Part shown: positions 1 to 64,000 of the stretch, piece by piece
How the letters are laid out: each line of letters begins with the position of its first letter
How positions within the stretch are numbered: position 1 is the first letter of the stretch
Sequence record: NC_054908.1
DNA from: Escherichia phage vB_EcoM_DalCa
Strand: one strand, 5' to 3'
Length of the DNA stretch: 64,000 nucleotides
Position numbers and translations under genes: made by a program
The notes under the pieces: generated by a model
What the model was told of the DNA's origin: nothing
Database searches by the model: none
What the model saw: the letters and a program-made list of their open reading frames with translations, nothing else

Positions 1-186
1 ACCGTTTTGAATACATACGAACTTATCATCTGTTACAGTAAATGGCTTAGCTGCTTGATATCCCATTCTAAACTCCCTAATCAACAAATTTTTCATATCT
101 TCGGAACAACCATTCCAGTCAACTCTATCAACTGAAATGCCATCATCCCCATCATCTAAATCATACCAGCGAGTTTTTAAAATCAT
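1..186 (-). CDS. hypothetical protein, 5' part only (62 codons; gene runs off window start)
   Basis: ATG at 186-184 overlaps stop of next ORF (ATGA junction); open frame to position 1; no motif recognised. Confidence 0.45.
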   Translation of the reverse strand, partial: MILKTRWYDLDDGDDGISVDRVDWNGCSEDMKNLLIREFRMGYQAAKPFTVTDDKFVCIQNG

Positions 187-545
187 TTAATTTTCCTACA
201 ATCACTCACAAACTCTTCCATTGATTCTTTTTCAATATAAGACATATAGCTATTATATTCCTTTAATTGTATTTTGTAATCCTTTTTTCTTTGCCAATTT
301 ATTTTAAAATTATCATAATGAAAATATAACATGGTACCAAAGAATGAAAATAATGAAATCGCTATAGTAAAACGAAGTTCACTCCAAACCTCTGTTATAA
401 TTACTGTGCCGTCGATATTTAAAATAAAACAGTCAATTAACAATCCAATAAGACTACCCGCAAGAGCTGTAAATACTGATACAGCAAGAATTAATAGTGC
501 CTCAGGAAACGAATATTTGACTTTATTTAGTTTTGGCTTTTGCAT
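183..545 (-). CDS. small membrane protein (120 aa)
   Basis: hydrophobic helices ALLILAVSVFTALAGSLIGLLI and FTIAISLFSFFGTMLYF with basic C-terminal tail. Confidence 0.6.
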   Translation of the reverse strand: MQKPKLNKVKYSFPEALLILAVSVFTALAGSLIGLLIDCFILNIDGTVIITEVWSELRFTIAISLFSFFGTMLYFHYDNFKINWQRKKDYKIQLKEYNSYMSYIEKESMEEFVSDCRKIK

Positions 546-940
546 CGTGATTCCTTAACAAATTTCATAATTTCATCAAATTCATACATATCTAGCTTAA
601 GCTGGTGTTCCTTTTTAATCTTTTTACACTGAGCTTTCCAATCACGTACACGTTTACGATAATGTCTTCCTTGATACCAGTATCCTACCCAATTTACGGG
701 TACTAATAAAAGTGGAACTATTAATGGAAGAATTAGCATTAACACAAGTATTTCGCCAGAATCAATATCAGTCATAACATCTAAAACACCTCCAATAATC
801 AATAGAATTACAAATGATATGAGTATAACAGGACCTATTAACACATCAGTAGAAATTATCTGACGCTTTGGTTCATACTTCACAGGTTTACTTGGAAGGT
901 ATAGTGATGGTTTTGACATATTCTCTACATTCCTTAACAA
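527..940 (-). CDS. small membrane protein (137 aa), possible paralog of 183..545
   Basis: hydrophobic helices VLIGPVILISFVILLIIGGVL and ILVLMLILPLIVPLLLVPV; C-terminal tail resembles 183..545; start codon uncertain. Confidence 0.55.
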   Translation of the reverse strand: MLRNVENMSKPSLYLPSKPVKYEPKRQIISTDVLIGPVILISFVILLIIGGVLDVMTDIDSGEILVLMLILPLIVPLLLVPVNWVGYWYQGRHYRKRVRDWKAQCKKIKKEHQLKLDMYEFDEIMKFVKESRCKSQN

Positions 941-1502
941 ATTTTTCTAGTAATAAATCACTTTCAAAATTGGGATTTTCTACAAATTTATCAAAAAGAT
1001 CATCAACAATAGTTAAGATATTCTTTTTACTAAGAATACGTTTATTTTCATGCTTCGTTTCAGAATCAACTATAAGAGTAAAGAAATATTTCTTGCCCTG
1101 AAATTTTACAGTAGTATCAATATAAAATAAATTTGACTTTTGTAAATTACGTTTAAACCATGCGTCACTTAAACTATAAACACCGAGATAATCAAAATCG
1201 TCGTTTAAATAACAAACCGTCCATTCAGGAGAAATGAAATCAGTAAATTCAACATCAAAATCACACGTCAATGAATGAATTGATTCAATACTGTTAATGA
1301 GTATTCCAGGACGTATTAAAGACTTTTTACCTCTAGAAAATCTTCCGGAAAGGCTTTCATCAGTTTCATATGAAGACCCCCAATAGTAATTACGTCCTTC
1401 TGCCATGCGTTTAAGAGCATTTAGTAATTGGTCTGGAACATCAACCTGTCTTTGGAACTCTTCAAACATTGAATTGAAATCACTTTGCATTTTCATTTTC
1501 AT
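888..1502 (-). CDS. hypothetical protein (204 aa)
   Basis: long ORF preceded by GGAG/AGGA and an intercistronic hairpin; no motif recognised. Confidence 0.6.
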   Translation of the reverse strand: MKMKMQSDFNSMFEEFQRQVDVPDQLLNALKRMAEGRNYYWGSSYETDESLSGRFSRGKKSLIRPGILINSIESIHSLTCDFDVEFTDFISPEWTVCYLNDDFDYLGVYSLSDAWFKRNLQKSNLFYIDTTVKFQGKKYFFTLIVDSETKHENKRILSKKNILTIVDDLFDKFVENPNFESDLLLEKFVKECREYVKTITIPSK

Positions 1503-1543
1503 TCCTATTTACTCCAAGTATAAGGGGCCGAAGCCCCTTATCA

Positions 1544-2137
1544 TTATTTCAGAGAATTAATGTATTCCTGAACATCGGCAGAGGTAGTTTCAACCCCAGA
1601 AATATTACCGTTAAAGGTTTCAACTCGAGCAAGGGTATCTTCAATATCAACCTTAGTCAGTGCTGCAATTTCAACTACATCATCAGCAGTACTAATTCCA
1701 AGGGCATTTGCTGCACGAGTTTCACGGATATATTCCAATTTAACCGCAAGTTCTTGACGAGCATCATCTAACTCAACTACTTTCTTGGCGATTTCAATTC
1801 GCATTTCAGCATAACCGTCAGCCTTAGTAGTCAACTGCTCAGCTGTTCGACGATATAGTAAACCGAGTTTAGCATGCATTGTTACATCTTGGCCTTCGGA
1901 AAGAAGTTTACGAATTTCACGCTCTTTTGATTCGGCCTGTCGATTCTTTTCGATAACAAGTTCACGAATACGTTTTTCTTCGTTAATAGATTTAACAGAA
2001 GCAGTTTTTAGATCTTTAATTTTATCAAGTAGTTTTGCTGCTGCAGCAGTATACTGTTCTTCGACAGATAGATTTTTAGCCATAGCAGAACCAAGTTTAG
2101 TGCGAATAAACTCAACAATTTTCTTCAGTGTGTTCAT
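1544..2137 (-). CDS. coiled-coil protein of unknown function (197 aa)
   Basis: ORF with AAGGAAA RBS; charged heptad-like periodicity; N-terminus [10 protein letters not shown] has a weak I-x-E protease-site-like motif. Confidence 0.6.
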
Positions 2138-2208
2138 AGTATTTCCTTAGGTTAATTGAGATTTAAAATCCGTAGGAGTATAATACTCTATCGTCAAATT
2201 ATAGGCTC

Positions 2209-2238
2209 ATAATATCTCAATCATGAGCCTGCGTAAAC
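2209..2238 (-). promoter_or_regulatory. sigma70-type early promoter (-35 GTTTAC, -10 TATTAT)
   Basis: minus-strand GTTTAC at 2238-2233, 18-nt spacer, TATTAT at 2214-2209; upstream of ORF 1544..2137. Confidence 0.4.
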
Positions 2239-2502
2239 TTATTTCATATTATTGAAATATTCTTCTGCGATTTCGTCGTTATCATGGTAAACTTTAGAAG
2301 ACAGTTTAACATAACCTTCTGCTGTGAACATATTAATCACAACTTTTACAGTATACCACTGACCGTCTTCATTACCCATTACTGCGTAAGTTTCAAACAT
2401 CGGATGATCAGGACCGATAACTTTAATATCATTCACTGTACGACCGAAATCTTCTGAAACGCATTTCATAAAGAAGTTGAACAGTTCGCCGTAATTATCC
2501 AT
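2239..2502 (-). CDS. hypothetical protein (87 aa)
   Basis: ATG at 2502 preceded by GGAG and an early promoter; longer ORF-track start at 2622 would read through the promoter. Confidence 0.55.
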   Translation of the reverse strand: MDNYGELFNFFMKCVSEDFGRTVNDIKVIGPDHPMFETYAVMGNEDGQWYTVKVVINMFTAEGYVKLSSKVYHDNDEIAEEYFNNMK

Positions 2503-2545
2503 TTCATTCTCCAAGTTGTTTTCTGTATCAGTAGTTGATAGTTGT

Positions 2546-2575
2546 ATAGTACCATGGAAGAACAGAGATGTAAAC
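2546..2575 (-). promoter_or_regulatory. early promoter (-35 GTTTAC, -10 TACTAT)
   Basis: minus-strand GTTTAC 2575-2570, 18-nt spacer, TACTAT 2551-2546, then GGAG and ATG. Confidence 0.5.
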
Positions 2576-2731
2576 AGTTTTGTGAAAAAATTTTTAGGGA
2601 ATTCTAGGGCAGGGATGGGCAATTAAAGGATAGGATAATATATTATAAAGGGTATAAACTAAATGATGCCTAGAGAGGTCCAGAAAGGCCTAGATACCAA
2701 AAAGCCCTATCATTTAGATAGGGATTTAAAA

Positions 2732-3295
2732 TTATTTACCTAGTTTACTTATTATAGCTTCTGCAGCAGCTTTTAGCTTAGATGCAGTGTTAATACGATT
2801 TTTAATTTCAGTATACGCATCGCCAAGAACATCAAGGCTATCAGAATAAACACTTACACTATTGCGTTCGCTATTTGAAATAGAACCTTTAGTTTTGCGG
2901 TCAAAATCGGTGTACACGTCTTGAAGATCGCGGGCTGCCTTCTTTGCATCATCCAATGCATCAAGAGCTTTATTCAAAGCATTAACGTATTTTTTAGTGT
3001 CGAACATATTCTTAGAAATTTTAACAGGTGCGCGTTCAGGAGTAGCTAACACAGATTTAGGAACCTGAGCGCCAGATGCCAATTTCTTAGAAATTTTGAA
3101 AAATGCTTTATTGAATTTATTTTCTTGACTCATTGTAAAAGAACTATTATCGATGTTGTACATTTCAATAGCTTTAGCTTTCCACTTAAGAAAATCGCCG
3201 CGGTCTTTTGGGTCCAATTGGAAGAATACTTTAGTAAGATCTGCTTCAGATGGTAATTTTGCTGCTTCGGTTAAAAATTCGGCATAGGTTTTCAT
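2732..3295 (-). CDS. candidate capsid-packaged internal protein (187 aa) with CTS-like N-terminus
   Basis: N-terminus MKTYAEFLTE resembles T4 IPIII capsid-targeting sequence MKTYQEFIAE, with L-x-E at residues 8-10. Confidence 0.65.
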   Translation of the reverse strand: MKTYAEFLTEAAKLPSEADLTKVFFQLDPKDRGDFLKWKAKAIEMYNIDNSSFTMSQENKFNKAFFKISKKLASGAQVPKSVLATPERAPVKISKNMFDTKKYVNALNKALDALDDAKKAARDLQDVYTDFDRKTKGSISNSERNSVSVYSDSLDVLGDAYTEIKNRINTASKLKAAAEAIISKLGK

Positions 3296-3383
3296 TTAAA
3301 ATCCTTGAAATAATTTATCGGTTGGTTATTAATTATTTATTACTTTGTTACTATCCGTAACAGCGTTATCCGAGTGATTCAAA

Positions 3384-3412
3384 CTAAAAAGCCCCAACCT
3401 TTCGGTCGGGGC
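3384..3412 (-). terminator. intrinsic terminator hairpin with U-run
   Basis: minus-strand GCCCCGACC-GAAA-GGTTGGGGC followed by TTTTT; just after stop of ORF 3421..3894. Confidence 0.6.
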
Positions 3413-3420
3413 TAAGAATG

Positions 3421-3894
3421 TCATTTGATTTGTTTAGCAGACCAAATGCGGTCTTTAATAATTTTTTGGATGTCTTCAACATACTCAAGAGAGTGAACAT
3501 GTGGATTATCTTTGAAACTATAAGCACGGGCTAACTTTTGGCCTTCGGTTTTGATTACTAAAAGCTCTTTAAGGATAGCTTCATATTTAGCGATAATTCC
3601 TTTAACGATATTTTTTTCTTGTGCCGCTTTAGGATCTGCTTTAGGAGCAGGTTTACCCGAAGCCTTTGCAAAAGCAGCGCCAGTAGCAACTAAACTTTTC
3701 CAGGCCATACTAACTGCATTTCCCGTAAATCCTTCCGCTTTCATGTCGCGTGCAAACTGGAATCGCGATTCATCAGAAGCATCTTTATAGGAATATTTAC
3801 CCGCGGCAATGGCAGCTTTTGCAACAGCTTGAATTTCGGTGCTAGATGCTTCATTTAACACCGCTTCATTTAAAAATTGAGTATATGATTTCAT
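3421..3894 (-). CDS. candidate capsid-packaged internal protein (157 aa) with CTS-like N-terminus
   Basis: ATG at 3894 gives N-terminus MKSYTQFLNE (L-x-E at 8-10); ORF-track extension to 4071 reads through terminator and tRNA-like sequence. Confidence 0.65.
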   Translation of the reverse strand: MKSYTQFLNEAVLNEASSTEIQAVAKAAIAAGKYSYKDASDESRFQFARDMKAEGFTGNAVSMAWKSLVATGAAFAKASGKPAPKADPKAAQEKNIVKGIIAKYEAILKELLVIKTEGQKLARAYSFKDNPHVHSLEYVEDIQKIIKDRIWSAKQIK

Positions 3895-3932
3895 CTTATT
3901 TCCTGTTTTAATTTGTAGATTTAATATACTAA

Positions 3933-3940
3933 TATTTATA
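3933..3940 (-). promoter_or_regulatory. late promoter -10 element TATAAATA (minus strand)
   Basis: exact TATAAATA about 40 nt upstream of ATG 3894. Confidence 0.4.
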
Positions 3941-3969
3941 CCAAAAAGCCCCAACCTTTCGGTCGGGGC
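3941..3969 (-). terminator. intrinsic terminator hairpin, exact copy of the 3384..3412 hairpin
   Basis: same GCCCCGACC-GAAA-GGTTGGGGC stem-loop plus TTTTT. Confidence 0.6.
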
Positions 3970-4020
3970 TAAGCCTTGCGGCAACCTTGTCGGGGTTCCA
4001 CCTGCTAAGGCAAGTGTTTG

Positions 4021-4179
4021 TACGAAACGCCGGGATTCGAACCCGGTTATTAAGTAGTTGACGCTACTCAATATTTTTAAAAGGCCATATCTCGACCATA
4101 TCCGAACGTTCCGTCAAAAACGCTACTCGGCTTACGGCAAAGATATTTCCTCGAATCGATAATTCGGTGCGCCGTTTCT
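4021..4179 (-). ncRNA. candidate small stable RNA with tRNA-like T-arm and acceptor end
   Basis: minus-strand CCGGG-TTCGAAT-CCCGG T-arm then CGTTTCG; a complementary GAAACG lies about 150 nt upstream; no complete cloverleaf found by hand. Confidence 0.3.
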
Positions 4180-4277
4180 GCTGTGATAGTAAAGAGCCAG
4201 AACACAGTAAAACTGTGGGAGGAAACTATACTCCAGGGAACATCAGTCCGACGACTTACCGGTAGCGACCCGGTTTC

Positions 4278-4628
4278 TTAATATTCTTTTAAAGAATCAA
4301 TATATTCACGGCGTTTACGCCACAAATCAATTGCTTCATACGCGGATTCAGCATTTCGAATTAGCCTGCATTTATGTAAAGACTTATGATTTTGATATTG
4401 TGTAGATAACGGAATTGTATCTAAAAGGTCTTTACGATCAAAATATTCGTAACCATCTAAACCAAATGAACGATTTTTGAGAAATTGCCAATGACCATAT
4501 TCGTTTTCGACATAAACATAATCTGCATGCTGATAAAGCAAATTAATTACACGTTCAGAAATAACAGTATCATTATGATTAAAATAGAATGTTAAATCAT
4601 GAACTACTAAATAAACATTACCTTTCAT
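4278..4628 (-). CDS. hypothetical protein (116 aa)
   Basis: ORF immediately downstream of the tRNA array on the same strand. Confidence 0.6.
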   Translation of the reverse strand: MKGNVYLVVHDLTFYFNHNDTVISERVINLLYQHADYVYVENEYGHWQFLKNRSFGLDGYEYFDRKDLLDTIPLSTQYQNHKSLHKCRLIRNAESAYEAIDLWRKRREYIDSLKEY

Positions 4629-4646
4629 ATTTTCCTCACTTATAAT

Positions 4647-4722
4647 TGGTCGAGGCAGTAGGGATCGAACCTACGACCTAGGACTTAGAAGGTCCTTGCT
4701 CTTCCTTCTGAGCTATGCCCCG
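4647..4722 (-). tRNA. tRNA-Arg (anticodon UCU)
   Basis: manual cloverleaf: acceptor CGGGGCA/TGCCTCG, D-stem GCTC/GAGC, anticodon loop CTTCTAA, T-loop TTCGATC, CCA encoded. Confidence 0.85.
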
Positions 4723-4726
4723 TAAT

Positions 4727-4802
4727 TGGGGTGACCGATGGGAGTCGAACCCATGACTACGAGAATCACAATCTCGAGTTCTACCAACTGAACTACGGCC
4801 AC
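4727..4802 (-). tRNA. tRNA-His (anticodon GUG)
   Basis: acceptor GTGGCCG/CGGTCAC, anticodon loop TTGTGAT, T-loop TTCGACT, discriminator C, CCA encoded; no G at -1. Confidence 0.8.
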
Positions 4803-4916
4803 ATTAATACCTACTCCAACAATCAAGATGTCTTCACACGAAATTAAGAGAAGAGTGATCAGTTCAACCCCTATAATCGCGTCAAGTAGATATTAATGTG
4901 ACAGTTGTCACAAATT

Positions 4917-4991
4917 TGGCGGACGTGATAGGATTCGAACCTATAACCAATCGCTTAACAGGCGATCGCTCTGCCATTGAGCTACACATCC
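4917..4991 (-). tRNA. tRNA-Asn (anticodon GUU)
   Basis: acceptor GGATGTG/CACGTCC, anticodon loop CTGTTAA, T-loop TTCGAAT, CCA encoded. Confidence 0.8.
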
Positions 4992-4995
4992 AAAT

Positions 4996-5082
4996 TGGTG
5001 GGGAGTGGTGGAGTCGAACCACCCGAGTCGCAATGACAATGGATTTACAGTCCACACCGCTACCTCTACGGGATAACTCCCC
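4996..5082 (-). tRNA. tRNA-Tyr (anticodon GUA), long variable arm
   Basis: acceptor GGGGAGT/ACTCCCC, anticodon loop CTGTAAA, T-arm GGTGG-TTCGACT-CCACC, CCA encoded. Confidence 0.8.
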
Positions 5083-5091
5083 AAATTAATT

Positions 5092-5166
5092 TGGTGGCCC
5101 TGGGTGGAATTGAACCACCATCTGGCGATTATGAGTCGCTTGCTTGAACCTTCCAGCTACAGGGCC
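5092..5166 (-). tRNA. tRNA with CAU anticodon (Ile-lysidine type or elongator Met)
   Basis: acceptor GGCCCTG/CAGGGCC, anticodon loop CTCATAA, T-loop TTCAATT; occupies the tRNA-Ile position of the T4 array. Confidence 0.75.
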
Positions 5167-5167
5167 T

Positions 5168-5243
5168 TGGTGCTGATTGACGGAATCGAACCGCCGACCT
5201 TCTCATTACAAGTGAGTTGCTCTACCTACTGAGCTAAATCAGC
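5168..5243 (-). tRNA. tRNA-Thr (anticodon UGU)
   Basis: acceptor GCTGATT/AATCAGC, anticodon loop CTTGTAA, T-loop TTCGATT, CCA encoded. Confidence 0.85.
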
Positions 5244-5248
5244 AAAAC

Positions 5249-5338
5249 TGGCGGAGGCGATAGGATTTGAACCTATGAGTCGCCGGAGCGACTGCCGGTT
5301 TTCAAGACCGGTGCATTAAACCACTCTGCCACGCCTCC
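5249..5338 (-). tRNA. tRNA-Ser (anticodon UGA), long variable arm
   Basis: acceptor GGAGGCG/CGCCTCC, anticodon stem-loop CCGGT-CTTGAAA-ACCGG, T-loop TTCAAAT, CCA encoded. Confidence 0.85.
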
Positions 5339-5340
5339 AG

Positions 5341-5414
5341 TCTCCGTGGCAGGATTTGAACCTACGACATTCTACTCCCAAAGCAGACGCTCTACCAAAC
5401 TGAGCTACACGGAG
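5341..5414 (-). tRNA. tRNA-Pro (anticodon UGG), no encoded CCA
   Basis: acceptor CTCCGTG/CACGGAG, anticodon loop TTTGGGA, T-loop TTCAAAT; 2 nt from tRNA-Ser 5' end. Confidence 0.85.
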
Positions 5415-5424
5415 TAAATTAAAT

Positions 5425-5498
<74 letters not shown>

Positions 5499-5503
5499 AA
5501 ATT

Positions 5504-5590
5504 TGGTGCGAGAAGTGGGACTCGAACCCACAAGGAAATCATTCCGCAGCATTTTAAGTGCTGTGCCTTTACCAATTTGGCCATTCTCGC
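5504..5590 (-). tRNA. tRNA-Leu (anticodon UAA), long variable arm
   Basis: acceptor GCGAGAA/TTCTCGC, anticodon stem-loop CAGCA-CTTAAAA-TGCTG, T-loop TTCGAGT, CCA encoded. Confidence 0.85.
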
Positions 5591-5591
5591 G

Positions 5592-5664
5592 CTGGGAATA
5601 AAGGACTCGAACCTTTGCATCCTGGAATCAAAATCCAGTGCCTTACCAACTTGGCTAATTCCCA
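5592..5664 (-). tRNA. tRNA-Gln (anticodon UUG), no encoded CCA
   Basis: acceptor TGGGAAT/ATTCCCA, anticodon loop TTTTGAT, T-loop TTCGAGT; 1 nt from tRNA-Leu 5' end. Confidence 0.85.
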
Positions 5665-5761
5665 ATTATTAACAAAGGCTCTTAAGCAAGAACCCTTGAT
5701 GATAGAGGGTATTAATCAGTGCGATATGAGTTAATAATAACAAATAATTCTTAAAGCATAT

Positions 5762-6049
5762 TTACCATTTATAATAATACATATTTACGATGCATTCAAG
5801 ACCCAAAGGATTCTTGAAAATATCATATTCAAGAGGACCTTTTTCTGTTTCAATAAAGAAATCAAAATTTACTGTATTAAATTTACGTTCTTCCTTCACT
5901 AATTTAACTTGAGAAGATGAACGGTCAATGTAAACCTTTTCAACTTCAAAACATGTTAAAATGCCATAATCATCAATCAAAGCTTTAGCCGCGTCTTGAT
6001 CATATTTATATCCATTTTCAATGGATGATACTTTCGCATAAAGAATCAT
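5762..6049 (-). CDS. hypothetical protein (95 aa)
   Basis: ORF on early strand between tRNA array and ip cassettes. Confidence 0.55.
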   Translation of the reverse strand: MILYAKVSSIENGYKYDQDAAKALIDDYGILTCFEVEKVYIDRSSSQVKLVKEERKFNTVNFDFFIETEKGPLEYDIFKNPLGLECIVNMYYYKW

Positions 6050-6051
6050 TA

Positions 6052-6450
6052 TCAGCCTTCATCAACAATAGTGTGAGTATTAGCATTTACGATTTGCCAC
6101 CAATCAAAGCGATTAGAATCCATCGGTTTGTTTTCATTTTCTTTGATAATGTCACGGAGTTCATCTTCAGAGAATGCTTTAGCAATTAAATCGGTATACC
6201 CACCACGGGGATAATAATTATCACCTGCAAACAAAAGGAAATTTACCTTCCCGGAAGCAACATATGCTTCCTTAGGATACTTGTTTCCTGCGTGGTCAAC
6301 CACTTCAATATAACGGTAAGGAATATCGGTTCTTTCAACCCATTGCCATGCCGCCGCAGGGGAATCGAAAGCATCTACACCTAAACGATTATCTTCATCT
6401 TTAGACGGATTATTTTCGTAATCCGCATATACATAATATTCAACGTTCAT
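6052..6450 (-). CDS. hypothetical protein (132 aa)
   Basis: ORF tightly packed with neighbours; no motif recognised. Confidence 0.6.
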   Translation of the reverse strand: MNVEYYVYADYENNPSKDEDNRLGVDAFDSPAAAWQWVERTDIPYRYIEVVDHAGNKYPKEAYVASGKVNFLLFAGDNYYPRGGYTDLIAKAFSEDELRDIIKENENKPMDSNRFDWWQIVNANTHTIVDEG

Positions 6451-6635
6451 TATTCACCTTTAGAAATTTTATCCATAACAATAGCAATTAAACCAATTAA
6501 AAATGCTACTACAAGTGAAAAAACATTTTCTGCCGTAGTCAATAATCCGCATATAAATCCAACAAACATTGAAAAACTGAAAGCGGAAGCAGAAATTGCA
6601 ATAGCAACATTTCGAATTAATTCACAACGTTTCAT
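6450..6635 (-). CDS. small hydrophobic membrane protein (61 aa)
   Basis: two hydrophobic helices; ATG preceded by GAGGAG and an early promoter. Confidence 0.5.
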   Translation of the reverse strand: MKRCELIRNVAIAISASAFSFSMFVGFICGLLTTAENVFSLVVAFLIGLIAIVMDKISKGE

Positions 6636-6663
6636 TTTATTCTCCTCAGTAGTAGATAGGGTA

Positions 6664-6693
6664 ATAGTATCACTACCCTATCTAAAAGTAAAC
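6664..6693 (-). promoter_or_regulatory. early promoter (-35 GTTTAC, -10 TACTAT) overlapping an inverted repeat
   Basis: minus-strand GTTTAC 6693-6688, TACTAT 6669-6664; inverted repeat TAGATAGGG/CCCTATCTA spans the core. Confidence 0.55.
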
Positions 6694-6927
6694 TTATTTT
6701 TTACGAAAAATTGATTTATTTTCTGCTGCCCATTTTTCAATAACTGCAGCAGGACCAGTAACAACAATTTTATCACCGTAATCTTCTGCGGCGAGTTGAC
6801 CGAAATTATCTAATGCATCACGAAGAACTCCATGAGGCATTTCACCCATTTTATCTTTCTTGCCAGTGTAAATAAACTCAACTTTTACATCAGCAGTTTC
6901 AGCAATAAATTCTTGGTAAGTTTTCAT
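6694..6927 (-). CDS. internal protein (ip-family) with canonical capsid-targeting sequence
   Basis: N-terminus MKTYQEFIAE from ATG 6927 equals the T4 IPIII-type CTS with gp21 cleavage motif IAE; lies in the ip position upstream of 57B. Confidence 0.7.
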   Translation of the reverse strand: MKTYQEFIAETADVKVEFIYTGKKDKMGEMPHGVLRDALDNFGQLAAEDYGDKIVVTGPAAVIEKWAAENKSIFRKK

Positions 6928-6961
6928 TTTGATTTCCATTTGGTTTTGTTTTGATAGGGTA

Positions 6962-6991
6962 ATAGTATCACAACTAAAACCCTATGTAAAC
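6962..6991 (-). promoter_or_regulatory. early promoter (-35 GTTTAC, -10 TACTAT)
   Basis: GTTTAC 6991-6986 and TACTAT 6967-6962; part of a 30-bp block repeated at 7317-7346. Confidence 0.55.
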
Positions 6992-7003
6992 AACTTTGTG
7001 AAA

Positions 7004-7261
7004 TTATTTTAAATCTTCTAATCGTTTCTTCATCTTAGAACCATTTTTAGCAATTTCTCCTGCATCGGAGCATAATGCTAAAAGTGCTTTAACTTTAGTT
7101 TGGTCTCCTTTAAAAGATGAAGGATCGACCGCAGCAGCAAGTTCTTTAATACGAGAGAAAAGACGCTCAGCTTCAGCTAAAGCCATTCCAAGCTTTACTT
7201 CCATACCGTGGGAAGATTCAGTGATAGTAGTTTTTGTAGCAAACTCTTTGAAAGTTTTCAT
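7004..7261 (-). CDS. hypothetical small protein (85 aa), possible internal protein
   Basis: N-terminus MKTFKEFATKTTITE loosely CTS-like; flanked by the same promoter cassette as the ip gene. Confidence 0.55.
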   Translation of the reverse strand: MKTFKEFATKTTITESSHGMEVKLGMALAEAERLFSRIKELAAAVDPSSFKGDQTKVKALLALCSDAGEIAKNGSKMKKRLEDLK

Positions 7262-7292
7262 TTTTATTTTCCTAATTAATTTTGATGAGGTA

Positions 7293-7322
7293 ATAGTATC
7301 ACTACCTCATCAGTATGTAAAC
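7293..7322 (-). promoter_or_regulatory. early promoter (-35 GTTTAC, -10 TACTAT)
   Basis: GTTTAC 7322-7317 and TACTAT 7298-7293. Confidence 0.55.
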
Positions 7323-7334
7323 AACTTTGTGAAA

Positions 7335-8019
<685 letters not shown>

Positions 8020-8020
<1 letters not shown>

Positions 8021-8745
8021 TATAGTACCTTTAGTGTATTTTTAATTTTAGAAAAAAGTTCTTCAAGAGAACCATCGTTTGTAATTACTAAATCGCCATC
8101 ACGAATTGGCAATCCAGCTTCTGTAATATGTGTATCATTGGATTTTTGACCAGGACGAACTACATGAATTACTGTAGCACCCATCGCCCTAGCCGCATCC
8201 ATTTCATGATCTTGGCGGGTATCAGGAACGATATAATAATCATAACCTGAGTTAAATTTATCAAGATAATCTAAAGCAAATAATTTTACCCAGTACATGC
8301 GGTCGAAGTTATTAACAATCAAATCCGTACCTAGGGCTTGCATCAGACGACGGACTGACCATTGATCTTCAATATTATTTATAACGTCAATAATCTTGTT
8401 AAATGCTACGGAATTAACTGATTCTTGTCCTTCGTCATCAAAAACAAACACACCTTTAATTGGGCTTTTACCATTAAGATAGCAAAATGCTTGTTCCATA
8501 ATCGTGATTACTTCTGATTTAGTCAGATTTAAATTAGTCTCACGATCATAGTCAATTCCTTCAAACTCTTTACGAGTTAAGCAAGGATAGTCAGTGTTTG
8601 CTGCAAATACTCCCCATGCATAAGCCAATGCATCCTTAATAGGACCAGCAAGTTGGTATTTAACTGCAGAATAATTGCTCATGATAAAATCAGCAGTAGT
8701 ATCTTTTCCACTACGCTTTACACCGCTTAAAAAGATTAGTTTCAT
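8020..8745 (-). CDS. 1: gp1 deoxynucleoside monophosphate kinase
   Basis: 241 aa from ATG 8745; N-terminus MKLIFLSGVKRSGKDT (P-loop); synteny 57A-1-3-2-4. Confidence 0.92.
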
Positions 8746-8794
8746 GTGTTTCTCCTCAAATTTAATTAAGATTATAACACACAAAACTGAAGCA

Positions 8795-9325
8795 TTAAAC
8801 TTCCGCTATAATTTTTCCATCTTTTTCTACTTGAAAATACGTATAAGGAATCGTTGCTGTACATACTAAAGCCGGGTCTGAATCTTCTGTGTAGCTAAAT
8901 TCTACTTCAGATAGGTCAGAAACCCAAGGCTTATAAAAATTTATTGACATCACGATTTCAGTTTTGCTATTATCTAAAATGTAAAGCGTAATGTATTCAG
9001 GACCTGTTTTTTGGGCAGTATTTTCACCTGTAAGATAGTTGCTAGTTCCTAGCATCCATTCATACATTCCTATCCATGACTTAAGTTCTTCATCAACTAT
9101 AAATCTCACGATGAGTGGATCGTACTCAAATGTAGCACCTGGACGTTGTGCTCGGCCCAGTCCAAACGGCCCAGTCACGGTATCGGTAACAGGTATCCTA
9201 ATTCCAGGAATAGGAACTGACTGAGCATTTAAAGTAAAAGCAGATGTAGTATTACTATGTGGTATTGATACTACAAAGTTAGTTGTATTTGCTTGGTTAA
9301 AAATTTGTTGCAGTGCTTGCGACAT
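8795..9325 (-). CDS. 3: gp3 tail completion / sheath stabilizer
   Basis: 176 aa from ATG 9325 (MSQALQQIF); T4 length and synteny. Confidence 0.88.
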   Translation of the reverse strand: MSQALQQIFNQANTTNFVVSIPHSNTTSAFTLNAQSVPIPGIRIPVTDTVTGPFGLGRAQRPGATFEYDPLIVRFIVDEELKSWIGMYEWMLGTSNYLTGENTAQKTGPEYITLYILDNSKTEIVMSINFYKPWVSDLSEVEFSYTEDSDPALVCTATIPYTYFQVEKDGKIIAEV

Positions 9326-9431
9326 ATATTCCTCATAATGCTTTATAACTGTTGGTGGTATAATGGGTCTAAGTCCCTTCCATTCAATTCCATTTAGAAC
9401 AAACAACAGAAAAGAATGGAAGATAATAGAA

Positions 9432-10256
9432 TTAGATATTTGACCAGACTTTGTTTGCAGAGAAACGTTTTCCTTTTGAAACGAACTGCTGAAGTGGCAT
9501 TAACACAACGTTCGCCCAGTCTTTCGGGGCGATTTCAACAAGGCTACCCATAATATTACCAGGTATATATGCCTTAATCATTTGGTCTGCACCCCTAAAT
9601 CCTTTCACTTGACTCCAATCAATTTTTAATTTCGTTTTATTAGTAATAGTAGGTGTATTTGCATATTGCTTTAAAAGCTCTTCTAGAAACTGTTGACGAG
9701 CTTTAGGTGGAATATAGTGCAAGTTTAATCCATACATTAAATTATGCTTACCTAAACCAAGGTAAATTATTAAAGGAAATTTATCCCAGTAAGGAAGAGT
9801 TTCCTTGTGTTTAGCATCATAAGCAAAAGCATATATTCGTCCCGGCTGCGGGCGAACAACTTTATGTCCTTTTACTTGCTTAATAGTTTCAGCAAACCAC
9901 TTTCTGGTTTTATTATTAATTGCTGCGCCTTCATTACGAATTTTATCACGCAATGTTTGTCTGAATGAATTTATCATAAGCAGTTGTCTTTCTTGCTTAT
10001 TGAGTTTATTCATTGGTTTTGATTCAAGCTTTTGAATCTTTTCAGCCGTTTTAATTCCTGAAGCATATTTTGACATTGCTGAAGTAAACGTAGAGTATTT
10101 GATTCCTCTTTCTTCAGCAAATTGCTTTCCTGTCATTCCTTTTGCTTTGGCCTTTTTATATTCAAGACCTATTTGAATCCATTTCTTTTCGTTTAATGAT
10201 TGCTTAACCTTTGGAACTTGGGGAGTGCTTTCATTAATTATTTGAAAAATAGCCAT
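9432..10256 (-). CDS. 2: gp2 DNA end protector
   Basis: 274 aa, basic protein; T4 length and synteny. Confidence 0.9.
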
Positions 10257-10708
10257 TATGCCCCCTTAAAGCCAAGAGCTCGTAATCCATCTTCTGTTAA
10301 AATTCTAAATTTTATTCCACGCTTTTCAGCTAAAGATTGTGCTGCTTTCCATTTGTCGGTATTAACAGAATATGTATAAATTTCATTCATAAATCTTTTC
10401 TTCGCTGCTGTTGTTAGATGTGCTGGTTTAACTGGTGGTTGTGTTTCTTTTTTAGGTTTTATTTCAATAAAAAATTCTTGTCCAGAAGAATCTTTCATCC
10501 AAATATCCATGAAGTATCTACGTTTTTTCCCTTCTGCATTACAAAAATAAGGAATTACTGCTGTTTCACTACCCCATGCAATAATTTCTGGATTTTTATC
10601 TAACCATTCAAAAAAGAATTTTTCCCAATTTGATCTATACGTAATTTTTTTAGGGTCACCTCTATACTTTGATATATTTTTAGGAACCCATTTTCCAGAA
10701 TATGCCAT
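10256..10708 (-). CDS. 4: gp4 head completion protein
   Basis: 150 aa; T4 length and synteny. Confidence 0.9.
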
Positions 10709-10719
10709 TGGATTCTCCT

Positions 10720-10727
10720 TATAAATA
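10720..10727 (+). promoter_or_regulatory. late promoter TATAAATA (gene 53)
   Basis: exact TATAAATA about 29 nt upstream of ATG 10756. Confidence 0.6.
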
Positions 10728-10755
10728 GATAATATATTTATAAACAGGAGGGCCC

Positions 10756-11346
10756 ATGCTCTTTACATTTTTTGATCCGATTGAATATGCGGCCAAAACG
10801 GTGAATAAAAACGCGCCGACTATTCCTATGACAGATATTTTTAGAAACTATAAAGACTATTTTAAACGCGCTCTTGCGGGATACCGCTTACGTACTTATT
10901 ATATCAAAGGTTCACCACGCCCGGAAGAATTAGCAAATACTATATATGGAAATCCACAGTTGTATTGGGTTTTATTGATGTGTAATGATAATTATGACCC
11001 GTATTATGGATGGATTACTTCACAAGAAGCAGCTTATCAAGCATCTATACAAAAATACAAAAATGTAGGTGGAGACCAAATAGTATATCATGTGAATGAG
11101 AACGGCGAAAAATTTTATAATTTAATATCATACGATGATAATCCATATGTTTGGTATGACAAAGGCGATAAAGCTAGAAAATATCCTCAATATGAAGGAG
11201 CACTTGCTGCTGTTAATACGTATGAAGATGCTGTTCTTGAAAATGAAAAACTTCGTCAAATAAAAATAATAGCAAAATCAGACATCAATTCATTTATGAA
11301 CGACCTTATACGTATAATGGAGAAATCTTATGGAAATGATAAGTAA
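10756..11346 (+). CDS. 53: gp53 baseplate wedge protein
   Basis: 196 aa; synteny. Confidence 0.9.
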   Translation: MLFTFFDPIEYAAKTVNKNAPTIPMTDIFRNYKDYFKRALAGYRLRTYYIKGSPRPEELANTIYGNPQLYWVLLMCNDNYDPYYGWITSQEAAYQASIQKYKNVGGDQIVYHVNENGEKFYNLISYDDNPYVWYDKGDKARKYPQYEGALAAVNTYEDAVLENEKLRQIKIIAKSDINSFMNDLIRIMEKSYGNDK

Positions 11347-13057
11347 TAACCTTAATTGGTTTGTTGGTGTTGTTGAAGATAGAATGGACCCATTAAAATT
11401 AGGTCGTGTTCGTGTTCGTGTGGTTGGTCTGCATCCACCTCAAAGAGCACAAGGCGATGTAATGGGTATTCCAACTGAAAAATTACCATGGATGTCAGTT
11501 ATTCAACCTATAACTTCTGCAGCAATGTCTGGAATTGGAGGTTCTGTTACTGGACCGGTAGAAGGAACTAGAGTTTATGGTCATTTTTTAGACAAATGGA
11601 AAACTAACGGAATTGTCCTTGGCACGTATGGTGGAATAGTTCGCGAAAAACCGAATAGACTTGAAGGATTTTCTGACCCAACTGGGCAATATCCTAGACG
11701 TTTAGGAAATGATACTAATGTATTAAACCAAGGCGGAGAAGTAGGATATGATTCGTCTTCTAATATTATCCAAGATAGCAATCTAGACACTGCGATAAAT
11801 CCTGATGATAGACCGCTATCAGAGATTCCAACTGATGATAATCCAAATATGTCAATGGCTGAAATGCTTCGCCGTGATGAAGGATTAAGACTAAAAGTCT
11901 ATTGGGATACAGAAGGATATCCGACAATTGGTATTGGTCATCTTATCATAAAGCAGCCAGTTCGTGATATGGCTCAAATTAATAAAGTTTTATCGAAACA
12001 AGTTGGTCGTGAAATTACTGGAAACCCAGGTTCTATTACAATGGAAGAAGCGACGACTTTATTTGAACGTGATTTGGCTGATATGCAAAGGGATATTAAA
12101 TCACATTCTAAAGTAGGACCAGTCTGGCAAGCTGTCAACCGTTCTCGTCAAATGGCATTAGAAAATATGGCGTTTCAGATGGGTGTTGGCGGTGTAGCTA
12201 AATTTAACACAATGTTAACTGCTATGTTAGCAGGAGATTGGGAAAAAGCATATAAAGCCGGTCGTGATTCATTGTGGTATCAACAAACAAAAGGCCGTGC
12301 ATCCCGTGTTACCATGATTATTCTTACAGGTAATTTGGAATCATATGGTGTTGAAGTGAAAACCCCAGCTAGGTCTCTATCAGCAATGGCTGCTACTGTA
12401 GCTAAATCTTCTGACCCGGCTGACCCTCCTATTCCAAATGACTCGAGAATTTTATTCAAAGAACCAGTTTCTTCATATAAAGGCGAATATCCTTATGTGC
12501 ATACAATGGAAACTGAAAGCGGACATATCCAAGAATTTGATGATACCCCTGGGCAAGAACGATACAGATTAGTTCATCCGACTGGAACTTATGAAGAAGT
12601 ATCACCGTCAGGAAGAAGAACAAGAAAAACTGTCGATAATTTGTATGATATAACCAACGCTGATGGTAATTTTTTGGTAGCCGGTGATAAAAAGACTAAC
12701 GTCGGTGGATCAGAAATTTATTACAACATGGATAATCGTCTTCACCAAATAGATGGAAGCAATACAATATTTGTACGTGGCGATGAAACTAAGACGGTTG
12801 AAGGTAATGGAACTATCCTAGTTAAAGGTAATGTTACTATTGTAGTTGAAGGTAATGCTGACATCACAGTTAAAGGAGATGCTACCACTTTAGTTGAAGG
12901 TAATCAAACTAATACAGTAAATGGAAATCTTTCTTGGAAAGTTGCTGGGACAGTTGATTGGGACGTTGGCGGTGATTGGACAGAAAAAATGGCATCTATG
13001 AGTTCTATTTCATCCGGTCAATACACAATTGATGGATCGAGGATTGACATTGGCTAA
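11330..13057 (+). CDS. 5: gp5 baseplate hub subunit and tail lysozyme
   Basis: 575 aa; central lysozyme-like segment (DTEGYPTIGIGH) and C-terminal VxGxxxxx beta-helix repeats. Confidence 0.95.
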   Translation: MEMISNNLNWFVGVVEDRMDPLKLGRVRVRVVGLHPPQRAQGDVMGIPTEKLPWMSVIQPITSAAMSGIGGSVTGPVEGTRVYGHFLDKWKTNGIVLGTYGGIVREKPNRLEGFSDPTGQYPRRLGNDTNVLNQGGEVGYDSSSNIIQDSNLDTAINPDDRPLSEIPTDDNPNMSMAEMLRRDEGLRLKVYWDTEGYPTIGIGHLIIKQPVRDMAQINKVLSKQVGREITGNPGSITMEEATTLFERDLADMQRDIKSHSKVGPVWQAVNRSRQMALENMAFQMGVGGVAKFNTMLTAMLAGDWEKAYKAGRDSLWYQQTKGRASRVTMIILTGNLESYGVEVKTPARSLSAMAATVAKSSDPADPPIPNDSRILFKEPVSSYKGEYPYVHTMETESGHIQEFDDTPGQERYRLVHPTGTYEEVSPSGRRTRKTVDNLYDITNADGNFLVAGDKKTNVGGSEIYYNMDNRLHQIDGSNTIFVRGDETKTVEGNGTILVKGNVTIVVEGNADITVKGDATTLVEGNQTNTVNGNLSWKVAGTVDWDVGGDWTEKMASMSSISSGQYTIDGSRIDIG

Positions 13058-13586
13058 TATACTTCCAATGAGCACTGATTTAGGAGAATCCATGGAAGGT
13101 TCTTCTATCGACGTCACCTTTACCGCTCAATTAGAAACAGGTGAAACGTTAGTATCTATAAATATAACTAGTTACGAAGAAACTCCTGGGGTTTTAGTAG
13201 AAGAAAATCGCTTATATGGAACATATGAATCTGTGTTTGGATTTGGAAATGACGCGTTGAAATATCGTTTAGGCGATGAATTTAAAACTGCTGCTTCATG
13301 GGAAGAACTTCCTACTGATTCTGATACTCAGTTGTATTTGTGGAAAGCTCCTCAAAATCTCCAGAAGACATTCACTTACGAAGTAACATTAATATATGAC
13401 TACCAAGAACAAAGTGAATCTGGAGGTTCTGGCAGTAATTCTAGGTCATCTTCTGATACTACTGAACCGACTGATCCTCCTGCTCCAGTAAGAAAAACTC
13501 TAGTTAAAAATTACACAAAAACTATAGTTGGAAATTGGAGTCGTTGGGCTAATAAATTAAGAAGCTATGTATATGAGAGGTCATAA
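13029..13586 (+). CDS. 5.1: gp5.1-like hypothetical protein
   Basis: ORF between gene 5 and 5.4; Ser/Gly-rich linker; start codon uncertain (overlaps gene 5 end). Confidence 0.55.
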
Positions 13587-13880
13587 ATGTCAGGATTGAG
13601 TTATGATAAGTGTGTTACTGCTGGCCATGAAGCGTGGCCTCCAACAGTTGTGAATGCTACGCAAAGTAAAGTATTCACTGGAGGAATTGCTGTTCTCGTA
13701 GCAGGCGATCCAATTACAGAACATACAGAAATTAAAAAGCCATATGAAACACATGGCGGAGTGACACAACCTAGAACTTCTAAGGTATATGTCACTGGAA
13801 AGAAAGCTGTTCAAATGGCTGATCCAATATCATGCGGTGATACTGTGGCTCAGGCATCATCTAAAGTATTCATTAAATAG
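13587..13880 (+). CDS. 5.4: gp5.4 PAAR-type spike tip protein
   Basis: 97 aa; Cys/His-containing small protein immediately after 5.1. Confidence 0.8.
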
Positions 13881-13888
13881 GATTTAAA

Positions 13889-15871
13889 ATGGCAAATACC
13901 CCTGTAAATTATCAATTAACAAGAACAGCAAATGCTATTCCCGAGATATTCGTCGGTGGTACGTTTGCTGAAATAAAACAAAACCTCATTGAATGGCTTA
14001 ATGGCCAAAATGAATTTTTGGATTATGATTTTGAAGGCTCAAGATTAAACGTTCTGTGTGACCTTTTGGCTTATAATACGCTGTACATTCAGCAGTTTGG
14101 TAATGCTGCTGTATATGAAAGCTTTATGCGTACTGCTAACTTACGAAGCTCAGTTGTTCAAGCTGCACAAGATAACGGATATTTACCTACTTCAAAATCC
14201 GCTGCGCAAACCGAAATTATGTTAACATGCACCGACGCATTGAATAGGAATTACATTACAATTCCTCGCGGAACTCGCTTTTTAGCATATGCAAAAGATA
14301 CTTCTGTTAATCCATATAACTTCGTTTCTACCGAAGACGTTATTGCTATTCGTGATAAAAATAACCAATATTTTCCACGTTTAAAATTGGCCCAGGGACG
14401 TATAGTAAGAACTGAAATCATTTATGATAAATTAACACCTATTATCATTTATGACAAAAATATAGATAGAAACCAGGTTAAATTATACGTTGATGGAGCA
14501 GAATGGATTAACTGGACAAGAAAGTCAATGGTTCATGCTGGTTCTACATCGACAATTTACTACATGCGTGAAACTATTGATGGAAATACTGAATTCTATT
14601 TTGGTGAAGGTGAAATTTCTGTTAATGCTTCTGAAGGAGCTTTGACCGCTAATTATATCGGAGGTCTTAAACCTACTCAGAACTCTACGATTGTTATTGA
14701 GTACATCAGTACTAATGGTGCTGACGCGAACGGAGCAGTCGGATTTTCATACGCAGATACATTAACAAATATAACTGTCATCAATATTAATGAAAATCCA
14801 AACGATGACCCAGATTTTGTTGGGGCAGATGGCGGCGGTGATCCAGAAGATATTGAGCGTATCCGCGAATTGGGTACTATTAAACGCGAAACCCAGCAAC
14901 GCTGCGTAACTGCGACTGACTATGATACATTCGTTTCAGAGAGATTTGGTTCTATTATTCAAGCAGTTCAGACTTTCACTGATTCTACTAAACCTGGTTA
15001 TGCATTTATTGCTGCTAAACCTAAATCAGGTCTGTATTTAACTACTGTACAGCGTGAAGATATTAAAAATTATCTCAAAGACTATAATTTAGCTCCTATT
15101 ACGCCATCAATTATTTCTCCTAATTATCTTTTTATTAAGACTAATTTAAAAGTCACATATGCTTTAAATAAGCTGCAAGAATCCGAACAGTGGCTCGAAG
15201 GTCAAATAATTGATAAAATTGATCGTTATTATACCGAAGACGTAGAAATTTTTAATTCATCTTTCGCTAAATCTAAGATGTTGACATATGTAGATGATGC
15301 AGATCATTCTATCATTGGCTCATCAGCGACAATTCAAATTGTTCGTGAAGTACAAAACTTCTATAAAACGCCTGAAGCAGGTATTAAATACAATAATCAA
15401 ATAAAAGATCGTTCTATGGAATCTAATACGTTTTCATTTAATTCTGGACGAAAGGTTGTAAATCCTGATACTGGTTTAGAAGAAGATGTATTATATGACG
15501 TTCGCATAGTATCAACAGACCGAGATTCTAAAGGAATTGGTAAAGTTATTATTGGTCCATTTGCTTCTGGCGATGTTACAGAAAATGAAAACATTCAGCC
15601 GTATACGGGCAACGATTTTAACAAATTAGCAAATTCTGATGGACGCGACAAATACTATGTTATCGGTGAAATAAATTATCCAGCTGACATGATTTATTGG
15701 AATATCGCTAAAATTAATTTAACATCTGAAAAATTTGAAGTTCAGACTATTGAATTATATTCTGACCCAACCGATGATGTTATCTTTACTCGCGATGGTT
15801 CACTGATTGTATTTGAAAATGACTTACGTCCACAATACTTAACTATCGATTTGGAGCCTATATCACAATGA
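13889..15871 (+). CDS. 6: gp6 baseplate wedge protein
   Basis: 660 aa; synteny. Confidence 0.93.
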   Translation: MANTPVNYQLTRTANAIPEIFVGGTFAEIKQNLIEWLNGQNEFLDYDFEGSRLNVLCDLLAYNTLYIQQFGNAAVYESFMRTANLRSSVVQAAQDNGYLPTSKSAAQTEIMLTCTDALNRNYITIPRGTRFLAYAKDTSVNPYNFVSTEDVIAIRDKNNQYFPRLKLAQGRIVRTEIIYDKLTPIIIYDKNIDRNQVKLYVDGAEWINWTRKSMVHAGSTSTIYYMRETIDGNTEFYFGEGEISVNASEGALTANYIGGLKPTQNSTIVIEYISTNGADANGAVGFSYADTLTNITVININENPNDDPDFVGADGGGDPEDIERIRELGTIKRETQQRCVTATDYDTFVSERFGSIIQAVQTFTDSTKPGYAFIAAKPKSGLYLTTVQREDIKNYLKDYNLAPITPSIISPNYLFIKTNLKVTYALNKLQESEQWLEGQIIDKIDRYYTEDVEIFNSSFAKSKMLTYVDDADHSIIGSSATIQIVREVQNFYKTPEAGIKYNNQIKDRSMESNTFSFNSGRKVVNPDTGLEEDVLYDVRIVSTDRDSKGIGKVIIGPFASGDVTENENIQPYTGNDFNKLANSDGRDKYYVIGEINYPADMIYWNIAKINLTSEKFEVQTIELYSDPTDDVIFTRDGSLIVFENDLRPQYLTIDLEPISQ

Positions 15872-18800
15872 CAGTAAAAGCACCTTCAGTCACTAGTCTC
15901 AGAATTTCCAAGTTATCCGCAAATCAGGTGCAAGTACGCTGGGATGACGTTGGTGCTAATTTCTACTATTTTGTAGAAATCGCTGAGACAAAAACAGACT
16001 CGGGGGAAAATCTCCCGAGCGATCAATATCGTTGGATTAACTTAGGATATACTGCAAATAACAGCTTCTTTTTTGATAATGCTAATCCATTGACATCGTA
16101 TATTATTAGAGTAGCTACAGCTGCGCAGGATTTTGAGCAGTCTGATTGGATTTATACCGAAGAGTTTGAAACTTTTGCTACAAACGCTTATACATTTCAA
16201 AACATGATTGAAATGCAATTAGCCAATAAATTCATTCAGGAAAAATTTACTCTTAATAATTCTGATTATGTTAATTTTAATAATGACACAATAATGGCTG
16301 CGTTGATGAATGAATCATTTCAGTTCAGCCCATCGTATGCTGATGTCTCATCAATTAGTAATTTTATTATTGGTGAAAACGAGTATCATGAAATACAAGG
16401 TTCTATTCAGCAAGTATGTAAGGATATTAACCGAGTTTATTTGATGGAATCAGAAGGGATTCTATATCTTTTTGAGCGTTATCAACCCGTAGTTAAAGTA
16501 TCAAATGATAAAGGACAAACTTGGAAAGCTGTAAAGCTCTTCAATGATCGTGTAGGATATCCTTTATCTAAGACTGTATATTACCAATCTGCGAGCACAA
16601 CATACGTTCTAGGATACGACAAGATTTTCTATGGCCGCAAATCTACTGATGTTAGATGGTCAGCTGATGATGTCAGATTTAGTTCGCAGGATATAACATT
16701 CGCTAAACTTGGTGATCAACTTCATTTAGGATTTGATGTTGAAATCTTTGGTACTTATGCTACATTACCTGCAAATGTGTATCGTATAGCTGAAGCTATT
16801 ACTTGCACCGATGATTACATTTACGTTGTCGCCAGAGACAAAGTTAGATACATAAAAACGAGTAATGCACCTATAGATTCTGATCCATTATCTCCAACAT
16901 ATTCGGAAAGACTTTTTGAACCTGATACAATGACTATAACCGGAAATCCTAAAGCAGTATGCTATAAAATGGATTCTATCGGTGATAAAGTTTTTGCTCT
17001 TATTATTGGTGAAGTTGAAACATTAAATGCTAATCCTAGAACGTCAAAAATAATTGATTCTACTGATAAAGGAATATATGTTTTAAATCATGACACAAAA
17101 ACGTGGAAAAGAGTTTTTGGCAACACTGAAGAAGAAAGAAGACGTATTCAACCTGGGTATGCGAATATGTCAACTGATGGTAAATTAGTTTCTCTATCTT
17201 CGAGTAATTTTAAATTTTTAAATGATAACGTTGTTAATGACCCTGAAACTGTAGCAAAATATCAGTTAATCGGTGCCGTTAAATATGAATTTCCTCGTGA
17301 ATGGTTAGCTGATAAGCATTATCATATGATGGCATTTATAGCAGATGAAAAGTCTGATTGGGAAACTTTTACGCCTCAGCCAATGAAATACTACGCAGAA
17401 CCGTTCTTTAATTGGTCTAAAAAATCTAACACACGCTGTTGGATAAACAACTCTAATAGAGCTGTAGTAGTTTATGCTGATTTAAAATACACTAAAGTTA
17501 TAGAAAATATTCCGGAAACATCACCAGATAGATTAGTTCATGAATACTGGGATGATGGTGATTGTACGATAGTAATGCCAAATGTTAAATTCACGGGATT
17601 TAAAAAATATGCGTCTGGGATGCTTTTTTATAAATCTTCTGGTGAAATAATTTCTTATTATGATTTTAACTATCGTGTGAGAGATACAGTAGAAATTATT
17701 TGGAAGCCGACTGGAGTATTTTTAAAAGCATTTTTACAAAACCAAGAGCATGAGACTCCTTGGTCGCCAGAAGAAGAGCATGGATTAGCTGACCCTGATT
17801 TAAGACCATTAATTGGCACAATGATGCCTGATTCTTATTTGTTGCAGGATTCGAATTTTGAGGCATTTTGTGAAGCATATATTCAATATCTTTCTGACGG
17901 ATACGGAACTCAGTATAATAATTTACGAAATTTAATTCGTAATCAGTATCCACGAGAAGAGCATGCGTGGGAATATTTGTGGTCAGAGATATATAAAAGA
18001 AACATTTATTTAAATGCTGACAAACGTGATGCTGTTGCAAGATTTTTTGAATCACGTAGTTATGATTTTTATTCTACTAAAGGAATTGAAGCATCATACA
18101 AGTTTCTTTTTAAAGTTCTTTATAATGAAGAAGTTGAAATTGAAATTGAATCTGGGGCCGGTACTGAATATGACATAATCGTTCAATCTGATTCTTTGAC
18201 TGAAGATTTAGTAGGACAAACGATTTATACGGCAACAGGAAGATGTAATGTTACTTATATAGAAAGAAGTTATTCTAATGGTAAATTGCAATGGACCGTA
18301 ACTATTCATAATCTTTTGGGAAGATTAATTGCTGGTCAAGAAGTTAAAGCAGAAAGACTCCCTAGTTTTGAAGGCGAAATTATTCGTGGAGTTAAAGGAA
18401 AGGATTTGCTTCAAAACAATATAGACTATATTAATAGAAGTAGATCATACTATGTAATGAAAATTAAATCCAATTTACCTTCTTCCCGCTGGAAATCTGA
18501 CGTTATTCGTTTTGTTCATCCAGTAGGATTTGGATTTATAGCAATTACCCTTTTAACGATGTTTATTAATGTTGGTTTAACTCTTAAACACACAGAGACA
18601 ATAATTAATAAATATAAAAACTATAAATGGGATTCTGGATTGCCTACTGAATATGCTGATAGAGTAGCTAAATTAACTCCAACCGGTGAAATTGAGCATG
18701 ATTCAGTAACAGGCGAAGCAATTTATGAGCCTGGCCCAATGGCTGGTGTAGAATATCCTCTTCCTGATGACTATAATGCTGAAAATAATAATTCAATATT

Positions 18801-18966
18801 TCAAGGTCAATTGCCGTCTGAACGACGTAAATTAATGAGTCCCCTATTTGATGCTTCTGGAACAACATTTGCGCAATTTAGGGATTTAGTTAATAAACGT
18901 CTAAAAGATAATATAGGAAATCCAAGAGACCCTGAAAATCCAACACAGGTTAAAATAGATGAATGA
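15868..18966 (+). CDS. 7: gp7 baseplate wedge protein
   Basis: 1032 aa; synteny. Confidence 0.93.
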   Translation: MTVKAPSVTSLRISKLSANQVQVRWDDVGANFYYFVEIAETKTDSGENLPSDQYRWINLGYTANNSFFFDNANPLTSYIIRVATAAQDFEQSDWIYTEEFETFATNAYTFQNMIEMQLANKFIQEKFTLNNSDYVNFNNDTIMAALMNESFQFSPSYADVSSISNFIIGENEYHEIQGSIQQVCKDINRVYLMESEGILYLFERYQPVVKVSNDKGQTWKAVKLFNDRVGYPLSKTVYYQSASTTYVLGYDKIFYGRKSTDVRWSADDVRFSSQDITFAKLGDQLHLGFDVEIFGTYATLPANVYRIAEAITCTDDYIYVVARDKVRYIKTSNAPIDSDPLSPTYSERLFEPDTMTITGNPKAVCYKMDSIGDKVFALIIGEVETLNANPRTSKIIDSTDKGIYVLNHDTKTWKRVFGNTEEERRRIQPGYANMSTDGKLVSLSSSNFKFLNDNVVNDPETVAKYQLIGAVKYEFPREWLADKHYHMMAFIADEKSDWETFTPQPMKYYAEPFFNWSKKSNTRCWINNSNRAVVVYADLKYTKVIENIPETSPDRLVHEYWDDGDCTIVMPNVKFTGFKKYASGMLFYKSSGEIISYYDFNYRVRDTVEIIWKPTGVFLKAFLQNQEHETPWSPEEEHGLADPDLRPLIGTMMPDSYLLQDSNFEAFCEAYIQYLSDGYGTQYNNLRNLIRNQYPREEHAWEYLWSEIYKRNIYLNADKRDAVARFFESRSYDFYSTKGIEASYKFLFKVLYNEEVEIEIESGAGTEYDIIVQSDSLTEDLVGQTIYTATGRCNVTYIERSYSNGKLQWTVTIHNLLGRLIAGQEVKAERLPSFEGEIIRGVKGKDLLQNNIDYINRSRSYYVMKIKSNLPSSRWKSDVIRFVHPVGFGFIAITLLTMFINVGLTLKHTETIINKYKNYKWDSGLPTEYADRVAKLTPTGEIEHDSVTGEAIYEPGPMAGVEYPLPDDYNAENNNSIFQGQLPSERRKLMSPLFDASGTTFAQFRDLVNKRLKDNIGNPRDPENPTQVKIDE

Positions 18967-19963
18967 TTCAAGTGTTATCTATCGTGCGATAGTTACTTCA
19001 AAATTTAGAACAGAAAAAATGTTGAATTTTTATAATTCAATTGGAAGTGGTCCGGATAAAAACACTATCTTTATCACATTTGGAAGATCAGAACCGTGGT
19101 CATCAAATGAAAATGAGGTGGGCTTTGCCCCACCTTATCCAACCGATTCTGTATTAGGCGTAACTGACATGTGGACGCATATGATGGGAACAGTAAAGGT
19201 TCTTCCATCAATGCTTGACGCAGTTATTCCTCGTCGAGATTGGGGAGATACTAGATATCCGGATCCATACACATTTAGAATTAACGATATTGTAGTGTGT
19301 AACTCAGCTCCTTACAACGCTACTGAATCAGGCGCAGGCTGGTTAGTATATCGTTGTTTAGATGTTCCTGATACTGGAATGTGTTCAATTGCATCTTTAA
19401 CTGATAAGGATGAATGCCTTAAATTAGGCGGAAAATGGACTCCTTCTGTTAGGTCAATGACTCCTCCTGAAGGTCGAGGAGATGCGGAAGGAACAATCGA
19501 ACCTGGAGACGGATATGTTTGGGAATATCTTTTTGAGATTCCGCCCGATGTATCTATAAATAGATGCACAAATGAATATATCGTAGTTCCTTGGCCTGAG
19601 GAATTAAAAGAAGATCCAACTAGATGGGGGTATGAAGATAATCTCACTTGGCAGCAAGATGATTTTGGATTAATTTACCGGGTTAAGGCAAATACTATCC
19701 GTTTTAAAGCATATTTAGATTCAGTTTATTTTCCTGATGCTGCATTGCCAGGAAATAAAGGATTTAGACAAATATCAATAATCACGAATCCTCTTGAAGC
19801 TAAAGCTCATCCAAATGACCCAAACGTTAAAGCTGAAAAGGATTATTATGACCCAGAAGATTTAATGAGGCATTCGGGCGAAATGATTTATATGGAAAAT
19901 AGGCCACCTATTATCATGGCAATGGATCAGACAGAAGAAATCAATATTCTGTTTACATTTTAA
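18959..19963 (+). CDS. 8: gp8 baseplate wedge protein
   Basis: 334 aa; synteny. Confidence 0.93.
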   Translation: MNDSSVIYRAIVTSKFRTEKMLNFYNSIGSGPDKNTIFITFGRSEPWSSNENEVGFAPPYPTDSVLGVTDMWTHMMGTVKVLPSMLDAVIPRRDWGDTRYPDPYTFRINDIVVCNSAPYNATESGAGWLVYRCLDVPDTGMCSIASLTDKDECLKLGGKWTPSVRSMTPPEGRGDAEGTIEPGDGYVWEYLFEIPPDVSINRCTNEYIVVPWPEELKEDPTRWGYEDNLTWQQDDFGLIYRVKANTIRFKAYLDSVYFPDAALPGNKGFRQISIITNPLEAKAHPNDPNVKAEKDYYDPEDLMRHSGEMIYMENRPPIIMAMDQTEEINILFTF

Positions 19964-19968
19964 ATTAA

Positions 19969-19991
19969 GGGAGCCCATGGGCTCCCTTTTT
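19969..19991 (+). terminator. intrinsic terminator (18-nt perfect palindrome plus T-run)
   Basis: GGGAGCCCATGGGCTCCC followed by TTTTTCTTT after gene 8. Confidence 0.6.
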
Positions 19992-19994
19992 CTT

Positions 19995-20002
19995 TATAAA
20001 TA
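19995..20002 (+). promoter_or_regulatory. late promoter TATAAATA (gene 9)
   Basis: exact TATAAATA about 25 nt upstream of ATG 20027. Confidence 0.6.
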
Positions 20003-20026
20003 CTATAAACTCATAAGGAAACCGCT

Positions 20027-20893
20027 ATGTTCATTCAAGAACCAAAGAAATTGATTGATACCGGCGAAATTGGTAACGCTTCTACTGGTGATATCTTATT
20101 CGACGGTGGTAATAAAATTAATAGTGATTTTAACGCAATTTATAATGCGTTTGGCGATCAGCGTAAAATGGCAGTAGCAAATGGCACTGGAGCAGATGGT
20201 CAAATTATCCATGCTACTGGGTATTATCAAAAACACTCTATTACAGAGTACGCAACTCCAGTGAAAGTTGGCACTAGACATGATATTGATACCTCTACTG
20301 TAGGTGTTAAAGTTATTATTGAAAGAGGCGAACTCGGCGATTGTGTTGAATTCATTAACTCTAATGGATCAATATCAGTTACTAATCCTTTAACGATTCA
20401 AGCTATTGATTCAATTAAAGGTGTTTCAGGTAATTTAGTAGTAACTAGCCCATATAGTAAAGTAACTTTACGCTGTATTTCATCTGATAATTCTACATCG
20501 GTTTGGAATTATTCTATTGAAAGTATGTTTGGACAAAAGGAATCACCAGCTGAAGGTACATGGAATATTTCTACATCCGGATCAGTTGATATTCCACTAT
20601 TTCATCGCACTGAATACAATATGGCTAAATTGCTAGTTACGTGCCAATCAGTAGATGGAAGAAAAATTAAAACAGCAGAAATAAATATTCTTGTGGATAC
20701 TGTTAATTCAGAAGTTATTTCTTCTGAGTATGCTGTCATGAGAGTTGGAAATGAAACAGAAGAAGACGAGATTGCTAATATTGCATTTAGTATTAAAACC
20801 AACTATGTAACGGCGACTATAAGTTCTTCTACCGTTGGCATGAGAGCAGCAGTTAAAGTTATCGCTACGCAGAAAATCGGGGTGGCTCAATAA
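20027..20893 (+). CDS. 9: gp9 baseplate wedge / long tail fiber socket
   Basis: 288 aa; synteny. Confidence 0.92.
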   Translation: MFIQEPKKLIDTGEIGNASTGDILFDGGNKINSDFNAIYNAFGDQRKMAVANGTGADGQIIHATGYYQKHSITEYATPVKVGTRHDIDTSTVGVKVIIERGELGDCVEFINSNGSISVTNPLTIQAIDSIKGVSGNLVVTSPYSKVTLRCISSDNSTSVWNYSIESMFGQKESPAEGTWNISTSGSVDIPLFHRTEYNMAKLLVTCQSVDGRKIKTAEINILVDTVNSEVISSEYAVMRVGNETEEDEIANIAFSIKTNYVTATISSSTVGMRAAVKVIATQKIGVAQ

Positions 20894-22698
20894 TGAAACA
20901 AAATATTAATATCGGTAATGTTGTTGATGATGGTACCGGTGACTACCTGCGTAAAGGTGGTATAAAAATAAATGAAAACTTTGATGAACTTTATTATGAA
21001 CTTGGCGATGGAGATGTTCCATATTCAGCCGGTGCCTGGAAAACTTATAATGCTTCATCCGGTCAAACATTAAAAGCTAAGTGGGGAAAATCATACGCTA
21101 TTAATACCTCTTCTGGAAGAGTAACTTTACAACTTCCTAAAGGAACTGTTAATGATTATAATAAAGTAATTAGAGCTAGGGATGTATTTGCAACATGGAA
21201 CATTAATCCAGTTACTTTAGTAGCTGCTTCTGGGGATACAATTAAAGGGTCGTCATCGTCAGTTGAAATTAATATTCAATTTAGTGATTTAGAGCTCGTT
21301 TATTGCGCTCCAGGACGTTGGGAGTATGTCAAAAACAAACAAATTGATAAAATTATTAGTTCAGATATTAGTAATGTAGCTCGCAAAGAATTTTTAGTAG
21401 AAGTTCAAGGACAAACTGACTTTTTAGATGTTTTCCGCGGAACTAGCTATAATGTTAATAACATCCGAGTAAAACACCGTGGTAATGAATTATATTACGG
21501 CGATGTATTTAGTGAAAACAGTGACTTTGGCTCTCCTGGGGAAAATGAAGGAGAATTGATTCCTCTTGATGGATTTAATATTAGATTAAGACAGCCTTGT
21601 AATATTGGTGACACTGTTCAAATTGAAACATTTATGGATGGTATATCACAATGGAGAAGTTCATATACAAGACGCCAAATAAAAGTATTAGATTCAAAAT
21701 TAACGTCAAAAACTTCTTTAGAAGGAAGTATTTACGTTACTGATTTATCAACAATGAAATCAATTCCATTCTCTGCATTTGGATTAATTCCTGGAGAACC
21801 TATTAATCCTAATTCTCTTGAAGTTCGTTTTAATGGAATTTTACAACAACAAGCTGGAACAGCAGGATATCCTCTGTTTTTGTGTGAAGGTGCTAACTCA
21901 GATACGCAAGCAGGATGTATATCTCTTGGTGGTGAATGGAAAGAATCGAACACAGATTATTCTATAGAATATGAAGATGGAAAACCTGTCAGTCTTTTAT
22001 TTGATAGAAAATTTGAATCAGGTGATATAATCGTTATAACATGGTTTAATAATGATTTAGGAACTCTTTTAGAAAAAGATGACATTATTGAATTAACTGA
22101 TGACCGTTATGTTAGTAAAGGATCATCTACTGAAGTTACTGGGGATGTAGCCTTAACAGATTTTGATAAAATCGGTTGGCCAAATGTTGAAAAAGTTGAT
22201 TCTTATACTAGAACGTATAATTCAATATCATCTATTTTCGACAGCATTTATCCTGTTGGTTCAATTTATGAAAATGCTATAAACCCAAATAATCCGGTGA
22301 CTTATATGGGATTTGGTTCATGGAAATTATTTGGTAAAGGACAAGTTTTAGTAGGATGGAATGATGATGTTACGGATCCAAACTTTGCTTTAAACAATAA
22401 TGATTTAGATTCTAGCGGAAATCCTTCACATACTGCCGGTGGAACAGTTGGTACAACATCAGTAACGCTTGAAAACGCAAATCTTCCTGCGACTAAAACT
22501 GATGAAAGAGTTTTAATTGAAGACGAAAATGGATCAGTTATTATTGGAGGATGTCAATATGACCCAGACGAAACTGGTCCTATATATACAAAATATCGTG
22601 AAGACTACGCAACAACAAACTCTTCACATACTCCTCCTACTAATATTAGTAATATTCAACCGTCTATTACTGTATACCGTTGGATAAGGATTGCATAA
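20893..22698 (+). CDS. 10: gp10 baseplate wedge subunit and tail pin
   Basis: 601 aa; synteny. Confidence 0.92.
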
Positions 22699-23357
22699 TG
22701 AGTTTACTTAATAATAAAGCGGGAGTTATTTCCCGCTTAGCAGATTTTCTTGGTTTTAGAACTAAGAAAAATGATATTTCGGTTATGAATAATCAGCCAG
22801 TAGGCGCTGTAACAATTTCACAAATATCAAAAGGTTTTTATGATTCAAATGTAGAATCTGCTATCAATGACGTTAGAAATATGGCAGAGCAACCGGTTGG
22901 AGCTGTATTAGTTAATATAAGCGGCGTATCTCCTACTGGCGTGCAACAGACCGACTATTGGTCATTTGAAGGAACTGTTACTGATACTTCAGTCAAATCA
23001 GGTGACCCAGTTATTGTTAACATGTTTGGTATTCCAGTTAAAGCTACTAATGGAATGACTTCAATTGAATTTACTAGTGCCGTTAGAATAGCTCTACAGG
23101 AAATGGTTGTAAAATTTATTGCAATTGATTCATTTGAAGACCATCCTACCATAGGAAATAAAATACAAGTTAAGTATTTAGATAACCAAGAACATATCTT
23201 AGAACAATACTCTGATAAAGGAATTACTTTCAAACAGGAAATAATTTCTCCTTCTAAACCTGGGTATGGAACTTGGCAATTATTAGGTGCGCAAACTGTT
23301 ACGCTAGATAGTCACACACAACCTACAGTATTTTATTATTTTGAGAGAGTAGCATGA
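22698..23357 (+). CDS. 11: gp11 baseplate wedge subunit and tail pin
   Basis: 219 aa from ATG 22698 (TAATG overlap with gene 10 stop); N-terminus MSLLNNK. Confidence 0.88.
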
Positions 23358-24904
23358 GTAACAATACATATCAGCACGTATCAAATGAATCAAAATATGT
23401 TAAATTCGATCCTACTGGATCGAATTTTCCTGGCACTGTTACGACAGTACAGTCTGCATTATCAAAAATAAGTAATATCGGCGTAAATGGTATTCCTGAT
23501 GCAACTATGGAAGTTAAAGGAATAGCAATGATTGCGTCAGAACAAGAGGTTTTAGATGGAACTAATAATTCTAAAATCGTTACACCAGCTACATTAGCAA
23601 CAAGATTATTGTATCCAAATGCTACTGAAACTAAATATGGTTTAACGCGTTATTCAACAAATGAAGAAACATTAAAAGGCTCAGATAATAATTCATCAAT
23701 AACACCACAAAAACTGAAATACCACACTGACGATGTGTTCAAAAATAGATATTCGTCTGAGTCATCAAACGGGGTTATTAAAATATCATCTACACCTGCA
23801 GCTTTGGCTGGAGTTGATGATACTACTGCGATGACTCCGCTAAAAACCCAAAAACTTGCAATAAAATTAATTTCGCAAATAGCTCCTTCAGAAGACACTG
23901 CAACAGAATCGGTGAGAGGAGTAGTTCAATTATCTACTGTTGCACAAATTCGTCAAGGAACTCTCCGCGAAGGATATGCAATTTCCCCGTATACCTTTAT
24001 GAATTCTGTTGCAACACATGAATATAAGGGTGTTATACGCCTAGGAACGCAGACTGAAATTAATAATAATTTGGGTGGTGTTGCAGTAACAGGTGAAACA
24101 CTAAATGGTCGAGGAGCTACCGGTTCTATGCGTGGAGTAGTTAAATTAACGACGCAAGCCGGTATTGCCCCTGAAGGTGATAGCTCTGGAGCATTAGCAT
24201 GGAACGCAGATGTAATTAATACTCGTGGTGGACAAACTATTAATGGTTCTTTAAATTTAGACCATCTTACAGCAAATGGAATTTGGTCACGCGGTGGAAT
24301 GTGGAAAAATGGCGATCAACCTGTTGCCACTGAAAGATATGCGTCCGAACGAGTTCCGGTTGGAACTATTATGATGTTTGCGGGTGATTCAGCACCTCCA
24401 GGTTGGATTATGTGTCATGGTGGAACCGTGTCAGGTGACCAATTTCCTGATTATAGAAACGTAGTTGGAACAAGATTTGGTGGCGATTGGAATAATCCTG
24501 GCGTTCCTGATATGCGAGGTCTTTTCGTCAGAGGAGCCGGCACAGGCGGTCATATTTTAAATCAACGAGGACAAGATGGTTATGGAAAGGATAGACTTGG
24601 CGTAGGATGTGACGGAATGCATGTTGGTGGTGTTCAAGCACAACAAATGTCATACCATAAACACGCCGGTGGTTGGGGGGAATATAACAGAAGTGAAGGC
24701 CCATTTGGCGCGTCTGTTTATCAAGGATATCTTGGAACTAGAAAATATTCCGACTGGGATAATGCTTCATACTTCACTAATGATGGATTTGAATTAGGCG
24801 GACCGAGAGATGCCCTTGGTACACTTAATCGTGAAGGATTAATTGGTTATGAAACTAGACCATGGAATATATCATTAAACTATATTATTAAAGTTCATTA
24901 CTAA
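23354..24904 (+). CDS. 12: gp12 short tail fiber
   Basis: 516 aa; synteny. Confidence 0.9.
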
Positions 24905-26419
<1,515 letters not shown>

Positions 26420-26450
26420 CATGGGGCCGCAAGGCCCCAAAGGATTTTAA

Positions 26451-28152
<1,702 letters not shown>

Positions 28153-28193
28153 TAAATATTATAAACTAATTAAAGCCCAGATTAGGAGAAATC

Positions 28194-31334
<3,141 letters not shown>

Positions 31335-31362
31335 TATTAAAGCATATTAAAGAGGATTAAAA

Positions 31363-33342
31363 ATGACTTTATTATCTCCGGGCATTGAGCTCAAAGAAAC
31401 TACGGTTCAAAGCACCGTGGTTAATAACTCTACTGGTACAGCAGCTTTGGCCGGTAAATTCCAGTGGGGTCCTGCTTTTCAGATTAAACAGGTTACAAAC
31501 GAAGTAGATTTAGTTAATACTTTTGGTCAACCAACCGCTGAAACTGCTGACTATTTTATGTCTGCGATGAATTTCTTGCAGTACGGAAATGACTTACGAG
31601 TAGTTCGTGCTGTTGATAGAGATACCGCTAAAAACTCATCGCCAATTGCTGGTAATATTGAATACACAATTTCTACCCCAGGTAGTAACTATGCGGTTGG
31701 AGATAAAATCACGGTCAAATATGTTTCAGATGATATTGAAACTGAAGGTAAAATTACTGAAGTAGACGCAGATGGAAAAATTAAGAAAATTAATATTCCT
31801 ACTGCAAAAATTATCGCTAAAGCAAAAGAAGTCGGTGAATACCCGGAATTAGGTTCTAACTGGACTGCGGAAATTTCTTCATCTTCCTCTGGTTTAGCTG
31901 CAGTAATAACTCTTGGAAAAATTATTACTGATTCTGGTATTTTATTAGCTGAAATTGAAAATGCTGAAGCTGCTATGACAGCGGTTGACTTTCAAGCAAA
32001 TCTTAAAAAATACGGAATTCCAGGAGTAGTAGCTCTTTATCCAGGCGAATTAGGCGATAAAATTGAAATTGAAATCGTATCTAAAGCTGACTATGCAAAA
32101 GGAGCTTCTGCATTACTCCCAATTTATCCAGGTGGTGGTACTCGTGCATCTACTGCCAAAGCAGTGTTTGGATATGGACCGCAAACTGATTCACAGTACG
32201 CTATTATAGTTCGTCGCAATGATGCTATTGTTCAAAGCATTGTTCTTTCAACTAAGCGTGGTGAAAAAGATATTTACGATAGTAACATCTATATTGATGA
32301 CTTTTTCGCAAAAGGTGGTTCAGAATATATTTTCGCAACTGCGCAAAACTGGCCAGAAGGCTTCTCTGGAATTTTAACTCTGTCTGGTGGATTATCATCA
32401 AATGCTGAAGTAACAGCAGGAGATTTGATGGAAGCTTGGGACTTCTTTGCTGACCGCGAATCTGTTGACGTTCAGTTGTTTATTGCAGGTTCTTGTGCCG
32501 GTGAATCTCTTGAAACAGCATCTACTGTCCAAAAACATGTTGTTTCAATTGGTGATGCTCGTCAAGATTGCTTAGTATTGTGCTCACCTCCGCGTGAAAC
32601 TGTAGTTGGAATTCCTGTAACTCGTGCAGTAGATAATTTAGTTAACTGGAGAACTGCAGCAGGTTCATACACTGATAATAACTTTAATATCAGTTCAACC
32701 TACGCAGCAATTGATGGTAACTACAAATATCAGTATGACAAATATAATGATGTGAATCGTTGGGTTCCATTAGCAGCTGATATTGCCGGTTTATGCGCAA
32801 GAACTGATAACGTATCTCAGACTTGGATGTCTCCAGCTGGTTATAATCGCGGCCAGATTCTTAACGTTATTAAACTTGCTATTGAAACTCGCCAAGCTCA
32901 GCGCGACCGTTTATACCAAGAAGCTATCAACCCAGTGACTGGTACAGGTGGTGATGGTTACGTATTATATGGTGATAAAACAGCTACTTCTGTTCCTTCT
33001 CCATTTGATCGTATTAACGTTCGTCGTCTGTTTAATATGTTGAAAACGAACATCGGACGTAGTTCAAAATATCGTTTGTTCGAATTAAACAACGCGTTTA
33101 CTCGTTCATCATTCCGCACAGAAACTGCCCAGTACTTACAGGGAATTAAAGCTCTCGGTGGAATTTATGAATATCGTGTAGTTTGCGATACAACAAATAA
33201 CACTCCGTCAGTAATTGATAGAAATGAGTTTGTTGCAACATTCTACATTCAACCGGCTAGAAGCATTAACTACATTACCTTGAACTTCGTAGCAACTGCT
33301 ACTGGTGCAGATTTCGATGAGTTAACTGGTCTTGCTGGTTAA
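31363..33342 (+). CDS. 18: gp18 contractile tail sheath protein
   Basis: 659 aa; synteny. Confidence 0.95.
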   Translation: MTLLSPGIELKETTVQSTVVNNSTGTAALAGKFQWGPAFQIKQVTNEVDLVNTFGQPTAETADYFMSAMNFLQYGNDLRVVRAVDRDTAKNSSPIAGNIEYTISTPGSNYAVGDKITVKYVSDDIETEGKITEVDADGKIKKINIPTAKIIAKAKEVGEYPELGSNWTAEISSSSSGLAAVITLGKIITDSGILLAEIENAEAAMTAVDFQANLKKYGIPGVVALYPGELGDKIEIEIVSKADYAKGASALLPIYPGGGTRASTAKAVFGYGPQTDSQYAIIVRRNDAIVQSIVLSTKRGEKDIYDSNIYIDDFFAKGGSEYIFATAQNWPEGFSGILTLSGGLSSNAEVTAGDLMEAWDFFADRESVDVQLFIAGSCAGESLETASTVQKHVVSIGDARQDCLVLCSPPRETVVGIPVTRAVDNLVNWRTAAGSYTDNNFNISSTYAAIDGNYKYQYDKYNDVNRWVPLAADIAGLCARTDNVSQTWMSPAGYNRGQILNVIKLAIETRQAQRDRLYQEAINPVTGTGGDGYVLYGDKTATSVPSPFDRINVRRLFNMLKTNIGRSSKYRLFELNNAFTRSSFRTETAQYLQGIKALGGIYEYRVVCDTTNNTPSVIDRNEFVATFYIQPARSINYITLNFVATATGADFDELTGLAG

Positions 33343-33358
33343 TACGGTGCATTCTAAA

Positions 33359-33376
33359 GGCCTGTTTCGGCAGGCC
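33359..33376 (+). terminator. stable UUCG-tetraloop hairpin after gene 18 (no U-run)
   Basis: GGCCTGT-TTCG-GCAGGCC; directly followed by late promoter. Confidence 0.35.
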
Positions 33377-33377
33377 A

Positions 33378-33385
33378 TATAAATA
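33378..33385 (+). promoter_or_regulatory. late promoter TATAAATA (distal, gene 19)
   Basis: exact TATAAATA. Confidence 0.5.
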
Positions 33386-33436
33386 CACTATATCCTTAAT
33401 TCTTTAATTCTATATGCCCTAGGTTAAACATAGGGA

Positions 33437-33444
33437 TATAAATA
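33437..33444 (+). promoter_or_regulatory. late promoter TATAAATA (proximal, gene 19)
   Basis: exact TATAAATA 15 nt upstream of ATG 33459. Confidence 0.5.
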
Positions 33445-33458
33445 CTACAGAGGCTAAT

Positions 33459-33950
33459 ATGTTTGTAGATGATGTAACACGAGCGTTTGAATCTGGTGAT
33501 TTTGCTCGACCTAACTTATTCCAAGTAGAAATTTCTTATCTTGGACAAAATTTTACATTCCAATGTAAAGCCACTGCTTTACCAGCTGGTATTGTAGAAA
33601 AAATTCCAGTCGGATTTATGAACCGTAAAATTAACGTAGCAGGCGATCGTACATTCGATGACTGGACTGTTACAGTAATGAACGATGAAGCTCATGATGC
33701 TCGCCAGAAGTTTGTTGATTGGCAAAGCATTGCTGCTGGTCAAGGAAACGAAATTACTGGTGGAAAACCTGCAGAGTATAAAAAGAGCGCTATTGTTCGT
33801 CAATATGCTCGTGATGCTAAAACAGTAACAAAAGAAATTGAAATTAAAGGTCTGTGGCCTACTAACGTGGGTGAACTTCAATTAGATTGGGATTCAAACA
33901 ATGAAATCCAAACCTTTGAAGTAACTCTTGCTCTCGATTATTGGGAATAA
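33459..33950 (+). CDS. 19: gp19 tail tube protein
   Basis: 163 aa; synteny. Confidence 0.95.
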   Translation: MFVDDVTRAFESGDFARPNLFQVEISYLGQNFTFQCKATALPAGIVEKIPVGFMNRKINVAGDRTFDDWTVTVMNDEAHDARQKFVDWQSIAAGQGNEITGGKPAEYKKSAIVRQYARDAKTVTKEIEIKGLWPTNVGELQLDWDSNNEIQTFEVTLALDYWE

Positions 33951-33982
33951 AATGAATGGGGAGAAATCCCCATCCTGCTTAA

Positions 33983-35607
<1,625 letters not shown>

Positions 35608-35608
<1 letters not shown>

Positions 35609-35847
35609 TGGAAGGTTTAATTGAAGCTATTAAATCAAACGACCTCGTAGCCGCTCGTAAATTATTTGCTGAAGCCATGGCTGCAAGAACGACTGATTTA
35701 ATTAAAGAAGAAAAAATCGCTATCGCTCGTAATTTCTTAATCGAAGGTGAAGAACCTGATGACGAGGATGATGACGAAGACGAAGATAGTGATGATAAAG
35801 ACGACAAAAAAGACAAAGACTCTGACGAAGACGAGGATGATGAATAA
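35608..35847 (+). CDS. 67: gp67 prohead core protein
   Basis: 79 aa with poly-acidic C-terminus. Confidence 0.88.
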
Positions 35848-36272
35848 TGCTTCTGATCCCTGAAACTCATGAATTAGTTCTCGAGAATGTCGAAGCACTT
35901 ATTCCTGAAGCACAGGGTCGCTTTGACGAATTGTCTTCTGCTTTAAATAAAGACGATATAAATACAATTGTCGAGAATATGCTTGATGATGAAACTGATT
36001 TAGCGGTTGCATTAGCTTCTATTAATGAAAATATGCCGTTAAATGAATTTATCGTTAAACATGTTTCTGCCCGTGGTGAAATTACTCGCACTAAAGATCG
36101 CAAAACCCGCGAACGTAATGCATTTCAAACTACCGGGTTGTCTAAAGCAAAACGTAGACAAATTGCTCGTAAAGCTACCAAAACGAAGATTGCCAATCCA
36201 GCAGGTCAATCTCGTGCTCAGCGTAAGCGTAAAAAAGCTCTTAAACGCCGTAAAGCATTAGGATTAAGCTAA
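35847..36272 (+). CDS. 68: gp68 prohead core protein
   Basis: 141 aa, basic C-terminus; synteny. Confidence 0.88.
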
Positions 36273-36910
36273 TGAATGAACCCCAATTACTAATTGAAAC
36301 TTGGGGTCAACCTGGCGAAATTATTGATGGCGTACCAATGCTTGAATCTCATGATGGAAAAGACTTAGGTTTAAAACCGGGTTTATACATCGAAGGAATA
36401 TTCATGCAAGCGGAAGTCGTCAATAGAAATAAACGTCTTTATCCAAAACGTATATTAGAAAAAGCGGTAAAAGACTATATTAATGAGCAAGTTTTAACTA
36501 AACAAGCTCTCGGAGAATTAAATCATCCTCCACGCGCTAATGTTGACCCGATGCAAGCCGCTATCATTATAGAAGATATGTGGTGGAAAGGAAATGACGT
36601 ATACGGACGAGCTCGTGTTATTGAAGGTGACCACGGTCCTGGAGATAAATTAGCAGCTAATATTCGTGCCGGATGGATTCCAGGAGTTTCTTCTCGTGGA
36701 TTAGGTTCATTGACTGACACAAATAAAGGTTATCGTATCGTAAACGAAGGATTCAAATTAACTGTAGGTGTTGATGCAGTATGGGGTCCAAGTGCTCCAG
36801 ATGCATGGGTAACTCCTAAGGAAATTACCGAATCACAGACGGCGGAAGCCGATACAAGTGCCGATGACGCCTATATGGCTCTCGCAGAGGCCATGAAAAA
36901 AGCGTTATAA
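36272..36910 (+). CDS. 21: gp21 prohead core protease
   Basis: 212 aa; synteny 68-21-22. Confidence 0.93.
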   Translation: MNEPQLLIETWGQPGEIIDGVPMLESHDGKDLGLKPGLYIEGIFMQAEVVNRNKRLYPKRILEKAVKDYINEQVLTKQALGELNHPPRANVDPMQAAIIIEDMWWKGNDVYGRARVIEGDHGPGDKLAANIRAGWIPGVSSRGLGSLTDTNKGYRIVNEGFKLTVGVDAVWGPSAPDAWVTPKEITESQTAEADTSADDAYMALAEAMKKAL

Positions 36911-36913
36911 ATA
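36906..36913 (+). promoter_or_regulatory. late promoter TATAAATA (gene 22)
   Basis: exact TATAAATA overlapping gene 21 stop, 28 nt upstream of ATG 36941. Confidence 0.6.
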
Positions 36914-36940
36914 TTATTATCTAAACAACAGGACTACAAA

Positions 36941-37750
36941 ATGCTTAAAGAACAACTGATTGCCGAAGCGCAGAAAATTGATGCTTCCGTTGCTCTTGAT
37001 AGTATTTTCGAATCAGTTAATATTTCTCCGGAAGCAAAAGAAACTTTCGGCACTGTATTCGAAGCTACCGTCAAGCAGCACGCCGTTAAATTAGCTGAAT
37101 CTCATATCGCTAAAATTGCTGAAAAAGCAGAAGAAGAAGTAGAAAAAAATAAAGAAGAAGCAGAAGAAAAAGCTGAGAAGAAAATCGCTGAGCAAGCTTC
37201 TAAATTCCTTGACCATCTTGCAAAAGAATGGCTCACTGAAAATAAATTAGCAGTAGATAAAGGTATCAAAGCCGAACTGTTTGAATCCATGCTTGGTGGA
37301 TTGAAAGAGCTCTTCGTTGAACACAACGTTGTTGTTCCAGAAGAATCAGTTGATGTTGTAGCTGAAATGGAAGAAGAACTGCAAGAACATAAAGAAGAAT
37401 CAGCTCGTCTGTTCGAAGAACTCAATAAGCGTGACGCATATATCAATTATGTGCAGCGTGAAGTGGCATTGAGCGAAAGTACTAAAGATCTGACTGAGTC
37501 TCAAAAAGAAAAAGTCTCTGCTCTGGTCGAAGGTATGGATTATTCAGATGCATTCTCAAGTAAATTGAGTGCAATCGTAGAAATGGTGAAGAAATCTAAT
37601 AAAGATGAAAGCACTATTACTGAGAGTATAAATACTCCTGATACTGAAGCAGCCGGACTGAATTTCGTCACTGAAGCTGTAGAAGATAAATCTGCACAAG
37701 GTGCAGAAGATATTGTAAGTGTATATGCGAAAGTCGCATCTCGTTTCTAA
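36941..37750 (+). CDS. 22: gp22 prohead core scaffold protein
   Basis: 269 aa acidic coiled-coil protein. Confidence 0.93.
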   Translation: MLKEQLIAEAQKIDASVALDSIFESVNISPEAKETFGTVFEATVKQHAVKLAESHIAKIAEKAEEEVEKNKEEAEEKAEKKIAEQASKFLDHLAKEWLTENKLAVDKGIKAELFESMLGGLKELFVEHNVVVPEESVDVVAEMEEELQEHKEESARLFEELNKRDAYINYVQREVALSESTKDLTESQKEKVSALVEGMDYSDAFSSKLSAIVEMVKKSNKDESTITESINTPDTEAAGLNFVTEAVEDKSAQGAEDIVSVYAKVASRF

Positions 37751-37768
37751 TTTTAAAGGTTAACACAA

Positions 37769-39319
37769 ATGACTATCAAAACTAAAGCTGAACTTTTGAA
37801 CAAATGGAAGCCATTACTGGAAGGTGAAGGTTTACCGGAAATTGCTAATAGCAAACAAGCGATTATCGCTAAAATCTTTGAAAACCAGGAAAAAGATTTC
37901 CAGACAGCTCCGGAATATAAAGACGAAAAAATTGCTCAGGCATTCGGTTCTTTCTTAACAGAAGCTGAAATCGGTGGTGACCACGGTTACAATGCTACCA
38001 ACATCGCTGCAGGTCAGACTTCTGGAGCAGTAACTCAGATTGGCCCAGCTGTTATGGGTATGGTACGTCGTGCTATTCCTAACCTGATTGCTTTCGATAT
38101 TTGTGGTGTTCAGCCAATGAATAACCCGACTGGCCAGGTATTCGCACTGCGTGCAGTATATGGTAAAGACCCAATCGCTGCTGATGCTAAAGAAGCATTC
38201 CACCCAATGTATGGTCCAGATGCAATGTTCTCTGGTCAGGGTGCTGCTAAGAAATTCCCAGCTCTGGCTGCTAGCACACAAACCAAAGTAGGTGATATCT
38301 ATACTCACTTCTTCCAGGAAACTGGTACTGTATATCTGCAAGCTTCTGCTCAAGTAACAATTAGTTCTACTGCAGATGATGCAGAAATTAAGAAACAAAT
38401 GGAAGCTGGCGCATTGGTAGAAATCGCTGAAGGTATGGCTACTTCTATCGCTGAACTTCAGGAAGGTTTCAACGGTTCTACCGATAACCCATGGAATGAA
38501 ATGGGCTTCCGTATCGATAAACAAGTTATCGAAGCTAAATCTCGTCAGCTGAAAGCTGCTTACTCTATCGAATTAGCACAAGACCTCCGCGCTGTTCACG
38601 GTATGGATGCTGATGCTGAACTGTCTGGTATTCTGGCTACCGAAATTATGCTGGAAATCAACCGCGAAGTTGTTGATTGGATTAACTACTCCGCTCAGGT
38701 TGGTAAATCTGGTATGACCCTGACTCCGGGTTCTAAAGCTGGTGTATTTGACTTCCAGGACCCAATCGATATTCGTGGTGCTCGCTGGGCAGGTGAATCC
38801 TTTAAAGCTCTGTTGTTCCAGATTGACAAAGAAGCAGTTGAAATTGCTCGTCAGACTGGTCGCGGCGAAGGTAACTTCATTATCGCTTCCCGTAACGTAG
38901 TTAACGTTCTGGCTTCAGTTGATACCGGCATTTCTTATGCTGCACAAGGTCTGGCTACTGGCTTTAACACTGATACTACCAAGTCAGTATTTGCTGGTGT
39001 TCTGGGTGGTAAATACCGTGTATATATCGACCAGTATGCTAAACAGGATTATTTCACCGTAGGTTATAAAGGTCCGAACGAAATGGATGCTGGTATTTAC
39101 TATGCTCCATATGTAGCTCTGACTCCGCTGCGTGGTTCTGATCCGAAGAACTTCCAACCGGTAATGGGATTCAAAACTCGTTACGGTATCGGTATCAACC
39201 CATTTGCAGAATCCGCTGCTCAGGCTCCGGCTTCTCGCATCCAGAGCGGTATGCCTTCTATTCTGAATAGCCTTGGTAAAAACGCTTACTTCCGCCGTGT
39301 ATATGTTAAAGGTATCTAA
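37769..39319 (+). CDS. 23: gp23 major capsid protein
   Basis: 516 aa; N-terminus MTIKTKAELLNKWKPLLEGEG; differs from T4 by a short internal indel. Confidence 0.97.
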   Translation: MTIKTKAELLNKWKPLLEGEGLPEIANSKQAIIAKIFENQEKDFQTAPEYKDEKIAQAFGSFLTEAEIGGDHGYNATNIAAGQTSGAVTQIGPAVMGMVRRAIPNLIAFDICGVQPMNNPTGQVFALRAVYGKDPIAADAKEAFHPMYGPDAMFSGQGAAKKFPALAASTQTKVGDIYTHFFQETGTVYLQASAQVTISSTADDAEIKKQMEAGALVEIAEGMATSIAELQEGFNGSTDNPWNEMGFRIDKQVIEAKSRQLKAAYSIELAQDLRAVHGMDADAELSGILATEIMLEINREVVDWINYSAQVGKSGMTLTPGSKAGVFDFQDPIDIRGARWAGESFKALLFQIDKEAVEIARQTGRGEGNFIIASRNVVNVLASVDTGISYAAQGLATGFNTDTTKSVFAGVLGGKYRVYIDQYAKQDYFTVGYKGPNEMDAGIYYAPYVALTPLRGSDPKNFQPVMGFKTRYGIGINPFAESAAQAPASRIQSGMPSILNSLGKNAYFRRVYVKGI

Positions 39320-39334
39320 TCTTTGACGATTTAA

Positions 39335-39362
39335 GGGACCTTCGGGTCCCTTTAGTTGTTTT
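39335..39362 (+). terminator. terminator-like hairpin after gene 23
   Basis: GGGACC-TTCG-GGTCCC followed by TTTAGTTGTTTTT. Confidence 0.55.
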
Positions 39363-39367
39363 TATGG

Positions 39368-39375
39368 TATAAATA
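39368..39375 (+). promoter_or_regulatory. late promoter TATAAATA (gene 24)
   Basis: exact TATAAATA 28 nt upstream of ATG 39403. Confidence 0.6.
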
Positions 39376-39402
39376 AATCATATAAACTGAAAGGAAAGCG
39401 CA

Positions 39403-40686
39403 ATGGCTAAAATCAACGAACTTCTGCGCGAATCAACCACAACGAATAGCAACTCAATCGGTCGCCCAAATCTCGTTGCTTTGACTCGCGCTACCACTAA
39501 ATTAATATATTCTGACATTGTAGCAACGCAAAGAACTAATCAACCTGTTGCTGCTTTTTATGGTATCAAATACCTTAACCCAGACAATGAATTTACATTT
39601 AAAACTGGTGCTACTTATGCTGGCGAAGCTGGATATGTAGACCGAGAACAAATCACAGAATTAACAGAAGAGTCTAAATTAACTCTCAATAAGGGCGATT
39701 TATTCAAATATAATAATATCGTTTATAAAGTATTAGAAGATACACCATTTGCTGATATTGAAGAAAGCGATTTAGAATTAGCTCTTCAGATTGCAATTGT
39801 TCTTTTAAAGGTTCGTCTATTTTCTGACGCAGCGTCAACAAGCAAATTTGAAAGCTCTGATAGTGAAATTGCGGATGCTAGATTCCAGATTAATAAATGG
39901 CAAACCGCAGTTAAATCTCGTAAACTTAAAACTGGTATCACAGTTGAATTAGCACAAGATTTAGAAGCAAATGGATTCGATGCTCCTAATTTCTTGGAAG
40001 ATTTGCTTGCAACTGAAATGGCAGATGAAATCAATAAAGATATTCTGCAGTCTTTGATTACAGTGTCAAAACGCTATAAAGTTACAGGAATTACTGATAC
40101 TGGATTCATCGATTTGAGTTATGCATCTGCACCTGAAGCTGGTCGTTCATTATACCGAATGGTATGTGAAATGGTTTCGCATATCCAAAAAGAATCAACT
40201 TATACAGCAACGTTCTGTGTTGCTTCAGCTCGTGCTGCTGCGATTCTTGCTGCATCAGGTTGGTTAAAACATAAACCAGAAGATGACAAATATCTTTCAC
40301 AAAATGCCTACGGGTTCTTAGCTAATGGTTTACCGCTTTATTGCGATACTAACAGCCCATTAGATTATGTAATCGTTGGCGTAGTAGAAAATATCGGTGA
40401 AAAAGAAATTGTTGGATCAATTTTCTATGCTCCGTATACAGAAGGTCTTGACTTAGATGACCCTGAACATGTAGGTGCATTTAAAGTTGTAGTTGATCCA
40501 GAAAGTTTGCAGCCATCTATCGGTTTATTAGTTAGATATGCTTTATCTGCAAATCCTTACACCGTAGCAAAAGATGAAAAAGAAGCAAGAGTAATTGATG
40601 GTGGAGACATGGATAAAATGGCGGGTCGTTCAGATTTGTCTGTTTTATTAGGTGTTAAACTACCAAAAATTATCATTGATGAATAA
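39403..40686 (+). CDS. 24: gp24 capsid vertex protein
   Basis: 427 aa, gp23 paralog; synteny. Confidence 0.95.
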   Translation: MAKINELLRESTTTNSNSIGRPNLVALTRATTKLIYSDIVATQRTNQPVAAFYGIKYLNPDNEFTFKTGATYAGEAGYVDREQITELTEESKLTLNKGDLFKYNNIVYKVLEDTPFADIEESDLELALQIAIVLLKVRLFSDAASTSKFESSDSEIADARFQINKWQTAVKSRKLKTGITVELAQDLEANGFDAPNFLEDLLATEMADEINKDILQSLITVSKRYKVTGITDTGFIDLSYASAPEAGRSLYRMVCEMVSHIQKESTYTATFCVASARAAAILAASGWLKHKPEDDKYLSQNAYGFLANGLPLYCDTNSPLDYVIVGVVENIGEKEIVGSIFYAPYTEGLDLDDPEHVGAFKVVVDPESLQPSIGLLVRYALSANPYTVAKDEKEARVIDGGDMDKMAGRSDLSVLLGVKLPKIIIDE

Positions 40687-40692
40687 AACAAA

Positions 40693-40716
40693 GGGACCTT
40701 TCGGTCCCTTTTTATT
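40693..40716 (+). terminator. bidirectional intrinsic terminator between convergent genes 24 and rnlB
   Basis: GGGACC-TTTC-GGTCCC with T-run on plus strand and A/T-rich run on minus. Confidence 0.65.
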
Positions 40717-40871
40717 TAACTTACCAATTCAATCCAAGCCGGACGAAGTACATCTTGTACCATTTTAACTAATTCCTTTTTAATCAAAGAAGGATTATCT
40801 GCTTGAGTTAGAGTAATACCTTCACGAGAAGTTTCTTCCAAAATATCTTGAACAGTTAGTCCCATCACCTT
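40716..40871 (-). pseudogene. rnlB: rnlB C-terminal domain remnant (51 codons in frame downstream of internal TGA)
   Basis: frame continues KVMGLTVQDILEETSREGITLTQADNPSLIKKELVKMVQDVLRPAWIELVS to TAA at 40718-40716. Confidence 0.6.
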
Positions 40872-41720
40872 TCAAAAATCCTTCGGACCAATTTCACCAA
40901 TTTTAGAAATAACGTTATTTACTCGGTTCAGTGTAACGTAGCAAGCTAAAATTCCCACCAATTTGTTATCAGCTTCTGATAGTTCAACTTTAGCTTTAAT
41001 AGGCTTATCAGACTTTTTCTTTTCACTAAATTTGGAATTCTTGCATTTGATGGCTACACGATTTCCATTATGAAGCCAAGAAGGACAACAAGGTTTCAAT
41101 ACATATCCTTCAGCGGTAAATACTTCGCCTTTGGCTTCAGCTTTCCAAACACATTTGTTAGCGTCAACTAATCCTGCATGGTCTACTGTAAAATTATAAT
41201 CTTGGACGACAGAATCTAAATCATTTGGCAATTTAATAAGCTCTTCAAATTTACCGCGACCTAAAAGTGGAGCCATTTTAAATTTAAATGTATTACAAAA
41301 TGATTCCATCATATAATCATCGACATAAGTCACATCACCACTTTCTGTAGTGACAATAATGTCAAATACATAAAAATCTTTATCGCCATAATCGACATTC
41401 TTCTGAATGCCAGGTCCAGCGAATTCGCCAAAGACTTGATAAGATACAACCGCTGAGGTTTCCATAATATCTTGTACTGCTTTAATAGAATCTTCGTAAT
41501 TCTTTAGAATAATTTCATACCCAAAGAAATCTTCAGCAGGAAGAATTGGTCCAGTACGTTTAGCGCAAGTTACTTTATCACGCTCAATAATCAATGAGAA
41601 ATTTGTGCCGTGAATCTTTTCACGAGCTACCCACTCCCCACCAGTCAATCCCAAGCTATAAAGTTTTTCAATAAATTTAGAGTTGTAATGATTTTCAAGA
41701 CTGCTATACTTTTTAAACAT
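40872..41720 (-). CDS. rnlB: RNA ligase 2 (Rnl2) nucleotidyltransferase portion, truncated at codon 283 by in-frame TGA
   Basis: N-terminus [12 protein letters not shown] and KIHGTN adenylyltransferase motif; 282 codons + TGA + 51 codons = 334, the T4 Rnl2 length. Confidence 0.8.
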
Positions 41721-41729
41721 AATTAATCC

Positions 41730-42008
41730 TCAAAATGTAATTTCTAACCAATCACCATCACGCTGATCACTATTGACTTTAAAGCTGAATCCTTCTTTTC
41801 TCAGCCAATCACCAATTTCTTCAGTAATCAATTTATCACGAGCAATACAATAATAACTAAAATGTGTTTTACCTTGTTCAGCTGCTTTATTAGCAAGTTC
41901 CGAAAAATCTTTAATAAAACATTCTAGTTTAAACTGTTTACTTTTAAGTGCTTTTTCTCGCAATTGATTAGCAAAAGATTCATTTTCATAAAGATCATAC
42001 TGTTCCAT
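41730..42008 (-). CDS. 24.2: hypothetical protein (gene 24.2 position)
   Basis: 92-aa ORF; synteny between rnlB and hoc. Confidence 0.6.
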   Translation of the reverse strand: MEQYDLYENESFANQLREKALKSKQFKLECFIKDFSELANKAAEQGKTHFSYYCIARDKLITEEIGDWLRKEGFSFKVNSDQRDGDWLEITF

Positions 42009-42210
42009 TTTTCACCTTTTTATTGATATGTCTTTTTCTATAGACGACTTTTTCTCGAGTTTCAAATTTATTCTTAGCAGTCATAGCTCGAGCCCATAAT
42101 ACAGCCACTTCTTTTGCCTGTAAGTTTAATTCACGAGCAATTTCAATGAATGACTTTCCAGACTCATGAAGCGTAAACACCACAACCTCAGTTCTCATAA
42201 TTAATCTCAT
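41995..42210 (-). CDS. 24.3: small basic protein with helix-turn-helix-like segment (gene 24.3 position)
   Basis: 71-aa ORF; segment SGKSFIEIARELNLQAKEV; synteny. Confidence 0.55.
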   Translation of the reverse strand: MRLIMRTEVVVFTLHESGKSFIEIARELNLQAKEVAVLWARAMTAKNKFETREKVVYRKRHINKKVKNGTV

Positions 42211-42299
42211 GTTATCGAGTTGGTGCCATTATATACATCATTTTCTGATTGTGTTTTGCGTGCTTTCAAAATGAAGAAAGGGGCCGAAGCCCCTTATGA

Positions 42300-43715
42300 T
42301 TATGGATAGGTATAGATGATACCAGTTTCTAAAGCAGTTTTATGAATGATGTATCCATTACGCGATTCTTGGACATCAACTTCTGGATAGTCTTTAATCA
42401 TCTTCTGAAGAGTGTAACGATGCAGGTAGTATTTACTATCTGGGTCGTCAGTTTTCCAATCTTTACCTTCTTCGGTCATTTTTTGGATTTCATCCATAAC
42501 CCACCAACCGCACCAGATATAAGCTGAAGTACGATGTGGAAGAGGATGAACATAAGGTAGTTCACCTTCTGGTTCAATTGGAGTCCGTTCAGCAATAACA
42601 ACTTCAGCTGTTGAACTAATTGTCTTTGAAGTGTAATTATCTTTAGTTAATACTGCTTCAACTTTAATTGTATGAGTACCCGCTGAGGAGGTATCAATAC
42701 TATAAGTATTAGTAGAATTACTTTCTGCTACGTTGTCTTTCTTCCAAGAGTACACAATATTAGTATCACCAGGAGCACCAGTAACAGATGCTGTTAAAGT
42801 TGCAGTTCCACCAACAGTAGTATTAACTGATGGCGGAGATAAAGAAATGGTGGCACTATTAAATGTCGCATTATTAGTTACTACTGTTGCTTCTGCTGAA
42901 ATTTCTTTTGTAACATAATTTGTTGCAGAAACAGATGCGGTGCATTTAAGAGTTTTACTTCCGACTTCGGTCGGAGTGAATTTATACGTAGCAGAAGTTG
43001 CATCCGGAATATTACTGTCATCCATTGACCATTGGAATGTTATAGTAGCACCTGAAGGTGCACTAGAGACATTTGCAGTTAAAGTAATAGGAACACCAAA
43101 GACTGTAGTCGGAGACTCGGGTGTAATTTTTAGCGTCGAAGAATTAGCCTTTTTATTTACAGTCAAAGAAACCGCTGATGATTCTACTGTTTTATCAACG
43201 TAATCAGTTGCAGTCACTGTGACAGAGCAAGTTATAGACTTAGTTCCTTCAGTTGTTGGTGTATATTCAAAGGTTGATTGCTTTTGACCGTCAACATCGA
43301 CCCCGTCAACTTTCCATGTATAATCAATAGCAGCACCAATAGGTTGATTGCTTACATTAGCAGTGAATGTTGTTGCTGTTCCAATTTCTACTGCCGCAGG
43401 AGAAGCCGGAGTAACAGTGATAGTGGAATTATTTTCTTTCTTATTAACAGTGATAGTTGTTGATGCTTCAGCTATTTCCGGATCTCCTGCGGAAAGTGTA
43501 TTAGTTGCAACCACTTTAATTTTTTTTGTTCCTGCTGGAGAAGCAAGAGTATAATCCATTGTAGCAGCCGTAGAGCCCTGTGTTATATCATCTACAGTCC
43601 AGACGTATGTAATAGTACCGTCTGGGGTTTCACCTGCAGGTGTAGCAGTGAATGTTTGTGAACCTCCAATAACCCCTGTAGGAGTTAGAGGAGATAACGT
43701 GACAGTGAATGCCAT
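42300..43715 (-). CDS. hoc: Hoc highly immunogenic outer capsid protein, four Ig-like repeats plus capsid-binding domain
   Basis: 471 aa; four ~90-aa Thr/Ser/Val-rich beta-sandwich-like repeats then conserved C-terminal domain (ELPYVHPLPHR, WCGWWVMDEIQK). Confidence 0.8.
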   Translation of the reverse strand: MAFTVTLSPLTPTGVIGGSQTFTATPAGETPDGTITYVWTVDDITQGSTAATMDYTLASPAGTKKIKVVATNTLSAGDPEIAEASTTITVNKKENNSTITVTPASPAAVEIGTATTFTANVSNQPIGAAIDYTWKVDGVDVDGQKQSTFEYTPTTEGTKSITCSVTVTATDYVDKTVESSAVSLTVNKKANSSTLKITPESPTTVFGVPITLTANVSSAPSGATITFQWSMDDSNIPDATSATYKFTPTEVGSKTLKCTASVSATNYVTKEISAEATVVTNNATFNSATISLSPPSVNTTVGGTATLTASVTGAPGDTNIVYSWKKDNVAESNSTNTYSIDTSSAGTHTIKVEAVLTKDNYTSKTISSTAEVVIAERTPIEPEGELPYVHPLPHRTSAYIWCGWWVMDEIQKMTEEGKDWKTDDPDSKYYLHRYTLQKMIKDYPEVDVQESRNGYIIHKTALETGIIYTYP

Positions 43716-43724
43716 AAGTTATCC

Positions 43725-44405
43725 TTATTTTAATGTTATGAAAGAAGAATTACGAGTTTCGCGAATTAGAACTGATCCATCGCGATTAATATAATAAATT
43801 AAGCTAAATAATGTTTGGTGTGCTGACGCATGTTCAAAACTAGTTGGGTGAGATTTCCAATCCGGAGTTTCAGCAATCCATTGATAAATCCACCAAGGAA
43901 CAGTGCAGAATCCTGGATTTTTTCCAATCAGTTGAAGATTCGGACTAAAGTTTTCCGGAAGAGTAAATACAGACGGCTTTTCAGATTCAATAATCTCAGC
44001 TACAGCTTGTTCAAACTTTTCTTCAACAAACGGAGTGTCTTCAATCAAAACTGAGGTATTTTCAGGAATTTTATCCGTTTCTACTACTTCAATTTTAATG
44101 TCAGATTTAACCGGAGAATCAATCAAAAGTGCTGCTTCTGGATTGACTTCTTCATCGTCATATTTTAATCCCTCTGCGGCATCAGCAGCATCAATTAAGT
44201 CTTTAATAGATAACCCATCAGTCTCCGGCATAGGTTCACTAGCGAGCTTCTGGAGGGCTTCTTCAATATCAACAACGATATTATCAAAAGATTTATTCTT
44301 TTTGACCTTTATACCAAACTGTTCAGCATATTCAGCTAATTTAGCTTTAGCTTCTTTGTTATCATCAAGAGCCTTCAGCTCTGCAATATAATCTTTATCT
44401 ATCAT
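43725..44405 (-). CDS. inh: Inh-like protein (inhibitor of prohead protease)
   Basis: 226-aa acidic protein in the T4 inh position. Confidence 0.65.
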   Translation of the reverse strand: MIDKDYIAELKALDDNKEAKAKLAEYAEQFGIKVKKNKSFDNIVVDIEEALQKLASEPMPETDGLSIKDLIDAADAAEGLKYDDEEVNPEAALLIDSPVKSDIKIEVVETDKIPENTSVLIEDTPFVEEKFEQAVAEIIESEKPSVFTLPENFSPNLQLIGKNPGFCTVPWWIYQWIAETPDWKSHPTSFEHASAHQTLFSLIYYINRDGSVLIRETRNSSFITLK

Positions 44406-44418
44406 AATATTTCCTCAG

Positions 44419-44426
44419 TATAAATA
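44419..44426 (+). promoter_or_regulatory. late promoter TATAAATA (uvsW)
   Basis: exact TATAAATA 30 nt upstream of ATG 44456. Confidence 0.55.
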
Positions 44427-44455
44427 TAGATATATTTATTACATGGTATTTAGAC

Positions 44456-45967
44456 ATGACTGACATTAAAGTACATTTTTATGATTTTAGTCACGTGAGA
44501 ATTGATTGTGAAGAAAGTACATTTCATGAACTCCGTGATTTCTTTAGCTTTGAAGCTGATGGGTATCGTTTTAATCCGAAGTACAGATATGGCCACTGGG
44601 ATGGACGAATCCGTCTGTTAGATTATAATCGTCTTCTTCCATTCGGCTTAGTCGGGCAAATTAAAAAGTTCTGCGATAACTTTGGCTATAAAGCCTGGAT
44701 TGACCCACAGATTAACGAAAAAGAAGAATTATCAAGAAAAGATTTTGATGAATGGCTTTCTAAATTAGAAATCTATTCAGGAAATAAAAGAATTGAACCA
44801 CATTGGTATCAAAAAGATGCAGTGTTCGAAGGATTAGTTAATCGTCGTAGAATTCTTAATCTTCCAACATCCGCAGGTAAATCTTTAATTCAAGCTCTGC
44901 TTGCTCGGTATTATTTGGAAAATTATGAAGGCAAAATTCTTATTATTGTTCCAACAACTGCTCTGACAACTCAGATGGCTGATGACTTTGTTGACTATCG
45001 TTTATTCAGTCATGCAATGATAAAGAAAATCGGTGGTGGAGCATCAAAAGATGATAAATATAAAAATGATGCACCAGTCGTTGTTGGTACATGGCAAACT
45101 GTAGTAAAACAACCGAAAGAATGGTTCTCACAGTTTGGAATGATGATGAATGATGAATGCCATCTTGCTACAGGAAAAAGTATTTCATCTATCATATCAG
45201 GTTTAAATAACTGCATGTTCAAATTTGGTCTATCTGGTTCATTACGTGATGGCAAAGCCAATATCATGCAGTATGTTGGAATGTTTGGTGAAATATTTAA
45301 GCCAGTAACGACTTCTAAGTTAATGGAAGATGGACAAGTAACTGAGCTAAAAATTAATAGTATTTTTCTTCGCTATCCCGATGAGTTCACTACTAAATTA
45401 AAGGGAAAAACTTATCAAGAAGAAATAAAAATTATTACGGGGCTTAGTAAAAGAAATAAATGGATCGCTAAATTGGCTATTAAGCTTGCACAAAAAGATG
45501 AAAACGCTTTTGTCATGTTTAAACATGTATCACATGGTAAAGCTATTTTCGATTTAATTAAAAATGAATACGATAAAGTTTATTACGTATCAGGGGAAGT
45601 TGATACCGAAACCCGCAACGTAATGAAAACCTTAGCTGAAAATGGTAAAGGAATAATTATAGTAGCTAGTTATGGTGTATTTTCTACTGGTATTTCAGTT
45701 AAAAATCTGCATCACGTTGTTTTAGCGCACGGTGTTAAATCAAAAATCATTGTATTACAAACAATCGGTCGTGTATTACGTAAGCATGGTTCTAAAACAA
45801 TCGCAACAGTCTGGGACCTCATAGATGACTGTGGTGTCAAGCCAAAATCTGCTAATACTAAAAAGAAATATGTTCACTTGAACTATCTTTTAAAACACGG
45901 CATTGATCGTATTCAGCGCTACGCAGATGAAAAATTTAATTACGTAATGAAAACAGTTAATTTATAA
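44456..45967 (+). CDS. uvsW: UvsW ATP-dependent DNA helicase
   Basis: 503 aa; SF2 helicase motifs (Walker A PTSAGKS, DExH-like MMNDECH). Confidence 0.9.
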   Translation: MTDIKVHFYDFSHVRIDCEESTFHELRDFFSFEADGYRFNPKYRYGHWDGRIRLLDYNRLLPFGLVGQIKKFCDNFGYKAWIDPQINEKEELSRKDFDEWLSKLEIYSGNKRIEPHWYQKDAVFEGLVNRRRILNLPTSAGKSLIQALLARYYLENYEGKILIIVPTTALTTQMADDFVDYRLFSHAMIKKIGGGASKDDKYKNDAPVVVGTWQTVVKQPKEWFSQFGMMMNDECHLATGKSISSIISGLNNCMFKFGLSGSLRDGKANIMQYVGMFGEIFKPVTTSKLMEDGQVTELKINSIFLRYPDEFTTKLKGKTYQEEIKIITGLSKRNKWIAKLAIKLAQKDENAFVMFKHVSHGKAIFDLIKNEYDKVYYVSGEVDTETRNVMKTLAENGKGIIIVASYGVFSTGISVKNLHHVVLAHGVKSKIIVLQTIGRVLRKHGSKTIATVWDLIDDCGVKPKSANTKKKYVHLNYLLKHGIDRIQRYADEKFNYVMKTVNL

Positions 45968-45980
45968 GGGCTTCGGCCCT

Positions 45981-46223
45981 TTGGAGAAAAAGATGTTACT
46001 AGAATTTAAACAATTTCTTTATGAAGCTTCTATTGATGAATTTATGGGTAAAATTGCCTCTTGTCAAACATTAGAAGGTTTAGAAGAGCTTGAAGCTTAT
46101 TATAAGAAAAGAGTTAAAGAAACTGAATTAAAAGATACTGATGACATCTCAGTCAGAGATGCTTTGGCAGGAAAAAGAGCTGAATTAGAAGATTCAGACG
46201 ATGAAGTAGAAGAAAGCTTTTAA
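45981..46223 (+). CDS. uvsW.1: UvsW.1 small acidic protein
   Basis: 80-aa ORF directly after uvsW following a GGGC-TTCG-GCCC hairpin. Confidence 0.7.
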   Translation: MEKKMLLEFKQFLYEASIDEFMGKIASCQTLEGLEELEAYYKKRVKETELKDTDDISVRDALAGKRAELEDSDDEVEESF

Positions 46224-46278
46224 ATTAAAAAAGGCCCAACCAAAAAGGAAGGGCCAAAACTATAGACTAAAGGTCACA

Positions 46279-46448
46279 CTATAGCAAAAGTTGTGTTTCA
46301 TTTAATTGTTCTTCCGAACTTTCTGAAACTGGTAGTTCTTTAATGTAATTATAGCAAGGCCCAGGATGTACAGGACCTTTGTCTGTTTCAACAACCAATG
46401 CAGAATCGATTGGAGTTTTACAGACAACACAAATCTTATCTGACATGA
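46279..46448 (-). CDS. uvsY.-2: small Cys-containing protein (uvsY.-2 position)
   Basis: 55-aa ORF MSDKICVVCKTPIDS...CYNYIKELP, too short for the ORF track; CxxC...C pattern. Confidence 0.5.
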
Positions 46449-46474
46449 TTGTCTCCTCTGAATTATATATCTAT

Positions 46475-46699
46475 TTATACAACTCTCATATGCATATCAA
46501 TGCCCATATCTTTAGAATAAAAATATTCATCAAGATATCCGGCAAATTTTCCTTTAATATAAAGAACATCTTCACCGCACGGGTGGTCGGCCAGGATACG
46601 AATATCCTGACGCTTAAGATTATGCTTTTTCATTAAGAATTGAATTTCCGTTTCAAATTCTTCTTCATAATTAAAAGCATCATCAATGCTATATCTCAT
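46475..46699 (-). CDS. uvsY.-1: hypothetical protein (uvsY.-1 position)
   Basis: 74-aa ORF abutting uvsY stop. Confidence 0.6.
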   Translation of the reverse strand: MRYSIDDAFNYEEEFETEIQFLMKKHNLKRQDIRILADHPCGEDVLYIKGKFAGYLDEYFYSKDMGIDMHMRVV

Positions 46700-47112
46700 T
46701 ATTTTCCAGCCTCAAATGCTCGCATGTCTTGAATATGCTTAATAGCAAATCCACGTGATTTAATAGCATCAAGAGCTCCGCTACAGAAATCTAATAAAAT
46801 CCCCCAATACTGTAACGAGGTATCAACCTTTAAAACATCCTTATCAGCTGATAGAACTGTCTTCATTTCTGATTTCTCGTAACGATCCATACTAAATTCA
46901 TCACCATCTCCTCGTCCCGAGTAGTAGTCTAATTTAGCTTTAAGAGCAACTTTTTTCTGTGCATCAATTCTAAGCATTTCCTTTTTAATACTTGAATGCT
47001 TATTAAGCCATTTACTATATAACATCACATTATTAGCTGCTTCATACTGTAATTTAGTCGAATCTATAAATACATCTTTCTTCAATTCTTCTTGAAGATC
47101 TTCTAATCTCAT
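46699..47112 (-). CDS. uvsY: UvsY recombination mediator protein
   Basis: 137 aa; N-terminus MRLEDLQEELKKDVF; synteny. Confidence 0.93.
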   Translation of the reverse strand: MRLEDLQEELKKDVFIDSTKLQYEAANNVMLYSKWLNKHSSIKKEMLRIDAQKKVALKAKLDYYSGRGDGDEFSMDRYEKSEMKTVLSADKDVLKVDTSLQYWGILLDFCSGALDAIKSRGFAIKHIQDMRAFEAGK

Positions 47113-47152
47113 ATTGTTCTCTATTCAATTGTTATTGGATGGACTTAGATTC

Positions 47153-47180
47153 ATTATACCACGTTTTAACGTGAAGCATT
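47153..47180 (-). promoter_or_regulatory. MotA-dependent middle promoter for uvsY
   Basis: minus-strand MotA box AATGCTTCA, 13-nt spacer, TATAAT; about 45 nt upstream of uvsY ATG. Confidence 0.6.
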
Positions 47181-47577
47181 ATACTCTATTACTGGAAGCC
47201 AATTGCAGTTTTATCTGCTCAATATCATCAGGGTTATCGATGACCGAACAGCGTATTTCTACTATCAGAGTATAATCATCATAAACTGGTATCACATTAA
47301 CTGCTAATTTATCAATACGTGGCTCATAGTTTCTTACTGCGCTTTCGATATTGCGCTCAACTGTGTCAGCAGTAAGAGGAGTCATATTTTCAAAAAGCTG
47401 GTCTGATAAATCACATCCAAATTCAGGGTCAAACGGTCTTGAACCTTTTCTTGTTGTAATAATTCCCAAAAGACTGTTTTTAATTGACCTTAATCCAAGC
47501 GATCTGGAAACATCTTTGTTCCAATCCATTTTCATTTCTGGGTCAATGTCAGAATAAAGCTTATTAATATTTGCCAT
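47179..47577 (-). CDS. 25: gp25 baseplate wedge protein
   Basis: 132 aa; synteny. Confidence 0.93.
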   Translation of the reverse strand: MANINKLYSDIDPEMKMDWNKDVSRSLGLRSIKNSLLGIITTRKGSRPFDPEFGCDLSDQLFENMTPLTADTVERNIESAVRNYEPRIDKLAVNVIPVYDDYTLIVEIRCSVIDNPDDIEQIKLQLASSNRV

Positions 47578-48203
47578 TATAGTAACTCAAAGAACTCTTT
47601 GAGGCCTCTTATTACATGAGCATGGGTTTTTCCACACTCTGGACACTTAATTGGAACAGCCAAATAAACGGTAGGTTTTAAAAGCATATCTTTTATAGCT
47701 ACAATATCTGACTCTGTGATGATAGAATATAAATCTTCTAGTTCCTTTTCATTTAAGTCTTCAACTGGAATGCTTTCCCCGTTAGCATGAATCGTTTCTA
47801 TGCATGATACTATCATGTGGGCTATATTTTTATCATCAAAAATTTTAGGGTATTGGAATTTAATTTTAATGTCACCCAGTGTATACCAGAGGTCTTCTGG
47901 TGCATCTATTTGTGTATGTAATAGATTTATATGGGTTGGTATTTCAGTTCCACAGGTGCACTTCCAAGAGTTTTCGTGATTAACTTCACCAAGAGAATGC
48001 GCCCATAAATGAATCAGTAATAGTTCTGATTCTTGGCGGTTTAAATCTTTTGCATTTGTACAGTCTTTGATTAGCTTTTTAACAATCTCTTCTACTGAAC
48101 CATTCTTTTTAGCAGTAATAAGTTCTAGATATTCTTTAAGCGTGAATGCGCGACAATTGATTATTTTAGAACCAACTCTCACATCAAATTTGTATTCATA
48201 CAT
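47577..48203 (-). CDS. 26: gp26 baseplate hub protein
   Basis: 208 aa; synteny, divergent from gene 51. Confidence 0.9.
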
Positions 48204-48225
48204 ATTTTAGCTCCTTTATTTATCA

Positions 48226-48237
48226 TATTTATAAATA
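48226..48237. promoter_or_regulatory. overlapping divergent late promoters (TATAAATA on both strands)
   Basis: plus TATAAATA 48230-48237 (gene 51) and minus TATAAATA 48233-48226 (gene 26) in TATTTATAAATA. Confidence 0.6.
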
Positions 48238-48254
48238 GAATAAAAGGAGCATCT

Positions 48255-49004
48255 ATGGCAAACATTATTCGTTGTAAATTACCAGATGGTGTTCATCGTT
48301 TTAAACCATTTACGGTAGAAGATTATCGAGATTTTTTGTTAGTTCGAAACGATATAGAGCATCGGTCACCACAAGAACAAAAAGAAATAATTACTGATTT
48401 AATTGATGATTATTTTGGAGACTATCCGAAGACTTGGCAACCATTTATATTTTTGCAGGTATTTGTAGGGTCAATAGGTAAAACTAAAGTACCGGTCACA
48501 TTTGTATGTCCAAAATGTAAAAAAGAAAAGACAGTTCCATTTGAAATATACCAAAAAGAATTAAAGGAACCTGTTTTTGATGTAGCTAATGTTAAAATTA
48601 AATTAAAGTTTCCTTCTGAGTTTTATGAAAATAAAGCAAAGATGATTACTGAAAATATTCATTCTGTCCAAGTAGATGAAATATGGTATGATTGGAAGGA
48701 AATTAGCGAGTCCAGTCAAATAGAACTTGTTGACGCCATCGAGATAGAAACATTAGAAAAAATTCTCGATGCAATGAATCCTATTAATTTAACTCTACAT
48801 ATGTCATGCTGTAATAAGTATGTAAAAAAATACACTGATATAGTAGATGTGTTTAAGCTATTAGTTAATCCAGATGAGATATTTACTTTTTATCAAATTA
48901 ATCACACGCTTGTAAAAAGTAATTATAGCTTAAATTCAATAATGAAAATGATTCCTGCTGAGCGCGGATTCGTATTAAAACTGATTGAGAAGGATAAACA
49001 ATAA
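48255..49004 (+). CDS. 51: gp51 baseplate hub assembly catalyst
   Basis: 249 aa; synteny. Confidence 0.9.
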
Positions 49005-50176
49005 TGAGTATGTTGCAACGCCCCGGATATCCAAATCTCAGCGTTAAATTATTTGAGAGTTATGACGCTTGGAGTAATAATAGATTTGTTGAATTAGCTG
49101 CTACTATTACCACATTAACTATGCGGGATTCTCTTTATGGTCGAAATGAAGGAATGCTACAATTTTATGATTCTAAAAATATCCATACAAAAATGGATGG
49201 AAATGAAATAATTCAGATTTCTGTAGCTAATGCAAACGATATTAATAATGTTAAAACAAGAATTTATGGATGTAAGCATTTTTCTGTATCTGTAGATTCA
49301 AAAGGTGATAACATCATTGCTATTGAATTGGGAACTATTCATTCTATAGAAAATCTTAAATTTGGTAGACCATTTTTCCCTGATGCCGGTGAATCTATAA
49401 AGGAAATGCTTGGCGTAATTTATCAAGATCGTACATTATTAACTCCAGCGATAAATGCTATTAATGCTTATGTTCCTGATATTCCATGGACTAGCACATT
49501 TGAAAACTATTTGTCATATGTAAGAGAAGTTGCTCTAGCGGTAGGAAGCGATAAGTTCGTATTTGTATGGCAAGACATCATGGGAGTTAACATGATGGAC
49601 TATGATATGATGATAAATCAAGAACCATATCCAATGATTGTAGGTGAGCCAACTTTAATAGGTCAATTCGTCCAAGAATTGAAATATCCATTAGCATATG
49701 ATTTTGTTTGGTTGACTAAATCAAACCCGCATAAACGTGATCCAATGAAAAATGCTACTATCTATGCTCATTCATTTTTAGATTCTTCATTACCAATGAT
49801 TACTACAGGAAAGGGTGAAAACTCTATTGTAGTGTCAAGGTCAGGTGCTTATTCTGAAATGACTTATAGAAATGGATATGAAGAAGCTATTCGTCTTCAG
49901 ACTATGGCGCAATATGACGGCTATGCTAAATGTTCTACTGTCGGTAATTTTAACTTGACTCCTGGCGTTAAAATTATTTTTAATGATAGTAAAAACCAAT
50001 TTAAAACAGAATTTTACGTTGATGAAGTTATTCACGAATTATCAAATAATAATTCCGTAACTCATCTATATATGTTCACTAATGCAACGAAACTGGAAAC
50101 AATCGACCCAGTTAAGGTTAAAAATGAATTTAAAACTGATACTACCACTGAAGAAAGTAGTTCTTCCGATAAGTAA
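49004..50176 (+). CDS. 27: gp27 baseplate hub protein
   Basis: 390 aa; synteny. Confidence 0.93.
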
Positions 50177-50657
50177 TAAAGAAGTTTCTATTCCTAAGAT
50201 GGGTCTTAAACATTATAACATTTTAAAAGATGTTAAAGGTCCTGATGAAAATTTAAAGCTTCTTATTGATTCTATTTGTCCAAATTTATCACCGGCAGAA
50301 GTTGATTTCGTTTCTATTCATTTATTGGAATTTAATGGAAAGATTAAATCTCGTAAAGAAATAGATGGCTATACTTATGACATTAATGATGTTTATGTAT
50401 GCCAAAGATTAGAATTTCAATACCAAGGAAATACATTTTATTTTAGACCTCCTGGAAAATTTGAACAATTTTTAACGGTGAGCGATATGTTATCTAAATG
50501 CTTGCTTAAGGTCAACGATGAAGTTAAAGAAATTAATTTTCTTGAGATGCCAGCATTCGTTTTAAAATGGGCAAATGATATTTTTACAACTTTAGCAATT
50601 CCTGGCCCTAATGGTCCAATAACTGGAATTGGCAATATTATTGGATTATTTGAATGA
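50124..50657 (+). CDS. 28: gp28 baseplate hub distal subunit
   Basis: 177 aa from ATG 50124 (AAGG RBS); overlaps gene 27 end in another frame. Confidence 0.75.
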
Positions 50658-52426
50658 AAAAGCCACAAGAAATGCAAACGATGCGTAGAAAAGTTATTTC
50701 AGATAATAAACCAACACAGGAAGCGGCTAAATCCGCTTCCAATACTTTATCTGGACTTAATGACATTTCTACAAAATTGGATGATGCTCAAGCTGCTTCT
50801 GAATTAATAGCTCAAACCGTTGAAGAAAAATCGAATGAAATAATTGGAGCAATTGACAATGTAGAAAGCGCAGTGAGTGATACTACTGCTGGTTCTGAGT
50901 TAATTGCTGAAACTGTAGAAATTGGCAACAATATTAATAAAGAAATCGGTGAATCACTCGGAAGTAAATTAGATAAATTAACGAGTTTACTAGAACAAAA
51001 AATTCAAACAGCTGGAATTCAACAGACAGGAACCAGCTTAGCTGTAGTCGAAAGTGCTATTCCCGTTAAAGTTGTTGAGGATGATACAGCTGAATTTGTT
51101 GGTCCATTATTACCAGCTCCTGAAGCAGTTAATAATGATCCTGACGCTGATTTTTTCCCTGCCCCTCAACCAGTTGAACCTAAGCGAGAGTCACCGGAAG
51201 AAAAACAGAAAAAAGAAGCATTTAATTTAAAATTATCTCAAGCTTTAGATAAATTAACAAAGACTGTTGATTTTGGATTTAAAAAATCCATTTCAATTAC
51301 TGATAAAATATCAAGCATGCTATTTAAGTATACTGTCAGTGCTGCTATTGAAGCTGCTAAAATGGTTGCATTAATAATGGCTGTTGTTATTGGAATAGAC
51401 CTACTGATGGTTCATTTTAAATATTGGTCAGATAAATTTTCAAAAGCCTGGGATTTGTTTAGCACTGATTTTAAAACTTTTTCAAGCGAAACCGGAACTT
51501 GGGGTCCTTTATTACAGAGCATCTTTGAATCTATTGATGAAATTAAAAAGTTCTGGGAAGCGGGAGATTGGGGCGGTTTGACGGTAGCTATTGTAGAAGG
51601 GCTTGGAAAGGTTCTTTATAATTTAGGAGAACTTATTCAGCTTGGAATGGCTAAATTATCAGCAGCAATTCTTCGAGTTATTCCTGGTATGAAAGATACT
51701 GCTGACGAAGTAGAAGGAAGAGCGCTGGAAAATTTCCAAAATTCTACTGGAGCATCTCTCAATAAAGAAGACCAGGAAAAAGTTGCGAATTATCAAGATA
51801 AACGAATGAATGGAGACCTTGGTCCGATAGCAGAAGGACTAGACAAAATTGCGAACTGGAAAACTCGTGCATCTAACTGGATTCGTGGTGTTGATAATAA
51901 AGAAGCATTGACAACTGATGAAGAACGCGCAGCAGAAGAAGAAAAATTAAAGCAGCTTTCACCAGAAGAAAGAAAAAATGCTTTAATGAAGGCTAATGAA
52001 GCCCGTGCCGCGATGATTCGTTTTGAAAAATATGCTGATTCAGCTGATATGAGTAAAGACTCAACAGTTAAATCAATTGAAGCCGCTCATGAAGACCTTA
52101 AAAAACGGATGAATGACCCGGATTTAAATAATTCACCTGCAGTTAAAAAGGAGCTTGCTTCTAGATTTGCTAAAATTGATGCTACTTATCAAGAGCTTAA
52201 GAAAAATCAACCTGAGGCCAAACCTGAAACTTCTGCTAAATCGCCAGAAGCAAAACAAGTCCAGGTAATAGAAAAGAACAAAGCACAGCAAGCTCCTGTT
52301 CAACAAGCATCTCCTTCAATCAATAATACTAATAATGTTATTAAGAAAAATACTGTCGTTCATAATATGACACCCGTAACGAGCACAACTGCTCCTGGTG
52401 TATTTGGCGCGACTGGAGTTAATTAA
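50654..52426 (+). CDS. 29: gp29 baseplate hub / tail length determinant
   Basis: 590 aa; synteny. Confidence 0.93.
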   Translation: MKKPQEMQTMRRKVISDNKPTQEAAKSASNTLSGLNDISTKLDDAQAASELIAQTVEEKSNEIIGAIDNVESAVSDTTAGSELIAETVEIGNNINKEIGESLGSKLDKLTSLLEQKIQTAGIQQTGTSLAVVESAIPVKVVEDDTAEFVGPLLPAPEAVNNDPDADFFPAPQPVEPKRESPEEKQKKEAFNLKLSQALDKLTKTVDFGFKKSISITDKISSMLFKYTVSAAIEAAKMVALIMAVVIGIDLLMVHFKYWSDKFSKAWDLFSTDFKTFSSETGTWGPLLQSIFESIDEIKKFWEAGDWGGLTVAIVEGLGKVLYNLGELIQLGMAKLSAAILRVIPGMKDTADEVEGRALENFQNSTGASLNKEDQEKVANYQDKRMNGDLGPIAEGLDKIANWKTRASNWIRGVDNKEALTTDEERAAEEEKLKQLSPEERKNALMKANEARAAMIRFEKYADSADMSKDSTVKSIEAAHEDLKKRMNDPDLNNSPAVKKELASRFAKIDATYQELKKNQPEAKPETSAKSPEAKQVQVIEKNKAQQAPVQQASPSINNTNNVIKKNTVVHNMTPVTSTTAPGVFGATGVN

Positions 52427-52434
52427 GGAATAAT

Positions 52435-53529
52435 ATGGCAATTGTTAAAGAAATAACTGCTGATTTAATTAAAAAGTCCGGTGAGAAAATTTCAGCCGGA
52501 CAGAGTACTAAATCAGAAGTAGGAACTAAAACATACACAGCCCAGTTTCCAACTGGGCGTGCTAGTGGGAATGACACTACAGGGGACTTCCAGGTAACAG
52601 ATCTATATAAGAATGGATTATTATTTACTGCATACAATATGTCATCTAGGGATTCTGGAAGTCTCAGAACGATGAGATCTAACTACTCTTCTTCATCTTC
52701 TAGTATTTTACGTACAGCCAGAAACACTATTAGTAGTACAGTATCAAAACTATCAAATGGATTAATATCAGATAATAATTCAGGAACAATAAGTAAAGTT
52801 CCTGTTGCAAATATTCTTTTACCGAGATCTAAATCCGATGTTGATACATCATCACATAGATTTAACGATGTTCAAGATAGTCTTATTACAAAAGGTGGAG
52901 GTACTGCTACTGGCGTGTTAAGCAATATGGCTTCAACTGCAGTATTTGGAGCACTGGAAAGTATAACACAAGGTATAATGGCTGATAATAATGAACAGAT
53001 TTATACGACAGCCAGAAGTATGTATGGTGGTGCTGAGAATAGAACTAAAGTGTTCACTTGGGATTTGACTCCGCGTTCCACAGAAGATTTAATGGCTATT
53101 ATTAATATCTATCAATATTTTAACTATTTTTCTTATGGTGAAACGGGTAAATCTCAATATGCTGCTGAAATAAAAGGATATCTAGATGAGTGGTATCGCT
53201 CTACTTTTATTGAGCCATTAACTCCAGAAGATGCAGTTAAAAATAAGACGTTATTTGAGAAAATGACATCGAGTTTAACTAACGTTCTTGTAGTTTCAAA
53301 CCCGACAATTTGGATGGTTAAAAACTTTGGCGCAACTTCTAAATTTGACGGAAAAACAGAAGTGTTTGGACCGTGTCAAATTCAAAGTATTAGATTTGAT
53401 AAAACTCCGAATGGTAATTTTAACGGATTAGCTATTGCTCCTAACCTTCCAAGTTCTTTTACACTCGAGATTACTATGAGAGAGATTATCACGTTAAACC
53501 GTGCTTCTTTATATACGGGGACTTTCTAA
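52435..53529 (+). CDS. 48: gp48 baseplate tail tube junction protein
   Basis: 364 aa; synteny. Confidence 0.92.
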   Translation: MAIVKEITADLIKKSGEKISAGQSTKSEVGTKTYTAQFPTGRASGNDTTGDFQVTDLYKNGLLFTAYNMSSRDSGSLRTMRSNYSSSSSSILRTARNTISSTVSKLSNGLISDNNSGTISKVPVANILLPRSKSDVDTSSHRFNDVQDSLITKGGGTATGVLSNMASTAVFGALESITQGIMADNNEQIYTTARSMYGGAENRTKVFTWDLTPRSTEDLMAIINIYQYFNYFSYGETGKSQYAAEIKGYLDEWYRSTFIEPLTPEDAVKNKTLFEKMTSSLTNVLVVSNPTIWMVKNFGATSKFDGKTEVFGPCQIQSIRFDKTPNGNFNGLAIAPNLPSSFTLEITMREIITLNRASLYTGTF

Positions 53530-54494
53530 TGTATTCTTTAGAGGAATTTAATAATCAAGCAATAAACGCAGATTTTCAACGTAATAATATGTTTAGCTGC
53601 GTTTTTGCGACAACTCCATCAACTAAAAGCTCTTCGTTGATAAGTTCAATTAGCAACTTTTCTTATAATAACTTGGGTCTAAATTCAGACTGGTTAGGAT
53701 TGTCTCAAGGTGATATTAATCAGGGAATTACCACGCTAATTACTGCTGGCACACAAAAACTGATAAGAAAATCAGGGGTTAGTAAATATCTTATTGGTGC
53801 CATGAGTCAACGTACAGTTCAAAGTTTATTGGGTTCATTTACAGTTGGTACATATTTAATTGACTTCTTTAATATGGCGTATAATTCATCTGGATTGATG
53901 ATATACTCTGTAAAAATGCCAGAGAATAGATTATCCTATGAAACTGACTGGAACTATAATTCTCCTAATATTCGTATAACTGGGAGAGAATTAGACCCTT
54001 TGGTTATTTCATTTAGAATGGATTCAGAAGCTTGTAACTATCGTGCAATGCAAGACTGGGTTAACGCTGTTCAAGACCCAGTAACTGGATTACGTGCTTT
54101 GCCACAAGATGTCGAGGCAGATATTCAGGTTAATCTTCATGCTCGTAATGGATTACCTCATACTGCGGTGATGTTCACCGGATGCATTCCAGTGTCAGTG
54201 AGCGCTCCTGAGTTATCATATGATGGAGATAACCAAATAACTACATTTGATGTTACTTTTGCATATAGAGTCATGCAGGCTGGAGCAGTTGATAGGCAAG
54301 CTGCGCTTGAATGGCTTGAATCTGCTGCTATAAATGGTATTCAAAGCGTTCTCGGAAATAGTGGAGGTGTTACTGGACTATCTAATTCGCTTTCACGACT
54401 CAGTAGATTAGGGGGAACTGCAGGAAGCATTTCAAACATTAATACTATGACAGGAATTGTCAATTCGCAGAGTAAAATATTAGGAGCAATATAA
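53529..54494 (+). CDS. 54: gp54 baseplate tail tube initiator
   Basis: 321 aa; synteny. Confidence 0.92.
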   Translation: MYSLEEFNNQAINADFQRNNMFSCVFATTPSTKSSSLISSISNFSYNNLGLNSDWLGLSQGDINQGITTLITAGTQKLIRKSGVSKYLIGAMSQRTVQSLLGSFTVGTYLIDFFNMAYNSSGLMIYSVKMPENRLSYETDWNYNSPNIRITGRELDPLVISFRMDSEACNYRAMQDWVNAVQDPVTGLRALPQDVEADIQVNLHARNGLPHTAVMFTGCIPVSVSAPELSYDGDNQITTFDVTFAYRVMQAGAVDRQAALEWLESAAINGIQSVLGNSGGVTGLSNSLSRLSRLGGTAGSISNINTMTGIVNSQSKILGAI

Positions 54495-54498
54495 CAAT

Positions 54499-54528
54499 GG
54501 GGACCTTTCGGTCCCCATATTTTTATTT
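54499..54528 (+). terminator. bidirectional intrinsic terminator after gene 54
   Basis: GGGGACC-TTTC-GGTCCCC followed by ATATTTTTATTT. Confidence 0.65.
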
Positions 54529-54813
54529 ACGGAATGAAATAAAAGCAGAAACTGAAGCAACTAAACTATCTTCAATATAAACTTCAATTTTTACCGGAGC
54601 TTCTGACTCAAATTTACCTGTTACTACACCCTGAAAAATACTTTCAGTCTGTTCTGGCTTTGAAAAATTTTCAGAAGGAAAAATTCCAAACTTTTTATCG
54701 GTTCCAAAAATTTTAATAAATTCATCATAAACTGCTTCATTGAAAGCGTTATCAGCGGGAATAACGCCCTCAACTACAAGTTCTTGACCTAAAAAGCGCA
54801 AAGAAGATTTCAT
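54523..54813 (-). CDS. hypothetical protein (96 aa) downstream of the alt genes
   Basis: ORF ending in the bidirectional terminator. Confidence 0.6.
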   Translation of the reverse strand: MKSSLRFLGQELVVEGVIPADNAFNEAVYDEFIKIFGTDKKFGIFPSENFSKPEQTESIFQGVVTGKFESEAPVKIEVYIEDSLVASVSAFISFRK

Positions 54814-54873
54814 TTTGTGTTCCTCATGTTATGTAAGTAAGACTACTATAACACAACATGATGGACTTGTAAA

Positions 54874-56931
54874 CTACATTTTGAACTTTTTAGACATTCC
54901 GTTAATGTTAACCAAAGAAGCTAAGATTTGAGAAACTTCATTTTCCTCTTCTTTTGATTCTTCTACAAGGAATTGATTAAATCCAGCCATTGGACGAACT
55001 TCACCAGTTTCCATTAGATGGTCTCCATCATATACTGATTCTTCTAATTGTTCAGAAGGAGGAACGATTGTACCTTCGATTAGATACTTGTTATAAGCAG
55101 TTTCTTTCATAAAGTACGTACTTACTTTATTAATCTTCAGTAAAATTCCACGTGGTAGAATAACTTCAGCTTCTGATGGAAATCCTGATAAATGACCCGG
55201 AACGATAACTTTGATTCGCTCAGCTCCTTTAATTACCATACCCACGCTAGTTTCAGCATCTTCATTAGCATATGTAGAATGACTACCCATATGCATCAAA
55301 TCTTCTGCATCAACAGAACCTTCTCCTTCGCCAGAAAATACTGCACCGGAATCATCTAGAGCCATATAGTTTTTACCATGCTCACCGAAGATATTTGGTT
55401 TAAGTGATGTCGATACGAAGTTCTTGAAATAGAACATTTTATTTTCAATATTGTGACGCAAAGTTTTAAAGGTAACTTCTTGTCCACGGTAAAGTGTAGT
55501 TCCTGGAGGAAGAACTGAACCTTTAGCGAATGCAGAATCCAGCGTCTCAATATGTTTAATAGCTCGTTCCATATATTCTTCACGGGTAGAATCTGGTTTA
55601 CCCAAAAGGAACGAGTTCATTTCAACATATGAATCTGCACAATAATCTTCAATTACGTCAGATTCAGCCTGAGTTAATCCTTTTGGAGTTACTTCAGTAC
55701 TTGCATATTCATATGCCTGAGCGGCAGATTCATTAATCAATTTATAAATGCCATTCATGACAAATTGAATAATAGCTGTCTTTTCATCTGGCGTAGCTTT
55801 AGAACCTTTAACTAAATCATTGACAATTTTCTTAATAACATCAAAACTATTAGAAATATTAATATCAGCAAGATCGCTTAAAATTTTATCAGTTTTATAA
55901 TCAAAGAATTCTTTATTCTTTAAATATTCTTGAGAACCTTGATATGTTATATCGCTCTGCAGCTTGATAGATGGATCGCGTAAACGTGCATGGGCCAATG
56001 CAATATGATTTCGGAAGTTTTCTAGTTCATAATCGTTAGATTTAAAACGAGAAGCACTTCTCATACCACCGATAGCTCCTTTGCTAAAGTTTGAACCAAT
56101 CTGAATAACGCCAGAGTTCATCGGACCTTCTGCTTTATATACCGGAACTTTAGATTCAAACTCTTGATATTTCTTGGCAGCAAAGCTATCACCCTGAAGT
56201 GAAGCATCAACAGTAGAATATTGAGCTTGTGCTGCTAATCGACGACTTATTTTAGTTTTCTGAATAACAGCTTGGTCCGTGCGCTTATCATTTTCTAAAG
56301 CAATAGAAGCAGCAACAGCGACAGCTTTAGGAACAGCATTTCCTGTTTTAACGTCTACATAAACATCACCGACCTTTGATTCAACTTTTGTGAATAACTC
56401 AGTTGAAATAGGAGGTACACCTGGAATGTCTTCTAAATTGGCATTTTTACGGTAAACCATAATATATGCATATTTCTTATCATAGTCCCAGATTTCCTTT
56501 AAAAGAACATATCGACCTGCTCCTTTAGTACGTACTAAACGGTCAGCAATAACTTGCATTTGACGAGCTGCGCCATTTGTTTTACTTTTTAGTACGCGGA
56601 ATAGGCATGCGTCGATTTTATACTGTTTCATTGTTTGAAGAGCAGTATCAAAAACGGCATTAATGACACCAATTGGATTTCCACCCAAGTTTCTAAGTTT
56701 AACCAGTGATAGTTTCTCATTAACACCTATCATTACGATATGCATCATTTTATCGCCTGGCTTAACGTTTTTATTCGTATCACCACCAGAGGTGTATGTA
56801 CAAAATCTAAATCCAGGAAGCACGCTTTCTTCGCCGGCTTGAATAGCAAAAATTTGTGGTATTTTATGCTTAGGATTTAAGTTAACAACCGGCGCCGAAG
56901 CGCCGTCAAATAATTCTGTAATAAGTTCCAT
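54874..56931 (-). CDS. Alt-like ADP-ribosyltransferase paralog (capsid-packaged)
   Basis: 685 aa; N-terminal MELITELF targeting/cleavage sequence; C-terminal R-S-E motifs (LYRGQ, FVSTS, EAEVILPRG); N-terminal ~215 aa and C-terminal domain close to the adjacent alt ORF. Confidence 0.8.
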   Translation of the reverse strand: MELITELFDGASAPVVNLNPKHKIPQIFAIQAGEESVLPGFRFCTYTSGGDTNKNVKPGDKMMHIVMIGVNEKLSLVKLRNLGGNPIGVINAVFDTALQTMKQYKIDACLFRVLKSKTNGAARQMQVIADRLVRTKGAGRYVLLKEIWDYDKKYAYIMVYRKNANLEDIPGVPPISTELFTKVESKVGDVYVDVKTGNAVPKAVAVAASIALENDKRTDQAVIQKTKISRRLAAQAQYSTVDASLQGDSFAAKKYQEFESKVPVYKAEGPMNSGVIQIGSNFSKGAIGGMRSASRFKSNDYELENFRNHIALAHARLRDPSIKLQSDITYQGSQEYLKNKEFFDYKTDKILSDLADINISNSFDVIKKIVNDLVKGSKATPDEKTAIIQFVMNGIYKLINESAAQAYEYASTEVTPKGLTQAESDVIEDYCADSYVEMNSFLLGKPDSTREEYMERAIKHIETLDSAFAKGSVLPPGTTLYRGQEVTFKTLRHNIENKMFYFKNFVSTSLKPNIFGEHGKNYMALDDSGAVFSGEGEGSVDAEDLMHMGSHSTYANEDAETSVGMVIKGAERIKVIVPGHLSGFPSEAEVILPRGILLKINKVSTYFMKETAYNKYLIEGTIVPPSEQLEESVYDGDHLMETGEVRPMAGFNQFLVEESKEEENEVSQILASLVNINGMSKKFKM

Positions 56932-56934
56932 GAT

Positions 56935-58989
56935 TTATCCTTGAACGAACTTGTAAGGCATGTTTGCAATATCTATACAAGACGCAATAATTCCAAGAGA
57001 TGATTCTACTTTCTGTTTAACATTTGATGAAACAAATGATGCAAAGTCAACTCTGTCTTCTACTTCAATATCACCTGTCATTGCAACCAATTCACCAGTT
57101 TCCATTAAATGGTCTCCGTCATAGATTACCGATTCGGTGAGCTCTTCCGTGGTCATAACTTCAGCTTGAATAAGCTTGTTGTTAGTTTTAACTGTTCCAT
57201 CATTGTAAGATGCATCAGTTATTTTATTAACTTTGACCATTAATCCACGTGGCAAAATAACTTCCATTTCATTTGAAGGCGCTAAACTTCCACCGGGTAA
57301 AACAACATTGACTTTATCAGCCCCAGTAATAACCCATCCAATTCCGACTAAATTATCGCTAGAATTAACAAGCCCTTCATCATTTTTATCGATAGAAATG
57401 TTTAGACGCTTTTCATCTGGTAAAACACCAACAGCTGAATCAGTCATCCAAGTACCAAAAATGTTTGGATATAATGATGTTGATACAAAATTTCTAAAAT
57501 AAAAAACTCGATTTTTTACCAATGCTTCATATATTGAAGGTAACATTCGCTGTGAACGATATAAAGTAATACCTTTTGGCAATCGATCACCATTTTTAAA
57601 GGCTGAATCTAAATTATCAATAGCTTTTTCTATGTCAGATGCTGTCAAAATACTTGTACGCTCATCTGGATTATATAATCCCAAAAGAGCATTATTTATG
57701 TCTACATATCCTGAACCTACGTATTCACGAATTCCGCGTTTTTGTGCTGGTGTGTATTTAGATGAATCTTTATTTTCGACTATAGGATGTAATGACCATC
57801 CAGCTGTAAGAGCATATCCACGTAATTCTCTTCGAATAATCTTTGTTTTTATTGCATTCCAAGAATTTTGTACTAACTCATTTGCAGCATCTTGGTTTAA
57901 ATGCGAATGTTTGTTAATATTTCTTTCAAACCAAGCACCTTTATATTTTTCTAAAGTATCATCGACGATAGAAGCAATAGTTTCTAAAGTTTTTATTGAA
58001 GTAATAGATTCTTTTCGTAATTTTTCTAAAGCTTTATTTTTTATTTCTGCATTAATAATGGATTCTTTATCTTCAGGAATTATAGAAGCTTCTCTGAATG
58101 CCATCCCAGCTGTAACACTGCTAAGAGCATTCTCTAGTGCAAATCCTGAAGTAGAAATTACCGTTAATTCATTAGAATCAGAAATTAAAGGCGCGTCCGC
58201 TGGTTTATTTAATTCTGCCGCTGAAGCCTCAAATTTTTGAAACATCGGTGTTTCAAATCTAGAAGATTCCAATGACTGACTTTGTGCAATTGCTCTACGG
58301 GAAATTTTAACTTTAACGATTACAGCTTGGTCAGAACGTTTATCATTTTCTTGTGCAATAGATGCTGCAATTGCCTCATTTTTGGTTACTTGAGCTCCGG
58401 TATCTTTATTGATATAAACATCACCGACCTTCGATTCAACTTTAGTAAAGAGCTCGGTACTAATTTCCGGAACTCCTGGAATGTCTTCTAGTGATACATT
58501 TTTGCGATGTATAAGAATATATGCATACTTTTTATCATAATCCCAGAGTTCCTTAAGAAGGACGTATCTGCCACCTGAACGACTACGGATAAGTCTATCA
58601 GCAATAACTTGAATTTGTCGAGCTTGACCAGCGGTTTTAGACTTAAGAATACGAAGCATACAAGCATCAATTTTATACTGACGCATTGTTTGCATTGCAA
58701 CAGTAAAAACTGAATTGATATAATTAATTGGGCTTGGACCAAGACCTTTTAATTTAGCAATTGAACCTTTAGCAGTTAATGTAAAAGGAACAATATGCAT
58801 CATTTTATCGCCCATTTTTAAATCGCGATTAGTATCACCTCCAGATGTATAGGTACATAAACGAAAGCCTGGTTGTTCAATTGCATCATCAACATGAACT
58901 GAAAAAATTTGCGGTATTTTCTTCTTTGGATTTAAGTTTGTAATCGGAAGAGTAGTATCTTCGTCAAATAATTCTGTAATAAGTTCCAT
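56935..58989 (-). CDS. alt: Alt ADP-ribosyltransferase (capsid-packaged, injected)
   Basis: 684 aa from second ATG; N-terminus MELITELFDEDTT; ART motifs LYRSQ, FVSTS, EMEVILPRG; minus-strand TATAAATA upstream. Confidence 0.85.
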   Translation of the reverse strand: MELITELFDEDTTLPITNLNPKKKIPQIFSVHVDDAIEQPGFRLCTYTSGGDTNRDLKMGDKMMHIVPFTLTAKGSIAKLKGLGPSPINYINSVFTVAMQTMRQYKIDACMLRILKSKTAGQARQIQVIADRLIRSRSGGRYVLLKELWDYDKKYAYILIHRKNVSLEDIPGVPEISTELFTKVESKVGDVYINKDTGAQVTKNEAIAASIAQENDKRSDQAVIVKVKISRRAIAQSQSLESSRFETPMFQKFEASAAELNKPADAPLISDSNELTVISTSGFALENALSSVTAGMAFREASIIPEDKESIINAEIKNKALEKLRKESITSIKTLETIASIVDDTLEKYKGAWFERNINKHSHLNQDAANELVQNSWNAIKTKIIRRELRGYALTAGWSLHPIVENKDSSKYTPAQKRGIREYVGSGYVDINNALLGLYNPDERTSILTASDIEKAIDNLDSAFKNGDRLPKGITLYRSQRMLPSIYEALVKNRVFYFRNFVSTSLYPNIFGTWMTDSAVGVLPDEKRLNISIDKNDEGLVNSSDNLVGIGWVITGADKVNVVLPGGSLAPSNEMEVILPRGLMVKVNKITDASYNDGTVKTNNKLIQAEVMTTEELTESVIYDGDHLMETGELVAMTGDIEVEDRVDFASFVSSNVKQKVESSLGIIASCIDIANMPYKFVQG

Positions 58990-59012
58990 CATAGCCTCTC
59001 TAGTGTTTATTC

Positions 59013-59020
59013 TATTTATA
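59013..59020 (-). promoter_or_regulatory. late promoter TATAAATA for alt
   Basis: minus-strand TATAAATA about 25 nt upstream of alt ATG, just after an AAAGGCC-TTCG-GGCCTTT hairpin. Confidence 0.5.
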
Positions 59021-59041
59021 AAATTAAAGGCCCGAAGGCCT

Positions 59042-59230
59042 TTAGTAATCTAGTGGTAAGAGAGTACGATATATTTCAAACTTTGGTCCTTTTTCATAGG
59101 CATCAAATGTTTCTGTAAATTTATTATAAGCGTATGCATCTACAAATTCGAGAATGACTTGTGATACAGAAGTAGAAACATCTCCACCTTCTTTTTGAGC
59201 AATGACAATTGTTTCTAAGTAAGCTTTCAT
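59042..59230 (-). CDS. hypothetical small protein (62 aa)
   Basis: ORF between ligase and alt; start overlaps ligase stop. Confidence 0.5.
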   Translation of the reverse strand: MKAYLETIVIAQKEGGDVSTSVSQVILEFVDAYAYNKFTETFDAYEKGPKFEIYRTLLPLDY

Positions 59231-60690
59231 AAACCAGTTACCTCATGAAAATCACCAAATACATCCTCGAATGTATTAGCTTTAGTTTTATCTTCACGTA
59301 AACGAATCGCAATCGGAAGAAATAATTTAACGTAATCAGTGCGGCCATCAGATTTTAACCAACCGTTGCATTCGCACTCTAGAATTTTTCCAATATAATA
59401 ATTTTGGTTTTCCATAATGCGAGTACGGTCAAGTTCATGTGATTTTACGCCGGCTTTGTCTTTTAAGCCTGAACCAGCATTTACCTTAATTTTTCCACAC
59501 TCTGACTCAAGAATAAATCCACCTGCTTTAGTAGGGTCTTTACGGTGAGGATAAATTCCTACAATTTTTAAATCAACATCAATTACTTCTTTAAATTTAT
59601 AGAGATTTTTTGAACGAGCATTTTCCCATAACCCATCAACGTTTTTGAGAATAATACCTTCAAGACCTTGATCAATATACTTTTTATAAATTACCTTAGC
59701 TTCATCTAGGTTATTTACTACCTGGTTTTCAATTAAAATTACTTTATCATAACCTGATGTCATTTGTTCTAGTTTAGAAAAACGTACATCATATTTCAAA
59801 CGAAATGCAGGAAGACCGTATATTTCTACCAACGGGACATAATCCCAGACCTGAAACTTCATGCATTGAGCTTCTTTTTCAGAAATGGTTCCCTTTAAAG
59901 ATTTATTGGCGATGCCATTAGATGCAGTACGTGATTCAGCTACTTCGGCGAATTCTTTAGCTTTACTAATTTCAGGATAAGCATCAAAAAGAAAATCTAG
60001 GCCTTCTGGCTCCTTTTCAACTTGCTCATGGTATACCAATTCGCCATCAATTAACACACCTTCTGGATGAATCTGGCGAGCTTCTGCAGTCATTTTGATT
60101 AACTCTTCCTTAAGAAGATCTAATCCTAGATATTCATTACCAGCTCGTGATAAAAGACGAACATCATCTAATTCATCACCTCTAACTTCAGCAAAACACC
60201 GAGCTCCATCAGCTTTTAACTGGGCAAAGGCTGGAAATTTGATATTCTTATTAATGCCTTTTTCATCATAAGAACTTGCAAGCATTTGAGGTTGTTCAGG
60301 AATTAAACCTGGCCAAACTTTGTTCGCAATAGATACTGAAGCACCACATTCAAGGTCTCGCATCATCACCCGACGCAAAACTTCAACATCATCTTTTTTA
60401 CCGTCAGTAATATATCCAGTTAATTCCTCAATTGCCGCATTTCCAGTCAATTTCCGAGTAGCTAACGTGAATTCAATGAAGTCAAGCATATCGGTAAGAG
60501 TCAACATTCCAAAACTCTGGGTAGCAATACCCGGTTTAGGCCATTTCTTGATATAATACTGTAACCCACGAGAATAAGTCAGACGATATACTCGTTTAAG
60601 CAATTCATTATCTTTATTCTTTTCAAGAATTGCTTGCTTCTGCTTAGTTGAACCAATAGATGCTATTTCGTTCAGAATTTTAAGAATCAT
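59227..60690 (-). CDS. 30: gp30 ATP-dependent DNA ligase
   Basis: 487 aa; N-terminus MILKILNEIAS; adenylation motif KADGAR. Confidence 0.95.
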   Translation of the reverse strand: MILKILNEIASIGSTKQKQAILEKNKDNELLKRVYRLTYSRGLQYYIKKWPKPGIATQSFGMLTLTDMLDFIEFTLATRKLTGNAAIEELTGYITDGKKDDVEVLRRVMMRDLECGASVSIANKVWPGLIPEQPQMLASSYDEKGINKNIKFPAFAQLKADGARCFAEVRGDELDDVRLLSRAGNEYLGLDLLKEELIKMTAEARQIHPEGVLIDGELVYHEQVEKEPEGLDFLFDAYPEISKAKEFAEVAESRTASNGIANKSLKGTISEKEAQCMKFQVWDYVPLVEIYGLPAFRLKYDVRFSKLEQMTSGYDKVILIENQVVNNLDEAKVIYKKYIDQGLEGIILKNVDGLWENARSKNLYKFKEVIDVDLKIVGIYPHRKDPTKAGGFILESECGKIKVNAGSGLKDKAGVKSHELDRTRIMENQNYYIGKILECECNGWLKSDGRTDYVKLFLPIAIRLREDKTKANTFEDVFGDFHEVTGL

Positions 60691-60956
60691 TGTTCATCCT
60701 TTAGAGTTTGGTTTACAGCTCTATTATAAATCAATTCATCATTAAGCTCAGTCAAAGACCTGTGGTACGTGGTTCTAACTTTATTTCCTTGCATCCAGTG
60801 CTTGACGTAAATGAAACCTTGCTCTACACATTTTTTAAAAATTCGTTCGTCTTTTTGAGCTCGGAATTCTGGATTGCATCTAAAAAATTGATTTACGTGA
60901 CCGTAATCACGTGTAGTATTACCTTCATTTTCATAAATAGTGTGAACAACAAACAT
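60687..60956 (-). CDS. hypothetical protein (89 aa)
   Basis: ORF with translationally coupled junctions in the block upstream of ligase. Confidence 0.6.
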   Translation of the reverse strand: MFVVHTIYENEGNTTRDYGHVNQFFRCNPEFRAQKDERIFKKCVEQGFIYVKHWMQGNKVRTTYHRSLTELNDELIYNRAVNQTLKDEQ

Positions 60957-61810
60957 TAGAATGCTCCTTGGAAAATATTATCACCACTACCACTAGTAAG
61001 TCTATTAAAATACCCTGCGTCGCCAGGCTTAATATAACTCCACGTATGGAATGGATGCATCTGATGTGAGTGTGTATAATATGGATGATATGGATTATAA
61101 GGATTAAATCCAGGAGTTCTCCAAGTAGTGTTCCAACGAAAAGAATCGTTTTTAATCATCTTCTCAATTACATCTTTTATAACTTTTTCACTATCAAAAC
61201 TTTCTTTATTTTCCTTCGATGGAAAAAGCTTATTCTCTACATCATTCCATGTATAAACTCGCTGTGCAGTTTTTGGAATACTGTCACGTTCCCCTCGAGC
61301 CATCCAATAAACAGGAACATTTAATATTTCACTCGCGTGATCGCAGTGGTGAGCGAGATCGTCAATATAACAAATTACGTTATATTTTTCTTTTGCCTTT
61401 TTGAACAACTCTTCTTTTGAAGAATCATGACCACACATCAGTACTTCTGAGAAGGCACCAGGAAAAAGAGCATTCAAATTAAATTGACGATTCAGCAGAG
61501 CGTCAATAGAATCACCCAATGCTGTAACAGCTACAAAATTATAATCTTCTTTTAATTTGTTAATTACACACAGAGCATCTTTATATGGAGACAAGTAACG
61601 AATAAAATCTGAACGATTGTATTTTTCAATTAGCTTGACGCCAAGTTCTTCGTCACAATTAAAGAGTTTACCTGGAGAAATAAATTTCTCATCCTGGATC
61701 ATTTTTAAAATATGTTCTAACGGAAGATTATATTTCTGAGCAAAATAAGGAAGACCTGATTGCCAGCTTAAACATACTCCATCAATATCAGTTAAAATAG
61801 TAGGCTTCAT
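60956..61810 (-). CDS. HAD-superfamily hydrolase-like protein
   Basis: 284 aa; motif I LTDIDGV near N-terminus; His/Tyr/Pro-rich C-terminal tail. Confidence 0.65.
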   Translation of the reverse strand: MKPTILTDIDGVCLSWQSGLPYFAQKYNLPLEHILKMIQDEKFISPGKLFNCDEELGVKLIEKYNRSDFIRYLSPYKDALCVINKLKEDYNFVAVTALGDSIDALLNRQFNLNALFPGAFSEVLMCGHDSSKEELFKKAKEKYNVICYIDDLAHHCDHASEILNVPVYWMARGERDSIPKTAQRVYTWNDVENKLFPSKENKESFDSEKVIKDVIEKMIKNDSFRWNTTWRTPGFNPYNPYHPYYTHSHQMHPFHTWSYIKPGDAGYFNRLTSGSGDNIFQGAF

Positions 61811-62271
61811 AGAGAGTCTCTTAATAGGTTTAACACATCAATAAATTCAGCTTCGGTTAGTATTGTATCATCTTTTGTTAGACCACTAGCCATGCTGTGC
61901 TTCAAAACTTTTCCTTTCGAGGCTTGTAATGCATCACGGAAGCCCTTGTTTTGGATCACTGCTTCAAAATATGCATTTGTGTATAATTCTTTCCACGCCG
62001 GGGAGTATCTTGAAAATGGAACTCCAAGCCAGAAGAGGGTCCCACGGTCCTGAGCTCTAGCATAAGACCTTCCAGCTTGTTGAGCGGCAAGCCCGGATAA
62101 CCCAAATATACGACGTTGTTGTTCAACGTTTTTTACCTTGCATCCTTGGAGGAATCCTTCAAGACCTCCAAATTGAATACCATCCATAACGAAAGGCCAT
62201 TGGGCGAAATTGCTTAATGCACATGATGGCCATCTAAAATTGCTTCTTATCTCTAGCTCAGACATTTTCAA
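61807..62271 (-). CDS. NADAR (YbiA/DUF1768-like) domain protein
   Basis: 154 aa; SNFAQWPF...DG...EGFLQGCK pattern matches YbiA core FSNFAAWP...DG...EHYFQAQK. Confidence 0.65.
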   Translation of the reverse strand: MKMSELEIRSNFRWPSCALSNFAQWPFVMDGIQFGGLEGFLQGCKVKNVEQQRRIFGLSGLAAQQAGRSYARAQDRGTLFWLGVPFSRYSPAWKELYTNAYFEAVIQNKGFRDALQASKGKVLKHSMASGLTKDDTILTEAEFIDVLNLLRDSL

Positions 62272-62464
62272 TACTTATAATTTCAACATCAGCCCAATGA
62301 CCATAGCAAGGAAGACGAAATTCAACTGGCCAGTTAGGGTCCTTTTCTAATATAATAGACTTAACTTGTGGTTCTTCATGTTCATCGGTATACGGACCTT
62401 TATACGTTACTTTATATGTGACCTTAATGTACTGAATTCCAAAAATCTTATTAATTATATTCAT
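62258..62464 (-). CDS. hypothetical protein (68 aa)
   Basis: ORF with overlapping junctions. Confidence 0.5.
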   Translation of the reverse strand: MNIINKIFGIQYIKVTYKVTYKGPYTDEHEEPQVKSIILEKDPNWPVEFRLPCYGHWADVEIISIENV

Positions 62465-62658
62465 ACTAATTCCTTTAATCCATAGATAGGAGATAATTCA
62501 TCACCCATACGAAGGTCTTCATTTCCATCTACCCAGGAAACAATATAAGCCTCTTTTATTTGAACGTCTCTCCATTTAAATGCAGGCAAAACCTTAGAAA
62601 TTAATCCAGGTATACCGACTCCCTTTAATTCAACAGTTTGACCCAAAAAGAATTTCAT
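62461..62658 (-). CDS. hypothetical protein (65 aa)
   Basis: ORF with overlapping junctions. Confidence 0.5.
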   Translation of the reverse strand: MKFFLGQTVELKGVGIPGLISKVLPAFKWRDVQIKEAYIVSWVDGNEDLRMGDELSPIYGLKELV

Positions 62659-62945
62659 TAGAACCTCATCTGAAATCCGTGCGATTTAACATTACCACCA
62701 CCAATGTCAGAAATATTAATTTCACTCGCAATTGAAGGGTCAATGTCAATTTCACGATTGAGTTTAATGATTGCTAGAGTATCACGTCCATTTACAGTAC
62801 GGAACTCTAAAGGACATACTACATTAACGTAGTTTTTAATCGATTCACTGGTAGGCTGCAAATGAGCAGGAAGGTCTTTAGGCGCCTTAGAGAAAACCAC
62901 TTCACAGAAATTTTTGCGGGTATCAAAATAAGTAGTCATAAACAT
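62658..62945 (-). CDS. hypothetical protein (95 aa)
   Basis: ATG at 62945 follows GAGGAAAAT RBS and the intercistronic hairpin; ORF-track start 62996 would translate through the hairpin. Confidence 0.55.
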   Translation of the reverse strand: MFMTTYFDTRKNFCEVVFSKAPKDLPAHLQPTSESIKNYVNVVCPLEFRTVNGRDTLAIIKLNREIDIDPSIASEINISDIGGGNVKSHGFQMRF

Positions 62946-62985
62946 AGTATTTTCCTCAGTAAGGGGCCGAAGCCCCTGTTTTATT

Positions 62986-63363
62986 TTAAATATCAAATTC
63001 GTTAAGAACTACATCAAAGATTGCTTCAAGATGCTCAGGTTTAGCTCTGTTACTCAGAATATGACGAATCCAAGTTTTAACCAGAAGCTTACGATTGACG
63101 CCATTCCAACAAGGATGAGTCCCTAAATCACGTTGACGAAAATCATCATCCAGAGCGATTTTAAAAGAAGAACCTTCTTTCGTGATTGAAACCGTAATGC
63201 CATTTTCAAATCGCATATAAACGTAGTTAGGAGTCATATACTGTTCAATTTCGCATACTGATCCATTTTGATGTTTCCAAAGGCAAATAGTATCAATAGA
63301 ACCTGCAATACCGTTAGAAACATATTTACGTTCAAAGTTAATGTAGTTCATTTTATTCTCCAA
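62986..63363 (-). CDS. hypothetical protein (125 aa)
   Basis: ORF on early strand. Confidence 0.6.
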   Translation of the reverse strand: MENKMNYINFERKYVSNGIAGSIDTICLWKHQNGSVCEIEQYMTPNYVYMRFENGITVSITKEGSSFKIALDDDFRQRDLGTHPCWNGVNRKLLVKTWIRHILSNRAKPEHLEAIFDVVLNEFDI

Positions 63364-63418
63364 GATGTTTAATTGCGGTACAGGTATATAATATCATATC
63401 CTGTACCAAAGTAAACAA

Positions 63419-63751
63419 TTATTTTACTAATTTCCAATGCTTCATGTCAAGTTTGCCAACTTTTTTCATCTTCTCAATTAAGCGTTCGGCACGCTGGCGA
63501 GCTGTAACATAATACCATTCACCCAATTCATTTTGTTCAATTTTTCCAACGATTACTGTATTCAATTCATAAATCCAACCAGTAAAGAAATTATGAACTT
63601 GAATTGTAAAGGTGAAATCTGTTCCCATACCTTCTGTTGTTTCTACTTCAACAATATCACCTTCAACTGCCATTAAGAACCACATAGTTTCATCATATTT
63701 ACCATTGAAGCATTTAGTTTTAACTGCAGCGTTCAGATTAATCGTTTTCAT
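63419..63751 (-). CDS. hypothetical protein (110 aa)
   Basis: ORF preceded by GGAG RBS and early promoter. Confidence 0.6.
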   Translation of the reverse strand: MKTINLNAAVKTKCFNGKYDETMWFLMAVEGDIVEVETTEGMGTDFTFTIQVHNFFTGWIYELNTVIVGKIEQNELGEWYYVTARQRAERLIEKMKKVGKLDMKHWKLVK

Positions 63752-63778
63752 TTTATTCTCCTTTGTTTGTGTAAGATA

Positions 63779-63808
63779 ATACTATCACAAAGGAACCATA
63801 CTGTAAAC
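63779..63808 (-). promoter_or_regulatory. early promoter (-35 GTTTAC, -10 TAGTAT)
   Basis: GTTTAC 63808-63803, 18-nt spacer, TAGTAT 63784-63779; shares GTAAACAACTTTGTG block with the ip-region promoters. Confidence 0.55.
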
Positions 63809-63825
63809 AACTTTGTGCAATCTTT

Positions 63826-63856
63826 GGAAAATAAAAAAGGACTCCCGAAGGAGTCC
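63826..63856 (-). terminator. intrinsic terminator (UUCG hairpin plus U-run)
   Basis: minus-strand GGACTCC-TTCG-GGAGTCC followed by TTTTTTATTTTCC, just after stop at 63864-63862. Confidence 0.7.
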
Positions 63857-63861
63857 TCAAC

Positions 63862-64000
63862 TTATGCTTTCTGCTTACCAAAACGAGAAGCATCATCTCG
63901 AAGAACCGCACGTGCTCGGCGCATGATCTTCTCAACAGTTTGATTGATACGAGAGTTCGACCCACGCTTGTAACCAGCGCGTTTAGAATCACCAACTTTC
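63862..64000 (-). CDS. 3' end of a basic small protein (partial; possibly rIII by position)
   Basis: frame ...KRGSNSRINQTVEKIMRRARAVLRDDASRFGKQKA-stop, ending before the terminator; the ORF-track frame 63753..63995 is a different frame. Confidence 0.45.
   Translation of the reverse strand, partial: KVGDSKRAGYKRGSNSRINQTVEKIMRRARAVLRDDASRFGKQKA

Follow-up and report, generated by a model that had tools for sequence, protein, structure and literature searches.

Two neighbouring genes of Escherichia phage vB_EcoM_DalCa (NC_054908.1), here called ORF A and ORF B, probably encode mutually unrelated internal head proteins of the T4 type that would be expressed late, packaged through an N-terminal capsid-targeting sequence (CTS), cut by the prohead protease gp21 and injected into the host, with ORF B a dispensable effector and ORF A needed on Escherichia coli K-12; we put the probability of this reading at roughly 0.78. 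It draws on sequence features, cassette anatomy, distribution, selection and identity with genes of phage Bas37, from which packaging, cleavage, injection and function are predicted. As far as sequence allows, our analysis of the window (the whole 64,000-nt stretch of DNA studied) supports both genes as CTS-bearing, putatively late-expressed, cassette-like candidates for packaged and injected proteins, and an anti-defence role is suggested purely by analogy. Both ORFs lie on the minus strand at the positions given for them in a first-pass annotation, downstream of the tRNA array (4647..5664) as that annotation had it, and they would join a known class, the polymorphic CTS internal proteins. 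The cassette site comprises the following features.

4021..4281, minus strand: rnaD and rnaC homologs (~4281..4166 and ~4159..4021), upstream border of the cassette site.
3947..3970, minus strand: terminator hairpin after rnaC, AGCCCCGACCGAAAGGTTGGGGCT+T5, ~-20 kcal/mol; upstream direct-repeat copy flanking ORF B.
3940..3933, minus strand: ORF B late-promoter box, perfect T4 TATAAATA, 39 nt before the ORF B ATG.
3421..3894, minus strand: ORF B, 157 aa, CTS MKSYTQFLNE, with a tandem pair of L-N-E/A motifs (after E10 and E15; the slash marks the predicted cut).
3390..3413, minus strand: terminator hairpin of the ORF B cassette, AGCCCCGACCGAAAGGTTGGGGCT+T5, identical to the 3947..3970 copy.
3337..3344, minus strand: ORF A leader box AATAAATA, a 7/8 late-box match ~42 nt before the ATG (coordinates read by eye).
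2732..3295, minus strand: ORF A, 187 aa, CTS MKTYAEFLTE, predicted gp21 cut between E10 and A11.
2705..2723, minus strand: terminator hairpin of the ORF A cassette, CCCTATCTAAATGATAGGG+T5, -10.7 kcal/mol, different in sequence from the other two.

The claim that both proteins begin with a T4 capsid-targeting sequence is borne out: it is intact in each, including the L-x-E/A prohead-protease site. The N-termini read MKTYAEFLTEAA for ORF A and MKSYTQFLNEAV for ORF B, and T4 IPII and IPIII begin MKTYQEFIAEA. ORF B starts at the ATG at 3894, within a mechanically called TTG ORF (3421..4071); an AGGA ribosome-binding site is present for this ATG, and homologs begin at the same Met. In the T4 CTS, residues Y4 and F7 serve targeting while L8 and E10 serve processing (review PMC9026906). 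ORF A (MKTYAEF) and ORF B (MKSYTQF) both keep the aromatic residue 4 and Phe 7, and the gp21 motif follows as L8-T9-E10/A11 in ORF A and as L8-N9-E10/A11 plus L13-N14-E15/A16 in ORF B, with Ala at P1'. This motif is conserved in homologs; diverged ORF B homologs still carry a CTS (MKFKEFLAE/AS, MKTYNEFLMTE/AS), as does a relative of ORF A at 31% identity (MITFNEFLNE/S). Translated in six frames, the window contains the strict pattern MK[TS][YF]xxF[ILV]xE[AGST] three times, versus none in 200 dinucleotide shuffles. The remaining CTS ORFs of the window, 6694..6927 and 7004..7261, lie at the ipI locus. ORF 1544..2137, put forward in the first-pass annotation as a weaker candidate, is instead the ortholog of T4 e.6 (both 197 aa, 3 residue differences); its residues 4 and 7 are L and I where the CTS has Y and F, and it has no late box but a promoter of sigma-70-like type.

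The machinery that would package and process the two proteins is encoded elsewhere in the window, where matches to Peptidase_S77 (gp21), T4_CASP (gp22), GP67 and Gp23 all fall within 35608..39319.

36272..36910, plus strand: gp21 prohead protease (Peptidase_S77), predicted to cleave after L-x-E.
35608..37750: core proteins gp67, gp68 and gp22.

Among the Tequatroviruses sampled, T2 and PP01 included, the gp21, gp22, gp67 and gp68 genes share at least 97% nt identity. In T4, the 10-residue CTS by itself is enough to package GFP and beta-galactosidase (review PMC9026906). We propose that ORF A and ORF B are each expressed late in infection, that their first 10 residues would steer them into the prohead scaffolding core, and that gp21 would cleave them after Glu-10, or perhaps after Glu-15 in ORF B. 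Both mature proteins, basic and of ~19.6 kDa (ORF A) and ~16 kDa (ORF B), would then be kept in the head and enter the cell with the DNA. Predicted mature ORF A has 177 aa (19.6 kDa, pI 9.5, 32 K+R and 23 D+E) and would begin at A11 with AAKLPSEADLTK..., and predicted mature ORF B has 147 or 142 aa (pI 9.5), beginning AVLNEASS... (from A11) or ASSTEIQ... (from A16). Our literature search found no proteomic or N-terminal sequencing report for either protein, and a search for the locus tags of the two genes (RB32ORF133c, RB69ORF148c/149c, bas37_0243 and others) returned nothing.

Purifying selection on both genes is strong (dN/dS 0.05-0.13 for ORF A, 0.06-0.14 for ORF B), and their upstream signals resemble those of late genes, the box of ORF A being imperfect. 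The minus-strand late element reported upstream of ORF B is indeed there, with conservation in wV7 and teqhal; it overlaps the GGTAT behind the upstream terminator, and diverged ORF B alleles (Bas46, phiE142) have AATAAATA instead of TATAAATA. The ORF A leader begins right after the T-run of the hairpin at 3390..3413 (AGTTTGAATC...), and six phages, among them ones that have ORF A alone, share its conserved GT(A/G)ATAAATAATTAATAAC. No sigma-70-like site was found upstream of either ORF. In T4, a sigma-70-like promoter precedes ipII and a search of the ipIII-ipII stretch turned up no terminators, whereas ORF A and ORF B carry only late boxes, with hairpins insulating them.

The first-pass annotation had described discrete cassettes, each gene followed by an identical terminator hairpin. 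The cassettes stand, since each comprises its own late-box leader, CTS gene and terminator, but the shared hairpin does not: the two identical hairpins flank ORF B, and ORF A ends in a different, weaker one. The rnaD/rnaC region at the upstream border has 87% column identity with T4 and is near-identical over rnaC; an Rfam search of these RNA genes matched no family. T4, with its empty site, also has the hairpin after rnaC, and one sequence, CTTTTTGGTATCTAGGCC, stands both behind the ORF A hairpin here and behind the rnaC terminator there. ORF A and ORF B are independent cassettes inserted after the rnaC terminator, and insertion would take place at the T-run of that terminator, with gain and loss of the two cassettes independent. 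Occupancy of the site varies among phages: it is empty in T4, T2 and RB10, holds ORF B only in wV7 and phiD1, holds ORF A only in SP1, ESh27 and RB69, and holds both in the window, Bas36, Bas37, Bas46 and phiE142. T6, like T2 and T4, has neither gene. Arbiol and colleagues reportedly described, in 2010, modular shuffling of T4-type hyperplastic regions via regulatory stem-loop cassettes (PeSLs) that act as recombination junctions; PeSLs combine an early promoter with a stem-loop junction, whereas in the ORF A and ORF B cassettes a terminator hairpin with its T-run is followed by a late-promoter box.

By tblastn, ORF A was found in 163 and ORF B in 510 of 50,697 deposited phage records, and both are labelled "hypothetical protein", with no Ip name, in every record seen. 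ORF A is absent from most relatives, and 1-nt deletions at three different positions interrupt it in the GenBank genomes of G4500, OE5505 and RB69, deletions that could be sequencing errors. Being missing from most relatives and frameshifted in three genomes, ORF A is not universally required. ORF A and IPIII are not mutually exclusive, as phiE142 and SP1 have both; IMG/VR scans yielded few loci (3 for ORF A, 13 for IPIII), so that our co-occurrence table is based on ~15 genomes.

Beyond the CTS, the two proteins resemble neither each other nor any named family. BLASTP against T4 IPI, IPII and IPIII aligned residues 1-12 only, and homology of ORF A and ORF B to these three proteins or to each other was rejected, BLASTP and hhalign aligning the CTS alone. 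PHROG 2280 groups ORF A with ORF B, and we found no homology behind the grouping. Searches of Pfam, NCBIfam and PDB sequences gave no match for either; T4 IPI is recognised by the Pfam model IPI_T4, which hits neither ORF, and both ORFs cluster apart from IPI, IPII, IPIII, Ip4, Ip5 and Ip7. ORF B equals T2 IpIV in length (157 aa), but the two belong to unrelated families. ORF A is a near-orphan among 1.84 billion representatives, and exhaustive HMMER search retrieved its own cluster, fragments and one CTS protein at 31% identity. Its structure model is all-helical and of low confidence (pLDDT 60), and that of ORF B has pLDDT 75; Foldseek against PDB (ORF B only) and BFVD (both models) found their own families alone and no other fold match. 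We counted 16 unrelated CTS families in ~35 loci, of which ORF A and ORF B are two.

These features place the pair beside the polymorphic internal proteins of the T-even phages (Ip4/IpIV, Ip5, Ip7 and others), which are likewise unrelated small proteins that have the CTS alone in common and are swapped as cassettes. The named Ip families occupy the ipI locus or sites around e, denV and vs.8, whereas ORF A and ORF B occupy a third site behind rnaC. IPIII, which comes from a T-even phage with a nearly identical prohead core, is injected and inhibits a GmrSD enzyme (PMC12373910). It shares 7 of the first 10 residues with ORF A, with I-x-E/A where ORF A has L-x-E/A, and the mature proteins are nearly alike in mass, length (183 aa for IPIII versus 177), pI (9.65 versus 9.5) and charged residues (K+R 33 versus 32, D+E 23 versus 23). 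The two systems differ in locus (e-denV for IPIII in T4, rnaC-e.8 for ORF A and ORF B), in sequence, with no similarity of IPIII to either ORF past residue 12, and in that IPIII is dispensable in T4 whereas ORF A scores as essential in Bas37.

ORF A corresponds to bas37_0243 and ORF B to bas37_0244 of phage Bas37, each 100% identical at the nucleotide level. In the HIDEN-SEQ transposon tables, bas37_0243 was hit at 1 of 48 TA sites and called Essential, bas37_0244 was hit at 29 of 34 and is dispensable, and the neighbouring genes are all non-essential (preprint 10.1101/2025.11.20.689424). The TA counts agree with the window sequence. The Essential call comes from the supplement and is undiscussed by the authors, and T4 ipI, ipII and ipIII tolerate insertions in the same study (10.1101/2025.11.20.689424). 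The host used to select the library was an E. coli K-12 strain lacking mcrA, mcrBC, mrr and hsd, and ORF A insertions were missing even there (10.1101/2025.11.20.689424). The apparent essentiality of ORF A is atypical for an internal protein and unlike an ordinary accessory anti-restriction factor.

Another CTS protein of the same lineage offers a functional parallel. The ORF at 6694..6927 of the window is identical to bas37_0260, which inhibits McrBC (preprint 10.1101/2025.11.20.689424); like ORF A and ORF B it has the same CTS, is annotated hypothetical, lacks a T4 internal-protein homolog and forms a small cassette at a hypervariable site, though at a different locus (ipI). At 77 aa and near-neutral (pI 6.5) it contrasts with the larger, basic ORF A and ORF B. 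It is conditionally essential only with McrBC, whereas ORF A is missing even on the restriction-deleted host and ORF B insertions were not depleted in the one resampling comparison covered (log2FC -0.11; 10.1101/2025.11.20.689424). In T4, the proteins Ip1, Ip2 and Ip3 inhibit GmrSD enzymes, each a different one (PMC12373910), and together with McrBC inhibition by bas37_0260 this puts the anti-defence proposal on firmer ground. By analogy, ORF B would be a dispensable accessory effector that most likely blocks a nuclease-type host defence at DNA entry. ORF A would be the IPIII-sized member of the CTS set in a phage without IPIII and Ip4, needed for plaques on E. coli K-12 according to the transposon data, and it may either neutralise some K-12 function distinct from McrA, McrBC, Mrr and EcoKI or serve head assembly or genome delivery. 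Tentatively, and at a little short of even odds, ORF A would on either of these accounts be the first CTS-type internal head protein indispensable to a T-even phage on an ordinary laboratory host, the assembly or delivery part applying to phages without IPIII and Ip4.

ORF A might instead be mainly a morphogenetic part of the scaffolding core that stands in for IPIII or Ip4, and no anti-defence effector, which we think rather unlikely. Its essentiality in Bas37-type phages would then follow from the lack of a second internal protein as large as IPIII: genome-wide, Bas37 has just five CTS-like ORFs and neither IPIII nor Ip4. In size and charge, mature ORF A resembles mature IPIII. Head assembly in T4 IPIII mutants runs at half the normal rate, with a burst of ~40% and a build-up of polyheads (PMC9026906), and both Tequatroviruses with a frameshifted ORF A (G4500, OE5505) have Ip4. 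Yet IPIII is the sole large internal protein of T4 and ipIII insertions are well tolerated (10.1101/2025.11.20.689424), the core genes of the window are at least 97% identical to those of T2 and PP01, both of which lack ORF A, and RB69, whose ORF A is frameshifted, has neither IPIII nor Ip4 in the regions covered. ORF B, likewise large and basic, is present in Bas37 and does not compensate, and the sample of genomes is small. It is also unlikely that the Essential call is a technical artefact and ORF A an ordinary dispensable internal protein like ORF B. Possible sources are a stock in which the ORF A cassette was lost or altered, trouble with transposition or mapping at this locus, or an effect specific to the insertions; the call could, for instance, arise from a library stock without the cassette. 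Such an account fits the absence of ORF A from most relatives, the terminator repeats around it as natural points of cassette gain and loss, the frameshifted alleles in deposited genomes of viable phages, and the preprint authors leaving bas37_0243 unmentioned. However, saturation is 85-100% in the neighbouring genes versus 2% in ORF A, with a sharp boundary; with only ~10 nt shared by the flanking repeats, spontaneous loss is expected to be rare; ORF A is unique in the genome, which makes mapping ambiguity unlikely; and natural truncations after residues 50, 100 and 122 speak against toxic truncation products.

We consider it highly improbable that the common N-terminus is a mere recombination linker and that both proteins are cytoplasmic in the producing cell and unpackaged. 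The first 10-12 codons are the sole similarity among the 16 CTS families and would double as a homology patch for exchange, a mode of cassette exchange that Repoila and colleagues are said to have proposed for the ipI locus in 1994. Against this, the conserved residues are exactly those for targeting (4, 7) and cleavage (8, 10), they are kept at the protein level across diverged DNA, and the actual recombination junctions at this site are terminators, not the CTS. Moreover, as the T4 CTS suffices to package unrelated proteins, a late protein that carries it should reach the core, regardless of any further role it has.

If ORF A and ORF B are the internal head proteins we take them for, they would belong to the proteins coinjected with DNA, which act ahead of any phage gene expression; every T-even injected protein of worked-out function specifically inhibits some nuclease of the host. 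They would be two concrete candidates against the many orphan defences of Enterobacteria that are GmrSD-type or otherwise target DNA, and the bas37_0260 case illustrates that an unannotated CTS protein of the Bas37 lineage can be a type IV restriction inhibitor. The essentiality of ORF A, if real, would mean either that K-12 has a so far overlooked barrier against T-even phages or that internal proteins can be structurally required. Both genes may be relevant to host-range prediction for therapeutic Tequatroviruses and to CTS-based cargo delivery. The rnaC-adjacent site is a third hot spot for CTS cassettes and a place to seek further ones. In Klebsiella and Yersinia T4-like phages, the N-terminal domain of ORF B is kept and the C-terminal domain differs.

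In the window, minus-strand ORFs 2732..3295 (A, 187 aa) and 3421..3894 (B, 157 aa) very probably encode packaged internal head proteins processed by the prohead protease gp21, and their sequences place them in two previously unnamed families. As the first-pass annotation had recognized, both open with a capsid-targeting sequence (CTS) of the T4 internal protein (IP) type: A starts MKTYAEFLTEAA and B starts MKSYTQFLNEAV, as compared to MKTYQEFIAEA in T4 IPII and IPIII. In the 10-residue CTS, targeting information resides in residues 4 and 7, and processing information in residues 8 and 10 (review of Black's work, PMC9026906). Y4, F7, L8, and E10 are retained in both A and B, with Ala at P1', and B carries an additional L-N-E|A five residues after the first. 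When the 64-kb window was translated in all six frames, a strict CTS pattern matched three times, versus none in 200 dinucleotide shuffles; a loose pattern retrieved only four ORFs, 6694..6927 and 7004..7261 in addition to A and B. The gp21 protease, core proteins gp22, gp67, and gp68, and gp23 are all encoded in the window. ORF 1544..2137, previously proposed as a weaker candidate, is instead the ortholog of T4 e.6 (197 aa each, differing at 3 residues); it is missing the CTS determinants, and is ruled out as a CTS protein.

Several Tequatrovirus (T4-like) genomes, including U115, Paracelsus, and PYps5T, match window positions 1500-4700 at 100% identity, and every gene in this stretch is on the minus strand.

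Features around A and B, in transcription order
5664..4647, minus: 11-tRNA array
4628..4278, minus: 116-aa ORF, PHROG 3355 (function unknown), between tRNA-Arg and rnaD
about 4281..4021, minus: homologs of T4 stable RNAs rnaD and rnaC, from comparison with T4
3894..3421, minus: ORF B, 3' of the rnaC homolog
3295..2732, minus: ORF A, 3' of B
2502..2239, minus: e.8, 3' of A
2137..1544, minus: e.6, 3' of e.8
1502..888, minus: e.5, 3' of e.6

The tRNA gene at 5092..5166 (minus) is called tRNA-Met(CAT) by ARAGORN, while BASEL records list it as a tRNA-Ile that reads ATA; the T4 tRNA-Ile has a modified CAU anticodon. The 116-aa ORF is found in RB69 (ORF150c), T2, and wV7, is missing at the same position in T4, and is non-essential in the related phage Bas37. 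No Rfam family covers the rnaD/rnaC region; rnaC (species 1 of the T4 stable RNAs) is nearly identical to that of T4, rnaD (species 2) is partly variable, and part of the corresponding region is labelled tRNA-Lys in the G4500 GenBank record.

The site behind rnaC is a third cassette site. The late element TATAAATA noted earlier 5' of B is present at 3940..3933 (minus), but the hairpins had been misassigned: rather than following each gene, the identical pair (3970..3947 and 3413..3390) brackets B, one before and one after, and A is followed by a weaker hairpin of different sequence (2723..2705). In T4, GGTATCTAAGCC... comes immediately after the rnaC terminator AGCCCCGACCGAAAGGTTGGGGCTTTTT and leads to e.8. 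In the window, this terminator instead precedes GGTATAAATA..., which is the leader of B and includes its late box; B and the second identical terminator come next. Beyond them lie the A leader (AGTTTGAATC...GTAATAAATAATT..., late box 7/8), A, the different hairpin, and CTTTTTGGTATCTAGGCC... toward e.8. These junctions are unchanged in phages with only A, where the A leader directly follows the rnaC terminator, and in phages with only B, so that each cassette consists of leader, CTS gene, and terminator, with a terminator T-run as its insertion point. The site is empty in T4, T2, and RB10; holds B only in wV7, phiD1, and many others; A only in SP1, ESh27, and RB69; and B followed by A in the window, Bas36, Bas37, D5505, Bas46, and phiE142. 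The cassettes occur in Tequatrovirus and Mosigvirus alike, and tblastn matched A to 163 phage records and B to 510; about 740 records include part of the flanking site. A scan for sigma-70-like promoters found none 5' of A or B, unlike T4 ipII, which has one; the T4 ipIII-ipII stretch, in turn, showed no terminators in our scan.

A regular-expression census of about 35 T4-like loci yielded 108 CTS ORFs in 16 families with unrelated mature parts, among them IPI, IPII, IPIII, Ip4/IpIV, Ip5, Ip7, and the bas37_0260 family. Repertoires are combinatorial across phages: in the regions examined, T4 has IPI, IPII, and IPIII; T2 has Ip4, Ip5, and Ip7; wV7 has Ip4, B, and Ip5; SP1 has A, IPIII, IPII, Ip7, and others; and the window lineage has A, B, the 0260 family, and Ip5. 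The gene e adjoins denV in D5505, Bas36, and Bas37, all close relatives, and ipII and ipIII are missing there. Scanning the whole Bas37 genome found neither IPIII nor Ip4, and a single extra CTS-like ORF, the 54-aa bas37_0146. This ORF (MZ501089 93173..93337, minus, outside the window) starts MKTYKEFIKE|D, in which Asp replaces Ala behind the putative cut, and adjoins the primase gene, well away from the three ip loci.

Past residue 12, A and B resembled neither one another nor T4 IPI, IPII, or IPIII in BLASTP and profile-profile comparisons. PHROG 2280 (function unknown) matches both nearly full-length (E 2e-53 for A and 2e-60 for B), yet appears to be a merger resulting from the common leader and similar helical architecture. 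Searches of Pfam, NCBIfam, and PDB sequences returned no match, and the database names found for A and B are all "hypothetical protein" except for one spurious JGI label. AlphaFold models are all-helical (pLDDT 60 for A, 75 for B); in each, a linker rich in Lys, Pro, and Ala connects a small bundle at the N-terminus to a helical hairpin at the C-terminus; no structural relatives beyond the own family were found for B in PDB and BFVD or for A in BFVD. A is almost an orphan: besides its own cluster and fragments, a search of 1.84 billion representatives returned just one protein, of 204 aa and 31% identity, which likewise opens with a CTS (MITFNEFLNE|S). Some B alleles have diverged to 70-82% identity, and in T4-like phages of Klebsiella and Yersinia, more distant relatives keep a CTS and have only the N-terminal domain in common. 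Strong purifying selection acts on both genes (dN/dS 0.05-0.14). After the predicted cut, mature A would have 177 aa, 19.6 kDa, pI 9.5, and 32 basic and 23 acidic residues, close to mature T4 IPIII (183 aa, 20.4 kDa, pI 9.65, 33 basic and 23 acidic); mature B would have about 16 kDa and pI 9.5.

The earlier suggestion of injected anti-defence proteins is consistent with current knowledge, which has established the kind: Silas et al. 2025 (PMC12373910) showed each of T4 Ip1, Ip2, and Ip3 to be an inhibitor of a separate GmrSD type IV restriction enzyme, and bas37_0260 inhibits McrBC, as shown by deletion (HIDEN-SEQ preprint, 10.1101/2025.11.20.689424). The latter is a CTS protein at the ipI locus without homology to T4 IPs, and window ORF 6694..6927 (minus, 77 aa, MKTYQEFIAE|T...) is 100% identical to it; it is labelled hypothetical in most records, and the teqhal homolog (80% identity) is annotated 'internal head protein'. 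What is new here is the two families A and B.

B is a dispensable candidate effector, whereas A is the more interesting gene because a public dataset marks it as essential, so far without interpretation. In Bas37 (phage KarlGJung, MZ501089), bas37_0243 and bas37_0244 are 100% identical in nucleotide sequence to A and B, and the 48 and 34 TA sites in the window genes equal those in the preprint table. In the reference transposon library, 1/48 sites was hit in bas37_0243, called Essential, as compared to 29/34 in bas37_0244; neighbours e.8, e.6, e.5, and the 116-aa ORF were all 87-100% saturated, and T4 ipI, ipII, and ipIII tolerated insertions (10.1101/2025.11.20.689424). The authors make no mention of bas37_0243 in that preprint. 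Damaged B alleles fit its dispensability: a 97-aa allele missing the C-terminal part occurs in teqhal (3717..4010), G28, and T4_ev240, and the annotated OE5505 ORF (11777..12211) is shortened at the N-terminus, without the CTS.

A is absent from most relatives, and three deposited genomes carry single-base deletions in it (nt 151 of the gene in G4500, nt 301 in OE5505, within an A6 run, and nt 368 in RB69); together these argue against a universal requirement, though the deletions may be sequencing errors. Tolerated loss of A would fit redundancy among large internal proteins, since G4500 and OE5505 both have Ip4; yet RB69 does not fit, and T4, with nearly identical core genes, withstands the loss of its single large internal protein. 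Given this mixed evidence, we keep three readings of essentiality side by side. The strain listed for Cas13a selection of T4 and Bas37 is an E. coli K-12 MG1655 derivative lacking mcrA, mcrBC, mrr, and hsd (10.1101/2025.11.20.689424, strain table), and A may counter a K-12 function of some other kind; it may have a morphogenetic or delivery role; or the call may be an artefact of the library stock.

The remaining CTS ORF, 7004..7261 (minus, 85 aa, MKTFKEFATKTT...), is a member of the T2 'Ip5' family, at 98% identity. In the first of the HIDEN-SEQ resampling sheets, which we judge from the order of the sheets to compare K-12 with UPEC CFT073, its Bas37 twin bas37_0261 shows depletion (log2FC -2.09); this protein may therefore counter a CFT073 defence. 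In the same sheet, bas37_0239 and bas37_0240, twins of e.5 (888..1502) and e.6 (1544..2137), show strong depletion, with log2FC of -3.6 and -6.5; deletion plasmids were made for both, and neither is discussed (10.1101/2025.11.20.689424). Though not a CTS protein, e.6 may be an anti-defence gene.

Follow-up and report, generated by a model that had tools for sequence, protein, structure and literature searches.

The closest described counterpart of the element reported here is species 1 RNA of bacteriophage T4 (also called 'species I RNA' or 'band 1'), a tRNA-shaped stable RNA that has been known and sequenced since the 1970s. Paddock and Abelson in 1975 and Broida and Abelson in 1985 are said to have described its processing by RNase P and the CCA enzyme, the modification of its T-loop and a length of 140 nt. 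The T4 tRNA cluster is transcribed from a middle promoter as one RNA of ~1.75 kb that stops after the species I gene and gives rise to the tRNAs and both stable RNAs (PMC2330249). These two, RNAC and RNAD, have been detected in T4 by northern blot and accumulate late (PMC9697503). The function of rnaC is still given as unknown in reviews and recent papers (PMC3014915, PMC9697503, PMC12685909). What rnaC and rnaD do is a small, old question in T4 biology.

Identification of rnaC in phage vB_EcoM_DalCa

The window analysed, a stretch of 64,000 nt from Escherichia phage vB_EcoM_DalCa (NC_054908.1), is that of a T4-like phage of the genus Tequatrovirus. A sequence-only reading had placed a tRNA-like element on its minus strand at 4021-4179 and likened it to the small stable RNAs of T4. 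The likeness is borne out: the segment aligns almost base for base with positions 4741-4877 of the T4 record X03016 ('species 1 RNA') and with rnaC of the T4 genome KJ477684, annotated as 'rnaC; small, stable RNA; species 1 RNA'. T4 rnaC and the DalCa RNA are 97-99% identical along their entire length and agree in ends, position and predicted fold. Homology is full-length, the position is at the end of the operon, and a T arm is found together with an acceptor stem formed by the two ends of the RNA; by sequence, position and fold, the DalCa element is the orthologue of T4 rnaC. In the alignment, the first 17-21 nt of the segment match the 3' end of T4 'species 2 RNA' (rnaD). The finding is real yet already known, the T4 RNA being annotated in reference records. 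Taken together, and with function left aside, the identity, boundaries, fold and biogenesis of rnaC in DalCa are held with high confidence.

BLAST searches against phage records returned 807 matching records, nearly all from Tequatrovirus and its relatives. Hundreds of Tequatrovirus genomes match the segment at 97-100% identity, and 415 records do so at 99% or more. A covariance-model search, which had been suggested along with the original observation, was carried out with a model of rnaC homologues and gave a single match in the window, at 4018-4158 on the minus strand (163.7 bits, E ~1e-35). The features of the locus are as follows.

4022-4158, minus strand: rnaC (species 1 RNA) orthologue, 137 nt, from CGAUUCG... 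to ...CGUUUCG-U, placed by T4 alignment, covariance model and fold
4165-4281 (approximate ends), minus strand: rnaD (species 2 RNA) orthologue, placed by alignment to T4 'species 2 RNA' and by its own consensus fold
4179-4165, minus strand: 3' end of rnaD falling inside the interval 4021-4179, which holds the whole of rnaC plus the last ~15 nt of rnaD
4647-5664, minus strand: cluster of 11 tRNA genes upstream of rnaD and rnaC (ARAGORN and Rfam)
3942-3970, minus strand: intrinsic terminator of the tRNA/stable-RNA operon, with 10-bp stem, GAAA loop and U run (terminator scan)
3999-4016, minus strand: small hairpin CACUUGC-CUUA-GCAGGUG in the rnaC 3' trailer, read off the sequence

The gene order (tRNA cluster, rnaD, rnaC, terminator, all on one strand) is shared with T4, for which X03016 lists 'species 2 RNA', 'species 1 RNA' and 'pot. 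terminator' in the homologous stretch, the last label lying on the hairpin homologous to the DalCa terminator. The element had been described as lying between a 116-aa ORF and a terminator, and this placement holds: the ORF is at 4278-4628, the terminator scan places a terminator-like hairpin, with a T run behind it, at 3970-3947, and the region 3895-4277 lies between the two. The trailer hairpin is kept in T4, and in phage JS10 it persists directly after rnaD. The DalCa locus differs from that of T4 in having 11 tRNAs rather than 8, and in that the 116-aa ORF (phrog_3355) parts tRNA-Arg from rnaD, whereas the two abut in T4. PHROG scans of the flanking ORFs gave families of unknown function only. 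By analogy with the operon organisation described for T4, the 11-tRNA cluster is most likely co-transcribed with rnaD and rnaC in DalCa.

ARAGORN reported the 11 tRNAs at 4647-5664 on the minus strand only, with neither tRNA nor tmRNA at the element (none in 3900-4640). At the Rfam gathering score only 11 tRNAs pass, with no family for rnaC, and a sensitive Rfam scan of 3850-4700 gave chance-level matches only, with none to RF00005 (tRNA). The nearest match in that scan was tRNA-Sec at 4022-4114 (17 bits, E=2.2; gathering score 47). Rfam appears to have no model for rnaC. The lack of a complete cloverleaf, pointed out from the sequence beforehand, agrees with both programs.

Fold of rnaC

The rnaC alignment comprises 35 distinct sequences from ~11 phage genera, taken from INPHARED records, IMG/VR and one metagenome scan. 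In all 35 sequences the RNA measures 137 +/- 3 nt between the same ends; Melville, VPA32 and the Marfavirus clade are no exception, although their long-arm sequence is unrelated. The fold is a tRNA-shaped four-way junction consisting of an acceptor stem, a long arm, a second hairpin (hairpin 2) and a T arm. Its parts in DalCa are listed below, with nt counted from the 5' end of the RNA.

4152-4158, minus strand: acceptor-stem 5' strand CGAUUCG, nt 1-7, pairing with 4029-4023
4082-4151, minus strand: long arm, nt 8-77, several helices split by internal loops, at the position of the tRNA D arm
4074-4081, minus strand: single-stranded junction UUUAAAAA, nt 78-85, nearly invariant, with AAAA(A)U conserved in alignments
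4048-4073, minus strand: hairpin 2, nt 86-111, 10-bp stem and 6-nt CGUCAA loop, at the position of the anticodon arm
4030-4046, minus strand: T arm CCGGG-UUCGAAU-CCCGG, nt 113-129, 100% paired
4023-4029, minus strand: acceptor-stem 3' strand CGUUUCG, nt 130-136, covarying with the 5' strand
4022, minus strand: discriminator-like U, nt 137, invariant in 26 of 26 tabulated members

With the four-way junction laid on the 35 sequences, 92.5% of cells are paired, as against 36-50% when the partners are slid by 1-3 columns. Double (compensatory) changes occur in 35 of 50 pairs, a number reached by none of 500 shuffles. RNAalifold arrives at this junction too and shows compensation in 27 of 43 pairs, and the MFE fold, RNAalifold and the explicit pair counts are concordant. 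The 137-nt DalCa RNA has an MFE of -50.1 kcal/mol (z = -4.6 against shuffles), and folding, which had also been suggested at the outset, yields an acceptor stem paired between the two ends of the RNA. The helices contain G.U pairs, and the minus-strand RNA is therefore taken as the selected molecule.

The acceptor-like stem has 7 bp (nt 1-7 with nt 130-136) and stacks on the canonical T arm. The T arm is present on the minus strand as the sequence-only reading described it, with T-stem strands CCGGG at 4046-4042 and CCCGG at 4034-4030 on either side of the T-loop TTCGAAT (4041-4035), and it is followed, as was also said, by CGTTTCG (4029-4023), and then by T (4022) and ACAA. The third pair of the T-stem is GC in 16 sequences, UA in 16, AU in 2 and UG in 1, and one Kanagawavirus subclade has a degenerate T-loop (UGCAUGC). 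Helices 2-5 of the long arm are 87-100% paired, with double changes in 19 of 22 pairs; in Melville, VPA32 and Marfavirus the sequence of this arm is wholly replaced, with length and pairing retained. Hairpin 2, which X03016 labels 'pot. stem-loop', is 94.6% paired with double changes in 9 of 10 pairs, and is without anticodon-loop features.

Comparison with tRNA, tmRNA and YrlA

With canonical tRNA (RF00005), rnaC shares the 7-bp acceptor stem, the 5-bp T stem and the 7-nt UUCGAAU loop, as well as a single discriminator base followed by (N)CA and tRNA-type spacing in arrays; at the CCA position DalCa encodes ACA rather than CCA. It differs from tRNA in its length of 137 nt, in two U.U mismatches in the acceptor stem, and in the remainder of the cloverleaf, where a 70-nt arm stands at the position of the missing D arm and a 6-nt CGUCAA 'anticodon' loop at that of the 7-nt anticodon loop. 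On this model, rnaC would work like a tRNA in its upper half only. The tRNA-like domain of tmRNA also joins an acceptor stem and T arm to a large non-tRNA insertion, but rnaC has A3-U70 or G3-C70 rather than G3.U70 (one or the other in 34 of 35 sequences), and lacks both a tag reading frame and the series of pseudoknots. The YrlA RNAs, Y-RNA-like mimics of tRNA in bacteria and phages, carry their tRNA-like module internally and use their two ends for the Ro-binding stem. rnaC resembles them in being a stable non-coding part-tRNA mimic that is probably handled by tRNA enzymes, but its ends form the acceptor stem, and it has no Rfam match.

Partner of the 3' acceptor strand

Three stretches could pair with CGUUUCG: the 5'-terminal CGAUUCG, the upstream GAAACG and the internal CGGAACG. 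The first makes 5 of 7 pairs, with two central U.U mismatches. Among the 35 sequences, pair 1 is CG in 34 and AU in 1, pair 3 is GC in 20, AU in 14 and GU in 1, and pairs 4 and 5 are U.U in 32. The strands read CGGUUCG and CGUUCCG in Karam-, Kanagawa-, Gelderland-, Kagamiyama-, Moon- and Marfavirus, which changes pair 3 from A-U to G-C, and CGGUCCG and CGGACUG in Tegunavirus, where the two U.U positions have become U-A and C-G. Pectobacterium phage PM2 has AGGUUCG and CGAAUCU, with A-U at pair 1 and U-A at both U.U positions, so that its stem is fully paired. On this covariation across genera, the acceptor partner of CGUUUCG is CGAUUCG at 4158-4152, which sets the 5' boundary of rnaC; this boundary therefore differs from that of the sequence-only reading.

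That reading had instead taken the upstream hexamer as the acceptor strand.

4173-4178, minus strand: GAAACG, the acceptor strand first proposed, part of the rnaD 3' region

The RNA would then be ~158 nt long (4179-4021) and closed by GAAACG (4178-4173) with CGUUUC (4029-4024). The hexamer does occur there, ~149 nt upstream, and its complementarity is perfect over 6-7 bp, where the mature acceptor stem has the two U.U mismatches; moreover, RNAfold of 4179-4022 selects the GAAACG helix and sequesters CGAUUCG in a small leader hairpin. However, rnaC comes immediately after a tRNA in at least six genera, Karam-, Kanagawa-, Gelderland- and Kagamiyamavirus among them, where neither rnaD nor GAAACG lies upstream, and in the rnaD-less genera the best upstream complement reaches 5-6 of 7 at scattered offsets. 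It is the 5'-terminal strand of rnaC that covaries with the 3' strand, and the annotated T4 ends place the 5' end of rnaC at CGAUUCG. GAAACG belongs to rnaD, the consensus fold of which pairs CGGCG.AC with GUCGUCG near the rnaD 5' end, and GAAACGGCGCAC stays unchanged in JS10 despite the deletion of rnaC. We consider the ~158-nt RNA very unlikely, and on these comparisons the GAAACG helix as a mature structure is already refuted.

In a weaker form of the same proposal, the GAAACG helix may be transient in the precursor, competing with the mature acceptor stem. An upstream 7-mer of Tegunavirus, UGGUUCG at -24, complements the differing 3' strand of that phage (estimated chance ~0.04), but this 7-mer falls within a CDS, and the MFE of the Tegunavirus precursor retains the mature acceptor. 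A conserved precursor helix was rejected on both of these counts, one lineage at p ~0.04 being too weak. As modelled, the helix is a thermodynamic possibility in Tequatrovirus precursors only, without comparative support.

The internal CGGAACG (rnaC nt 46-52) pairs with the CGUUUCG 3' strand at 7 of 7 positions, which would turn 4114-4022 into a degenerate or unusual tRNA gene of ~93-96 nt with acceptor CGGAACG/CGUUUCG and a long extra arm. The 17-bit Rfam tRNA-Sec match at 4022-4114 speaks for such a pseudo-tRNA, as do the 'tRNA-Phe' that ARAGORN calls on the homologous part of Pet-CM3-4 and the tRNA-OTHER, tRNA-Lys, tRNA-Met or tRNA-Phe annotated over homologous stretches in G9062, G29, PG7 and KKP_3262. 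The pairing is nonetheless anti-compensatory, as Karam- and Kanagawavirus set CGAAACG against CGUUCCG with an A.C mismatch, and the CGGAACG segment forms the apical helix of the long arm, in which all cells are paired (100%) and 5 of 5 pairs covary. In addition, ARAGORN finds no tRNA in the window at this place, the tRNA-Sec score is far under the gathering score of 47, and rnaC has no anticodon-type loop. The internal partner, and with it a pseudo-tRNA of ~95 nt, was ruled out by the anti-compensatory changes and the covarying long-arm helix, and a tRNA gene of this kind is exceedingly improbable.

Loop-loop complementarity

Two loops of the lower half of rnaC are complementary at all six bases.

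4112-4117, minus strand: apical loop of the long arm, UUGACG, nt 42-47, complementary to and covarying with 4063-4058
4058-4063, minus strand: loop of hairpin 2, CGUCAA, nt 96-101, candidate loop-loop helix with 4117-4112

The pairing was seen in 20 of 20 sequences at first, and then in 99.5% of cells in a larger set, with duplex energies of -4 to -8 kcal/mol. Two independent double substitutions are found, A-U to G-C in the Marfavirus clade (UUGGCG/CGCCAA) and C-G to U-A in Tegunavirus (UUGAUG/CAUCAA); a one-sided change is seen in PM2 only, where a 4-bp core is kept. From these two covariation events it is rather probable, if by no means certain, that UUGACG and CGUCAA form a kissing loop in rnaC. 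The simplest reading of the covariation would be an intramolecular kiss that ties together the two lower arms and makes a closed ring of the lower half of the molecule. Dimerisation or an alternative long-range duplex is another possible source of the loop covariation, and counting against an intramolecular contact, an arm of ~27 bp has to bend back onto one of 10 bp. An extended duplex of the long-arm apex with hairpin 2 is the RNAfold MFE in VPA32 and some Marfavirus members; it was rejected as not general, since complementarity continues past the six loop bases in VPA32 and not in T4 or Melville.

The putative kissing loop of rnaC has a parallel in the HIV TAR-TAR* kissing complex, in which two 6-nt hairpin loops are likewise complementary at all six positions. 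The rnaC loops differ in belonging to one molecule, where they cap neighbouring arms of the four-way junction, and their contact is inferred from covariation only. The complementarity of UUGACG and CGUCAA was not found described in the searchable papers.

Relationship of rnaC and rnaD

T4 rnaD is the stable RNA next to rnaC on the same transcript, but the two are unrelated in sequence and fold, rnaD having a 5' hairpin, a terminal helix, a hypervariable middle and no T arm. In the rnaD consensus fold, the GAAACG region makes up an internal loop and the terminal helix, and the variable middle shows compensatory changes. The idea of rnaD as a second tRNA-like RNA was rejected, as its single-sequence fold gave z = 0.11 and its consensus fold is without a T arm. 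In JS10, rnaC is precisely deleted, so that ...GAAACGGCGCACAGA is followed directly by ACACTTGCC..., with GAAACGGCGCAC unchanged; JS10 carries rnaD without rnaC, and Karamvirus and others carry rnaC without rnaD. On this distribution in the genomes, rnaC and rnaD are independent modules. As JS10 and VR26 are both without rnaC, it is dispensable in some backgrounds.

Distribution and annotation

The rnaC family is confined to T4-like phages of Enterobacterales. Scans of metagenomes and GTDB genomes recovered T4-like contigs only, plus two false positives, of which one (L055) scored 11.5 bits with the rnaC model and the other (L042) was a pattern site unmatched by the model. The covariance model separates cleanly, with members at 91 bits or more and tRNAs and other non-members at 25 bits or less. 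rnaC is the last gene before the terminator in Tequatrovirus and lies mid-array elsewhere.

In most deposited T4-like genomes the rnaC locus is unannotated, and in others it is labelled 'hypothetical protein' or tRNA-Met, -Phe, -Lys or -OTHER. Many phage records carry CDS annotations over the stretch, and the DalCa window has ORFs of 32-42 aa there, which would be real genes if the stretch were protein-coding. However, these short ORFs differ from genome to genome, the substitutions in rnaC track base-pairing and not codon structure, its indels are of 1-3 nt and lie in loops, and the T4 reference records annotate an ncRNA at this place; there is next to no chance that the short 'hypothetical protein' ORFs are real genes. 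By-products of the analysis are the corrected boundaries, a structure backed by covariation, a candidate tertiary contact and evidence that annotation of rnaC is widely missing or wrong.

Processing

In DalCa, the encoded nucleotides that follow the discriminator-like U are as follows.

4019-4021, minus strand: 3' trailer ACA, at the position of the tRNA CCA end (family trailer N-C-A)

Among 26 tabulated members, the trailer after this U is ACA in 20, UCA in 2 and CCA in 4, with CCA encoded exactly at the trailer only in the Marfavirus clade and PM2 (4 lineage representatives). Position -1 is U in 21 of the 26 and A in the other 5; in DalCa it is U. In Karam-, Kanagawa-, Gelderland- and Kagamiyamavirus, rnaC sits flush within the tRNA array, 7-10 nt before the next tRNA, and the spacer from the CCA of the preceding tRNA to rnaC is 6 nt (AAYAAU). 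The spacer, invariant U and NCA trailer fit a tRNA-type maturation of rnaC, to judge from the family alignment. By analogy with T4, we infer that the 3' end of a polycistronic tRNA transcript yields DalCa rnaC as a small, stable non-coding RNA. Judging from its anatomy and from T4 tRNA precursors, RNase P would cut before C4158, after the 6-nt tRNA-type spacer, 3' exonucleases would trim the RNA to the discriminator U4022, and the host CCA-adding enzyme would replace the encoded ACA by CCA, giving ~140 nt.

Possible function

A role of rnaC in decoding or charging is unlikely, because there is no anticodon-type loop and no G3.U70, and the C1-G72 and U73 combination is not known to match any E. 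coli tRNA identity set. A tentative candidate, to which we give a minor share of our belief, is that rnaC imitates the 'top half' of a tRNA, cannot be charged, and occupies or titrates some factor by which the acceptor/T-arm minihelix is recognised. Such a factor could be a host or phage protein of tRNA processing, modification or defence. It is somewhat more doubtful that the kiss both forms and serves a structure-specific role, such as decoying or regulating a factor that reads the tRNA minihelix. If it does, the arms locked by kissing would make a rigid acceptor/T-arm 'top half' without an anticodon, and the factor in question might be an enzyme of processing or modification, or else a host defence against phages that is directed at tRNA 3' ends.

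The main rival to a top-half mimic is that rnaC is a structured leftover, a decayed tRNA-derived spacer with no function of its own, retained solely as a processing or stability element of the tRNA operon. rnaC always lies within or appended to tRNA arrays, it is missing from JS10 and VR26 with no obvious replacement, and no function has been found for it in ~50 years (PMC3014915, PMC9697503, PMC12685909). On the other hand, its array position varies between genera, T4 rnaC accumulates as a stable RNA, and the length is held at 137 +/- 3 nt. Moreover, the single-stranded AAAAAU, both 6-nt loops and GAGGA/GGCCU are invariant across ~11 genera, even where the long arm is replaced. Because single-stranded segments stay invariant despite the replaced long arm, constraint on rnaC would go beyond the needs of a spacer; the alignment points to strong constraint on its length, junction and both loops. 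A structured leftover is on this evidence improbable.

Handles for mutagenesis and pull-down work on the function of rnaC and rnaD are the covariation-backed fold, the candidate kissing loop and the occurrence of the two RNAs independently of each other across genera. The same rnaD SNP is reported to have arisen in every replicate line when a T4-like phage adapted to a new E. coli host (PMC12685909), a recurrence with which a structure-specific role of rnaC would fit.

Natural loss of rnaC and the elements that remain

The rnaC gene (the orthologue of T4 species 1 RNA) has been precisely deleted by nature in phage JS10. At the junction, the hairpins and terminator that otherwise lie downstream of rnaC follow directly on rnaD (the species 2 orthologue; ...GCGCACAGA joined to ACACTTGCC...). 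VR26 (L009) likewise lacks rnaC, and the congeners VR7 and SP18 carry it.

L008 (phage JS10) 1203-1400: rnaC deletion junction
Window 3971-4017, minus strand: interval between rnaC and the terminator
Window 4016-3999, minus strand: conserved small hairpin CACUUGC-CUUA-GCAGGUG

A CCCCGAC motif is repeated between rnaC and the terminator, with one copy making up the 5' strand of the terminator's stem. In JS10 the loss of rnaC has spared the small hairpin as well as the CCCCGAC copy that lies upstream.

Annotation and structural divergence of rnaC

The rnaC locus is wrongly labelled in many GenBank records, as tRNA-OTHER, tRNA-Phe, tRNA-Lys, tRNA-Met or "hypothetical protein". Mislabelled records also include those of G29, PG7 and KKP_3262. 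In Pet-CM3-4, the 3' two-thirds of rnaC were called as a 96-nt "tRNA-Phe" by ARAGORN itself.

L003 (G9062) 1170-1265: mislabelled rnaC
L005 (Pet-CM3-4) 1247-1342: mislabelled rnaC
L026 (F48) 816-953: mislabelled rnaC
L025 (Klebsiella phage VPA32) 807-947: rnaC with extended complementarity

In the Kanagawavirus Q7622 group (L004 and L023), the rnaC T-loop is UGCAUGC rather than UUCGAAU, and the canonical T54-A58 type motif is thus gone, with the stem and the remaining RNA intact. UUCGAAU is retained in other Kanagawaviruses (PEi26, Kosakonia 305). In VPA32, complementarity between the apex of the long arm (AAAGUAGUUGACGCUGC) and hairpin 2 (GUAGCGUCAACUACUUU) spans approximately 16 of 17 nt, extending well past the 6-nt loops, and RNAfold favours this long-range duplex. 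One hairpin may have been duplicated in inverted orientation, or the complementarity may point to a conformational switch.

rnaD and the upstream tRNA array

Window 4803-4916, minus strand: 114-nt gap from tRNA-His to tRNA-Asn
Window 4278-4628, minus strand: 116-aa ORF (phrog_3355)
Window ~4235-4185, minus strand: rnaD middle segment

The surrounding tRNA array is tightly packed, and the gap within it contains no tRNA and has no Rfam match. The tRNA-Asn gene is the reported target of the SegB homing endonuclease in T2/RB-type phages (PMC2330249).

In T4, tRNA-Arg adjoins rnaD directly, whereas in the window phage the two are separated by the 116-aa ORF. The ORF stop codon (TAA, 4280-4278) is continuous with the conserved rnaD 5' sequence GAAACCGGG, and the ORF looks like an operon insertion at the site where the rnaD 5' end is processed.

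Close relatives (L001, L003, L012, L015, L028 and L008) differ in the central 45-50 nt of rnaD, where at least four sequences unrelated to one another occur, unlike the 5' 45 nt and 3' 25 nt, which are invariant. During adaptation of a T4-like phage to E. coli ECOR34, an identical rnaD SNP was reported in every line (2025, PMC12685909). Compensatory changes are present in the helix flanking the variable middle.

Follow-up and report, generated by a model that had tools for sequence, protein, structure and literature searches.

A family of phage tRNA-His genes carries T at position -1, where bacterial tRNA-His genes encode a G, and keeps the discriminator base C73 with which that G would pair. 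One member lies in the T4-type tRNA cluster of Escherichia phage vB_EcoM_DalCa (NC_054908.1), of which a stretch of 64,000 nucleotides, here called the window, was analysed. To judge from the sequences compared, T-1 is a fixed trait of the family that recurs in unrelated phages, including T5, and is not peculiar to the gene in the window. The G-1-less pattern is real, conserved and, in the genomes sampled, specific to phages; its functional consequence is putative.

What seems to be new is a G-1-less tRNA-His that keeps C73, belongs to phages whose hosts have a G-1-dependent histidyl-tRNA synthetase (HisRS), and is coupled to a conserved leader hairpin. Phage tRNA-His lacking G-1 is not mentioned in the searchable full-text literature or in reviews of tRNA identity and Thg1, although the older T5 literature may contain a prior description.

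A tRNA-His gene without an encoded G-1

ARAGORN and Infernal place the first nucleotide of the tRNA-His gene at the same position, 4802, and the Rfam tRNA model (RF00005) matches over its full length (4730-4802) with 65.1 bits against a gathering score of 29. The acceptor stem, GUGGCCG/CGGUCAC, consists of G1-C72, U2-A71, G3-C70, a G4.U69 wobble, C5-G68, C6-G67 and G7-C66. U8 is present, the D-loop has eight nucleotides (AGUUGGUA), the anticodon loop reads UUGUGAU and the T-loop UUCGACU, and the CCA end is encoded at 4729-4727. In E. coli, C73 is found in tRNA-His only (PMC3064791).

A preliminary description of this gene had reported that T rather than G stands 5′ of the acceptor stem (A on the plus strand at 4803), that the discriminator is C, and that the 3′ end of tRNA-Asn lies 114 nt further upstream. 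Direct reading of the sequence bears out all three observations, and ARAGORN confirms the anticodon as GUG. The gene thus has the C73 and G1-C72 of a canonical tRNA-His and lacks both the encoded G-1 that would pair with C73 in an 8-bp acceptor stem and U-2, a positive determinant of RNase P cleavage between -2 and -1; position -2 (4804) is A on the coding strand. A fold that would supply a G at -1 was also looked for. Shifting the register by one base places U opposite C72, breaks the U8/A14 contact and leaves a CCCA tail, and no alternative register of this tRNA yields a G-1:C73 pair.

Features of the tRNA-His locus in the window (all on the minus strand)
Feature	Position	Strand	Basis or remark
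tRNA-Asn (GUU), upstream neighbour	4917..4991	minus	ARAGORN
Structured leader/spacer RNA, 114 nt, between tRNA-Asn and tRNA-His	4803..4916	minus	folding, consensus fold
Small hairpin UGUGAC-AACU-GUCACA	4897..4912	minus	co-fold of leader and tRNA
Closing helix, 5′ strand UUAAUAUCUACUU	4884..4896	minus	fold and covariation
Closing helix, 3′ strand GAGUAGGUAUUAA, ending at -2	4804..4816	minus	fold and covariation
Position -1, T (G in bacterial tRNA-His genes)	4803	minus	sequence; plus strand A
tRNA-His (GUG), 76 nt, canonical cloverleaf, encoded CCA	4727..4802	minus	ARAGORN, Rfam, sequence reading
Discriminator C73, kept	4730	minus	sequence; invariant in the family
tRNA-Arg (UCU), 4 nt downstream of tRNA-His	4647..4722	minus	ARAGORN

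The surrounding region is 99.9% identical over 1.3 kb to Tequatrovirus phages such as fPS-65 (Yersinia), HP3 and YUEEL01 (both Escherichia). ARAGORN finds a T4-type tRNA cluster on the minus strand from 5664 to 4647 in the order Gln, Leu, Gly, Pro, Ser, Thr, Met(CAU), Tyr, Asn, His, Arg. Where T4 has the homing endonuclease gene segB between tRNA-Ile and tRNA-Arg, the window has tRNA-Tyr, tRNA-Asn, the 114-nt spacer and tRNA-His. These tRNAs beyond the T4 set (4917-5082 and 4727-4802, minus strand), with anticodons GUA, GUU and GUG, are three of the four GUN, or queuosine-family, tRNAs.

Several other elements of the cluster have counterparts in T4. The tRNA annotated as Met(CAU), at 5092-5166 on the minus strand, stands where T4 has tRNA-Ile (CAU, lysidine), with which it is identical over the first 12 nt, and its equivalent in Escherichia phage REP2 is annotated as tRNA-Ile_CAT; it is likely to be an Ile2-type tRNA and not a Met tRNA. 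The T4 stable RNAs rnaC and rnaD have homologues (99% and 79% identical, respectively) at 4021-4159 and 4166-4278 on the minus strand, downstream of tRNA-Arg with an ORF (about 4290-4627) in between; in T4 itself they come immediately after tRNA-Arg. Within 5665-5745 on the minus strand, an 11-bp hairpin, AAGGGUUCUUG-CUUA-AGAGCCUUU (z = -3.0), stands some 10 nt before tRNA-Gln and probably corresponds to the RNase III site 5′ of T4 tRNA-Gln.

A promoter in the spacer could start transcription at or near +1, but a sigma-70 scan of the minus strand from 4803 to 4916 finds none; TATTAA/ATTAAT boxes occur there with no usable -35 element, and the fPS-65 record annotates no promoter in the tRNA-Asn/tRNA-His spacer. 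A mini-ORF (GGAG, 9 nt, then AUG-UGG-CCG-UAG) was rejected as the cause of conservation because position -2 varies among relatives and the GGAG is not conserved; its stop codon is an automatic consequence of U8-A9-R10. A T4 RegB site, for which GGAG would serve, was set aside because that motif is unconserved across genera.

T-1 is fixed in a family of phage tRNA-His genes

A 211-nt query covering the tRNA-His gene is matched at 99% identity or more in 185 phage records. More distant homologues were collected from 16 other phages and 20 IMG/VR contigs, with the family defined by the 5′ half GUGGCNNUARUUCAGUUGGUAGAA. T stands at -1 in all 22 distinct variants that bear U69, and thus in 22 of the 23 variants overall. 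The sole C69 variant (L144) has G-1, lacks the hairpin and lies in a different context. U69/T-1 variants occur in at least eight genera of Straboviridae (Tequatro-, Karam-, Jiaoda-, Winkler-, Moon-, Kanagawa-, Cinqasso- and Gualtarvirus), in Vequintavirinae and in uncultured phages.

The acceptor stem, C73, the D-arm and the GUG anticodon are invariant in the family, and the remaining stems have diverged by compensatory changes. The anticodon stem changes from CGAGA/UCUCG to CAGCA/UGCUG, and the T stem from AUGGG/CCCAU to GACGG/CCGUC, ACCGG/CCGGU and others. Such a pattern indicates that the tRNA is selected for folding and for recognition of its acceptor end and is not a decaying gene, and it argues for what would be a working tRNA still read by an enzyme that recognizes the acceptor end.

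The base at -2 is A, T, C or G in different members. A G at -1 was never seen in the U69 variants, although a single T-to-G change would restore it, which suggests that selection may act for T-1, or against G-1, in this family.

Two members depart from the family pattern in other ways. Escherichia phage REP2 (L279, 400-620) retains tRNA-Asn and the entire leader hairpin but has lost tRNA-His from about +5 to about 73, and a remnant, GTGA...ACTAATTA, precedes tRNA-Arg. The deletion amounts to a natural knock-out, and because it is clean and leaves the hairpin in place, it indicates that tRNA-His is dispensable. In Citrobacter phage Moon, the T-loop of the tRNA-His copy (L009, 608-683) is degenerate (GGAUUAGAAUUCC; GGATTAGAATTCC) and A37 is replaced by G; the record does not annotate the copy as a tRNA and places it within a hypothetical protein. 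This copy may be a pseudogene, and it too shows that the gene can be dispensed with.

A structured leader RNA abuts the tRNA

The other spacers of the cluster measure 0-10 nt, leaving the 114-nt spacer before tRNA-His as the sole long one. It folds with a minimum free energy (MFE) of -32.7 kcal/mol (z = -4.36), and none of 200 shuffled sequences folds as well. Identity to Karamvirus and to Jiaodavirus-like Klebsiella phages is 88-92%. The spacer has no match in Rfam at E <= 1, and sequence comparison finds no homology to T4 rnaC/rnaD or to T5 RNA I/III.

The leader is closed by a long helix whose 3′ strand runs up to the tRNA. The helix comprises about 14 bp and ends at -1/-2, and U-1 can pair with A4897. 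It was found in every Straboviridae relative examined, where it begins 1-2 nt past the CCA of the preceding tRNA (AUUAAUAUUCAUUC) and ends at -1 (GAGUGAAUAUUGAU followed directly by G1). The part that it encloses ranges from a UACG tetraloop, in the 31-nt spacer of Kanagawavirus, to inserts of about 190 nt. We define the cassette here by a GUGGCNN/NNGUCAC acceptor stem with U69, C73 and T-1, preceded by a closing helix of about 13-15 bp of the AUUAAUAUUCAUUC / GAGUGAAUAUUGAU type that ends at -1 to -3, and the window carries it in full.

Among 14 distinct sequences, standard pairs fill 98% of the helix cells, compared with 40-55% when the partner strand is slid; because the strands were taken from the MFE fold of each sequence, the alignment leans towards structure, but the slid-partner control still holds. 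Four pairs are changed on both sides in this set. G.U pairs are frequent in the helix, indicating that selection acts on the RNA of the tRNA-sense strand. The leader hairpin is a candidate for a new small phage RNA or processing signal. The preliminary description had offered unusual 5′ processing, poor charging or a non-canonical role as ways to accommodate the missing G, and a structured 114-nt RNA whose closing helix abuts the tRNA 5′ end gives the first of these options substance.

A second element of the leader is predicted to interact with the tRNA itself. The 3′ arm of the small hairpin, GUCACA (4902-4897), duplicates the 3′ acceptor strand of tRNA-His, and its predicted partner is U-1, G1, U2, G3, G4 and C5, so that the leader helix would extend into the tRNA to about 21 bp at the cost of the acceptor stem. 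By nearest-neighbour energies, which ignore tRNA tertiary structure and modifications, the MFE of this co-fold is -59.8 kcal/mol, versus -55.7 kcal/mol for hairpin plus cloverleaf, with P(C:G1) = 0.95. As double-stranded RNA, the modelled leader would thus present 13 bp, extendable to about 21 bp through GUCACA.

Karamvirus PG7 has the same element and the same predicted pairing. Jiaoda-, Kanagawa- and Winklervirus lack it, and in their precursors the hairpin and the cloverleaf are predicted to form side by side, G1 pairing with C72 at P = 0.99 and U-1 being paired at P = 0.91. For the window and PG7, the GUCACA pairing indicates a competing fold of the precursor, not a failure of the tRNA to form.

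Loss of G-1 in phages and its absence in cells

Cellular and viral tRNA-His genes were compared by means of a generic pattern, TTGTGRT-N12-13-GGTTCRANNCC, with a single script setting +1 by acceptor pairing for both. The samples are the first 120 matches of each scan (IMG/VR, L018-L137; genomes, L156-L275) and not a census, and the pattern may miss divergent types of tRNA-His. G-1 and C73 are present in all 109 bacterial and archaeal genes from species-representative genomes among the matches listed, which reproduces the earlier statement that bacterial tRNA-His genes encode G-1.

Among the IMG/VR matches listed, G-1 is absent from 20 of 57 viral genes borne in tRNA clusters (Fisher p = 4e-11 versus cells). 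C73 is present in 17 of these 20, and T-1 in 14 of the 17. Host-like genes that stand alone on viral contigs have G-1 in 22 of 23 cases in the same set of matches. The G-1-less viral genes listed fall into about nine acceptor-stem families, indicating that the loss happened several times. T-1 also occurs in a mycobacteriophage (Bixzunavirus), in a Demerecviridae phage of Proteus and in phage T5.

Three broader generalizations fail. Loss of G-1 is not universal among phage tRNA-His genes, given that 37 of the 57 cluster-borne viral genes among the matches listed have it. A leader hairpin does not accompany every loss, for many G-1-less phage genes sit exactly 1 nt (T) after the preceding tRNA. 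The G4.U69 wobble correlates with loss of G-1 only inside the family to which the window gene belongs.

Comparison with known tRNA-His systems

The phage gene resembles E. coli hisR in its GUG anticodon, C73, G1-C72, D-arm, anticodon loop and encoded CCA, and the tRNA bodies are 80% identical. It differs at the 5′ boundary, where hisR (...GUAGUG, then GUGGCUA; ...GUAGUG, then GUGGCUAUAGC...) has U-2 and G-1 and the phage gene has A-2 and U-1. It also differs in its G4.U69 wobble and in its long structured leader, that of hisR being short and single-stranded.

Alphaproteobacterial tRNA-His of the Caulobacter type likewise uses no -1 nucleotide for identity. That tRNA has A73, G1-U72 and a 9-nt D-loop with U20a, and is read by a divergent HisRS through its anticodon (PMC3064791). 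The window tRNA instead has C73, G1-C72 and an 8-nt D-loop, and its host HisRS depends on G-1.

The closest parallel is in phage T5 (NC_005859; L276, 10207-10390, minus strand), an E. coli phage of an unrelated family. Its tRNA-His has T-1, T-2 and C73, with an acceptor stem equal to that of E. coli hisR; it has U-2 and G4-C69 in place of the A-2 and G4.U69 of the window. Directly 5′ of it, the record lists a 106-nt "RNA III, stable RNA with unknown functions", and the tRNA itself is annotated as 78 nt starting from U-1, which hints at a -2/-1 cut in T5. The window shares this arrangement: a tRNA-His with U-1 and, bordering on its 5′ end, a structured RNA some 100 nt long.

RNA III folds as a hairpin whose 12-bp closing helix ends at -4, whereas the leader helix in the window reaches -1/-2. 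There is no sequence homology between RNA III and the 114-nt leader, for which blastn-short returns 7-nt chance words only; the resemblance is one of architecture, an analogy between the two loci. According to the T5 record, a tRNA-His with replaced anticodon is an "effective amber suppressor", the inserted amino acid being unstated there, and His-accepting T5 tRNAs appear in a review table (PMC4810235). The suppressor note and RNA III together indicate that a G-1-less coliphage tRNA-His body is used by E. coli translation and that a structured RNA lying before the tRNA accumulates.

In T4, the leader hairpin 5′ of tRNA-Gln, an RNase III site, and RNAs C and D are likewise structured RNAs co-transcribed with T-even tRNAs. 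The leader in the window has no sequence similarity to these elements; its covarying helix is far longer and borders directly on the tRNA, and RNase III would be its presumptive nuclease.

Processing, charging and function of the phage tRNA

The observed gene structure, absence of G-1, conservation and covariation, leader helix and contrast between phages and cells can be read together in one way to which we assign a probability of about 0.5. On this reading, the gene encodes a functional, expressed phage isoacceptor of tRNA-His; RNase P cuts the precursor at +1, so that the mature tRNA has no G-1 and its charging is below the optimum, and the leader hairpin is a processing element and probably a stable RNA.

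For the cleavage site, the nucleases involved and the level of charging, we infer the following course. A cassette of leader hairpin and tRNA-His would have spread among T4-like phages, and the encoded G-1 would have been lost. The tRNA cluster would be transcribed as a single precursor. RNase III or RNase E would be plausible candidates for opening or cutting its 114-nt leader, which would probably be set free as a small stable RNA resembling RNA III of T5. RNase P would then cut the canonical -1/+1 bond, which should be favoured because RNase P prefers U-1 and because both a G-1:C73 pair and U-2 are absent. The mature tRNA would start with pG1, and its acceptor stem would have 7 bp and leave C73 unpaired. 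C73 and the GUG anticodon would still let host HisRS recognize it, with an efficiency at least 100-fold below that for the host tRNA-His. High expression of the phage tRNA would offset part of this deficit, and the result would be a modest, dispensable boost to the decoding of CAY codons.

The known behaviour of both enzymes informs this reading. For E. coli RNase P, the determinants of the -2/-1 cut are U-2 and G-1; G-1, like C73, also counts against the canonical cut (PMC5499578). T is the commonest -1 base among the other tRNAs of the cluster (7 of 11), which fits ordinary RNase P processing, although cleavage could be heterogeneous because C73 is a negative determinant for the canonical cut. 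Loss of G-1 lowers the efficiency of E. coli HisRS more than 100-fold, and yeast lacking G-1 is viable when tRNA-His and HisRS are overexpressed (PMC3064791; PMC5499578). A charging penalty of at least 100-fold makes a useful translational contribution questionable, and a loss of G-1 that is simply tolerated would seem to leave the invariant T-1 of the family unexplained.

A mature tRNA that keeps U-1 is the main alternative, though we think it unlikely. The leader helix reaching up to -1, together with C73, would shift the cut by RNase P (or RNase III) one bond upstream, and the retained pU-1 would place a 5′-phosphate where HisRS expects that of G-1, restoring charging in part. U-1 is predicted to be paired and stacked on G1:C72 (P about 0.91-0.98), much as in normal pre-tRNA-His, where a stacked G-1:C73 pair displaces the cut by RNase P. 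C73 counts against the canonical cut, but U-1 is optimal for it and the -2/-1 determinants U-2 and G-1 are absent (PMC5499578). The 78-nt tRNA-His of the T5 record, starting at U-1 with RNA III ending at -2, would agree with such a cut, although those coordinates may be annotation by analogy instead of mapped ends.

With respect to charging, the G-1 base serves mainly to position a critical 5′-monophosphate, recognition of the -1 base being largely non-specific (PMC9976931), and loss of the G-1 5′-phosphate costs 510-fold (PMC4357726). T-1 is also kept where -2 varies and where the last helix pairs are lost, but since T is the prevalent -1 base of the neighbouring tRNAs, its conservation need not mean retention.

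Loss of G-1 on purpose, for a role in counter-defence or outside translation, is improbable. In the former case a host nuclease or sensor would read the 8-bp acceptor end, and the phage tRNA, for instance as a decoy or a replacement, would escape it; in the latter the phage tRNA would be a mostly uncharged tRNA-His with a regulatory effect. The loss of G-1 in about nine phage acceptor-stem families and in none of 109 cellular genes, among the matches listed, looks like phage-specific convergent selection, for which a deliberate role of this kind would be the best account. The tRNAs beyond the T4 set, Tyr, Asn and His, all have GUN anticodons, the target class of colicin E5-type anticodon nucleases.

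Counter-defence by phage tRNAs against tRNA-cleaving immune systems is documented (PMC11555353; PMC12409363). However, we know of no defence system that uses G-1 to target tRNA-His, and an anticodon nuclease would not be evaded by an anticodon loop identical to that of the host tRNA-His. The invariance of C73 and of the acceptor stem is best explained by HisRS recognition. The idea of a deliberate loss is speculative.

That the gene is decaying or neutral, a poor copy carried along after a 1-nt deletion in a GG run (ATGGTGG to ATGTGG) removed G-1, is very unlikely. Phage genes with G-1 typically read ATG immediately before the first G of the tRNA, and those of the U69 family read AT, as such a deletion would leave them. 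The precise deletion of tRNA-His in REP2, the degenerate and unannotated copy in Moon and the lack of a tRNA-His gene in T4 itself point the same way. Yet drift would be expected to erode the anticodon, C73, D-arm and acceptor stem, which are intact across genera while the other stems have diverged by compensatory changes, and the near-identity of the locus in the 185 phage records also speaks against decay.

Addition of G-1 after transcription by a Thg1-like 3′-5′ polymerase, with C73 as template, as in eukaryotes and some archaea, is highly improbable. The C73 that is kept could template a G; to our knowledge, E. coli has neither Thg1 nor TLP, and we know of none among the intensively studied proteins of Tequatrovirus. 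A few jumbo phages do have a Thg1 homologue, in a sporadic distribution (PMC7824862), but this route would require the enzyme in Straboviridae, Vequintavirinae, Demerecviridae and mycobacteriophages alike. An annotation artefact, finally, has a negligible chance of being the explanation.

Implications

G-1 is treated as a hallmark of tRNA-His in all domains of life. The known exceptions, in some alphaproteobacteria, a few protists and the mitochondria of C. elegans, all have a co-evolved HisRS. The phage genes described here, in a large conserved coliphage family, in T5 and in several other phage lineages, lack G-1 and belong to viruses that infect hosts with a G-1-dependent HisRS. If these tRNAs are charged and used, then either the tolerance of HisRS in vivo is far above what its kinetics imply, or the phage tRNA has a different 5′ end. 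Either outcome would bear on tRNA identity rules, on the purpose of phage tRNA repertoires (codon supply versus counter-defence) and on the design of orthogonal His tRNAs. The leader hairpin, for its part, has a 50-year-old unexplained counterpart in T5 RNA III.

A more far-reaching proposal, which we put forward tentatively and consider somewhat unlikely, is that phage tRNA-His genes have repeatedly and adaptively dropped G-1 while keeping C73, as the roughly nine families and the 35% of cluster-borne against 0% of cellular genes among the matches listed might suggest. Leader RNA stacked on the acceptor stem would then dictate pU-1 in T4- and T5-like phages, or the tRNA-His pool would be handled differently by HisRS, RNase P or a host defence factor. 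If true, this would be a second way of specifying histidine identity, one particular to viruses and at work in hosts with a G-1-dependent HisRS.

Follow-up and report, generated by a model that had tools for sequence, protein, structure and literature searches.

We find that rnlB, the gene for RNA ligase 2 (Rnl2), carries an in-frame TGA at codon 283 in Escherichia phage vB_EcoM_DalCa (NC_054908.1), of which we analyzed one 64-kb stretch of DNA, referred to here as the window. We consider it likely that this TGA is a real, very recent and lineage-private nonsense allele that cuts the ligase short in an otherwise intact rnlB. Judged by its overall similarity to sequenced phages, the window is from a Tequatrovirus, and its best overall phage match is Paracelsus (BASEL Bas36; 98.5% over 24 kb). 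We propose that a mutation from GGA (Gly283) to TGA would have arisen in the T4-type rnlB of a Tequatrovirus related to Paracelsus.

The interrupted frame lies on the minus strand at 40716..41720. It consists of 334 codons plus a TAA and is broken at codon 283: from its ATG start at 41720, it runs through 282 sense codons, the TGA at 40874..40872, another 51 sense codons and finally the TAA at 40718..40716. An earlier note on this DNA had described a minus-strand frame of 335 codons with the length of Rnl2, and the translation matches that description. The local context given there for codon 283 (GAT TTT TGA AAG GTG ATG GGA) reads the same on rereading the sequence. When the translation was compared to all PDB chains with phmmer, residues 1-334 aligned to T4 Rnl2 (2hvq; E = 6e-223), a similarity that is, as scored by this alignment, far beyond chance. 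The motifs of the Rnl2 family can all be read in the translation: KIHGTN at residues 35-40, FGEF at 97-100 (motif III), FD at 119-120 (motif IIIa), EGYVLK at 204-209 (motif IV) and KCK at 225-227 (motif V). The first of these is the ligase motif that the earlier note had pointed out, and it is motif I with Lys35. The nucleotidyltransferase domain, which had been said to precede the stop as a whole, does so, and the RNA_ligase profile (PF09414) is complete at residues 29-226 (profile positions 2-170 of 171; 81.8 bits against a cut-off of 27). Relative to T4 Rnl2 (gp24.1; PDB 2HVQ/2HVR/2HVS and 1S68), the window gene has the same length, the same motifs, both Pfam domains and the same position between gene 24 and 24.2/hoc, and 329 of the 333 aligned sense codons encode the same residue. 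It differs in codon 283, which is TGA in the window and GGA in T4, and in the four substitutions A76E, N194K, Y212C and R217H, among which Y212C is private to this genome. The gene order gene 24 / rnlB / 24.2 / 24.3 / hoc is common to the window, to 10 related loci and to Paracelsus. From the translation, the 2hvq match, this synteny and the 99.6-99.7% nucleotide identity to intact relatives, the frame at 41720..40716 on the minus strand is identified as a T4-type rnlB (RNA ligase 2, gene 24.1), the orthologue of T4 gp24.1.

The wild-type codon at position 283 is evident from the relatives. The nearest rnlB records, those of phages Pinarejo, U115 and ESh30, are 99.6-99.7% identical to the window gene, each with 4 nucleotide differences over 1005 nt, and all three are intact 1005-nt genes with GGA at codon 283. 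Similarly, all ten syntenic loci that we aligned (from NCBI, ENA and Logan assemblies) encode a 334-aa Rnl2, and GGA is present at codon 283 in every one of the 13 closely examined relatives (the 10 aligned loci and the 3 nearest phage records). More distantly, Gly283 does not vary across 36 aligned homologues (56-99% identity), and none of them has a stop there. In the alignment with the T4 reference that had been called for earlier, a Gly stands opposite the stop, homology runs on to residue 334, and residues 284-334 are identical to those of T4 (phmmer alignment against 2hvq). Because the relatives carry GGA and an intact 334-aa Rnl2, one G-to-T transversion at nucleotide 847 of the gene (window 40874) created the premature TGA at 40872..40874 on the minus strand. 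The 51 codons past the stop are untouched and match T4 exactly, from which we infer that the change is very recent.

To ask how widely the stop is distributed, we used a 55-mer with the variable base at its centre, such that any 28-nt megablast seed must include that base. The T-allele 55-mer had no match among 50,697 phage records, a collection without the window's own genome, while the G-allele control matched 240 of these records. An exact-pattern scan for the T allele in metagenome contigs and GTDB genome contigs also returned none. A pattern scan of IMG/VR with N at the variable base, which admits any base, returned 1 contig. At the protein level, the 282-aa Rnl2 product is absent from an index of 153 billion genes. 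Across these collections, the codon-283 stop thus appears as private to this genome. The recent nonsense allele that the earlier note listed as one option is the reading that we favor, given GGA in the relatives, the private stop and the undamaged downstream codons: a one-base change has replaced the relatives' sense codon, and the flanks show no decay.

We next considered what the stop would do to the protein. With host RF2 acting at codon 283, translation would terminate there and Rnl2(1-282) would be released. This predicted product (40875..41720, minus strand) contains the full nucleotidyltransferase domain, the linker and helices 1 and 2 of the C-domain, based on the Pfam matches and the AlphaFold2 model of a homologue. 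In that model, which has a mean pLDDT of 85 and represents a 99%-identical homologue, the C-domain helices span residues 249-259, 264-274, 279-299 and 310-333. As modeled, the stop falls in the first turn of C-domain helix 3, and helix 4 is lost entirely, helix 3 for the most part. The C-domain profile PF18043 (T4_Rnl2_C) is correspondingly split by the stop: of its 82 positions, 2-38 are matched by the 282-aa ORF and 42-81 by the 50-aa remnant. An all-helical C-domain on one polypeptide is a feature of the Rnl2 family, and in the window it is incomplete unless the stop is read through. The remnant is an in-frame 50-codon ORF that opens at GTG 40868 (or ATG 40865) and extends over 40716..40868 on the minus strand; according to the ORF list and the alignment, in which residues 285-334 equal those of T4, it encodes the rest of helix 3 and helix 4. 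Taken alone, the remnant ORF scores 23.6 bits against PF18043, under the 27-bit cut-off. Within the lost part, eight residues are invariant in the 36 homologues (G283, G287, T289, D292, E296, E300, R326 and W329).

The biochemistry of truncated Rnl2 is documented for the fragment Rnl2(1-249), which seals pre-adenylylated ends and cannot adenylylate 5'-phosphate ends (PMC3884662, PMC3149579), as the earlier note had stated for C-terminally truncated Rnl2 in general. The N-terminal domain on its own suffices for step 1, in which the ligase is adenylylated, and for step 3, in which a pre-adenylylated end is sealed, and the C-domain is required for RNA 5'-adenylylation (step 2) and for binding to nicked duplexes (PMC3884662, PMC3149579). 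Rnl2(1-282) would keep the adenylyltransferase domain and helices 1-2, and step 2 and nick binding would go with the C-domain. Nick sealing should be abolished or much reduced because the stop cuts the C-domain that is needed for 5'-adenylylation and nick binding, and by analogy with the characterized fragment we expect overall nick sealing by Rnl2(1-282) to be lost or nearly lost. At best, the window product might resemble Rnl2(1-249) and retain self-adenylylation and the sealing of pre-adenylylated ends; at worst, it could be a misfolded null protein with half a helical bundle exposed. The laboratory enzyme Rnl2(1-249), or "T4 Rnl2 truncated", is like the window fragment in being a C-terminal truncation that keeps the whole adenylyltransferase domain, and the window fragment is expected by analogy to share its profile of steps 1 and 3 kept with step 2 and nick sealing defective. 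However, the window fragment runs on to residue 282, which adds C-domain helices 1-2 together with a single turn of helix 3, and its origin is a mutation, in contrast to the designed laboratory enzyme.

Loss of this gene's function would be tolerated by the phage, given that rnlB is dispensable in T-even phages and is last in its transcription unit. A bidirectional intrinsic terminator hairpin lies between the convergent gene 24 and rnlB (40690..40711, both strands), where it was found by a terminator scan and where it is annotated in related records. Because this terminator makes rnlB the last gene of its unit, the early stop has no polar effect on other genes. Elsewhere the Rnl2 family is uniformly 330-338 aa in length, and viable T-even phages with a disrupted rnlB have been sequenced repeatedly, which indirectly supports the dispensability of the gene. 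For instance, ACG-C40 has TGG to TGA at W215, HY03 has a 1-nt deletion near nucleotide 337, and one Logan assembly (SRR3067129_3512; L019) lacks 1 nt of an A-run near codon 273, which leaves a 285-aa product and an intact 49-aa ORF. Roughly 650 Tequatrovirus/Mosigvirus genomes match rnlB. The frequency of disruptions was sampled from annotations, and in an evenly spaced sample of 60 records we identified split "RNA ligase" annotations in BYEP02 (OR757454.1) and AV111 (OR352941.1). Two further clusters (P0096 and P0101) contain rnlB ORFs that are cut N-terminally. The disruptions in other T-even phages resemble the window allele in that they are point or indel breaks of a conserved gene in viable phages, and the one in ACG-C40 is also a TGA. 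They differ in being independent events at other positions, and G283* is found in none of them. As a separate observation, the T2 record PV648364.1 matches rnlB over 1001 nt rather than 1005 nt.

The stop is accompanied by other changes that are private to this genome. Aligned with ten relatives over 20 kb, the window shows 7 private substitutions and one private 15-bp in-frame deletion. Two of the substitutions are in rnlB (Y212C and G283*), three are synonymous, and two are missense changes in gp23 and gp25. The second change in rnlB, TAT to TGT at 41086 on the minus strand (Tyr212Cys), is private among the 10 relatives, and a 55-mer centred on it had no match in the phage collection; Tyr212 is the majority residue in the 36-homologue alignment and is not invariant. 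Protein-altering changes make up 4 of the 7 private substitutions versus 36 of the 231 remaining differences from Paracelsus (p = 0.017; Fisher test). Such an excess is expected from fresh mutations that selection has yet to filter, for example through plaque-purification bottlenecks, and equally from consensus errors. The deletion, at 38384/38385 in gene 23 (37769..39319, plus strand), leaves a gp23 of 516 aa in the window versus 521 aa in 10 of 10 relatives. It removes five residues (AKLDA-like), so that ...TADDAAKLDAEIKK... becomes ...TADDAEIKK..., and a direct repeat, GATGC[A/T]G, flanks it. The deletion junction is not spanned by any record in the phage collection. This looks like a genuine slippage mutation, and it therefore looks as if the lineage really has gathered private changes. 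Also in gp23, a private Ser to Asn change at codon 119 (window 38124; MNSPTGQ to MNNPTGQ) falls in the first quarter of the protein, presumably within or close to the Gol peptide, the activator of the Lit protease of e14. Lastly, the gene for the baseplate wedge protein gp25 (47179..47577, minus strand) carries a private Phe to Cys change (TTT to TGT) at window position 47249. Neither the 516-aa gp23 nor the gp25 with the Phe-to-Cys change is on record in the gene index.

Four other explanations of the stop have to be weighed against a real and recent nonsense allele. One is that the TGA is a sequencing or consensus error, such that the true codon is GGA, rnlB is intact and T4G2 was miscalled as T5G1 at 40874; we regard this as rather unlikely, and as an explanation to be taken seriously. 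The change from TTTTGG to TTTTTG is in a context that is classical for dislocation mutagenesis and is also that of miscalls at a homopolymer boundary, which some platforms make. However, it is a length-preserving substitution, and the rest of the assembly is unlike the output of platforms with homopolymer errors. When the Paracelsus CDS were mapped onto the 64-kb window, about 75 conserved CDS aligned over their full length and free of frameshifts, with an internal stop in rnlB only; because there is no frameshift in these CDS, the assembly is not indel-prone. An error would fit the fact that the T allele is a singleton in the collections searched, the presence of another private non-synonymous change within this 1-kb gene, and private changes that overall appear unfiltered by selection, but the same genome holds the 15-bp deletion between direct repeats, a private change that is clearly biological. 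The 1-nt homopolymer deletion in the L019 assembly, about 10 codons upstream of the site, may itself be an assembly artefact and would then point toward error, although genuine rnlB-disrupted phages are common enough. It is also conceivable that the truncation is a selected functional change, whether as an enzyme restricted to adenylyltransferase activity or AppRNA substrates, as a two-piece ligase, or through the removal of a protein that triggers a host defence or interferes with escape from one. We consider this highly improbable. Its setting would be the private capsid changes of the same lineage (the 5-residue deletion and S119N, possibly in the region sensed through Gol and Lit) and the change in gp25. 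A search of the literature for a function of Rnl2 in vivo, or for a connection with defence systems, found neither.

The remaining two explanations suppose that the ribosome gets past the stop. That rnlB is still functional, either by UGA readthrough or by re-initiation at GTG 40868 or ATG 40865 to give a two-piece ligase (282 aa plus 49-50 aa), is in our view very unlikely. UGA is the leakiest stop codon in E. coli, with readthrough of about 2-4% in K-12 reporters (PMC10570021). A few percent of ribosomes may accordingly decode the UGA by host tRNA-Trp and yield full-length G283W, but this would be ordinary leakiness, and it puts a Trp at an invariant Gly. For re-initiation, GTG 40868 and ATG 40865 are 3 and 6 nt past the TGA, and a Shine-Dalgarno-like AAGGA (40879..40883, minus strand), read from the sequence, lies upstream of them at distances of 10 nt (GTG) and 13 nt (ATG) and could serve both. 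However, these start codons and the AAGGA belong to ordinary coding sequence that all relatives share, and the AAGGA is not an adaptation because it is part of the normal coding sequence for PKDF. An intact 49-aa ORF likewise remains in the frameshift allele L019, where it overlaps the new stop (TGATG) and was called by a gene caller, but in the window the break is inside a helix and not between domains. The 51 undamaged codons downstream would suit a gene that still works, although they are simply explained by recency, and no relative has kept the stop. A stimulatory RNA structure is equally lacking: the 91 nt around and after the stop fold with an MFE of -16.7 kcal/mol, which is matched or bettered by 118 of 200 shuffles (z = +0.27). 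No SECIS-like hairpin past the TGA was seen in the fold analysis, and with the fold past the stop unremarkable, a selenocysteine or readthrough element is out. A suppressor tRNA encoded by the phage is out as well, since ARAGORN identifies 11 tRNAs in the window (4647-5664, minus strand) and none has a UCA anticodon, in agreement with the earlier note. Programmed recoding, by selenocysteine, TGA reassignment or ribosomal frameshifting at U UUU UGA, is next to impossible, its sole support being an in-frame TGA after a U-run. The 75 conserved genes of the window end in TAA (56), TGA (15) or TAG (4), and the adjacent gene 24.2, immediately upstream of rnlB, likewise ends in TTT TGA, so reassignment of TGA is excluded by its use as a terminator in 15 of 75 genes. 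A frameshift is excluded by the frames that it would enter, of which the +1 frame meets a TGA after 2 codons and the -1 frame meets one after 17, neither rejoining the conserved C-terminus. Moreover, relatives with identical flanks carry GGA. We reject programmed readthrough, selenocysteine insertion and recoding because TGA is a normal stop here, because the stop is unshared, and because there is neither an RNA structure nor a UCA tRNA; these points, together with the invariant Gly, also speak against the readthrough-dependent gene that the earlier note had entertained. Classical T4 opal (UGA) mutants are similar in that a one-base change makes a UGA in a phage gene, and they are subject to low-level suppression by host tRNA-Trp. 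They differ in having been selected as conditional-lethals, whereas the window allele affects a non-essential gene, comes from a natural isolate and implies no suppressor host.

The recent nonsense allele in rnlB is a known and common kind of variation. Like alleles of rnlB are already deposited, and it does not represent a new mechanism. As a private stop in a dispensable accessory gene, it is routine variation with little import for biology at large. It is one more data point that T-even phages lose Rnl2 function yet stay viable. The in vivo role of Rnl2 is unassigned (PMC3884662), and viable loss of the ligase fits this long-standing lack of an assigned role. If the truncation did turn out to be a selected change, it would give a first handle on the biological role of Rnl2. 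For annotation, the best label for the locus is disrupted rnlB, or pseudogene; entries for two "RNA ligase" genes or for a 282-aa ligase should be avoided. Those who obtain Rnl2 from this phage, or who use it in studies of RNA repair, should know of the allele.

The comparison with Paracelsus gave several further observations. The window is near-identical to Paracelsus at 31363-37747 and 41733-44405, where about 3,000 codons show 2-3 differences, all synonymous. It is diverged from Paracelsus at 39403-41720 and 50654-52423; the diverged genes are gene 24, rnlB, uvsW, the gp25/gp53-like genes and especially gp29 (116 codon differences). This mosaic relation suggests recombination patches. The 11-tRNA cluster is common to the window and Paracelsus; ARAGORN calls the gene at 5092-5166 (minus strand) a tRNA-Met (CAT), and the Paracelsus annotation has it as a tRNA-Ile that reads ATA with a lysidine-modified CAU. 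Relatives vary in their homing-endonuclease-like ORFs, which include SegE GIY-YIG ORFs between genes 23 and 24 or beside uvsW and NUMOD3 ORFs (in L007 at 12706-13368, and near uvsW in L010, L012, L014 and L015); none is present in the window between 31.7 and 52 kb. Finally, fibritin (wac; 24914-26416, plus strand) differs from that of Paracelsus by indels totalling 16 residues, at 96% identity, and besides gp23 it is the only large in-frame length difference among the structural genes.

Follow-up and report, generated by a model that had tools for sequence, protein, structure and literature searches.

An RB69-type hoc allele with four predicted Ig-like domains in the T4-like backbone of Escherichia phage vB_EcoM_DalCa

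Introduction

In phages T4 and RB49, Hoc (highly immunogenic outer capsid protein) binds as a monomer, through its C-terminal domain, in the middle of each gp23* hexamer, and its Ig-like domains form an outward-reaching, acidic and flexible fibre with weak adherence to the glycans of mucus and bacterial surfaces (PMC10385173, PMC9958956, PMC7602432). Published work on T4 and RB49 gives 155 Hoc sites on a head of T4 size. The negative charge of the fibre helps virion dispersal (PMC10385173, PMC9958956, PMC7602432), and adherence to bacterial surfaces or mucin glycans has been reported for both phages (literature cited in PMC10385173 and PMC9958956). In nanoparticle and vaccine work with T4, Hoc serves as the principal scaffold for display, and it has been proposed to act in mucus adherence.

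Variation in the number of Hoc Ig-like domains has already been published. Among 650 homologues, Fokine et al. 2023 (PMC10385173, section 3.6) described Ig strings of one domain (PG7) to ten (Muldoon). The same paper defined a conserved ESRNG motif in the capsid-binding domain. A pI of about 4.2-5.2 is reported for Hoc homologues, and the supplement of that paper gives 4.72 for RB69 Hoc and 4.74 for T4 Hoc. T4 Hoc has three Ig-like domains in 376 aa (PMC10385173), as a first, sequence-only reading of the DNA studied here had correctly stated.

Here we analyse the hoc locus of Escherichia phage vB_EcoM_DalCa (record NC_054908.1) in a stretch of 64,000 nucleotides, referred to below as the window. 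With a probability of roughly 90%, we read 42300..43715 as hoc, in the form of an RB69-type allele that encodes four Ig-like domains and a capsid-binding domain, carried by a Tequatrovirus close to Paracelsus.

Results

Identification of the gene and its neighbours

The predicted protein (50.1 kDa, pI 4.72) matched PHROG 1149, 'Hoc-like head decoration', with E=1e-135, and PHROG 21694, which covers the C-terminal domain, over its last 65 residues (aa 407-471; E=1e-41). T4 Hoc (5vf3_Z) was the sole strong match among PDB sequences, with E=6e-141 in two collinear blocks. The motif ESRNG (Glu-Ser-Arg-Asn-Gly) was present at aa 450-454. A C-terminal domain homologous to T4 Hoc residues ~286-376 and with this motif, an N-terminal string of Ig-like domains, an acidic pI, and a position between inh and 24.3/24.2/rnlB were thus all found together. 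The PHROG 1149 and T4 Hoc matches and the T4 gene order bear out the initial identification of the gene as hoc.

On the 3' side, hoc is followed on the same strand by two short ORFs, which resemble 24.3 and 24.2, and by the gene for RNA ligase 2. On the 5' side lie inh, at 43725..44405, and uvsW, at 44456..45967 on the opposite strand. When the ORF map was compared with the annotations of T4, RB69, and Paracelsus, the order rnlB-24.2-24.3-hoc-inh-uvsW was that of T4. The features of hoc itself are collected in Table 1.

Table 1. Features of the hoc locus and of the encoded protein, with positions in the window
Feature	Position	Strand	Remarks
hoc coding sequence	42300..43715	-	471 aa; ATG start; TAA stop at 42300-42302
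Shine-Dalgarno AAGGA	43722..43726	-	6 nt 5' of the hoc ATG; shares bases with the inh stop codon; read directly from the sequence
Intrinsic-terminator-like hairpin AAGGGGC-TTCG-GCCCCTT with T-rich run	42278..42295	-	4 nt past the hoc stop; -12.6 kcal/mol
Ig-like domain 1	43437..43715	-	aa 1-93; counterpart T4 Hoc domain 1, 61% identity
Ig-like domain 2	43149..43436	-	aa 94-189; counterpart T4 Hoc domain 2, 55%; Pfam PKD at aa 100-174
Ig-like domain 3	42870..43148	-	aa 190-282; extra, T4 counterpart absent; best match 39% (domain-2-type)
Ig-like domain 4	42576..42869	-	aa 283-380; counterpart T4 Hoc domain 3, 45%; Pfam Ig_3 and I-set at aa 290-360
C-terminal capsid-binding domain	42303..42575	-	aa 381-471; contains ESRNG; nucleotides 97.1% identical to T4
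RB69-like (Mosigvirus-type) DNA patch, about 1.25 kb	42550..43800		about 96% identical to RB69; borders approximate

No exact copy of the late-promoter motif TATAAATA was found on the minus strand from hoc to uvsW, including the region 5' of inh, and the hoc promoter was not located. In the window as a whole this T4 motif occurs 23 times against 9.8 expected, a count that none of 100 shuffles reached, and one copy, at 44419-44426 on the plus strand, lies just 5' of uvsW. The gap between inh and uvsW is 50 bp (44406-44455); the T4 record has at this position a 618-nt homing endonuclease gene, which we take to be segD and which is absent from the window, Paracelsus, and RB69.

In the rnlB gene (40716-41720, minus strand), codon 283 (40872-40874) is TGA, in frame, in place of the GGA (Gly) of Paracelsus and T4. 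The 334-aa protein is thereby cut into an ORF of 282 aa and a remnant of 50 aa. The annotation of the closest deposited sequence (Pinarejo, 99.7%) gives a full-length gene, and the TGA is due either to a sequencing error or to a genuine nonsense mutation, the gene being non-essential.

Four Ig-like domains precede a conserved C-terminal domain

Domain borders were set by cutting at conserved linkers, which gave four repeats of 93, 96, 93, and 98 aa followed by a C-terminal domain of 91 aa. All six pairs of repeats had Smith-Waterman scores 10-25 standard deviations above composition-preserving shuffles, with none of 500 shuffles reaching the observed score. Comparison of the Ig repeats with the C-terminal 91 aa gave z values of 0.1-2.9, none clearly beyond chance (domain 3 was highest, with 8 of 500 shuffles reaching its score). 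A strand motif recurs in register every 94-95 residues, as TFTATPAG at aa 21, TFTANVSN at 116, TLTANVSS at 211, and TLTASVTG at 306, and the Ig part consists of 20% Thr, 11% Ser, 10.5% Ala, and 9.5% Val. These results agree with the sequence-only reading, which had described a 471-aa ORF with four successive, Thr/Ser/Val-rich repeats of about 90 residues, each with a TATPAG/TANVS-like pattern, before a conserved capsid-binding C terminus. That C terminus differs from the T4 domain at 3 of 91 residues.

Three Pfam families scored above their curated cut-offs (Ig_3, 34.9 bits against 30; PKD, 30.3 against 23.5; I-set, 29.2 against 23.7). AlphaFold2, run with an alignment of 30 sequences, predicted four all-beta domains of seven strands each, with pLDDT of about 88-96 up to residue 375. 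The best Foldseek matches to this model were four-Ig strings, namely Dscam1 Ig1-4 and ICAM-5 D1-D4, and the RB49 Hoc structure 3SHS was matched with E=8.5e-11. For the C-terminal domain the model was unreliable (pLDDT 31-55), probably for want of variation in the alignment there, and the capsid-binding role of this domain is assigned from sequence identity to T4.

Alignment by HMMER paired residues 1-190 of the query with residues 1-190 of T4 Hoc, and residues 289-471 with 194-376 (8e-85), with about 98 extra residues in between. The comparison with T4 Hoc and the structure prediction, both proposed as checks when the repeats were first noticed, therefore gave four Ig-like domains and an additional third one. 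They support the correspondence of domains 1, 2, and 4 to domains 1, 2, and 3 of T4 Hoc, with domain 3 as the addition.

Origin of the third domain and of the Ig array

In principle, the protein could have three Ig-like domains, with the extra stretch of about 95 residues serving as a disordered spacer or non-Ig linker, the outcome by which the sequence-only reading would have been refuted. The sole weak point through which this reading might enter is the Pfam result over aa 200-261, where PKD_3 (26.3 bits, at its cut-off), PKD_4, and Big_3_5 are each marginal when taken alone. However, the alignment of domain 3 with domain 2 had the highest score of all inter-domain pairs (z=24.7), and domain 3 was modelled as a seven-strand sandwich with pLDDT above 90 both within the full protein and alone. 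As far as computation can tell, these two results rule out a spacer, which we consider almost certainly the wrong reading, and the models support domain 3 as a true Ig-like beta-sandwich. A fourth domain made by recent tandem duplication of domain 2 in the window lineage, as in the 472-aa Hocs of the RB27/JoYop type, is suggested by close relatives whose 472-aa and 568-aa Hocs contain two or three copies of domain 2, each sharing 81-88% identity with that of T4. Domain 3, by contrast, shares no more than 39% identity with any sister domain (39% with domain 2 of the window protein and with T4 domain 2), and so falls short of the more than 80% identity to a T4-type domain 2 that marks the extra domain of the RB27 type. 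In addition, Tandem Repeats Finder detected no DNA-level repeat in hoc, and the same diverged domain 3 is found in RB69 and other Mosigvirus phages. On these grounds recent duplication was rejected as very unlikely. Since domain 3 is most like domain-2-type domains, it may plausibly descend from a much older duplication of domain 2. A tblastn search found domain 3 at 95% identity or more in only 29 of 50,697 phage records and no intermediates at 60-95% identity in the same records; the other 879 matching records were below 60%, with none above 48.5% among the matches listed. By these sequence comparisons, domain 3 is old and diverged rather than a recent duplicate.

The DNA that encodes the Ig array differs in affinity from its surroundings. 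In sliding segments of 100 nt, the patch listed in Table 1 was 94-99% identical to RB69 and 19-77% identical to T4, and the flanks (42000-42500 and 43800-44400) were 92-100% identical to T4 (mostly 98-100%) and 48-98% identical to RB69. The patch borders are approximate because they were placed where the window, T4, and RB69 are all similar. Among the neighbouring genes, the identity of inh is 97% with T4 and 74% with RB69; for gene 24.3 the corresponding values are 93.5% and 62%, and uvsW matches RB69 at 78%. The identity switches abruptly at both borders, as it might in an assembly chimera or a contaminated sequence, but nine independently deposited genomes, isolates from Switzerland, Germany, and the USA among them, share this hoc together with T4-like flanks, at 98.5-100% identity over 3 kb. 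Because nine independent genomes have the same junctions, an artefact was rejected as exceedingly improbable. Nucleotide identity shows the Ig array to be RB69-like DNA within a T4-like (Tequatrovirus) backbone, and this mosaic patch points to recombination between Tequatrovirus and Mosigvirus in which the cassette was exchanged. Most likely, then, the RB69-type allele reached the window lineage, or left it, by homologous recombination between the two genera.

The points of change-over fall in the nucleotide-conserved region that encodes the C-terminal domain and at the 3' end of inh. Among T4, RB69, and the window, identity in the former region is 94.6-97.1%, synonymous sites included, against 62-78% between the window and RB69 in the adjacent genes. 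Its conservation may reflect either homogenisation by recombination or selection or constraint on the DNA.

Hybrid hoc genes were also observed in the RB69-like backbones of two metagenomic, Mosigvirus-like contigs, L005 (1501-3204) and L006 (1501-2631). The L005 gene encodes five domains, with T4-type D1-D2 followed by RB69-type D2-D4, and the L006 gene encodes three, with RB69-type D1-D2 followed by a T4-type last Ig-like domain. In L006, RB69-like DNA ends at hoc nt 567 (aa 189/190) and resumes at nt 856 (aa 285/286), which are exact domain borders. The presence of T4-type domains in hoc genes with a Mosigvirus backbone implies a pool that both genera share, so transfer in either direction is possible. 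As judged from these gene sequences, exchange is bidirectional and respects domain borders. A further contig of 3.3 kb encodes a 379-aa Hoc (P0004) in which the first nine residues, MAFTVDITP, are joined straight to a D2-type domain, with RB69-type D3-D4 behind it. This protein appears to lack domain 1 by loss, and it has a two-residue GI insertion near its C terminus.

A known allele in a variable family

In a tblastn search of 50,697 phage records, Hoc proteins 100% identical to that of the window were found in Escherichia phages Paracelsus, vB_Eco_F26, and HEMP5 and in Yersinia phage PYps35T. Five further records matched at 99.6-99.8% and 18 at 95-99%, the latter including RB69 Hoc. Records with a Hoc at least 99% identical are Tequatrovirus, and those checked at about 96% are Mosigvirus. 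Because identical proteins have already been deposited for several phages, the window Hoc is not new; it is the known RB69-type long form, real but ordinary.

Among the 120 closest protein clusters at 90% identity, three-domain proteins were the most frequent (80 clusters, 375-379 aa), followed by four-domain (31 clusters, 468-472 aa) and five-domain proteins (9 clusters, 567-570 aa). The best 150 of 1.84 billion representatives at 50% identity included 57 with the Hoc C-terminal domain. Approximate Ig counts for these 57 were one domain in 5, two in 14, three in 14, four in 4, five in 3, and six or more in 14.

Some records require caution. In MZ501066 (FriedrichMiescher), PQ480333 (NRG-P0074), and OQ067374 (a20), hoc is annotated in two parts or was matched piecewise, which suggests that the gene is frameshifted or interrupted in some isolates and would be consistent with a dispensable Hoc. 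A 32-kb record labelled 'Staphylococcus phage SAJK-IND' (MG010123) contains a T4-type Hoc, and two Hoc clusters bear the names 'endonuclease [Shigella sonnei]' (P0022) and 'endonuclease [Bacillus cereus]' (P0115). All three are probably mislabelled or contaminated entries.

Discussion

As a discovery, this gene carries little weight, given that the protein is already annotated as Hoc in several phages and that the RB69 architecture is contained in AY303349. Our literature searches, with Sathaliyawala 2010 and Fokine 2011 outside their scope, found neither an explicit account of RB69 Hoc as a four-Ig protein nor one of Tequatrovirus and Mosigvirus exchanging hoc cassettes. Such inter-genus exchange is the sole part of this analysis that is perhaps worth more computation, and the domain-level mosaics are a clear case of modular evolution between the two genera.

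Since its C-terminal domain is nearly identical to that of T4, we infer that the window Hoc binds the capsid; by the same sequence comparison, it would occupy the centres of gp23* hexamers of the mature head as a monomer and be dispensable for growth. By analogy with T4, the fourth domain may add an estimated 40-45 A to a fibre of about 180 A, for a total of roughly 220-230 A, and it may add one further potential binding surface. A change in binding, which the sequence-only reading suggested along with a longer fibre, would be a possible consequence. A natural four-domain variant on a predicted T4-type capsid site offers a comparison for the effects of fibre length and domain content on adherence, dispersal, and immunogenicity, and the allele is carried by Paracelsus (Bas36) of the BASEL collection.

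The comparisons establish the exchange events themselves. A broader proposal is that the hoc Ig array constitutes an exchangeable cassette system across T4-like genera, in which diversification is selected and mechanistically favoured and domain 3 has a ligand specificity of its own. The conserved linkers would be the sites at which whole domains are swapped, added, or lost in phase, and two anchors with unusually high nucleotide conservation, the region encoding the C-terminal domain and the 3' end of inh, may serve the exchange of complete arrays. The window would then be one product of a standing process that quickly varies the adhesive and antigenic surface of the capsid. We put this proposal forward tentatively and consider it, as a whole, rather unlikely.

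Comparison with described Hoc proteins

Among the closest known forms is RB69 Hoc (AAP76093.1; Mosigvirus RB69, AY303349), which, like the window protein, has 471 aa with four Ig-like domains and the C-terminal domain. The two proteins align over their full length without gaps, with 17 substitutions (96.4% amino-acid identity), and the DNA of the Ig array is 96.1% identical. Domains 1-4 of the window protein are 98, 94, 95, and 98% identical to those of RB69, so that every Ig-like domain, domain 3 included, reaches at least the 94% by which we recognise an RB69-type allele. The flanking genes of RB69, in contrast, are only 62-78% identical to those of the window and thus belong to the backbone of a different genus.

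Paracelsus (Bas36, QXV83046.1), PYps35T, F26, and HEMP5 have the same hoc as the window in the same Tequatrovirus context, and Paracelsus and HEMP5 are 100% identical to it over the 3-kb locus. Over 11 kb, the window and Paracelsus are 98.7% identical and differ in the rnlB nonsense codon of the window. T4 Hoc (376 aa; PDB 5VF3, 8T1X, and others) is encoded at the same locus, and its first, second, and last Ig-like domains are collinear with those of the window, but it has no counterpart of domain 3 and the shared Ig-like domains are much less similar than those of RB69 (Table 1). Much further away, the N-terminal fragment of RB49 Hoc (3SHS) and the Hoc of Serratia phage Muldoon (1174 aa, 10 Ig) share 15-19% identity with the window protein and have other domain numbers.

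The Hocs of the common 472-aa form (RB27, JoYop, and G10400) and the five-domain Hocs of 568-570 aa resemble the window protein in having more than three Ig-like domains and the same C-terminal domain, and likewise come from Tequatrovirus. Unlike the diverged domain 3, however, the additional domains of these proteins repeat T4-type domain 2 in tandem (81-88% identical to it), and their overall identity to the window protein is about 55-60%. Two routes have thus led to four Ig-like domains, one through tandem copies of domain 2 (RB27 type) and the other, to which the window belongs, through a diverged domain 3 (RB69 type).

Follow-up and report, generated by a model that had tools for sequence, protein, structure and literature searches.

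The 64,000-nt window of Escherichia phage vB_EcoM_DalCa (NC_054908.1) contains two adjacent, complete genes for Alt-type ADP-ribosyltransferases (ARTs), alt itself (ORF A) and a full-length paralog (ORF B), and we consider it likely to represent a T2/T4-like Tequatrovirus that has kept an ancestral two-gene alt locus. This arrangement is real, ordinary, already annotated in the genomes of hundreds of phages and not new, and it is apparently functional. The reading that we favor, with reasonable but not firm confidence and largely by analogy with T4 Alt, is that both genes would be co-expressed late and that their products, Alt-A and Alt-B, would be packaged in the phage head, trimmed by the gp21 protease and injected into the host, where Alt-B would modify a set of targets distinct from those of Alt-A.

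Organization of the alt locus

The two ORFs lie in tandem on the minus strand and are each listed at 685 aa (56935..58992 for ORF A and 54874..56931 for ORF B), with a 3-nt spacer between the ORF A stop and the ORF B start (56932-56934, TAA-ATC-ATG), as the initial annotation had reported. They are located between DNA ligase/alt.1 and alt.-3/gene 54 and are preceded by a late promoter, the genomic setting that characterizes the Alt family. A single late promoter upstream had also been proposed, and the only exact minus-strand match to TATAAATA within positions 54800-59100 is indeed found ~20 nt upstream of ORF A (Table 1). A search for terminator-like sites between ORF A and ORF B found none, and expression of both ORFs as a single transcript from the late promoter would fit the sequence. 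T4 alt is a late gene at both the RNA and the protein level (PMC9697503). The transcript would run through alt-A and alt-B, and probably also through alt.-3, to a bidirectional terminator at 54497-54518. Furthermore, the 3-nt gap and an AAGGA within the 3' terminus of alt-A make translational coupling of alt-B to alt-A probable.

Both proteins had been described as beginning with MELITELF. This is the case for ORF B, whereas the ORF A call reads MMELITELF. The same ATGATG is present in T4, where both the annotation and the residue numbering of Alt (as in the ITE-6 cleavage) start at the second codon. Since, in addition, the Shine-Dalgarno GAGAGG is spaced 2 nt from the first ATG and 5 nt from the second, the latter is most likely the start of ORF A.

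Table 1. Coordinates of the alt locus features in the window.
Feature	Coordinates	Strand	Remarks
ORF A, alt gene	56935..58989	-	684 aa + stop; mechanical ORF call adds one codon upstream, from 58992
ORF A N-terminal Alt-specific alpha/beta domain, aa 1-237	58279..58989	-	includes propeptide MELITE, gp21 site ITE-6
ORF A middle module, aa 238-410	57760..58278	-	variable, all-helical, A-type; helices from model
ORF A ART domain, aa 411-619	57133..57759	-	R478, S503-T-S505, E574-x-E576; ends at gp21 site LTE-619
ORF A acidic C-terminal propeptide, aa 620-684	56938..57132	-	conserved YDGDHLMETGE
ORF B, full-length Alt paralog	54874..56931	-	685 aa + stop; T4 alt.-1/alt.-2 in intact form
ORF B N-terminal Alt-specific alpha/beta domain, aa 1-237	56221..56931	-	MELITE/LF, predicted gp21 site ITE-6
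ORF B middle module, aa 238-415	55687..56220	-	variable, all-helical, B-type; model helices at pLDDT ~80-90
ORF B ART domain, aa 416-631	55039..55686	-	ends at predicted gp21 site LEE-631
ORF B catalytic codons	R482 55486-55488; S507-T-S509 55405-55413; E587-x-E589 55165-55173	-	
ORF B predicted C-terminal propeptide, aa 632-685	54877..55038	-	pI 4.6; conserved YDGDHLMETGE
Late promoter, T4-type, of the alt operon	59013-59020	-	TATAAATA; same in T4
Terminator-like hairpin	59025..59044	-	downstream of alt.1, directly before the alt late promoter; 8-bp stem with 4 GC pairs, then T-run
Shine-Dalgarno GAGAGG, ORF A	58995..59000	-	2 nt from first ATG, 5 nt from second (58987-58989)
Shine-Dalgarno-like AAGGA, ORF B	56938..56942	-	overlaps last codon and stop of ORF A; 6 nt before ORF B ATG
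Segment absent from T4	54894..56583	-	1.69-kb deletion; ORF B codons ~117 to ~679

Family assignment and predicted structure

Both ORFs can be assigned by sequence to the Tevenvirinae Alt family (PF26846 and PF03496; phrog_802). ORF A matches PF03496 (Pfam, 9.5e-36) and, over its full length, phrog_802 (3.9e-263); the corresponding values for ORF B are 5.6e-20 and 2.4e-256, also at full length, and proteins 89-99% identical to ORF B carry precomputed assignments to PF26846 (Tevenvirinae_ADPRT) and PF03496. Together with the 41% identity between ORF A and ORF B in a full-length alignment (E 3e-158), these matches support the earlier proposal of duplicated Alt-type ARTs. Extending the alignment to T4 Alt, as had been suggested, yielded 98.5% identity for ORF A, which is thus the T4 Alt ortholog, and 41-46% for ORF B.

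The predicted structures of both proteins contain C3/VIP2/Vis-type ART folds, with structural matches spanning only the ~150-200 residues of the catalytic domain, and the closest match for ORF B is Vis, an arginine-specific toxin. Alt-A and Alt-B each comprise four predicted parts: a conserved Alt-specific alpha/beta domain at the N-terminus, a middle module of helices, an R-S-E ART domain of the C3/VIP2 type and an acidic tail at the C-terminus. In ORF B, the ART domain contains a disordered acidic insert (aa 517-555), and pLDDT is low across aa 629-662. Both ORFs present the R-S-E core characteristic of the family, with its Arg, S-T-S and E-x-E residues on a fold of the C3/VIP2 type, in the motifs quoted initially (LYRSQ/FVSTS/EMEVILPRG in ORF A and LYRGQ/FVSTS/EAEVILPRG in ORF B); the possible loss of catalytic residues in one paralog, raised at that stage, was examined, and all of them are kept in both. 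The ORF B motifs line up with the YRG, STS and QxE/ExE of solved C3-type enzymes, such as C3cer and Certhrax (QxE), and R482, S507, E587 and E589 are invariant in 40/40 diverse Alt proteins. No nucleic-acid-binding domain was detected in ORF B by Pfam or structure comparison.

Two other kinds of ART were considered and rejected. The ORFs do not conform to the MuF-fused (SPP1 gp7/Mu F) or polyvalent head-packaged type, and they lack the inactive N-terminal ART-like adaptor with which the enzymatic components of binary AB toxins (VIP2/iota/C2/CDT) bind their pore-forming B component, the region before the ART core being all-helical in both models.

Mass spectrometry has placed the gp21 cleavages of T4 Alt at ITE-6 and LTE-619 (PMC5694885), and the MELITE/LF sequence, initially read as a gp21-cleavage-type N-terminus, corresponds to the first of these. 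Both ORFs carry this motif and a second one near the C-terminus (ELTE/S in ORF A, QLEE/S in ORF B), presenting processing motifs at both ends as expected of Alt proteins, and E6 and E631 are invariant in a protein alignment. The computed mass of mature ORF A (residues 7-619) is 68.2 kDa, equal to the published T4 Alt value, and that of mature ORF B is 69.2 kDa. The T4 head holds ~40 copies of Alt, which are injected with the DNA (PMC9958956), and Alt homologs are abundant in the virions of other T4-like phages (PMC13119998). By analogy, we infer that the ORF B product would also be packaged, cleaved and injected.

Divergence between the two paralogs

Comparison of the two proteins region by region refines the initial description of ~215 colinear N-terminal residues followed by ~250 strongly divergent central ones. 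Colinearity was correctly noted, but extends over 237 aa, at 67% identity with one 1-residue gap (hhalign E 7e-110); the central divergence is likewise genuine, but its unalignable part amounts to ~175 aa. Homology between the middle modules (A 238-410 and B 238-415) is undetectable by profile-profile comparison (hhalign probability 0.2%), whereas the same comparison returns 100% probability for the N-terminal and ART regions. The ART domains share 37% identity, with divergent loops, and identity in the stretch from S-T-S to E-x-E is 10-27%. At the ARTT -3 position, which is aromatic in 27/40 family members, ORF B presents F584 and ORF A a Pro.

Protein-arginine ARTs are canonically marked by E-x-E and an aromatic ARTT residue. 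The specificity of C3-like enzymes is set mainly by their ARTT and PN loops, and sequence-based predictions of specificity from these loops are weak. A variable middle is a family-wide property of Alt proteins. We assume here that the middle constitutes a target-recognition module; it could alternatively function in packaging or in core/DNA contacts.

Age, selection, and distribution of the second alt gene

The genome of Dhakavirus phage dhabil encodes an A-type protein (dhabil_260) followed by a B-type protein (dhabil_259), with the same synteny and 3-nt spacing. The presence of the same A-then-B pair in this genus indicates that the alt duplication is old. The middle of ORF A is orthologous to that of dhabil_260 (E 1e-29) and the middle of ORF B to that of dhabil_259 (E 3e-45), each matching only its own type. 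The diversification of the middle region put forward initially is thus real and has been kept per lineage across two genera.

Furthermore, dS between ORF A and ORF B exceeds 1 throughout, and this saturation of synonymous sites indicates that both copies have been long retained; in the N-terminal domain, dN/dS between the two is ~0.2. Across 10 pairs of ORF B orthologs, dN/dS is 0.02-0.05 at a dS of 0.14-0.26. Each pair shows 58-97 synonymous versus 5-17 non-synonymous differences, and all domains have low ratios (0.07-0.09 in the middle module). ORF B is under strong purifying selection.

At an identity of at least 90%, ORF B is found in about 400 phage records, T2 included. A second alt gene is annotated in T2, PP01, UFV-AREG1 (alt_1/alt_2), phiD1/fD1 (g200/g201), HP3, Sf21 and others, under labels that range from 'Alt-like RNA polymerase ADP-ribosyltransferase' and 'NAD(+)--arginine ADP-ribosyltransferase' to 'hypothetical protein'. 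In the phages named, this gene is that of ORF B, likewise in tandem and with 97-99.9% protein identity, and shows no material difference from it. Phage fD1, which carries both alt copies, is also the subject of a virion proteome study (PMC8309999).

In T4, the hypothetical ORFs alt.-1 and alt.-2 (61 and 67 aa) are 94.6% and 96.4% identical to residues 1-56 and 62-116 of ORF B, which identifies them as its 5' remnant; the T4 record itself describes the two as an ancient duplicate of the initial part of alt. Colinearity between T4 and the window breaks off after 56584 and is restored from 54893 (9-nt overlap), and the second copy of T4 is also broken by an internal stop; ORF B is intact here. 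The T4-type deletion junction is present in 91 phage records (T4 and 90 others), and ORF B is dispensable in the laboratory. In Shigella phage sb4, the annotation splits ORF B into three fragments. The body of ORF A is likewise dispensable in nature, where single hybrid genes occur that join an A-type N-terminus to a B-type body. Every computational check of its interpretation agreed with the initial annotation, which did not mention that the arrangement is common and annotated, nor the T4 remnant, the family-wide variability of the middle or the divergent stretch within the ART domain.

Proposed function of Alt-B and alternative explanations

By analogy with T4 Alt, Alt-A and Alt-B would both be incorporated in the prohead core, where gp21 would cut them after ITE-6 and after L-x-E (LTE-619 in Alt-A, LEE-631 in Alt-B) to generate enzymes of ~68 and ~69 kDa. 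The mature enzymes would enter the cell together with the phage DNA and, ahead of all phage gene expression, use NAD+ to ADP-ribosylate host proteins on arginine. Like T4 Alt, Alt-A would target Arg265 of the RNA polymerase alpha subunit and many other proteins. Alt-B would most likely have a different or partly overlapping target set, since it has a middle of unrelated sequence and different substrate-contacting ART loops, even though the overlap could be large given the promiscuity of T4 Alt. For ORF B, we thus infer enzymatic activity, arginine specificity, distinct targets and late co-expression.

The foremost alternative, which we regard as unlikely, is that ORF B is a redundant dosage copy, packaged and active on Alt-A's own targets (alpha Arg265 and secondary ones), that contributes additional dose or robustness. 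The two proteins share their domain order, processing motifs and the E-x-E typical of arginine-specific enzymes, T4 Alt is already promiscuous, and T4 thrives without ORF B just as the hybrids do without the ORF A body, so that one catalytic body, either one, suffices. However, two non-homologous middles, each conserved with its own ortholog across genera, would be unexpected in a pure duplicate, as would a dN/dS of ~0.03-0.09 and divergent ARTT/PN-loop regions, and synonymous saturation points to long retention of both copies.

We deem it improbable that ORF B, although made late, acts on host or phage proteins within the producing cell and never becomes a virion component. As ModA and ModB illustrate, T4 ARTs can work unpackaged, but ORF B retains the whole Alt-specific N-terminal domain (67% identity and dN/dS of ~0.2 relative to ORF A), an identical MELITE/LF propeptide, the C-terminal L-x-E and the YDGD..ETGE tail. 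All of these are meaningful only in a protein that enters the prohead and is processed by gp21.

More doubtful still is that injected ORF B places ADP-ribose, or NAD-capped RNA as ModB does, on nucleic acid or a small molecule. ART families have repeatedly swapped protein and nucleic-acid substrates (PMC11618068, PMC9503650), ModB, of the same clade, RNAylates proteins (PMC9503650), and the loops of ORF B are unlike those of ORF A; the E-x-E and aromatic ARTT residue of ORF B, its best structural match to Vis and the lack of a detectable nucleic-acid-binding domain nevertheless speak against such a substrate. Lastly, the notion that ORF B is a pseudo-enzyme or a copy that is being lost, as happened in T4, could draw on the 91 deletion records and the fragmented sb4 annotation but is effectively refuted by the selection analysis (dN/dS 0.02-0.05), and ORF B is full-length and intact in about 400 records, with all catalytic residues invariant and an ortholog kept in Dhakavirus. 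The two-gene locus is a reasonable experimental lead.

Comparison with known systems

Among the closest known systems is T4 Alt (gpAlt, NAD+--arginine ADP-ribosyltransferase, 682 aa), which shares with ORF A its neighbors (gene 30, alt.1, alt, alt.-3 and gene 54) and its late promoter. T4 Alt ADP-ribosylates Arg265 of RNA polymerase alpha and other host proteins (PMC2988021, PMC3014915), with about 27 targets in vitro (PMC3014915). ORF B resembles T4 Alt in its four-part architecture, N-terminal domain (67%), R/S-T-S/E-x-E residues, ITE-6 and C-terminal L-x-E. In contrast, it differs in overall sequence (41-46% identity), in its ~175-aa middle without detectable homology, in a longer acidic insert between S-T-S and E-x-E, in the Phe rather than Pro at ARTT -3 and in its shorter C-terminal propeptide (54 versus 65 aa).

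Tandem alt paralogs adjoining baseplate genes are also found elsewhere in the Straboviridae, in Dhakavirus dhabil and in Aeromonas phages 44RR (ORF187c/188c) and avDM10. In the Aeromonas phage copies, the middle module fits neither the A nor the B type, and the Aeromonas arrays additionally hold a 294-aa ART-only gene. Full-length and partial alt duplications were already described by Nolan et al. 2006 (PMC1524935).

The R-S-E toxins C3, VIP2, iota, CDTa and Vis share only 14-25% sequence identity with ORF A and ORF B, which have no secretion or B-component-binding domain; in its place are an N-terminal domain specific to phages, a module of helices and propeptides, removed by protease, for delivery via the capsid. 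T4 ModA and ModB belong to the same Alt/VIP2 R-S-E clade and target host transcription and translation proteins (PMC5512222, PMC2988021), but they are early, unpackaged proteins of ~200 aa, whereas ORF A and ORF B encode proteins of ~685 aa with a late promoter and capsid-processing signals.

Organization of the alt locus

Across positions 54400-59300, the sequence shares 99.7% identity with Escherichia phage vB_EcoM_C2-3 and 97-98.6% with many further Tequatrovirus records, and the neighbors of its alt locus are the T4 genes 29, 48, 54, alt.-3, alt.1, DNA ligase (gene 30) and 30.1. As proposed in the initial annotation, the locus harbors two adjoining 685-codon reading frames on the minus strand, ORF A (the T4 Alt ortholog) and ORF B (its downstream paralog, Alt-B), separated by 3 nt (TAA-ATC-ATG). 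The ORF A product reads MMELITELF, reflecting two successive ATGs that are also present in T4. The ribosome-binding site of ORF A (GAGAGG) is spaced 2 nt from the upstream ATG and 5 nt from the downstream one, and the annotation and residue numbering of T4 Alt both begin at the downstream ATG; translation therefore most likely starts there, yielding a 684-aa product.

Features of the alt locus and predicted mature termini of Alt-B
Feature	Coordinates	Strand	Detail
alt.1 homolog	59042-59230	-	62 aa
Late promoter, exact octamer	59013-59020	-	TATAAATA
ORF A, as called	56935..58992	-	685 codons; ORF call
ORF A, from second ATG	56935-58989	-	684 aa
Identical gene start, ORF A	58962-58989	-	28 nt
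One-mismatch octamer	56970-56977	-	TATAGATA
ORF B	54874..56931	-	685 codons; ORF call
Identical gene start, ORF B	56904-56931	-	28 nt
Predicted mature N-terminus, ORF B			LFDGASAPVVNLNPK, after ITE-6
Predicted mature C-terminus, ORF B			...SEQLEE, at LEE-631
YDGDxxxETGE, ORF B	~55000-55032	-	aa 634-644
YDGDxxxETGE, ORF A		-	aa 623-633
alt.-3 promoter, sigma-70-like	54845-54873	-	TTTACA-17-TATAGT with TG
alt.-3 homolog	54523-54813	-	96 aa; DUF5498 / phrog_1739
Hairpin terminator, alt.-3 and gene 54	54497-54518		bidirectional

A single late promoter had been predicted upstream of the pair, and its exact octamer indeed occurs only once on the minus strand within 54800-59100, directly after a terminator-like hairpin closing alt.1. 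No terminator-like site was found between ORF A and ORF B, and an AAGGA sequence is located 6 nt upstream of the ORF B ATG. T4 alt is expressed late at both the RNA and the protein level (PMC9697503). The search for a late promoter specific to ORF B returned just the one-mismatch octamer TATAGATA, situated ~40 nt 5' of the ORF B start and within the end of ORF A; it could drive independent late transcription of ORF B, but it is probably a chance occurrence and was given no evidential weight. The first 28 nt from the MELITELF ATG are identical between the two genes, with synonymous sites saturated elsewhere, and may be constrained at the nucleotide level through translation initiation or the propeptide.

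The flanking alt.1 homolog matches Pfam PF24647 ('Phage_blade', E 1.9e-29). Downstream of ORF B, the alt.-3 homolog has a promoter of its own, beginning at the ORF B stop codon, and ends at a terminator common to gene 54. C-terminal extensions of T4 Alt.-3 lead to phage escape from the CmdTAC defense system (PMC11618068).

Divergence between the two paralogs

Comparison of ORF A and ORF B reveals strong divergence in a predicted helical module between the N-domain and the ADP-ribosyltransferase (ART) domain. The initial annotation had described a strongly differing center of ~250 residues; the divergence is borne out, with the unalignable part amounting to ~175 residues.

Similarity between ORF A and ORF B by region
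Region	Pairwise alignment	Profile-profile comparison
Residues 1-237	67% identity, single 1-residue gap	probability 100%, E 7e-110
Middle, next ~175 residues	24% identity across gappy alignment	probability 0.2%, no detectable homology
ART region	37% identity	probability 100%, E 1e-40
C-terminal tail	43% identity	

The stretch from S-T-S to E-x-E is also strongly divergent (10-27% identity), and at the ARTT position three residues N-terminal to E-x-E, ORF B has Phe and ORF A has Pro; 27 of 40 family members have an aromatic residue there. Substrate contacts in C3-like enzymes involve the ARTT and PN loops, and the diversification of the two paralogs thus extends to catalytic-domain loops that touch the substrate in those enzymes. 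Both middles present a similar series of six or seven predicted helices, the last of which (33-40 residues) runs into the ART domain; given these alike helix patterns, the two may share a common scaffold despite their lack of sequence similarity. A degenerate ART-like adaptor of the binary-toxin type was ruled out, since both models are all-helical in the middle.

Predicted catalytic competence

Both proteins pass the Pfam threshold for PF03496 and carry the ART motifs quoted in the initial annotation (LYRSQ, FVSTS and EMEVILPRG in ORF A; LYRGQ, FVSTS and EAEVILPRG in ORF B). E-x-E, as opposed to Q-x-E, characterizes arginine-specific enzymes. Residues R482, S507, E587 and E589 (ORF B numbering) are invariant in an alignment of 40 Alt sequences with members down to ~28% identity. 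Single-sequence searches of PDB sequences returned no match for ORF A or ORF B; the profile built from the 40-sequence alignment was required, and it matched these four residues to the YRG, STS and QxE motifs of the solved C3cer and Certhrax structures. No solved Alt structure was present in the 2026 PDB copy, and no NCBIfam model matched. AlphaFold models of ORF B (pLDDT 74.9) and ORF A (pLDDT 72.4) match Vis, CDTa, C3bot, Certhrax, iota and VIP2, and the catalytic residues are kept in both proteins in the structure-based alignment. Previous work by Aravind and colleagues placed Alt in the Alt/VIP2 R-S-E clade and described its conserved baseplate-adjacent context (PMC5512222; PMC9503650).

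Processing and packaging signals

In T4, the prohead protease gp21 cuts Alt after ITE-6 and LTE-619, as determined by mass spectrometry of T4 heads (PMC5694885; reviewed in PMC9026906), removing 6 N-terminal and 63 C-terminal residues to produce a 68.2-kDa protein (PMC5694885). The computed mass of ORF A residues 7-619 is exactly 68.2 kDa. ORF B presents an identical N-terminal site (MELITE/LF) and a QLEE/S sequence at the aligned C-terminal position, and both cleavage-site glutamates are invariant in an 18-sequence alignment. The mature ORF B protein is predicted to have a mass of 69.2 kDa and a pI of 7.3. Immediately C-terminal to the second gp21 site, a family-wide YDGDxxxETGE motif falls in the removed propeptide; together with a terminal K-F, it is invariant or almost so across the Alt family. 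As the T4 head contains ~40 copies of Alt (PMC9958956), and given the gp21 motifs at both ends of ORF B and the late-gene and head data on T4 Alt, we infer on good grounds that ORF B would be packaged.

Age of the duplication and selection on ORF B

The resemblance of the two N-domains might be ascribed to recent gene conversion. This explanation was rejected, because N-domain dS (1.2-1.8) is saturated as it is elsewhere in the comparison of ORF A and ORF B within the genome (0.8-2.2 throughout). Apart from the initial 28 nt, the only identical nucleotide runs are a few of 16-20 nt. With dS saturated and an N-domain dN/dS of ~0.2, the likeness is attributable to constraint. Furthermore, the Dhakavirus phage dhabil encodes an equivalent pair at the equivalent position, the two genes again lying 3 nt apart. 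The upstream gene of this pair shows similarity to the A-type middle alone (E 1e-29; ART 64% to ORF A) and the downstream gene to the B-type middle alone (E 3e-45; ART 52% to ORF B), indicating that the duplication and the two distinct middles are older than the split of the two genera.

Five ORF B orthologs show dN/dS values of 0.02-0.05 at dS 0.14-0.26, and dN/dS is low in every region of the gene, including the middle (0.07-0.09). The possibility that ORF B is a pseudogene or inactive copy was rejected on these values and on the invariant catalytic residues. On evolutionary grounds, given the old duplication and purifying selection, ORF B is a functional gene long kept distinct from ORF A, and this long separate maintenance is the strongest argument for a non-redundant function.

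Distribution of the second alt gene

T4 retains only remnants of ORF B. Its short ORFs alt.-1 (61 aa) and alt.-2 (67 aa) correspond to ORF B residues 1-56 (94.6% identity) and 62-116 (96.4% identity), respectively, and its record attributes them to an old duplication of the initial part of alt. T4 DNA aligns collinearly with the window as far as 56584 and picks up again at 54893 (overlap, 9 nt), defining a 1.69-kb deletion that takes out ORF B codons ~117 to ~679. This deletion junction recurs in 91 phage records, among them those of T4 isolates, RB55 and RB59. An intact ORF B (at least 90% identity) is present in ~400 records, including T2, PP01, phiD1/fD1 and UFV-AREG1. The two-gene locus is thus the common state, and evidently the ancestral one, with that of T4 derived.

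Both ORFs are annotated in relatives, as alt_1/alt_2 or 'Alt-like RNA polymerase ADP-ribosyltransferase (x2)', and Nolan et al. 2006 listed T4 alt.-1/alt.-2, RB49 ORF183c and 44RR ORF187c/188c as alt paralogs (PMC1524935). The second alt gene is thus already known as a sequence feature, annotated in hundreds of genomes and outlined by the T4 annotation and by Nolan et al. 2006; no functional study of this copy was found in the literature. In Shigella phage sb4 (PQ666542; L006 301-2352), the ORF B ortholog (94.6% DNA identity) is annotated as three CDS, reflecting either independent gene decay or a sequencing or assembly problem.

Mosaicism of the Alt family

A search of 1.84 billion representative proteins yielded 112 clusters (57 at E <= 1e-30), many of which match in two separate stretches, one in the N-domain and one in the ART domain. 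Alignment columns have entropies of 1.4-2.0 bits within the N-domain and ART core, against 2.9-3.3 in the middle and 2.6-2.7 in the ART loop. T2 Alt (697 aa; comparison sequence L002, 1904-3997) is 100% identical to ORF A over residues 1-240, after which identity falls to 15-52% across the middle and to 22% between S-T-S and E-x-E. T2 Alt is a mosaic ORF A allele, and this pattern implies that the middle and ART-loop cassette has been exchanged by recombination between otherwise near-identical genes. Since even ORF A alleles differ there, the variable middle is a general, cassette-like property of Alt.

Two assembled contigs, from Logan SRR24155011 (L009 4501-6555) and ENA ERZ27282683 (L010 4501-6561), each carry a lone hybrid gene in place of the tandem pair, flanked by alt.1 and alt.-3. 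Its 5' part (~555 nt in L009 and ~150 nt in L010) is A-type and the remainder B-type. The crossovers lie at runs of 18 and 20 nt that are identical in ORF A and ORF B. These genes look like products of unequal homologous recombination, although they could, less probably, be assembly chimeras. Taken with the T4 deletion, they indicate that either catalytic body can be lost.

The Biquartavirus Aeromonas phage avDM10-HWA (L005 4131-8920) encodes, next to genes 54 and 48, two tandem ~640-aa Alt homologs and an upstream 294-aa ART-only gene. Neither of its two full-length copies matches the A-type or the B-type middle.

Discussion

The presence of two Alt paralogs is confirmed, and their interpretation as a duplicated injected effector with a diversified putative target-recognition region is supported as far as sequence analysis goes. 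A conserved or identical N-domain combined with swapped middle and ART loops points to modular retargeting of a capsid-delivered enzyme, a property that could be usable in engineered phages. We advance, as a tentative and rather doubtful proposal, that Alt-B is a dedicated injected effector with its own target class, and that the helical middles (A-T4, A-T2, B type and others) act as interchangeable cassettes for target recognition, reshuffled through recombination. MazF is neutralized by T4 Alt, and by analogy Alt-B might, for example, neutralize a host defense or toxin protein at DNA entry.

To our knowledge, the biochemistry of injected phage ADP-ribosyltransferases comes entirely from T4. 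The interest of the second copy stems from the fact that this model phage lacks an intact ORF B. If Alt-B has its own targets, typical T-even phages would open infection with a pair of pre-made host-modifying enzymes instead of a single one, and, because T4 lost Alt-B, half of the ADP-ribosylation repertoire that such phages inject would have escaped fifty years of work on Alt. Alt-B could then account for differing sensitivity of T2-like phages and T4 to particular defense systems. T4 is the atypical case, ~400 relatives keeping a second Alt that is intact and strongly constrained by purifying selection, and natural variants provide a clean genetic contrast for Alt-B function: T2 carries both ORF A and ORF B, T4 carries ORF A alone, and the hybrid phages carry the B body alone.
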